Assembly: GCA_002269645.1 (NCBI GenBank)
Contig: NIVC01004061.1
Location: forward strand, 1-36,698
Direction of reading: 5' to 3'
DNA: 36,698 nucleotides
Source of the DNA: Macrostomum lignano
Lineage: Eukaryota
This document shows, one piece after another, positions 1-36,698 of the stretch. The notes beneath the pieces are model-generated. The model was not told the origin of the DNA and searched no databases. It saw only the letters and a list, made by a program, of their open reading frames with translations. Each line of letters opens with the position of its first letter. Position 1 is the stretch's first letter. The position numbers were made by a program, and so were the translations under genes.

Positions 1-310
1 TTGAGAGTGGGTTTATTTCTGCTTGAGAGTGGGTATTTATTTCTGGTTGAGAGTGGTATTTATTTCTGCGGTTGAGAGTGGGTTATTTTATTTTGGTGAG
101 AGTGGGTTTTATTTCTGGTTGAGAGTGGGTATTTATTTCCGGTTGAGAGTGGTGTTTATTTCTGGTTGAGAGTGGGTATTTATTTCCGGTTGAGAGTGGG
201 TATTTATTTCCGGTTGAGAGTGGGTATTTATTTCCGGTTGAGAGTGGGTATTTATTTCCGGTTGAGAGTGGGTATTTATTTCGGTGAGAGTGGGTATTAT
301 TTCCGGTTAA
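1..310. repeat. Minisatellite, ~24-bp unit GAGAGTGGGTATTTATTTCCGGTT (within the ACADS intron; runs off the window start)
   Basis: Directly visible tandem copies with small indels; explains the repetitive ORF 83..364 (GNKYPLST repeats). Confidence 0.95.
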
Positions 311-359
311 GGGAGGTGGGCATTTTGTTTCCGTAACAACCACAACCAACCGCCCAAAC

Positions 360-863
360 CCCACCAGTCGCCCTGTCGCTTGGCCGTGTGCTGGCGGCCC
401 CAGCGTCAGACCCGTTGCCGGGCTCGCTCAAGGCGAAGCAGCCAACTTTGCTGCCGTCCAGATACGGGCGCAGGTAATCCGCCTTCTGCTTGTCGTGCCC
501 CACCTGGCCACCGGGCCTGAGTACAGCGAATTGTTGACGCTCATGACTACGCCAAGGGTGGCGCAGCCGCGGACACCTCCTCCATGGCGACCGCGTAGGC
601 CAGGTAATCCAGGCCGGTGCCGCCCTCGGATTCTGGCACGTCGACGCACATGAGGCCGAGCTCGCCGAGCCGCTTCACCAGCTCGGCCGGGTACCGGTGC
701 TCCCTGTCAATCGCCGCTGCCACCGGGCCACCTCGGCGTCGACAAAATCGCGACAGGTCCGCTGCAGCATCCGGTGCGTCTCGGGCAGCTCGGCGAACGC
801 CGCACTAGCTGATGAAGCAGAGAAGCTGCGACAAGCCAGCCGCCAACAGGCGCGGGTGAGCAT
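360..863 (-). CDS. ACADS: Short-chain acyl-CoA dehydrogenase, first coding exon (mitochondrial presequence plus N-terminal domain); four -1 frameshifts; gene continues left of the window
   Basis: ATG at 863 (context GCAACAATG) gives [46 protein letters not shown]. Restoring one C at each of four sites (~726, ~571, ~495, ~388) gives ...[123 protein letters not shown]. This matches ACADS motifs [20 protein letters not shown] and [16 protein letters not shown]. Probable weak donor G|GTTTGG at 359. Confidence 0.9.
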
Positions 864-967
864 TGTTGCTAGCTGGAATGCCAACAGGGCAGTTAGAGAG
901 TTGAGACCTGGTGAGATATACATATACAGGGTAACTAAGATGTATTCGAACTGATAATCTTCAAACA

Positions 968-1247
968 TCATGACGACTTGAAGGTCGGGGGTTCGATTCC
1001 CGATCCCATTGGAACAATTTGTGTCCTAGAGCAAGACACTTAACTCTGCATTGCTTCAGTTCACCCAGCTGTAAAATGGGTGCCAGCATTAGCTGGGGTA
1101 GTTGAGGGTGCATGTGGCGACCCCCCAGTCCTTGGACTGAACAGCTGTATGCAGCCTTCAGGTGGGCCATGCAAAAAGCTGTGGCTGAGCTGTCAGTTGC
1201 ACATCTGGCCCAATTGGGACAGGTGTAATTAATGATTATTATTATTA
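968..1247 (+). mobile_element. tRNA-derived CORE-type SINE (5' end possibly truncated) with (ATT)n tail
   Basis: B-box GGTTCGATTCCC at 990-1001. The segment GTGTCCTAGAGCAAGACACTTAACTCTGCATTGCTTCAGTTCACCCAGCTGTAAAATGGG (1021-1080) resembles the MIR/CORE domain. ATGATTATTATTATTA tail at ~1232-1247. No clear A-box. Confidence 0.75.
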
Positions 1248-2109
1248 ATCAAACATAATCCATAGGAAAAGGGTTTTAAAGTGTTAAAATTGCAGTGCTA
1301 TTTGATATCTGAGGACCAAATTCAGGACATTTGCTAGCATCAGTGAAAAAAGTTTAACATCAAATAAAATACCAACATCTCTATCTTACCTTTACTTTGT
1401 TGAGCCTTTTTAACCCACAGAAACTACAAAGTCTATAGATTTTATGTTTACAGATTATTCACACATAAAAAGTTAAAAGAAACCTTCAAATCATAAAAAT
1501 CCCAAGTAATTATAACATTATTGATACTTTACAAAAAATCCTTATAACTTATATTTTAAGAGTTATACCTTGGAAAAACAGGGTACCAATTTGGCATCTG
1601 GGGTCCAAATTGAGAATGCAAAAAGTAGGTTGATATGTTACAATAGCTTTTATTACAAAAGGTTAGTTAAGAATTAAAAATTCTTAATTGGCTCTGCATT
1701 ATATTATAGTGGCTCTGCATTCTACAATGACATTTATATTAAAACTTATCTTTTTTGTTTAAATTTTAAAAATACAAAAAGCCATTAATTTTAATTTCTT
1801 ATGAATGTTACAATTTTATTAAGCTTTTCCAAAAAAAAATGACAATAGTTTGCCACCACTTTGATGAAAACTAATATGTTATTTATTATATGATAGGGCC
1901 TATTTGATAGGGCCTAACAATATATTTAAATTAAATAAACAAATAGCAATGCTATAAAGATTAGTAGTCCTTTGCTTTTGCACATTTTTTCTAAAAATTT
2001 ATAATTTAAATAGCCTAAAATAGGTGCAAAGTCTTATTATTAGTTAGATAGGTAGTCTTAGTCAATGGTTAGCCAATGTAAGGCAGATACAATAAACTTA
2101 TAAATTAAG

Positions 2110-2840
2110 CTCTTATACACTAGATAGCCTATCAAATTTCTTAGATACCCATTTAAATGGGTGCTATAGACTAGGCCTACTTTCCCTTCTAACAACAACA
2201 ATTTCTTGCTATATCAACATGTGGGTTGATGCCAACTAGAGAAATGGCTCAATATGCTTGGTTATACTAACAATCTTGCCTTGCTATCCTAGAATGTCAA
2301 TGGTGCCTAGCATAAGCTAGACTGGCTAATGAGTATTGCAACCAGTGTTGGCCTAATGGTCAATATGTAGAAAACTATTGTGCTCTATATGCTAGATAAT
2401 ATCAAGGCTGCTTTTTTCTAGACATTGACAGATTTACTTAAATAATAAGTTGATATAATGCACACTAGCTTGCTATATGCCACCTTTAACATTAGCTACA
2501 AGCAAATTACCTATGTGGCATTCTAATGCTATATTAGCCTATTTGATCCCAGCAAATTATTATACCATTGGCAACTCTATCTGGTAGGCTATATTATTTG
2601 AGCTAAGTCATATTGCTTAAAACCAATATCAGAGATGTTTAACTCTCAATTAGAAATAAAATATTGTAAGCACCATATTAGCAGGGATAGGCTTAGATTT
2701 AACATTTTGTCAAATTTGCTTTTTGGCTGTTGCTAACACCCAATACTGCTAGTGGTATAGCCTATATTCCTACCTAGGCCCTGAAATGAGACATTATCCT
2801 AAACTTGACTAGCTAATATCTTTAGTTATTATTATTATTA
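2110..2840 (+). mobile_element. Dead RTE-like non-LTR retrotransposon 3' fragment (RT domain plus C-terminal region, internal deletions), heavily transition-mutated
   Basis: Frame from 2257 reads LGYTNNLALLS*NVNGA*HKLDWLMSIATSVGLMVNM*KTIVL, a decayed LGYADDLALL...GL.VN..KT RT core. Further on, LLYHWQLYLVGYII*A corresponds to the RTE-type RRRRL..AGH..R motif. The element ends in a (TTA)n tail at ~2825-2840. Confidence 0.85.
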
Positions 2841-3627
2841 AGCTTTTAAAAACAACTTAATTAAGTCTATCTTAGTGTACTATTGAAACCATGGTTAGTT
2901 GCTTATTTATAATTTATAGATAAATTATACTTATATATATATCAAGGTGTACTTCATATATCAAGTGCATAAAACAAAAATATTTAGACCAAGAAAGGTG
3001 CATAGAATATAGTTTTTTTGCTAGAAAAGGCAAAGCATATATATTGTTGGATTTAAATATAACAAGGATAAGCCCTAGCTTTAATGTCAATATTACTTTA
3101 TTAAAGCTTTTTTAGCAGAGTTAACGAAAAAAATTAATAAAGTTTAGCACAAATGTGCATTACATTTTATTTACAAAATAAGTTTAATTTTTCTATCCTT
3201 TCATTTTTCAGGATATTCACTCCCAGGTAAGAAATCTCAGAAACAGATGAAAAAGAATGAAAAGTTTACCATTGCCATGGCTAGCAGTACCTAACACTAG
3301 GCCTAACTAACAGTAACTGAGTAACAACAAAACAAAAATAGATAATTTGGTATCTGGATTCTGGGATCCAAAAACAGGATCCCAATTTAAAAGGCAGAAT
3401 TCCATGGCATACCTATGGGGTAAAAACACTGATGGTATGTTTAAAATATTCTAAACTAAAAAGCAAATCTTTTAGTATTTTACAGTATTTTATTTTTAAC
3501 TTTTTAAGTTAGTTAGAATATAGGATTGTCAACGGCCATAGCTGCCTAACAAAAGATGCGCGAAAAATTTAACGTAGCAAACAGACACTTAATATATAAC
3601 CGTGACATCATACCATCAGCCATCTTT

Positions 3628-3798
3628 CAGTAGCTGATTTAGAGGGGGCGCACAGGGCGCCCCCCCCCCGTTGAGTTGGATTTTTTTATATGGAAAATAC
3701 ACATTATCATGTACATATACTTGTACATGATATATGAATATATATGTACCTTAGTACTCTGCGCCCCCCCCGTTCAAAATTTTCTGGATCCGCTACTA
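3628..3798. mobile_element. hAT-type MITE (171 bp) with 8-bp target-site duplication
   Basis: Imperfect TIRs CAGTAGCTGAT...GGGGGCGC and GCGCCCCCCC...GGATCCGCTACTA. Identical CCATCTTT flanks at 3620-3627 and 3799-3806; an 8-bp TSD is typical of hAT. Confidence 0.8.
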
Positions 3799-4278
3799 CC
3801 ATCTTTGCAGCTTTGAATTGCTTTATTTCAATTTCAGCTTGTTTCGAGCATCCGTGGCTTGAGAGTGCACTTGATTCTTTGGAAAAATAATCATTTAAAA
3901 TAGTGTGTTTTAACAAATATGTACAGATGAAACTTCTTAAAATGCAGGAAAGTAATTAGTGCTGGTAAATCAGTATTATGCTATGCATTCTATTTTTTAA
4001 ATTAATCTCTAAGCCAATCTATTAATTTTTTAAAGTGTGTGATTTGCTCAGCTGTTATCCAATCACAGTCATTCGGAAAAGTTGCTGCTAAGTCTTAAGA
4101 CAGTAAGGAGCTTCTGTGCGTGCAATTTCTTCATGTTATTCCGATCTTCCGTCCCCACTTCTCGATAGAAAATATTAGTTTCCTTGGTCCTCTATAAGAT
4201 TCGACAAATAGTTTTAACTTACTCTAGACTTTATTACTTCCTTTACACCTCGCATTTACAATCGCCGACTCGCTCATC

Positions 4279-4352
4279 ATGACTATGGACAGCACACAAA
4301 ACGGGAATACGGAAGAGGAAGTTATCAATGGGAGTGGATCGAATGATCCGGG
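4279..4352 (+). CDS. msi: Musashi homolog, coding exon 1 (MTMDSTQNGNTEEEVINGSGSNDPG)
   Basis: ATG at 4279, open frame to donor GG|GTAAGC at 4353. Phase 2 joins to G-KMFIGG; the NDPG-KMF junction parallels HDPC-KMF of vertebrate MSI1. Confidence 0.85.
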
Positions 4353-4823
4353 GTAAGCCCTGTTTTTTCGGTGCAAGCAATTATTTTTAGTAAAGGGTAA
4401 TTAACTTCGCTTTTGCCATTTGCAGTACAGCTTTATAACTTTCACTGAAATACACGTACATGTTATCTTTAGTACATCGATAAAAAAACTTTTCTTTTTC
4501 GCATAATTTTTGTTCTTTAGTGCACAAAGTTTGCAAATTCGTTCACTTGGCGCATGTTGTATCAAAATATGACACTAAAATGATGTTGCCACTGACTGTA
4601 GCTAAGGAATGACGATGTGGCCACTTGCCCTAACTTAAACAACTACACGTATACAACCCGCTGCATCGGGCAGGAGCTGCGAGCAGTTCCTAGCTAGCTA
4701 AGCTAGCTCGTCTTGTAACAGATTTGAGCTGCGATGAGATTTCTGAAATTTCTGAATTCTATATTTGAGTTCTATTTTTACTTGTCTCAGCTGATCTGAT
4801 CTAAATGCCCGACTCATTTGCAG

Positions 4824-4864
4824 GAAAATGTTCATTGGTGGCCTCAGTCCCACTACAGCGCCAG
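4824..4864 (+). CDS. msi: Musashi exon 2, RRM1 RNP2 (KMFIGGLSPTTAP)
   Basis: TTTGCAG| acceptor, G|GTCAGT donor, 41 nt, phases 2 to 1. Confidence 0.93.
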
Positions 4865-4967
4865 GTCAGTTCCCGATATACTTGAAACAATAAATAAATA
4901 CATTGCTAATCCTCGTTAATCAATCAATTACACTGTTCACTAGAAAGCACTGCTCTTTCTCTTTCAG

Positions 4968-5049
4968 AAGTATTGCATCAGTATTTCGCCAAATTCGGGG
5001 AGATCAAGGAGTACATGATCATGAAGGATCCCATCTCCAAACGGTCCAG
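4968..5049 (+). CDS. msi: Musashi exon 3 (EVLHQYFAKFGEIKEYMIMKDPISKRSR)
   Basis: CTCTTTCTCTTTCAG| acceptor, AG|GTAAAC donor, 82 nt; homologous to [28 protein letters not shown]. Confidence 0.95.
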
Positions 5050-5832
5050 GTAAACATCATGCAAATCGGCTTACAGATGCTCTGCTGAACTAGAAATAGA
5101 TGCAGCATAAAGAGCGGACTGTAGGCTTGCGAGTGCAGTAAAGACTGCATCGGTATGTGCGGCCCTCTGCTGCCTCCCTGTCTCCGCGATGCCTCCCGTC
5201 TCTTTCGCTCCTTTACTTTTCTCCCCCCAGCAATTCCGCAAGGCCGAAGGGGAAGCTTGGGGCTTGGGGCCGGCGGCGCATTTATGGGAAAATCGGGCTA
5301 TAGGGGGGAGCATCGCCTCCTCGCCACCCCCCCCCTGACGTCTACCCTCCTGGATCCCTCCTCCCCGACTTTCCCTTCCCTGTTTACCCCTCTGTGTATA
5401 TCTGAACCTCCCCTCCGCTCCATCCCAGGTGCTGGCATACCCATAATCCAACATCTCCCCTTAGTCGATAATGCCGCTGCCTCCGGCGGTCCGCGGGGTT
5501 TAGCAGGCAAGAAGAAATGAAGCGTGTACCGAGGCTGGGGCGCTATATACTGTGCCGTCTGAGGAAGACAGAGGGAAAGTGCCATACAAGGCAGCAGCAG
5601 TTCTGGGGGTGGGGAGATGTTAACTCGCGCGCCAAAGCTTTCACGATCTGCAGCCGTCTATTAATAGTTTTCCATGTGTCTTTCACTGAAGGAATGCTTT
5701 TGAACTTTATAAGACGAAAAAAATGTCAATAAATAGTGTGACAATGTCGCGGCCATTCCAAAGCAGACTGGCAACTCAACTCCTGTGTGGTTCTCAATTA
5801 CTCGAATTATTAATAACTTCCCATTATTTCAG

Positions 5833-5917
5833 GGGATTTGGTTTCGTCACTTTCTCGGAGCCGAGCTCCGTGGATCGTGTGCTGGAGAGCGCGCCGCACT
5901 TCCTTGAATCGAAAAAG
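5833..5917 (+). CDS. msi: Musashi exon 4, RRM1 RNP1 ([29 protein letters not shown])
   Basis: TTATTTCAG| acceptor, AAG|GTAACT donor, 85 nt, RNP1 octamer RGFGFVTF. Confidence 0.95.
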
Positions 5918-7497
5918 GTAACTCCAGGGGGAGCTGTGGGACGAGTTTGAACTGATATCCTGCTGAATCATGTGTGGGAGTGTCACAGTTCGCTTGATAA
6001 CTGCTGAATAAGCTTGGAAAGGAGGTATTGGGGAGTCGAACAAAGGGGAGACACACGTGCACTGCAGAGCTAGGATTGGTGCTGGGGGAATTGCACATTG
6101 AACCCTGGATTGCTGCTAGCTGATTTAGAGATGAGTACTGGGAGAACGATGTAGATGTTACAGTTTCGGCTCAGGCAGGCAGGCAGACAGTCAGCTCCGG
6201 CCCATATAGCTTTGGATGTTGGCTTATCCCTGCCTTGCATTGCTCCCTCACCGTGTCTTCCCTACGCACCTACCTGCCGTCCCGCTTGTCCGCATCGTCA
6301 TAAACCTATATATAAATGAGCCCCTAAGCCAGTTGGAGGAGCAACTTGAAGAGAGTGAAACCCCAGCATGCGATCCTGGCCTCAATAAAGCGCGGGAGTA
6401 TGCTTACATCTCCCCAACTTCCCCAAAGCCCATCTCCCATTTTTAGTGCCAGCACGAGTATAGGCGCCCCTGTTTGTGCGTTTCTTCGTAGTCAGCAGGA
6501 TTACTCTGCTCAGGGTCCATGAATCACGCTCTACACGGCCCAAGCGTACAAGTCCGCTGCCGGGTTGGAAGACTTAGCAGAGAAAGGCCTGGGACAGAGA
6601 GAGAGAGAGCGAAAGCAGGGGAAGTGAGAGGTGCATTGCCACGATTTCTCCCCCCATCTCATAGCAATTCTGCCCCCGACTCTTCCCAAGGCGCATGCAG
6701 TAATGAGGTGGAAATCCAGCTGATCAATTATTCATACCGTCTCATCGCCCACGCTCAGCCTCGTCTGCACAATTAGGCACTTCGCCCTGGGCTCCACCCG
6801 CTAACCTGATGCTGCAGCCTCATCAACTGCGGCCTCTTCTACGTATTCGTCCTCTCTACCAGCCTCTGATATCATCTATTGTTAGTCCCGGCCTTTTAAA
6901 TTACTGTCTGGAAGCGGAGGAGGGCCTGCTAGTTCTCTGACTAAAGCTTCAAAAAATAGATCGGGCGCAGCACTCGACGGCAAAAAGCATTCAGCTGAGT
7001 TAACGTGTTTTCCAGAAGCATCTGAGCTCTCTGTCTGCCTCTGTGTGCGCACTCTAATTGTTATTTGGCAACAGCTTAATGGCTTGGGTTAGAAAGAAAC
7101 GCTTCGGACAGTTACTAAAGACAGGTTCTAAACGGCTGTCTACCGGTTTATACCCGTGTTTACGATGCTGGGCCCTGCTTCTGTGTTTTGGCCTGTCAAG
7201 TGTCACTTGCAGCCGAATCGGCGGCAGTTGCAGCAGCAATCCAGGGGTCGCCGCCGCCTCTCAACCGCTCCCTGCCCTGTGAAGTAGAGATGGACCGGGC
7301 GGCCATTCATTCACGCAAGCGTGTGGGTGGGGGTTCACCGCTTGTACTGCTGGATCCATGCGGTATTGAACCGCTTTCCAGCATCAGCTGCACACTTAGT
7401 CCGCATGCCTGCATGTAACTCTGACATCAGCGCTCCAAAGTGCATCATGTTCTTCTTAAACTGACTGCTTATCATTTTTTCTAACCTCGATTTGCAG

Positions 7498-7545
7498 ATC
7501 GACCCTAAAGTGGCCGTGCCTCGGAAGCCGGGCCAGGGTGCCAAG
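7498..7545 (+). CDS. msi: Musashi exon 5 (IDPKVAVPRKPGQGAK)
   Basis: TTTGCAG| acceptor, AAG|GTGAGC donor, 48 nt; IDPKVA.PR is the Musashi RRM1 C-terminal signature. Confidence 0.93.
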
Positions 7546-7595
7546 GTGAGCAACCGCAATGATGTCGCGCCTAACTACGAGCTAAATTGAGGGCC

Positions 7596-8204
7596 AAATA
7601 GTCCCAACCGAATAGTCCCAACCGAATAGTCCCAACCGAATAGTCCCAACCGAATATCCCAACCGAATAACCTCAACCGAATAGTCCCAATCGAATAATC
7701 CCAACCGAATAGTCCCAACCGAATATCCCAACCGAATAGTCCCAACCGAATAGTCCTAACCGAATATCCCAGCCGAATAACCCTAACCGAATGTTCCAAC
7801 TGAATATCCCAACCGAATAATCCCAACCGAATAGTCCCAACCGAATATCCCAACCGAATAGTCCCAACCGAATAGTCCCAACCGAATATCCCAACCGAAT
7901 AATCCCAACCGAATAGTCCTAACCGAAATATCCCAACCGAATAGTCCTAACCGAATAATCCCCAACCAAATAATCCCAACCGAATAGTCCCAACCGAAAT
8001 ATCCCAACCGAATAATCCCAACCGAATAGTCCCAACCGAATAGTCCCAACCGAATAGTCCCAACTGAAATATCCCAACCGAATAATCCTAACCGAATAAT
8101 CCCCAACCAAATAATCCCAACCGAATAGTCCCAACTGAATAATCCCAACCGAATAACCCCAACCGAATATTCCAACTGAATAATCCCAACCGAATAGTCC
8201 CAAC
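7596..8204. repeat. Minisatellite, 13-15-bp unit CCCAACCGAATAGT (msi intron 5, starts ~50 nt after the donor)
   Basis: Visible tandem array with variants AATATCCC and AATAATCCC. Confidence 0.95.
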
Positions 8205-8353
8205 GCATCCGAATGCGAAGGTCCTGGGCGCAGTCCGGTAATAAACCAAAGCAAAATAAAGCTACAGGGGGGAGAAGAAGTGAGGAGGAGCTCTCGAATC
8301 CCCTTGACCGCCAGAGCCGGTCGTATTTCTCTGCTGCTGCCGGAGTGCAAGAA

Positions 8354-8357
<4 letters not shown>

Positions 8358-8417
<60 letters not shown>
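8358..8417. repeat. (GA)n microsatellite
   Basis: Pure dinucleotide run. Confidence 0.97.
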
Positions 8418-8420
<3 letters not shown>

Positions 8421-9544
8421 CGGGGCGAATTTCTTTAGGGGAGGCAGAATGGACTTGGCGCGCTTGAAGCAGCAGAAAGCTGTGGGGAGCTGGGCCGAGG
8501 CCGAGGCTTTTCTCCCCTTCTCTCTTCTCCCCAAACTAAAATGAAGGGAAGATCTCTCGTCGGCCGGCCGTCTTCCTACTCGAGTTTTCCCTAGCGCGTT
8601 GCCCAAGGATGTTGGGGGAGGCAGCCGAGTCGGGCGCAGATTAAATTAAGAGGAAAAGAGGGACGAGCGGCCTTGTACTCGGGCTTCATCTACACTCGCG
8701 CGCTGCGTTCTCCATGCAGCCTCCTTCGCTCGCTTTTAAAAGGTTGCTGCTGCCTCTTCAGGGTCTGTTTGAGCCCCTTAGACATCGTAAAGAAAATCTT
8801 ATGCGGAGCGTAAGTTTTCTTACTACAACGGCATTTGAGCTTGGAGGCGGCTCGTAAAATGAGTTTAAATACCTTTGAGCCGCTTTCCGCTTGCAAACAC
8901 CTTTGGTGCCGGACAAGTGAGCTGTGTGATCATTGCGGCTAGTCCAATTTCGGGGCATCCAATTCCCATCCTCTTTCCCATCCCAGCTTCCCTTGTCCTT
9001 CATTTCCCTCATCTTTCCATCATCCGTCCGGACCCTATACTTTGATCCCCTTATTCCCCGAGCCCGTCTCCAGTGACAGGGGGGGGGGGGCACGGGAGGG
9101 GGATCGCTGATGCATTCGGACAGGAATCTCCGGCTTTGAGGCAAAGTTGCCCCGCCAGGGAGGGAAAGGGATTTGGGGCGGGGTTAGAGATGAAGGGGGC
9201 GGGCGGCTCAGTCTTCTCACAGTGCTCATTAATTTCGCCTTCTAACCCTTCGCACACGCAGTCCTATCCTACAGCCCTCTTATCTTCAAATCCCTCTTCT
9301 CCTCTGCGGGTGGCGAGTCTCAATCACTGAGAGCATTCCTATATAGTATCATAGGTGCAGACTTCCAAGCCTAGCACTGGGGTGTATACACAGCACTAAT
9401 CGTAAGCGTAATTGAGAGATGAATGATTCGGCAAGGCAAGTTCGCAATCAGTTTATATTTATATTTGTTTCCGAGCAGCTCGTCCAGAGAAAAGTGCAAC
9501 GATGAGACTGCCAAAGAGTCTGCCAAGCCGCTCTGCTCTCGGCC

Positions 9545-9546
<2 letters not shown>

Positions 9547-9633
<87 letters not shown>
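9547..9633. repeat. (TC)n microsatellite
   Basis: Pure dinucleotide run. Confidence 0.97.
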
Positions 9634-9637
<4 letters not shown>

Positions 9638-10132
9638 ATTGATGGAAAGTTCGGCCACTCAAATCACGCCACAGCGATTGGCTGGCGGCAAGGGAAGCTG
9701 CATGAAATATCCCAGACTGATTCACTTTACTCCATGCTGCCCTCCTCCTGCAGGAGTATTTTTGCTTGGCAATTACCAGGAAGTCGATTCTGATCCCATC
9801 TCTATCCCTCACTTGAAGCAGGAGAGGCCCCAAGCATTCCCTCCCCCTAGTCTGCCGGTATCAATCGATGCAGAATCTGCATGGCGTGCGCTATAAGCTA
9901 TTGAATCTATTGGGAAAATCTTCTTCTGCTGCTCCTTCTCGTCTTCTTCTTCGTCTTGTTCGCTACGATGACTCGATGCGAGATAATGAGCCCCTGGTGA
10001 GCGCGCAGCTGCCAGACACGCAGGCTGCCCGAAACCTGATTATCTATCAACAGCATTCGTCTGGGCCGCCTAGCAACTCCACTCTCCCGGCTTCGGCCAC
10101 CGATTTGTCTGCGCTGAGCAGCGGGGGGCCTT

Positions 10133-11372
10133 GCAACTCCCCACTCTGCTGCAACTCCCTCCCCACTCTGCTGCAACTCCCTCCCCACTCTGCTGCAACT
10201 CCCTCCCCCACTCTGCTGCAACTCCCTCCCCCACTCTGCTGCAACTCCCTCCCCCACTCTGCTGCAACTCCCTCCCCCACTCTGCTGCAACTCCCTCCCC
10301 CACTCTGCTGCAACTCCCTCCCCACTCTGCTGCAACTCCCCACTCTGCTGCAACTCCCTCCCCCACTCTGCTGCAACTTTCTCCCCACTCTGCTGCAACT
10401 CCCTCCCCCACTCTGCTGCAACTCCCTCCCCACTCTGCTGCAACTCCCTCCCCCACTCTGCTGCAACTCCCTCCCCCACTCTGCTGCAACTCCCTCCCCA
10501 CTCTGCTGCAACTCCCTCCCCACTCTGCTGCAACTCCCTCCCCACTCTGCTGCAACTCCCTCCCCACTCTGCTGCAACTCCCTCCCCACTCTGCTGCAAC
10601 TCCCCACTCTGCTGCAACTCCCTCCCCCACTCTGCTGCAACTCCCTCCCCCACTCTGCTGCAACTCCCTCCCCACTCTGCTGCAACTCCCTCCCCCACTC
10701 TGCTGCAACTCCCTCCCCCTCTGCTGCAACTCCCTCCCCCACTCTGCTGCAACTCCCTCCCCCACTCTGCTGCAACTCCCTCCCCCACTCTGCTGCAACT
10801 CCCTCCCCCACTCTGCTGCAACTCCCTCCCCCACTCTGCTGCAACTCCCTCCCCCACTCTGCTGCAACTCCCTCCCCCACTCTGCTGCAACTCCCTCCCC
10901 CACTCTGCTGCAACTCCCTCCCCCACTCTGCTGCAACTCCCTCCCCCACTCTGCTGCAACTCCCTCCTCACTATGCTGTAACTCCCTCCCCACAACTCTC
11001 TCCCACAACTCTCTCCCACAACTCTCTCCCACAACTCTCTCCCACAACTCTCTCCCACAACTCTCTCCCACAACTCTCTCCCACAACTCTCTCCCACAAC
11101 TCTCTCCCACAACTCTCTCCCACAACTCTCTCCCACAACTCTCTCCCACAACTCTCTCCCACAACTCTCTCCCACAACTCTCTCCCACAACTCTCTCCCA
11201 CAACTCTCTCCCACAACTCTCTCCCACAACTCTCTCCCACAACTCTCTCTCACAACTCTCTCCCACAACTCTCTCCCACAAATCTCTCCCACAACTCTCT
11301 CCCACAACTCTCTCCCACAACTCTCTCCCACAACTCTCTCCCACAACTCTCTCCCACAACTCTCTCCCACTC
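10133..11372. repeat. Compound C-rich minisatellite: ~22-23-bp CTCCCTCCCCCACTCTGCTGCAA (to ~10975), then 13-bp CTCTCTCCCACAA
   Basis: Two abutting arrays sharing CAACTC; source of the 300-556 aa pseudo-ORFs in several frames. Confidence 0.95.
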
Positions 11373-11449
11373 TCCAGCACCCGCAAAGCAGCTGCCCCCC
11401 TCGTCAAGGCCCTCGGACACAAATCAGGACTCGGCACGAAGCCCCTTGA

Positions 11450-11551
<102 letters not shown>

Positions 11552-12219
11552 TAATTGTCCCTGGGGAGCGGAGCCTTCCCAATGTATTTGCCTGGCTAAG
11601 TTCGAACCAATCTAACCGTCCTTCGAACACGATTCGAAGAAGCAATGAGAAGAAGAAGCTGGCGGAGCGCAGACGGAGCGGAGAAAGAAACCTTGTCACG
11701 AAGGGAGGCGGCGGCCCAACTCTCTCTCGCCGCCGGAGCAGCCCCCGGCGGACACGATTTCCCTAGGAGAAATCCTCTCAACTCTCTATTCATCCTCTGT
11801 TCCCCGTTTTTTTCTCAATCCCCTTCCTTTCGCGCCCCCTCCCCAAACCCAGTCGCCGAAGCCCCTCCTTAGTTGCAGGAGAAAAAGGAAAAAGTTGAGG
11901 CCGGCTGCCCCCCTCTTCGCAACCCGAACCCCCCCCCCCATCATAATTGGGCCCAGGCCGCTTTCCCCGGTTGATCACGACTGCCCGCCGCTGCTGACTC
12001 GAGGTTTAGAGAGGGAGGGAGAGCCGGCCGGGTGAGAGATCCCCAGTTAACCTCTCCTCCCCTCTCCTCCTGGTCGCACGCGAATCTCATCTTATAGCCA
12101 CAGTCCTTGGTGCGACCGCTGCCCGCCCCCCACCCGGTTCGTGTCCATCCGGCATCGCCGTCTCCCTTCAATCCTAATCGCCTGATTAGGCTTCAGTTTA
12201 CTGCACGCTGGTTTAAAGT

Positions 12220-12221
<2 letters not shown>

Positions 12222-12291
<70 letters not shown>
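12222..12291. repeat. (GA)n microsatellite
   Basis: Pure dinucleotide run. Confidence 0.97.
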
Positions 12292-12294
<3 letters not shown>

Positions 12295-12316
12295 GCCGGG
12301 TAGCCAAGAACTATAG

Positions 12317-12451
<135 letters not shown>

Positions 12452-13484
12452 TAAATTCCTTTAAAGTTATGGATTCCAACCTCGGCCAGACTTTCCCAAT
12501 GGCTGCACCAGCCCAGCTGAAAATGATGAGGCAATACGCAATAGTGCCGAGATTTCACCTGCCGGCATGGCCCAATCGAACTTGTAGTGTTTTTTCTCAC
12601 AGAAATATAGAAAGGAGTGTTCGGGCGGGGTGGGAGTTTGGCAGGGGAAGAGATTAGGGGCCTCAGCATTTTCGGATGCTGCTGGCAACAACAGATCCGC
12701 ATCCTACCCCCCCCTCACATTGGCGCCATTCCTTTCCGTGCTGGGCAAATCAATAAATTACAAAGGGATTACAGCCGTTCGTCACTGCCTGATACAGGAA
12801 TATGCATGGAAATACTTCATGGAAATATTCCTTTCTATCTTTCGCCGCTGAGAATATTTCTGAAGCGTTAGACAAATTTTCGAATGCTGGAACGTTGCTT
12901 TGTTGAACAAAAGCAACGGCAACTTTATGCCCAATTCTGCATCTCTGATTTTGCGCACCCTACAGTATTGTAGGCCGGTGTTTATTTATAGCCTACAGGC
13001 CTATGGCGGCGCAAAGGATCAAAGAGTATTGATTTCCTGAATCGCCAAAGGGAAGAGAGGCAGAGACACAGGCACAGATTGAATGCTTGAGGCTGGTCAG
13101 TGTCCCGTGTTTCTGAACGGTCGCGCGCATGATCTGCTTGGAGGAAGCCGAGAGCTCAAGGGAAAAACATCTCAGCTCCACCCCAAGCCTCATCATATGC
13201 AGAGGCTGGGCAAAGCAAGGAGAAATGATGAACTGCCTCGCAGCCCGTGTTGACATTTGCTGTCAGAGAGATTCAAATAGAAGGTATCGGCTCGGTTTCT
13301 GCGAGCCAGGCCTTATCAGAGTCATGTTTGAGATCTCACCCGAAGGCTTGAGAGTTTGGAGGTGACAAACCGTAATCTCAAAATTTCCATTAAATTTCAT
13401 TAAATTTAATACTAGGCAATGTGGTTGCAAGCAGTATAATAATTAATTAAGTTCACCAAAGTTAAAGAAAGTTGATGTCGGTTA

Positions 13485-14380
13485 AATATTTGTGATATGC
13501 TTGTAGGTTTGTGATGTCCTTGTAGGTTTGTGATGTGCTTGTAGGTTCGTGATGTGCTAGTAGGTTTGTGATGTGCTTGTAGGTTTGTGATGTGCTTGTA
13601 GGTTCGTGATGTGCTAGTAGGTTTGTGATGTGCTTGTAGGTTTGTGATGTGCTAGTAGGTTTGTGATGTGCTTGTAGGTTTGTGATGTGCTTGTAGTTTT
13701 GTGATGTGCTAGTAGGTTTGTGATGTGCTTGTAGGTTCGTGATGTGCTAGTAGGTTTGTGATGTGCTTGTAGGTTTGTGATGTGCTTGTAGGTTCGTGAT
13801 GTGCTAGTAGGTTCGTGATGTGCTAGTAGGTTTGTGATGTGCTAGTAGGTTTGTGATGTGCTTGTAGGTTTGTGATGTGCTTGTAGGTTTGTGATGTGCT
13901 TGTAGGTTTGTGATGTGCTAGTAGGTTTGTGATGTGCTTGTAGGTTTGTGATGTGCTTGTAGGTTCGTGATGTGCTTGTAGGTTTGTGATATGCTTTGTG
14001 ATGTGCTAGTAGGTTTGTGATGTGCTTGTAGGTTCGTGATGTGCTTGTAGGTTTGTGATATGCTTGTAGGTTTGTGATGTGCTTGTAGGTTCGTGATGTG
14101 CTTGTAGGTTTGTGATGTGCTTGTAGGTTTGTGATGTGCTAGTAGGTTTGTGATGTGCTAGTAGGTTTGTGATGTGCTTGTAGGTTTGTGATGTGCTTGT
14201 AGTTTTGTGATGTGCTAGTAGGTTTGTGATGTGCTTGTAGGTTCGTGATGTGCTAGTAGGTTTGTGATGTGCTTGTAGGTTTGTGATGTGCTTGTAGGTT
14301 CGTGATGTGCTTGTAGGTTTGTGATGTGCTTGTAGGTTTGTGATATGCTTGTAGGTTTGTGATGTGCTTGTAGATTTGTG
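13485..14380. repeat. Minisatellite, 19-bp unit GTGATGTGCT(T/A)GTAGGTT(T/C)
   Basis: Highly homogeneous tandem array with AT-rich flanks. Confidence 0.97.
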
Positions 14381-16695
14381 ATTTTGTTGGCTCTTTTAAG
14401 ATTTTGAGAAGTTTAGACTTCATGATATTAGATTATAGTTTAGTTCAGATATTGTTAAATTGTTGTGGGAAGACCAGCACGTCCTTACCTGCCTCGCAGA
14501 ATAGTACAGGTGGTTCGCCTACTTCAAACAGTTCACTCTGCTCTGCCTGTAGAAACTTGCACATAATAAATAAGACACAATCCAGACACTGTCACCATGG
14601 CGACAAGGACCTGCTGTCCTGTGCCCCCCTTCATTCGATTTCGGTTTAATTTCGCCAGCAGAGCGGACTTCCGACTTTCTGTTGCTAAATTTCTTGACAA
14701 GAAAAATTGGGCTCAACTTTCGCAGGTGGCAGTTGACGGTCACTGAGCCCCCCTGGCAAGCCTAGAATGCCCTGCTGTCTACAGCCCGTTAATATTTTTT
14801 CCTGTCCTACTGCAAAGACCGGCTCAGCCCTGTCTATCTTGTCTAGGACTACAGTTCTTCAAGCAAACAACATTAGGCCAGCCAGTATGACAGGGGCAAG
14901 AAGCGGTCAGACCCCGCCCCCCAGTGGCCATTGGGGTATTATTTTGCCTGCTTCTCATGTTTAGTGCCAACTAATGCCATTTGCATTTTGCTCTCCGCGG
15001 CCAGCTGTCCGAGGCTGCCAGTGGACAGAGAGAGACGCACACTCAGCACACAATAGGCCACTTTGGACTGCGTGACTATCTGTTAAATGTTTTCATTTCT
15101 TTACTAGCAGTAGAGCAGTTTGAATTTGCCACTCTAAATATAGTTGAATTCGTTGGGAAATAAGTCCGGACCAGCTCAGTTTTGAAGTCTCTCTCGATCT
15201 GTAGAAAAGTTTTTTGGGAAAGGAAATTGCGAGCAGTTTCAGCCCTTGAATGGAGCTGTAGTGCCAAGCTCTGTCAGATCTGACTGCAGACTGCCCGGGC
15301 CTGGTTGAGCTGCCCTGCCAGTGAGCTAAAGGCGAGTTTGTAAAGGAATTTCCTGCCTACGCGGAGGCAGAGAATCTGCAAGCCCTGAGCCTTTCTTACC
15401 CTTTAAAAAAGAGAGCTCAACTCCTGGTTCAGAGGCCGGCTTCCGCTATGATTGTATGGCACTGCGCCCAGCCACCCATAATTCAATCAGCATCCTTCTT
15501 ATTGACCTAAGTGATTGTATTTCGCGGCCGCTGGAGGCCCTGAGCTGGCCGCTGCTGCTTGTCCCTGATTGATGCTTTTCTATCGTCTGCTGGAACTCCA
15601 ACTTGCCTCTTTTTAGCCTTCAAAATGAAGAAGTTGAAGAACTACAGCAAGCGGGGTCTCCAAGTCCAACAAAACCCCCAACCAGCCAACCGCTCACGGC
15701 CTCCTCCTCTCAGCACCTTCCGTCCGTCTCTCCCAAGTCTTCTTCTCCTACTCATTCTTTCTCCCAAAGCCGTCTCCGGATCCCTGCTCAAGGCTTTGCC
15801 CCGGCCTCAACAACAATTGGAGCCCGGGCCCGCTGTGCTCCCGCCCTTGAGGCCCTGAGTTCCTTCTCCTCCTCTTCTGTCTCTCTATATAGAAATCAGC
15901 CCTGCCCTGTGCATGCAATGCGCCACCTTCCTGCGCCGGAGCCAACACGAGAGTTAAAAAGAGGGAGCATTCAAAAGTCAGAGCCAAGAATTATCAGCTC
16001 AAGCACACAGAGGCTTTTATCTATATATCGACGGCTTACAACAGCAGCTCTGCTTTTAGGCAAATAACTCACGAACAGGCACCCAGGCCGCCAGTCAGCC
16101 AGCACAACAACACCGCAGGGACCAAGTCACCTTAACTCTACTACTACTATAGAGCCCCTCCTAATAGCGGCCCCGGTTCTCTCCACTCGCCTCTTCTCAC
16201 CCCGCGCACCGAGGCCCAGCTTTGAGTGGCGCGCTGCAAGCAGAGGAGAACAGAATTAAGAATATTAGATAAGAAAGAGAAGACAGAAAAGAAGCGGGCC
16301 CCAAGCTCCGTAGCAGATTCGAGATCGCAGCGGAACACTCCACCGAGCAGCCAGAGAGCCGCCAGCCGCCTCAACCCCCGCCAGACCAGTTGACTCATCT
16401 ATACATAGCGCCAGCGATTGCCTCTGCTGCTTCGAAAGAAGATTTTTAGCCACTCCCGGCCCTGGCATTGTCACCGCTGAGACTTTTTATTGCCAAGTCC
16501 GAATTTCGATTAGTTTCAACTCAAGGCCAAGGGAATTCCTGCGCTGGCTAAAGCATCATATAAGTAGCTTATTTAGCCTGCATAAATAGTTGGTTGAGCA
16601 GCTGACAGACCGCGGCACAAATGTACACCACAGTAGCACCCAGCATGACTAGCTCAGCCTCCCTCATCACCAATTCGCTCTCTCCGTCTCAACAG

Positions 16696-16791
16696 CAGCA
16701 GCTGCAGAAGACCAAGAAGGTGTTCGTTGGTGGCATCAGCAACAACACCACAGCTGAGGAGCTCAAGGAGTACTTCTGCAAGTACGGCAAG
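16696..16791 (+). CDS. msi: Musashi exon 6, RRM2 start ([32 protein letters not shown])
   Basis: Acceptor CTCTCTCCGTCTCAACAG| with tandem CAG alternatives (exon starts 16696/16699/16702), AAG|GTGAGC donor. Exact 5' boundary uncertain. Confidence 0.9.
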
Positions 16792-16824
16792 GTGAGCGCA
16801 CAATTCCTTGTACAGCTCTGTTGC

Positions 16825-16834
16825 TATCTATCTG

Positions 16835-16869
<35 letters not shown>

Positions 16870-17619
16870 GGGAGCACGAGAAATGCCCGCAGACGAATTG
16901 CCCGCCGAGATTTGCCCGCAGGAGATTTGCCCGTGGAGATTTGCCCGCCGAGCTTTTCCCGCGGAGATTTGCCCGCAGTGCATTTTGCCCGTGAGCGAAT
17001 TGCCCGTGGAGATTTGCCCGCCGAGAATTGCCCGCCGAGATTTGCCCGCAGTGCAATTTTCCCGCGAGTGAATTGCCCGCGAGCGAATTGCCCGCCGAGT
17101 TTTTTCCCGCCGAGGTTTGCCCGCAATCCTTTTTTTGCAGCGCATTTGGCAGCTAGATTCTGTCCATACATTGCTCCCCCCAAAATATGCATTTGATATG
17201 CAGTTACTATCAAAACGTTTTGATCGTGTAAATCTCTTTATTAAGATTAACACGTACTAAGCATTGGGAAGGCAATGCAGACAAAATCTGCCGCGTCGCT
17301 AAATGCGCTGCAGGAAAAAGGATTGCGGGAAAATCTCGGCGGGAAAAAACTCGGCGGGCAATTCGCTCGCGGGCAATTCACTCGCGGGAAAATTGCACTG
17401 CGGGCAAATCTCCGCGGGAAAAGCTCGGCGGGCAAATCTCCACGGGCAAATCTCCTGCGGGCAAAATGCACTGCGGGCAAATCTCCGCGGGAAAAGCTCG
17501 GCGGGCAAATCTCCACGGGCAAATCTCCTGCGGGCAAATCTCGGCGGGCAATTCGTCTGCGGGCAATTCTCATGGACCCATCTATCTATCTATCTATCTA
17601 TCTATCTATGTATTTATCG

Positions 17620-17677
<58 letters not shown>

Positions 17678-17687
17678 GTATTTATCG

Positions 17688-17725
<38 letters not shown>

Positions 17726-17788
17726 GTATTTATCGATCTATCTATCTATCTATCTATCGATCTATCTATCTATTTATCGATCTATCTA
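16825..17788. repeat. (ATCT)n microsatellite split in two (16825-16869 and 17580-17788) by a foldback insertion
   Basis: TATC runs on both sides of the 16870-17579 element. Confidence 0.9.
16870..17579. mobile_element. Non-autonomous foldback/MULE-like DNA element, ~300-bp TIRs built from ~15-bp ATTTGCCCG subrepeats, ~100-bp spacer
   Basis: The left end GGGAGCACGAGAAATGCCCGCAGACGAATTGCCCGCCGAGATTTGCCCGCAGGAG... matches the reverse complement of the right end GGGTCCATGAGAATTGCCCGCAGACGAATTGCCCGCCGAGATTTGCCCGCAGGAG.... Inverted similarity continues to ~17175/17273. No transposase. Superfamily uncertain because the TSD is hidden in the microsatellite. Confidence 0.8.
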
Positions 17789-18879
17789 TAGACAGATTAG
17801 CTCGATGCAATAAATATCAGTTGAGAATTATTCACTGAAAGTTATACGAGTATGAGACTGACCTCCATCTCTTAAGCCCCAAAAAATTGTCAGTCAAGCC
17901 CATCGCACCTGTCCGTCTCTGAGCCTTCATTAATCGGCCCTTCATCATCTCGCGTCCAGCCTCCCTCGCCTCTATTCAAATAAAATGCGTCATTTGCTCT
18001 TCACACACGCAGAGAAAAAGAGGCTGGAAAGCGGTGCGGGGAGGGAGGGGCTGGCAGACAGACAGCAGCCATGCCAGGCGCGCCTCGAAAACTGCAGAAC
18101 TCCAGCAGACCACCTGTGGTTAGAGATGTGATGAATCCGAATAGCCACCGCTTGCCTACCGGGCCCAGATGAAAGCTCTCCCACCTCCCCTGGCGAGCGC
18201 GCGTGTTTGCCCCGACCTTTCCCTGCCACTTGGCCTGGCTGGCTGGCTGAGAGGCCAAGGTGCCTCTCTATTCAAGAGTGAACAATGATTGCTGCTGCAG
18301 CTTCTTTTGCTGCTTCTCTCCATCCAGCTCACCCACTGTCAGTCCGATGCCCTCCTCCTGTCTATCTTTCTTTTTTGCCTGTCCGTCTGTCTGTCCCTAT
18401 AGAACCGCATGGCTAATTGAATTGAAGCCGTGAAGTGGCCGGTCTGATGTGAAATTGGCAGCTCTCCTCCCCTCCTCTCTCTACTCAGTCAGTAGATTTC
18501 TCAGAATTTACTATAATTTGCTCCATGCAGTTTAAAGCCCGCTTGTTCAAGTTCTATCTCAAACTCTCTTAGTCATGTGTTTGGCCTTTCATTCTCATTG
18601 GCAGTTATGCGATCCGGTAGAAAAGTCTAAAGTTAAGTAGACTTGGTAGCGGTTAGTATGCATCTCCAATAAGCTCACACTGCTGTGTTGGGATAGCGGC
18701 TTCGAGCTGCGGTAGAAATAACAGGGGTGGGAGTTGCGACCCCCCACAGAGCCAGCATTTCTATAATCTCCCCTCTCCTAGAAGCAATCTTCATATGTCA
18801 GTCCGGGAAACTTCTGCAAAGCGGTTCATCTTCTCTGGCTATGAGATCTCTAAGTCTCTCTCAGTCTCCTTTGCCACGA

Positions 18880-19402
18880 GGATTCACACCCATGAGGATT
18901 CACACCCTTGAGGACTCACACCCTTGAGGACTCACACCCTTGAGGACTCACACCCTTGAGGACTCACACCCTTGAGGACTCACACCCTTGAGGACTCACA
19001 CCCTTGACGACTCACACCCATGAGGATTCACACCCATGAGGATTCACACGCACAAGGATTCACACCCACGAGAATTCACACCCATGAGGATTCACATCCA
19101 TGAGGATTCACACACACGAGGATTCACACCCATGAGGATTCACACCCACGAGGATTCACACCCATGAGGATTCACACCCATGAGGATTCACACACACAAG
19201 GATTCACACGCACGAGGATTCACACGCACAAGGATTCACACGCACGAGAATTCACACCCATGAGGATTCACATCCATGAGGATTCACACACGAGCATTCA
19301 CACCCATGAGGATTCACATCCATGAGGATTCACACACACGAGCATTCACACCCATGAGGATTCACATCCATGAGGATTCACACACATGAGGATTCACACC
19401 CC
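18880..19402. repeat. Minisatellite, 16-bp unit GAGGA(T/C)TCACACCC(A/T)T
   Basis: Visible tandem array with two sub-variants. Confidence 0.93.
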
Positions 19403-19434
19403 TGAGGGCCAACCCCCAAGACACACAGAGTGTA

Positions 19435-19494
19435 CATGCCTGACGATTAGAAAGTCAGGGCCGCTGTGCACCCTGTGTGAGCCTGTGCCTGCGT
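19435..19494 (+). repeat. Dispersed ~60-bp repeat module (copy 1; copy 2 at 34462-34521)
   Basis: CATGCCTGACGATTAGAAAGTCAGGGCCGCTGTGCACCCTGTGTGAGCCTGTGCCTGCGT; 53/60 identical to copy 2 by manual alignment. Confidence 0.85.
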
Positions 19495-20339
19495 ACAGTA
19501 TTGGAGCACTTGCATGTGCTCAGGAATCAGCGCTAGTTGTCGGACGATATCGCCGATATGCCCCTCAGTCTCCGGCCAGACAGAACTCTGCAAACGGCAT
19601 CAGCCGTCGCAAACCTTGATAAGTTTACTATAATGCTGAGTGTATCTCTTCCTTGACTTCATTCATACGCTCGTATTATTCATTCTTGATTCACTGACGC
19701 CTTACGCCAAAAAATGAGTAAAACTGTAGGCTAGCTGCCAAGGCTGTGTAGGCTTAGCGGAAGGCGATGTGTATACTAGAGTGGAACCTCCCGGGTGTTA
19801 GGGAAAAGCTTTTCCCGAGCGCTCTAGCAAGGAGGGCTGATTGGGGAAACAGCTTCGCTAGTTTTACTAAAAGGGTGAGGCAGGATTGGGGTGGCTGGCC
19901 TTCGATCCCCTCAGCAACTCCGTAGAGAAATTGGAGGTCCGAGAAACGCGAAACTACCTCAGGTACACACTGGGGATGCTTGGGGGTAAGGGGGGCCAGC
20001 CAGAAAATATCTTAGTTGAGGCAGCTGGGGCGGATGGTTAAAAGCAGAATGCTTTGCAAATCTAGTTTGAAGCAGCGGTCTTTCAGTGAGGGCAGTTATG
20101 CAAATTTGTGTCCCTCCCCCCGAGCCTCGGCACCTCTTGCCTCCAAGTCGCCCCTGAACTTGTCTTGCGCCTAAATGTGCTGTCCAACTTGGGGATAATT
20201 GGATTTTCACTTCCCATATTCCGGCTTCATACTGATTAGCTTTGTTCCCCGCTGCTCCGCCCGCGGCGGGAGTGACTAAAGACTGGAAATGGCGAAAGAT
20301 GGCGCTGTTACTAGGCCTTATAATGAGTTGTAGAATGAG

Positions 20340-21332
20340 TTCGTGACTGGATTCATGAGTTCATGAGTGAGTTTATGAATGAGGTTATGAGTGAGTTTAT
20401 GAATGAGGTTATGAGTGAGTTTATGAGTGAGTTTATGAGTGAGTTCATGAGTGAGTTTATGAGTGAGTTTATGAATGAGGTTATGAGTGAGTTTATGAGT
20501 GAGTTCATGAGTGAGTTTATGAATGAGGTTATGAGTGAGTTTATGAGTGAGTTTATGAGTGAGTTCATGAGTGAGTTTATGAGTAAGTTTATGAGTGAGT
20601 TTATGAATGAGGTTATGAGTGAGTTCATGAGTGAGTTTATGAGTGAGTTTATGAGTGAGTTTATGAGTGAGTTTATGAATGAGGTTATGAGTGAGTTTAT
20701 GAGTGAGTTTGTGAGTGAGTTCATGAGTGAGTTTATGAGTAAGTTTATGAGTGAGTTTATGAATGAGGTTATGAGTGAGTTTATGAGTGAGTTCATGAGT
20801 GAGTTTATGAATGATTTTAATGAGTGAGTTCATGAGTGAGTTCATGAGTGAGTTTGTGAGTGAGTTCATGAGTGAGTCTGTGAGTGAGTTTATGAGTGAG
20901 TTTGTGAGTGAGTTTGTGAGTGAGTTCATGAGTGAGTTTGTGAGTGAGTTCATGAGTGAGTTTGTGAGTGAGTTCATGAGTGAGCCTGTGAGTGAGTTTA
21001 TGAGTGAGTTTGTGAGTGAGTTTGTGAGTGAGTTCATGAGTGAGTTTGTGAGTGAGTTCATGAGTGAGTTTGTGAGTGAGTTCATGAGTGAGTTTGTGAG
21101 TGAGTTCATGAGTGAGTTCATGAGTGAGTTTGTGAGTGAGTTCATGAGTGAGTTCATGAGTGAGTTTGTGAGTGAGTTCATGAGTGAGTTTGTAAGTGAG
21201 TTCATGAGTGAGTTTGTGAGTGAGTTCATGAGTGAGTTTGTGAGTGATTTCACGAGTGAGTTTGTGAGTGAGTTCATGAGTGAGTTTGTAAGTGAGTTCA
21301 TGAGTGAGTTTGTGAGTGAGTTCACGAGTGAT
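20340..21332. repeat. Minisatellite, 12-bp unit (A/G)TGAGTGAGTT(T/C)
   Basis: Visible tandem array; gives the MSEF/NSLT pseudo-ORFs. Confidence 0.97.
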
Positions 21333-21442
21333 TAAATTATTGAGTTGAAAGCAGATTTTCTGGTTGAACTCTAGAGTTTGAGCGAATGACCAACGGACTG
21401 TCACAGTTCAAGCCAAAGTATTTCTGCAACCAAACGCTTCAG

Positions 21443-21662
21443 ATCGAGAGCTGCGAGCTGATGATGGACAAGACGACCAATCGGCACAGGGGATTCGGCT
21501 TCGTGACATTCGAGATGGAGGAATCGGCCGATAAAGTGTGCGAAATTCATTTCCACGAGCTCAACAGCAAAATGGTTGAGTGCAAGAAGGCACTGCCGAA
21601 GGAGGTCATGATGCCCTATACAAGCATCAAGGGCCGCGGCGGAGCGCTGCTCAGACCTCTGA
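21443..21662 (+). CDS. msi: Musashi exon 7, RRM2 core ([73 protein letters not shown])
   Basis: CGCTTCAG| acceptor, A|GTAAGC donor at 21663. [16 protein letters not shown] and [23 protein letters not shown] are diagnostic for Musashi. Confidence 0.97.
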
Positions 21663-21671
21663 GTAAGCTAT

Positions 21672-22835
<1,164 letters not shown>

Positions 22836-23864
22836 GGATTTCGGGTTGATACTGTGATCTGAACTAGGAGTGGGATCTAAGCCCGGGTTAGGATAATCTG
22901 ATTGGGATGAAGCCAGCAGCCGGATTCCCAGTCACTTTGGCATTGGCCAATCTCCTAATGAAACACGCGCTCGCAAAAACTCCCTGCCTTCAATCAGGCC
23001 CGTCAGTCAGGCCAGCCCGAGGTGATGGAGGAGCTAGTTGGGGGGGGAGGCTGGGCGGCCGTGAAAATCCCACACCGATGAGGCACCCCGAAGCGCACGT
23101 GCGGAACAGCCGCGGGTCAGCCGCAAAGCCGCAGATCCTTTGCCAAGCCTTTCTCTCGCTGGCCAAGCAAAAAAATGCCTTCCTGCGCACCTGCATAGCT
23201 ACACCTGATGGCAGAGACTCAGCCTTCCTGCCGGCCTGCTGCACCCCTGCTGGTCTTCTGCCTTCTTCTTTGCCTTCTTGCGCCGGGCCAGCCTCCGTCT
23301 CATTTCCCCCTTCCCCGCCCGCCGATGTGTGACGTCCGGAAGAAAAACCCGTGCAGCCTGCAACTTCTCTTCTCTCTCTCTCTCTCTCTCACTTCACCCT
23401 GACTTGCTGCATTTTTCTCACCTAGTTGGCAACTCTATACGCATTCAGTCCTAGCAACAGCCAGCACTATACAGGCCCCGCTCACCGCAACCTCGGTGCC
23501 TTGGTATCTATCTTATCTAGCTTGGCCAGCCAAGCGTAAGTGAAGCAAGGGACGCATCGCTGAAGATTATCTTGCAGCCCCGTGGCCTGGCAAGCTAAGC
23601 TGGGGGGTTCCTGTCTGTCCAGAGTGAGTCTTTCAGTGGGAAGCGAAAATAAATAGAATGTCAAATGAGGTACAAGGACCAGCGAGTGAGAGACTGCCTG
23701 CGAGGGCAATCGAAATTGGCTGGAAGGTCGTGGGGTCCGGCAAAATCGATCTGTACCTTAGTGAACAAATTTGTGCTGTGCGTATTAATATTTGAACGAG
23801 AAAAAACGGACACCCAATTTTATGGCGCTGCATTAAAGATATTATAGGCTGTACTGAAGACAAG

Positions 23865-24715
<851 letters not shown>

Positions 24716-24745
24716 TAAAACTGTTCATTTTGTTCCCATTCCCAG

Positions 24746-24784
24746 GGTACACTTATTCCGCACTACCAAAATGGCTTCCACTGA
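24746..24784 (+). CDS. msi: Musashi last coding exon (GTLIPHYQNGFH*)
   Basis: TTGTTCCCATTCCCAG| acceptor after an 87-nt intron; ends NGFH-TGA, matching the conserved Musashi terminus NGYH*. Confidence 0.9.
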   Translation, partial: GTLIPHYQNGFH

Positions 24785-24924
24785 CATGCGAAACCCGAGT
24801 TTCCTGGCGTCGTTCCGACGATTTTCTGCGATTAACAGCTTTTTGGTAAGTCAATTGCCTGCTAGTGCCTATTGCCTAGAAAGACAGGGGCTAGGTCATG
24901 GGGTGCGTGTCTGGAAAGGGAGTG

Positions 24925-25728
24925 AGATGGCTGTCTGGAGAAGGAGTGAGGTGGCTGTCTGGAGAAGGAGTGAGGTGGCTGTCTGGAGACGAAGTGAGGT
25001 GGCTGTCTGGAGAAGGAGGGAGGTGGCTGTCTGGAGAAGGAGTGAGGTGGCTGTCTGGAGACGAAGTGAGGTGGCTGTCTGGAGACGAAGTGAGGTGGCT
25101 GTCTGGAGAAGGAGTGAGGTGGCTGTCTGGAGAAGGAGTGAGGTGGCTGTCTGGAGAAGGAGGGAGGTGGCTGTCTGGAGAAGGAGGGAGGTGGCTGTCT
25201 GGAGAAGGAGTGAGGTGGCTGTCTGGAGACGAAGTGAGGTGGCTGTCTGGAGACGAAGTGAGGTGGCTGTCTGGAGAAGGAGGGAGGTGGCTGTCTGGAG
25301 AAGGAGTGAGGTGGCTGTCTGGAGAAGGAGTGAGGTGGCTGTCTGGAGAAGGAGGGAGGTGGCTGTCTGGAGAAGGAGGGAGGTGGCTGTCTGGAGAAGG
25401 AGTGAGGTGGCTGTCTGGAGAAGGAGTGAGGTGGCTGTCTGGAGAAGGAGGGAGGTGGCTGTCTGGAGAAGGAGGGAGGTGGCTGTCTGGAGAAGGAGTG
25501 AGGTGGCTGTCTGGAGACGAAGTGAGGTGGCTGTCTGGAGACGAAGTGAGGTGGCTGTCTGGAGAAGGAGGGAGGTGGCTGTCTGGAGAAGGAGTGAGGT
25601 GGCTGTCTGGAGAAGGAGTGAGGTGGCTGTCTGGAGAAGGAGGGAGGTGGCTGTCTGGAGAAGGAGTGAGGTGGCTGTCTGGAGAAGGAGTGAGGTGGCT
25701 GTCTGGAGGAGTGAGGTGGCTGTCTGGA
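24925..25728. repeat. Minisatellite, 24-bp unit GAGGTGGCTGTCTGGAGA(AG/CG)(G/A)AG(T/G), downstream of the msi stop
   Basis: Visible tandem array; source of four 280-350 aa pseudo-ORFs. Confidence 0.97.
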
Positions 25729-28655
25729 AAGAGTGACGAGACATGACGCGTCAGACATTCGATGCGGAGAAGGGCGAACTTGAGCGCAGTGAACTGATTC
25801 CCCTTTGCATTGAAATCCGCAGACTGTAACAGGCCGGGCGGCCCAGTTCAACCACTCGGAAGATAAAAAATTACAAAACAAATTCAGAGAAAGCCTGGAA
25901 AGTTGCAATTTCTGAGTTATTAAAAAAACTTTACTTTTATATTATATATAATCATAATGTCTACGTTAAATTTTATTATAAAAGTTTTATTTGACCGCGG
26001 AGTTTCGGCGCGCCAGTGTGCCCGCGTGTTAGTGCTTGTTCCACAGCGTGTGACGTCGTCGCCTGTACATACGCGCCATTCAACCTTTTATTTCCCTTCC
26101 CCTTTGTCCCGCCCCCGCACTTCAAGCCACTATTTTTATGCGATTATCTCCCTATTTTCAAATTGATAATCCTACTGACTCTCCTACCGCGCTTTGCCCC
26201 AATACCGAAGGCTTTTGTGTGTTAAACAGTGCCCCAGGCTTTGCACCTGATATTTTGCTCATGCTATCGAGTGTTTTGCATCGAAATTTCTATTAATACG
26301 CGTGATGTTTGTCAGTGTTCCGTTCTAATGATTACTGCTATTCGATTATTATTAATATTATTACTGTTTACTAATCATTTCTGTGTCTTTATATCTGTGC
26401 TAATTTTTCATTGAGCACGCTGAGCACGCTAGGCATCAATAATCGTGAGACACTTGCAGTTTTGATTACACAGAAAGCGAACTCGCCCACAGCTCTAGCC
26501 GCGTTTGAACCCCCCCCCCCCGTTTCTGCAGCTGTTCCCCCGAACTTTGCTGTCTTCTGTCTCTCCTATCCTTAAACCGGCGGATTCTCACGCGCACTGC
26601 CCCCAGCTCAAGTGTGCTCAAAAAAAGATTTGCTCGCTGTTGCGTGATCCCTAAGCCTCAAGCGCCATATGCAGAAGCGTCCTGCTTTCTCTGGCCTGGG
26701 GCGGGTGGCGACTAGTCTGGGGAAGATCAAGGACTAATCCCTGATCTGCCGGCCACCCGACTCACCCCCCCCCCCAACCTTCATCTCTCTGAAACCCAAG
26801 CACTGTGCTCAATTCTTGAAACAGTGGCTACACTGGCTCATGAGCAAGGCTTCGGTAGCAGCAGCTGTACCTGCAGCACTGATTACAGGGCTACTGACAA
26901 AACTGTAGGGTTTGCAGAGCGAGCAGCTACTCGCGTATCAACCATCAAGCAGCTCAAGCCACACAGATCAGTGACTCATTGCTACACAGTAAGCCTTCCC
27001 CGAGCTTCTCCATCCCTCCATCCTCATTTTTGAGTTTTTTTTCAAGCAATATCTGTGCAGCAAACATATTCTAATGAAAATTATCTTCCTAAGCACTTCT
27101 TGTTTGCAGAATTTGTTTTATTAATTACCAGATTATGTACTCTGCATTTTTATTGCACTGGCTGCAGCACAGTCGCTTTCGTTTAACTAATTATGCTAAT
27201 TATGATTAAAATACCTATTTATGTTATTATTGGACCTCAAGCAATGGTCTCTATCGCACCTTGTCAGAATGTTGAACAATTATTAAACATAAGGCAAAGC
27301 GAATCTGCTCAAAAACTTCAGAATCATGAACCTGTCTGCCCACCCCTAGCGCAAGCCTCCCTCTCTCTCTCTCTCTCTTACCCATTGTCTGTTTTTGCGA
27401 ACTGCAAATTTGATTTTGCCTCTAAATTTTGCTGATGCTCTTCTGTTTTGTTTTACACGGTTCGTTGCGAATATTTATTTACACAACTCGGGCTTGAATG
27501 CGGCTCGACCCTGCGACACGGTCCAATCTGAGCTTAACAAAAACTGGCCATCATCATCATCAACTGCTCGACCCCCAACTCGCCAGCTTCACTGCTCTGC
27601 TGTTTGTTGGAATTTTTGTTTTCATTTCCTCTTTTTAACACTTGGCGATTTCTGAAACAAAAAAACACAAAATGCAGTTTTGCTACATAAGCCGCGTACT
27701 TGAGCTGCGCATCGATTGTGATGCTATTATTGAACTGGCTAAATACACACACTCACACTCAAGCTAACTGGATTGAGTCTGACTTCACCACTGCAGCCAC
27801 CGTTCATATGAGGAAGCTCTCGATCGATAGCGAAATTCTTTGGCCAACTGACTTGCCGAAGTCGTGAAGGGCTTGGTATCAAGGTGTTAAAATTTCAAAC
27901 ACTTCATGAAAATCTTCAGACAAGGAAAAATATGTTTAGACGTATCGCTTTAAAACAAATAGCCACTTTTCGGCTAAAACAGTATTCTTGAAATAGCTTC
28001 CCCGGGTGTTGAGTTTTGGAAGGATCCAGCCCAGTGCGAGTGCCGCACAGCCATAGAAGAAGACTGTCGCAAATTTTTTTTGTTGCGTCTATTTTTGTTG
28101 GATGGAATAAAAAGGACGGCAAACAGCTGGGGCTGCGGACGGCAACTGCTGTTTGCACGGCCTTTTGCTTGCTTGCTGCCTGCCTTGGAATTCAAAACTT
28201 TTAGCAACACCAACAGCAGCAGCAGCAGCAGCAACAACAACTGCGGCGGGGGAACTGACCGTCCGAGTTTACCAGCAGTCACAATGCACCCCCCCCCCCT
28301 GCTTCGGCACTGAAATCGGAGGGAATTGGGAAGTCAAGAGGAGCTCCCCAACAGCGGAGAGACAGATGGGGGACTGGGCGGGACTGGCGGCTTGTCATCG
28401 AAACCGAGTGCTGTTTATGCCCCGGCGAATGCGGATTCCCGGCCAAAGCTCCGAATCCCCTGGGTTCGAGGGCCCACGAGCCGCGGCTCCTTAGAGTCCC
28501 TCTCGACAAATCCTCGACAAATCCGCCATCTAGAGACTGGCAGAGAGAACGCCGGAGGGAGAGACGGAGAACTAATTTGAAATCCCTGGGAAATGAGCCT
28601 GGGCGATTAACGGCCTCCCCACAGGCTTTGCTGAGCAGCGCGTGTCTCCTCTTGA

Positions 28656-28880
<225 letters not shown>

Positions 28881-29419
28881 TAGTTGACAAAACTTTTCGA
28901 AGCAGGCTTCTTCAAGAGCGATAACTTCCGAGTCACTGAAAAGCTACCCAGGGAACAAAATTAGCAGTATTGACAGCACTCGCTTAAGCCTTATTATGCC
29001 GATAAGCTTTTTGTTTTTGGTTTCAGACAGCGACACGGTTTGCGCTGTCAGATTTTCTTTTGCAAGCAGAAGAAGCATCGCAGTTGTCGCAAGCAAAAGC
29101 TGGCTGTGGGGTATAGCGGCTCCCCAACCAGTTTGAAGTGCAGTCCGTAACCGGGGCTTTGGGAAGACGAGGATAGAAGCGAAGATTCAACTGCGGTAGA
29201 GGAATGCGCAGCCGGCGGGGCCGGCGCGTGTGAAGGGCAAAAACAGTGCGGGCTGGACTTGCGAAAAATCTGGCGATAAAACGGCACGTTTTGGGACACG
29301 GGGTGGCGGCTGACAAGGTCGAGTTTTTGCCCAATTAATTTCCCCAGTTTAAAAAGCATACAGAGATTAATTCTACTTATTGCCTGCGCGTAAGCCTGGG
29401 TTTGTGGCAAAACTATTTT

Positions 29420-30498
29420 TTGTCACTGGCCTTTGCGTGTGTCTGCCCACTGTCACTGACCTCTGTGTGTGTCTGCCTGCTGTCACTGACCTCTGTGTGT
29501 GTCTGCCTGCTGTCACTGGCCTCTGTGTGTGTCTGCCCCCTGTCACTGACCTCTGTGTGTATCTGCCTGCTGTCACTGACCTCTGTGTGTGTCTGCCTGC
29601 TGTCACTGGCCTCTGCGTGTGTCTGCCCCCTGTCACTGGCCTCTGCGTGTGTCTGCCTGCTGTCACTGATCTCTGTGTGTGTGTCTGCCTGCTGTCACTG
29701 ACCTCTGCGTGTGTCTCCTTCCTGTCACTGACCTCTTTGTGTGTCTGCCTGCTGTCACTGGCCTCTGTGTGTGTGTCTGCCTGCTGTCACTGGCCTCTGC
29801 GTGTGTCTGCCTGCTGTCACTGGCCTCTGCGTGTGTCTGCCTGCTGTCACTGACCTCTGTGTGTGTGTCTGCCTGCTGTCACTGGCCTCTGTCTGTGTGT
29901 CTGCCTGCTGTCACTGGCCTTTGCGTGTGTCTGCCTGCTGTCACTGACCTCTGTGTGTGTGTCTGCCTGCTGTCACTGGCCTCTGCGTGTGTCTGCCCCC
30001 TGTCACTGACCTCTGCGTGTGTCTGCCTGCTGTCACTGATCTCTGTGTGTGTGTCTGCCTGCTGTCACTGACCTCTGCGTGTGTCTCCTTCCTGTCACTG
30101 ACCTCTTTGTGTGTCTGCCTGCTGTCACTGGCCTCTGCGTGTGTCTGCCTGCTGTCACTAACCTCTGTGTGTGTGTCTGCCTGCTGTCACTGGCCTCTGC
30201 GTGTGTCTGCCCCTTGTCACTGACCTCTGCGTGTGTCTGCCTGCTGTCACTGACCTCTGTGTGTGTGTCTGCCTGCTGTCACTGACCTCTGCGTGTGTCT
30301 CCTTCCTGTCACTGACCTCTTTGTGTGTCTGCCTGCTGTCACTGGTCTCTGTGTGTGTCTGCCCCCTGTCAGTGACGTCTTTGTGTGTCTGGCCCTCTGT
30401 CACTGACCTCTGTGTGTGTCTGCCCTCTGTCACTGACCTCTGTGTGTGTCTGCCCTCTGTCACTGACCTCTGTGTGTGTCTGCCTGCTGTCACTGATC
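29420..30498. repeat. Minisatellite, ~30-bp unit CTCTG(T/C)GTGTGTCTGCCTGCTGTCACTG(A/G)C
   Basis: Visible tandem array with variable GT length. Confidence 0.95.
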
Positions 30499-32017
30499 TC
30501 AGTTAATGTGCGTATGTCCCTTGTCACCCGCCTCTCAAATATTTGTTTCAAATGTCAAGCAATGTCACTTATTTGTTTATAATCTTAGAAATTTTCCTGT
30601 CTGTCTTGAAATGCCTGCCTTGGCGGCACCAGAGAAGCAGGCTAGCTCACTAATAATCTTCTGCCTGCCATGGCTAACAAGATGCTTTGGACGCGACTTA
30701 GTCGCTTTCAAAGGAGCCACAGGCTCTTTGCAGCTTCGAGTTGAAAATAATTAGACAGGCGAGTTTTGCTAAGACACGGAGCCGTTCAGAGGCGGGACGC
30801 AGGAGATGGAGAAAGCAGACAAAGGCCCCTCGGCCGGTCTTCGTGCCTCAAATCTCTAATCAGCAGCCTCTTTCGCAAACTGTGAGATCTCACTCTGTGT
30901 CTCCATCCGACTTGGTGTGAGACCCCCTCATTAGCAGGTGGCTTCACTTTCGACGAGCTCAATGCGTGACGTCATCGAAGCCTCTCGGTCCTTTGGGTGG
31001 ATGAGAAGAAGCTTGCTGAGCAGAAAGTATGCAATGAAAACGAAGCATGCATGGCAGAATTATGATGGAAGCGCGCAGTGACAAACTTCTTCAGGGTTTT
31101 GGATGCTCCCCCCTCTGCTTCTGCTTTTCTCTGTCTTAATCCGGGGGATTATCCGCTGCTCACAGGGCCCCCGTATAGCCCGGGTCCTTATATCGGAGCT
31201 CATCTCCGCCCCGCTTGTGCTCCGAACGATAGAAATAGAAAATGAGCAAGAGCTGCGCTCGTTTGATGCGGAGTTACTGCCCGGCAGACTGCCCAGGCTC
31301 TCCATATTCTACTCATTCCCGAGTGCCGCACTGATGGCCGGCTGCCATCGGCAGGCAGTTTTTTTCTCAGTCAGAAATCTGCGCCCCTTCATCTTCTGCC
31401 CATCAGCTGCCCATTCACTGGCTGGCTTGGACTTTCTATCGCTATCCCACATATATCCCCTTAGTCCTTCGTTTTGTCTAACGAATTCCAGGGCAAAATC
31501 AGCCTAGGACCAGGGGAAGGCAGATATAGGGGAGATGGCGGAGAGAGACTGCCGCCCGACACTATATGCCGCTATAGTAAGTGTTGACGCAAAGCAGCAG
31601 CACCCAGCCTCTGCTCCGCATCTCTCCCTCTCTCTGCCCGCTGATTGACAGAGCCACCCCCCCCCCCTCCCTAGGCCCTTTTGACCAGCCTCCCGCTTCA
31701 TCTCCTCTCTCGTGCCTTTGCCGTCTCCTTTTTCCACTGATTTCTTTCCCATGGGGGCCTCGGTGCGGCTCCTGTGGGGCTGAGGGATAATGCAAAAGAA
31801 GTGGGCAGGAGCGCCAAGTTGGAGTGCCGAAATTGCTTTTTCTCTCTGCCTTCTGAGGGCGGGTCCGAAATCCCTCCCAGCTCTCTTTGGCCTCTGCTTG
31901 ACTTTCCAATCCATATCTGTCTGCCCCTGATGTGACCTTCCCGACTTCTTCAGTAGACTGGCAGTTTTTGGTCTGTCTGGCCGGAACCTGGGAGGCCTTT
32001 TTAAAAATAAATAGAGA

Positions 32018-32205
<188 letters not shown>

Positions 32206-33014
32206 GCAGCCCCTAATTATTCAACTCCCAAAGCCGTTGACATTAGTTCCCTCATCTTCACAGTGAAAGATGATTATTGCGGGACAACATTTCCTTTTCT
32301 TAAATCCGAGAAAACCACACCCAGAAGGAAACGAATCAAGAGTCAGACTGAGCTTCCTTTCAATTCAGGTACTGAGCCCAGACTTCATTTAGCTACTTGA
32401 GTTCTACACAACCAGCCACGCGGCACTCAGGGTCTCCCGACAGCACTCAATAAGAGAAAATTACAAAAAATGAAGAAAAAAATACAGGGACGAGGAGGCA
32501 GGGCAAGCTATTTTAAATTATACGACATCAGGCCAAATCCCCGTGTAAGGAAAAAACTCATTCGCCACGTCTGAGCGACCATGCAGGCTCAGCTTCATAC
32601 AGCTCAGAAGCGCCGGCCTTTGTGGCGCTGAGGGACATTGTGTGTGTGTCAGTCCTGCAGCGGGGCCGCTTCCTCTGTTAGCTCTCACTTCCCCAGCGCC
32701 CTGCCATTATCCCCCAGAGACCCGGGAAGGGGGGGGCGAAGCTACAGCCGGTCTCTGGAGAAGTCGAGAAGGAATAGGAAGAGGTGTGAGTAAAGATCCT
32801 GCGCATTTTACGAGCTGATGCGCAGATGAGGTTGAGCAAGGTACAATGCAGCTAAGTAGACGGTACAAACACGCAGGGGATACGGGAGGGTCTGGCGGGA
32901 AGGGATGCTTTCAAGAGTTGAATGAGCTGGGAAGCATGGCAAACTTCTGACTTATTCACGCTTTAAGAATTGCTGAATCTCAGTGCTGCAGCTGAAAGTG
33001 GGACCCCTATTCAC

Positions 33015-33690
33015 ACAAACCCCTTAGGGGAACACAAACTCTAAGCTTCACACAAATCCTAGAAGCTTCACACAAACCCAAAGCTTCACACAAAATCTCA
33101 TCTTCACACAAACCCTAAACTTCACAAAAACCCTAGAAGCTTCACGCAAACCCTAGAAGCTCCACACAAACCCTAGAAGCTTCACACAGACCCTAAGCTC
33201 CACACAAACCATAAGCTTCACACAAACCCTAAAAGCTTCACACAAACCCTAAAAGCTTCACACAAATCCTAGAAGCTTTACACAGACCCTAGGCTCCACA
33301 CAAACCATAAGCTTCACACAAACCCTAAAAGCTTCACAAAAATTTTAGAAGCTTCACACAAGGCCAAAGCTTCACACAAACCCTAAAAGCTTCACACAAA
33401 CCCAAAGCTTCAAACAAACCCTAAAAACTTCACACAAACCCTAGAAGCTCCACACAAACCCTAGAAGCTTCACACAAACCCTAAAAGCTCCACACAAACC
33501 CTAGAAGCTTCACACAGACCCTAAGCTCCACACAAACCATAAGCTTCACACAAACCATAAGCTTCACACAAATTCTAGAAGCTTCACACAAACCCTAAAA
33601 GATTCACGCAAACCCTAAAAGCTTTACACAAAACCAAAGCTTCACAAAAACCCTAGAAGCTTCACACAAACCCTAAGCTTCACACAAACC
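33015..33690. repeat. Minisatellite, 18-20-bp unit CTTCACACAAACCCTA(G/A)AAG
   Basis: Degenerate tandem array. Confidence 0.9.
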
Positions 33691-34089
33691 CTGCTTTCAT
33701 CGAATAGTACTGTGAATTTCAAGCAGCGAGGATAAATTTAAGTGACAACTAACCTAAGCACCATCACTACTAAAAGTAGTGCAGCAGAAAATTTTTAAAT
33801 AAAATGTTTTGCAAGGAAAATGTAACTAAGTTTTATTATTATTAGATGTCTGAAGTCCTCGTAATAAAACATTACTGACTTACGTTTTGTTATATATTTA
33901 CTTAGGATAAATATAAAATTATCCATAATATTCGACTAACGCGTGGAAGCGGTCAAAATTATCTGATATCAGCTAATTAATTATTTATTTGGAATCGGAA
34001 TCCCATCAATTTAGCTAAGCGGATTCCCCATTTAGAAGGATTCGATACCGCGTTCAAGGCTACGTTCAAGGCAAAACCGCCCACAAGGT

Positions 34090-34275
34090 ACAGAGAGAGT
34101 AGACAGAGAGCGTACACAGAGAGCGTACACAGAGAGCGTACACAGACAGCGTACACAGAGAGCGTACACAGAGAGCGTACACAGAGAGCGTACACAGACA
34201 GCGTACACAGACAGCGTACACAGACAGCGTACACAAACAGCGTACACAGACAGCGTACACAGAGAGCGTACAAGA
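34090..34275. repeat. Minisatellite, 14-bp unit GCGTACACAGA(G/C)A(G)
   Basis: Visible tandem array. Confidence 0.9.
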
Positions 34276-34329
34276 GAGTGACGTCTCTATGACGTCATGC
34301 GAATGCTGGGTTACCCTCTCAGATCCTCA

Positions 34330-34460
34330 GCTGCTGGGCCAGCCTCCCAGATCCTCAGTTTCTAGGCCAGCCTCCCAGATCCTCAGTTTCTGGCCAGCCT
34401 CCCAGATCCTCAGTTGCTGGGGCCAGCCTCTCCCAGATCCTCAAACTGGATCAGCCTCCC
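34330..34460. repeat. Short array of ~27-30-bp units GGCCAGCCTCCCAGATCCTCAG...
   Basis: Four to five degenerate copies directly before the dispersed module. Confidence 0.75.
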
Positions 34461-34461
34461 G

Positions 34462-34521
34462 CATGCCTGATGATCAGAAAGTCAGGACCGCTGTACACCC
34501 TGTGTGAGCGTGTATCTGCGT
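34462..34521 (+). repeat. Dispersed ~60-bp repeat module (copy 2; copy 1 at 19435-19494)
   Basis: CATGCCTGATGATCAGAAAGTCAGGACCGCTGTACACCCTGTGTGAGCGTGTATCTGCGT. Confidence 0.85.
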
Positions 34522-34825
34522 TCTGCAGTATCCGTATCCGTATGCTAAATATCCGCAGTGCTCAAAGTTACATGTAAGCAGCTAACTATAACTGGTGACT
34601 ACTTAGACAGCTGCTGCAAGAGTGCACCAACTTTACCCGGGCTCAGGGAAGAGAAGGACGGAGAGCCAAAATCGAGACGAGGGGAAACCGGAATGAACTG
34701 TCTGGCTTTCTTCACCAGAAGGGAGGATGTTGGATAACTTATCTGTCGAGATTTTCCAGCTGGCGTTTTCGGGGTTTTGTACCTAAGAACAGTCAGATGT
34801 TTTCCCTAGAATTGGAGCTTTTCTA

Positions 34826-35285
34826 GGGAAGGGGAGGGAGAGGGACCAGTGGGAGATGGGAGAGATGGATAAGGGAGAGAAGGATAAGGGAGAGAGGGAG
34901 AGGGGAGAAAGGGAGACGGGACGGAGGGAGAGGGGAGAGAGAGGCAGAGGAGAGGAGAAGGGAGAAGGGGGAAGAGGAGAAGGGAGCCAGGGAGAGGGGA
35001 CGGAGGGAGAGAGGGAGAGGGGGAGAGGGAGAGGGAGAGGGAGAGGGGGAGCGGGAGAGGGGGAGCGGGAGAGGGGGAGAGGAAGAGGGGAGAGGGAGAG
35101 GGGAGAGAGGGGGGAAAGAGAGAAGGGGAGAGGGGAGCCAGGGAGAGGGGACAGAGGGAGAGAGGGAGAGGGGAGGGAGAGGGAGAGAGAGGCGGGGAGG
35201 GAGACTGGAGAGAGAGACAGGGGAGCGAGGGAAAGGGCACGGAGGGAGAGAGGGAGAGGGGAGAAAGGTGTAGTGACGAGGGGGA
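34826..35285. repeat. Polypurine (G/A-rich) low-complexity tract
   Basis: Almost only G and A on the + strand. Confidence 0.9.
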
Positions 35286-35595
35286 GAATGAGAAATGATG
35301 GGGTCCAGATTGGCAGAAGAAATTAGAGAAGAGAAATATTAAGAAACGCACGCAGAAAAATGCAAATGTGCCCGAATGTCTCATCAGTAGATAATGTCCT
35401 TATATTCAATTTGATTAGCTCGAACACTCCCAAGGGGCGCAGGTTTCAAAGGCGATGCGCGCAAAGGCCGTGCGACATCCTGAGAATTTTAATGAGCTCC
35501 AAGTCTAACGCTAAGCGAGTTTCTCTTAATTTTTTTTTGCTTTTTTAGACAACAATCATTATAGTGCTCTCTCAGAGAAGGAAATCAAACCTGGT

Positions 35596-35850
35596 TGGGG
35601 TGTTAGAGTGGGGTGTTAGAGTGGGGTGTTAGAGTGGGGTGTTAGAGTGGGGTGTTAGAGTGTGGTTTTAGAGTGGGGTGTTAGAGTGGGGTGTTAGAGT
35701 GTGGTTTTAGAGTGGGGTGTTAGAGTGGGGTGTTAGAGTGTGGTTTTAGAGTGGGGTGTTAGAGTGGGGTGTTAGAGTGTGGTTTTAGAGTGGGGCGTTA
35801 GAGTGGGGTGTTAGAGTGGGGTGTTAGAGGGGTGTTCAGTTAGGGTGTTC
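35596..35850. repeat. Minisatellite, 13-bp unit GTTAGAGTGGGGT
   Basis: Visible tandem array. Confidence 0.95.
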
Positions 35851-36344
35851 AGACTGATTCCGTGTTCTAGTTTACCAGGTCAGATCACGGGCATCTCAGT
35901 GGTGCTGAATATACGCACACTGACACCTCAAAATAAAAGATTGATAAATTTACACAGCTAATTTCGAACTGAAGTAATTTGCTGCATCACCTGTATTGTT
36001 GGCTTTAATCCCAAGGCCAGAGAGATAGATCTAAATTCTATTATATAAAAAATGGAATCAGAATTTTCTGCTTTAAGTCAAAGAAACTCGTCCAGGCGCA
36101 GGGACACTTTTTAGTTGCTGGGGGGGCGCTCGTCTGAGGGGGGAGAGGCCGGGAGATCAAAGGGAAATTGAGGCGGTTGACGGAGGAATCTGTTTCGGGA
36201 GATGCAATTACCAGTTGGGAATTTCTTGCCTGCGGCAGGGAAGTGAAATATCAGCTTTCTAGCGCTGATGAACTCTTCCTGCTAATGGCTTTGAAATTTT
36301 CTTTAGCCCTCCTCGGAAACTGCTGAGCCAGCGAGCACTTGGCG

Positions 36345-36698
36345 ATGGATTCACACAATGAGATCACCCACCATGGATTCACACAATGAGATCACCCACC
36401 ATGGGATTCACACAATGAGATCACCCACCATGGGATTCACACAATGAGATCACCCACCATGGGATTCACACAATGAGATCACCCACCATGGGATTCACAC
36501 ATCATGAGATCACCCACCATGGGATTCACACATCATGAGATCACCCACCATGGGATTCACACAATGAGATCGCCCACCATGGGATTCACACAATTAGATC
36601 ACCCACTATTTGATTCACACAATGAAACTCACACACCATGATATTCACACATCATGAGATCACACACCATGGATTCACACCATGAATCACATACCAGG
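36345..36698. repeat. Minisatellite, ~30-bp unit GGATTCACACAATGAGATCACCCACCATG (runs off the window end)
   Basis: Visible tandem array. Confidence 0.93.

Follow-up and report, generated by a model that had tools for sequence, protein, structure and literature searches.

The window (by which we mean the whole stretch of DNA that was analysed, 36,698 nucleotides from Macrostomum lignano) is a metazoan locus, which carries on its plus strand the RRM exons of a msi (Musashi) gene, at about 4822-4862, 4958-5050, 5831-5926, 7498-7527, 16720-16797 and 21440-21637. The closest database matches to these exons are invertebrate Musashi fragments, at no more than 76% identity (the best one being a spider protein); limpet and fluke proteins are named lower in the list. 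Most of the window has a GC content of about 50% and is dense in minisatellites, the non-satellite intron DNA is also about 50% GC, and the observed/expected ratio (o/e) of CpG is below 1 (0.4-0.8) over most of its length. Upstream of msi, at 297-800, lies a CpG-dense fragment of 69% GC with a CpG o/e near 1. Without introns and with three frameshifts, it is a copy of a mitochondrial short-chain acyl-CoA dehydrogenase of the animal type (an ACADS retro-pseudogene), which in the PDB matches rat and human SCAD with E of about 3e-53 and bacterial enzymes with E of about 1e-27; bacterial contamination, to which a GC content of 69% might point, was rejected on this identification. It is followed on the plus strand, at 915-1250, by an element resembling a tRNA-derived SINE, of about 50% GC, with six CpGs (o/e 0.32) and a TpG/CpA o/e of 1.43, which is uneroded and ends in an (ATT)4 tail.

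Directly beside this tail begins an AT-rich island of 2280 bp (1251-3530), with a GC content of 29% and a single CpG instead of the roughly 48 expected (o/e 0.02). Its edges are sharp at the 100-bp scale, the left one being the SINE tail and the right one falling at about 3530, beyond which (3531-5100) GC is about 40% and CpG o/e is 0.84. Such a strong depletion of CpG relative to the neighbouring DNA is a trait of 5-methylcytosine (5mC) decay at CpG. Near the centre of the island, some 2 kb upstream from where the coding exons of msi start, lies a fragment of a reverse transcriptase (RT) gene, with 943 bp of island to its left and 690 bp to its right. The left flank (1251-2193) is 27% GC, has no CpG and gives no significant RT or endonuclease homology (z about 0); the right flank (2841-3530) is 27% GC, has one CpG and shows no recognised homology. 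Both flanks (26-27% GC) are therefore more AT-rich than the RT fragment itself (34%). The erosion is not confined to the repeat: DNA without recognisable RT homology is CpG-free or nearly so and more AT-rich still, although erosion of the flanks is read from their composition only, there being no ancestor with which to compare them. The earlier note on this DNA had described hypermutation of a retrotransposon copy, and this repeat specificity is not supported.

The nature of the fragment was established with a profile made from an alignment of 15 real RTE family sequences; two RTE sequences had led to thousands of database proteins, and an exhaustive search with one of them to more distant members. 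Log-odds profile-to-DNA alignment, with frameshifts allowed, was calibrated against shuffled sequence. These alignments show the fragment to be, on sequence homology, a dead, 5'-truncated piece (about 650 bp) of an RTE (non-LTR) retrotransposon on the plus strand. Block A (2194-2412, profile columns 316-386) covers the pre-YADD region, the catalytic YADD box and the AQ..L..E.A..GL.xN..KTE stretch; it contains four in-frame stops, and its only gaps are two insertions of one codon each, after KT, close to the 3' end. The catalytic box (2263-2274) now reads TAT ACT AAC AAT (YTNN), G having become A at the first position of three codons, each time behind a third-position pyrimidine. At the junction (2413-2418) about 78 profile columns (about 234 bp) have been deleted with the frame kept, and block B (2419-2712, columns 464-556, with WTLT..RLDG.YTR.LR..LN.SW, RR.R.AGH and GRP) continues in the same frame, with five in-frame stops and codon-sized gaps only. 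About 105 bp beyond block B, a (TTA)5 run (2826-2840) stands at the expected 3' end of the element, as judged from the 35 profile columns that remain past block B. The run is similar to the (ATT)4 next door in the SINE-like element and would correspond to the short 3' UTR with a simple tandem repeat that is typical of RTE elements, but in so AT-rich a region the point carries little weight.

Without any directional model, block A scores 45.5 bits (z=10, in a range of 8-10), whereas the reverse strand stays at the level of shuffled sequence. Plain hmmsearch on the six frames of the window returned blocks A and B, colinear within a single frame, as its two best domains (i-E 1.4e-4 and 0.23), and the RT motifs (the YADD box, GL.xN..KTE, WTLT, RR.R.AGH) occur in the right order and at the right spacing. 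Less sensitive approaches gave little: tblastn with single RTE proteins yielded only E=0.74, over 2263-2376; Pfam found no match in the three raw frames of 2000-2900; and a homologue search with a hand-repaired RT peptide produced no candidate sharing enough words. No significant RT or endonuclease homology was detected in 2713-2900 either, and the absence of an apurinic-endonuclease domain and of N-terminal RT motifs upstream is consistent with 5' truncation. Motifs read by eye at about 1975-2190 (AFDSV, LYK, GVLQGDTLAP) were rejected as not significant, and aligning the entire block globally with the profile at low gap penalties, which gave an over-gapped and unreliable result, was replaced by piecewise local alignments. 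Within the window, blastn, tblastx and a purine/pyrimidine-coded search detected no other copy of the block, and two metagenome scans (with a purine/pyrimidine-degenerate RT pattern and with the SINE core) returned nothing. The fragment thus resembles the RTE clade (the 'LQGDTLAP' group, BovB) in RT motifs colinear with 15 real members, in its 5' truncation and in its short tandem-repeat tail, and it differs from them in being dead: it has nine in-frame stops, its catalytic box is mutated, some 78 codons are deleted and the endonuclease domain is missing.

The earlier note had described an RTE-like RT frame over 2110-2840, largely colinear over some 700 bp apart from block deletions and frame slips. 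The homology is real and colinear, and a gap of about 78 codons is indeed present, but support is limited to 2194-2712, and over these roughly 520 bp a single reading frame persists with no frameshift at all, despite nine stops. This argues for few events other than transitions. The nine stops are themselves not in excess, as about 12 are expected by chance at this composition. All 13 stops formerly listed do exist, nine of them in the RT frame; the final four, from 2679 to 2700, belong to a frame that the alignment does not use, and an in-frame stop at 2524 had been missed. The two codon strings formerly quoted, that of the catalytic box and TAC CAT TGG CAA at 2563-2574, read exactly as given.

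What had been offered as evidence of hypermutation, namely that the substitutions can be undone by T>C and A>G alone, has no discriminating power: free reversal gives a score of 544 for the real sequence and 530±15 for dinucleotide shuffles. The direction of change does emerge from calibrated scoring. A model with C>T and G>A at 0.15-0.3 per site adds 11-14 bits to block A (z=12-16) and 23 bits to block B over the undirected alignment, whereas an AT-enriching transversion control (G>T, C>A) costs block A 7 bits and brings block B only 6, and reverse transitions lower the score. For block B, z is 3.6 undirected, 10.3 with C>T and G>A, and 5.3 with the transversion control. The transition model therefore exceeds the GC>AT transversion model by 17-21 bits.

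Rates were estimated by maximum likelihood on a fixed alignment of 161 codons, with ancestral codons drawn from the profile, CpG pairs decaying sequentially and other sites independent; like all our rate estimates, these concern one copy aligned to a protein profile instead of its own family consensus. The fit gives a non-CpG C>T/G>A rate (a) of 0.30-0.33, a T>C/A>G rate (c) of 0.03, transversions of about zero and a CpG survival of about zero, with a GC-rich choice of ancestral codons (0.67-0.69). Restricted to the 102 codons whose alignment the undirected model shares, the fit gives a=0.25 and c=0.01. Leave-one-out simulations, in which a real family member was back-translated and mutated at known rates, recovered a and c without gross bias and underestimated transversions about two-fold. 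In likelihood ratio tests on the two alignments, a=c is rejected (2dlnL 37 and 20) and so is a=2c (13.2 and 8.4), a=3c is marginal (5.4 and 4.2) and a=5c is not rejected (1.0 and 1.5). The non-CpG excess of GC>AT over AT>GC is thus secure above 2-fold, marginal above 3-fold and compatible with 5-fold, and we regard it as suggestive, not secure. Transitions are not restricted to ancestral CpG sites, as they should be in simple 5mCpG decay, and on this point the proposal that we re-examined withstood the check.

Parsimony counts on columns in which 75% or more of the family members agree, small as the numbers are, point the same way. GC>AT transitions are found at 14 of 38 sites overall, at 4 of 17 sites that were never CpG and at 6 of 9 first-position Gs behind a pyrimidine, against AT>GC transitions at 2 of 34 sites; only some 3-6% of A/T sites have changed. 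Two transversions were counted directly, and several more lie in columns set aside as doubtful. Hits outside CpG, which the earlier note had illustrated with the YADD codons, are certain elsewhere, at 2419 (W, TGG>TAG) and 2590 (H, CAT>TAT); the YADD examples are ambiguous, as the third-position pyrimidine preceding each G>A may once have been a C.

Both strands are affected, as had been claimed, and about evenly (C>T 0.28-0.33 per site, G>A 0.22-0.27); over the length of the copy the two kinds of change are mixed together (runs test z=+1.5). Strand-coordinated clusters of the kataegis kind were rejected. The context estimates, which rest on a few dozen events and in which CpA is partly confounded with former CpG, give CpG (about 1) far above CpA (0.39), then CpT (0.24) and CpC (0.11) on the 3' side (2dlnL 8.2, 2 df), and ApC (0.58), CpC (0.33), TpC (0.26) and GpC (0.12) on the 5' side (2dlnL 11.7, 3 df). 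The order of preference of DNMT3-type enzymes for cytosines is likewise CpG >> CpA > CpT > CpC. The RT is also enriched in TpA (o/e 1.25), in TAG/CTA (51 against 24 expected) and in CTAG (10 against 2.0 expected), the latter two as expected if CAG, CTG, TGG and CGG sites had been converted. The CpA preference announced beforehand holds in so far as CpA leads the non-CpG contexts, but CpG is the dominant target and the indices of repeat-induced point mutation (RIP) are negative: over 2051-2840, TpA/ApT is 1.15, the substrate index (CpA+TpG)/(ApC+GpT) is 1.48 (positive below 1.03) and the composite index is -0.33 (positive above 0).

The window supplies its own standard of comparison. Alignment of 19 minisatellite arrays to their concatenated consensus units (in-phase slicing was dropped, as it left too few events) gave, when variants were polarised by majority, 48 GC>AT changes at 179 non-CpG G/C positions, 35 AT>GC changes at 175 A/T positions and 68 transversions, which puts GC>AT over AT>GC at 1.3 and transitions over transversions at about 1.2, unlike the RT, although gene conversion and mis-polarisation may distort this comparison. 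The spectrum of the RT thus differs from that of the minisatellites in the same window, which is in line with the original proposal. Three internal comparisons, namely the minisatellite spectrum, the clock-like changes and the neighbours, say that the island is special. That the island is more than aged DNA is less certain on another count: mutation-accumulation studies give ordinary AT-biased animal spectra that overlap our lower limit of 2- to 3-fold, and 5-fold is within their range.

Much of what had been seen is therefore confirmed. Change dominated by C:G>T:A transitions (about 0.25-0.31 per non-CpG site for C>T/G>A against 0.01-0.03 for the reverse, with transversions near zero) and falling on both strands is real; it is not what one usually sees at an animal locus, and in numbers it goes beyond what a sceptic might have foreseen. 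Its CpG part corresponds to a process already known, and its non-CpG part is suggested rather than secured by the data.

The explanation that we tentatively favour, while giving it a little less than an even chance, is silencing nucleated by the RTE insert, with spreading cytosine methylation and deamination. A 5'-truncated RTE fragment of about 650 bp would have inserted upstream of msi and nucleated a local silenced domain whose cytosines were methylated in the germ line, methylation spreading some 0.9 kb leftward and 0.7 kb rightward. Deamination of 5mC would then have removed every CpG in the domain, C to T changes following at a lower rate in CpA, then CpT, then CpC, on both strands, so that the insert would have gone from about 55% to about 35% GC and the flanks to about 27% while few other changes accumulated. 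By our own arithmetic, the fitted rates take the flanks from about 40% GC to 27-30% and the insert from about 55% to 35%, matching today's values. The position of the RT in mid-island, at 34% GC between flanks of 27%, suits an insert that came later, richer in GC, and decayed under a pressure acting on the whole domain; the simplest reading is that this pressure started with or after the insertion, which fits transposon-nucleated silencing spreading into neighbouring DNA. The island-wide loss of CpG, the fitted rates, the order of contexts, the even split between strands and the unbroken frame also speak for this explanation. We infer that methylation was the cause and the insert the nucleator, and that no dedicated deaminase lies behind the non-CpG component, its source being weaker methylation outside CpG or an overall GC>AT bias. 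The heterochromatin-directed methylation and deamination imagined in the earlier note is in fact close to this explanation; what changes is that the CpG part is a known process and does not call for an undescribed system of the RIP type.

Several facts weigh against the methylation reading. Non-CpG C>T of about 0.3 per site, against about 0.03 in reverse, exceeds what CpG methylation explains, and germline non-CpG methylation at an appreciable level is not known to have been described in invertebrates. Even heavily methylated vertebrate DNA keeps a CpG o/e above the 0.02 of the island, which is therefore below the vertebrate equilibrium. Methylation-driven C-to-T erosion of transposable elements together with surrounding host DNA, with CpG methylation and loss around Alu elements, has been described in animals, where invertebrates generally have little intergenic CpG methylation and little CpG loss (PMC7431005), the latter again counting against methylation here. 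Our island is like that erosion (PMC7431005) in its complete loss of CpG in and around a transposon and into the flanks, on both strands, beside a promoter-like neighbour that keeps its CpGs. It differs in its 0.25-0.31 or so transitions per non-CpG G/C site and in being a local exception within a locus of about 50% GC.

A rival reading is a dedicated hypermutation process not described in animals, in which a RIP-like enzyme of DNMT type, or another cytosine deaminase, would be aimed at transposons or heterochromatin and would turn C into T on both strands, within and outside CpG, in a single burst or a few, leaking over about 1 kb. We consider this possible, yet unlikely. In its favour are the rate of about 0.25-0.31 per non-CpG G/C site against 0.01-0.03 per A/T site, with practically no transversion and no frameshift, a ratio significantly above the 1.3 of the minisatellite variants, the involvement of both strands, the enrichment of the RT in TpA and CTAG, and the GC content of about 50% elsewhere in the locus, by which an AT-rich equilibrium is not the local norm. 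Literature searches for RIP-like mutation in animals, which among the papers listed gave fungal RIP and no animal case, were also counted on this side. Against it, the dominant target is CpG and not CpA, both RIP indices are negative, the likelihood ratio test does not reject a 5-fold GC>AT bias, the certain non-CpG counts are small (4/17 versus 2/34), and everything is judged from a single copy. Moreover, the SINE-like element, the 19 tandem arrays and the ACADS retro-pseudogene near the island are untouched, and tandem arrays and a retro-copy should have been affected by a purely homology-triggered process. Action on other repeat classes within the window is not supported, and dependence on repetition, which defines RIP, is not favoured by these repeats. 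Should such a process exist, it would be a locally targeted germline C-to-T hypermutation on both strands, acting in CpG and in non-CpG contexts (CpA > CpT > CpC), nucleated by a transposon insertion, spreading about 1 kb and not triggered by homology alone, a picture that we find unlikely as a whole; its mechanism might be methylation of non-CpG cytosines and their subsequent deamination, or else a methyltransferase that deaminates or a deaminase, and its outcome would be RIP-like. One copy cannot show a repeat-induced mutation system of the fungal kind, and an undescribed RIP-type defence is not established. Another reading is ordinary long-term neutral decay, the island then being the oldest unconstrained DNA of the locus, at or near an AT-rich, CpG-poor equilibrium, and the GC-rich rest consisting of young satellites, transposons and functional sequence. 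The flanks, lower in GC than the RT, the regional character of the CpG loss, a CpG o/e below 1 (0.4-0.8) over most of the window and a GC>AT to AT>GC ratio of 3-5 that is not firmly rejected would all agree with it. We nevertheless think it still less likely, as one frame kept over some 520 bp and A/T sites only about 3-6% changed make the copy not old by those clocks, non-satellite intron DNA is about 50% GC, the minisatellites reveal no strong AT bias, and the transition model leads the GC>AT transversion model by 17-21 bits.

The abrupt jump in composition at both edges, and a block without homologue elsewhere in the window even when purine/pyrimidine-coded, could also mean that the island is foreign, through misassembly or as a segment transferred or relocated from an AT-rich, CpG-poor genome or compartment in which the RTE had already decayed. 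This seems to us improbable: the (TTA)5 of the RTE resembles the (ATT)4 of a SINE whose composition is normal, a likeness that a LINE and a SINE paired within one genome should show, the GC-rich 297-800 is an animal-type ACADS copy and gives no sign of contamination, the msi exons follow directly on the same strand, and a foreign origin would merely shift the question of hypermutation to another genome. AID/APOBEC-type editing of single-stranded cDNA before integration would account for a retrotransposon as target and for mutations that are cytosine deaminations. It is hardly credible here, since there is no strand bias (C>T 0.28-0.33, G>A 0.22-0.27, intermixed), the 5' order ApC > CpC > TpC > GpC puts neither TpC nor CpC first, and the erosion is shared by flanks outside the retro-copy; the dismissal of APOBEC in the earlier note is upheld. 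APOBEC editing leaves a more than 10-fold excess of G>A on the sense strand, a signal that is absent from 19 invertebrate genomes, and non-LTR elements are reportedly restricted mostly without deamination (PMC4866542). Vertebrate APOBEC editing (PMC4866542) is comparable to our case in that clustered cytosine deamination inactivates a retroelement copy; it differs in producing sense-strand G>A with a bias above 10-fold, in TpC/CpC contexts and in retro-copied DNA only, while the changes here are symmetric, intermixed and reach into the flanks.

The fungal systems come closer in outcome. With ascomycete RIP (RID/DIM-2) the island shares dense C:G>T:A change on both strands of a transposon copy, many stops, sharp edges around an AT-rich island, a possible leakage into the flanks and CpA as the preferred non-CpG context. 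It departs from RIP in that CpG is the main target and CpA/TpG is not depleted (whence the negative indices), in that other repeats in the window are untouched, and in its animal host. The RIP-like TpCpG hypermutation of basidiomycetes (PMC3318451) is similar in being a hypermutation of transposon cytosines centred on contexts that contain CpG, but the 5' context at our locus favours ApC over TpC.

If the reading is right, an island centred on a transposon, with total loss of CpG and a several-fold excess of non-CpG C>T on both strands, would mean either a mutagenic non-CpG methylation in the germ line of an invertebrate or a new defence based on deamination. Directed cytosine deamination that inactivates transposons is established in fungi, and in vertebrates it takes the form of single-strand cDNA editing, whereas for animals the accepted view is that methylation erodes CpGs alone, with little of this outside genes in invertebrates. 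If the island turns out to be ordinary, it will stand as a worked example of a pitfall: free T>C/A>G repair makes almost any AT-rich sequence resemble a hypermutated gene, and calibrated scoring is needed for that reason.

A fragment of the animal-type mitochondrial short-chain acyl-CoA dehydrogenase gene ACADS (297-800, minus strand) lies ~450 bp outside the eroded island, the AT-rich and CpG-depleted stretch at 1251-3530; the fragment does not share this erosion and is 69% GC and dense in CpG. Its identity follows from a Pfam match (Acyl-CoA_dh_N, 3e-16) and from matches to solved structures, at the top of which stand rat and human SCAD (E ~3e-53), with the bacterial ACADs far behind. The fragment is devoid of introns and interrupted by three frameshifts, and it looks like a processed pseudogene.

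An element resembling a tRNA-derived SINE follows on the plus strand (~915-1250), with a box-B-like GGTTCGATTCC near 978 and an (ATT)4 run at 1232-1250 that closes its body; neither ARAGORN nor Rfam recognised it. Since the RTE fragment (the dead, 5'-truncated non-LTR retrotransposon within the island) carries a tail, (TTA)5, that is similar to this (ATT)4 end, the sequences suggest a SINE/LINE partnership between the two elements.

The island's right edge has an AT-rich stretch bracketed by the G/C-run motifs GGGGGCGCACAGGGCGCCCCCCCCCC and CTGCGCCCCCCCCG (3640-3670 and 3752-3775), at which no inverted repeat was detected. The region 3531-5100 has 39% GC but a normal CpG content (o/e 0.84), and in this respect resembles a promoter or 5' region free of methylation, set beside the eroded island. 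The first coding exons of msi, the Musashi gene (4822-5050), are very short, with an intron of ~95 bp between them.

The msi introns are filled with minisatellite arrays (at least 19 in the window, among them 10139-11370, 13489-14382, 20356-21331, 24908-25736 and 29421-30500), with periods of 12-30 bp and lengths of up to ~1 kb, and many of them show an extreme strand asymmetry, the GC skew reaching ±0.6. Long open reading frames within these arrays are repeat artefacts. Directly 3' of the exon encoding RRM2 (16720-16797) there is an inverted repeat whose 266-nt arms (16869-17134 and 17315-17580), 94% complementary and separated by a 180-nt spacer, could potentially form a large hairpin or cruciform within the msi intron. 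This repeat is composed of 14/73-bp tandem units and has (CTAT)n and (ATCT)n runs on its flanks.
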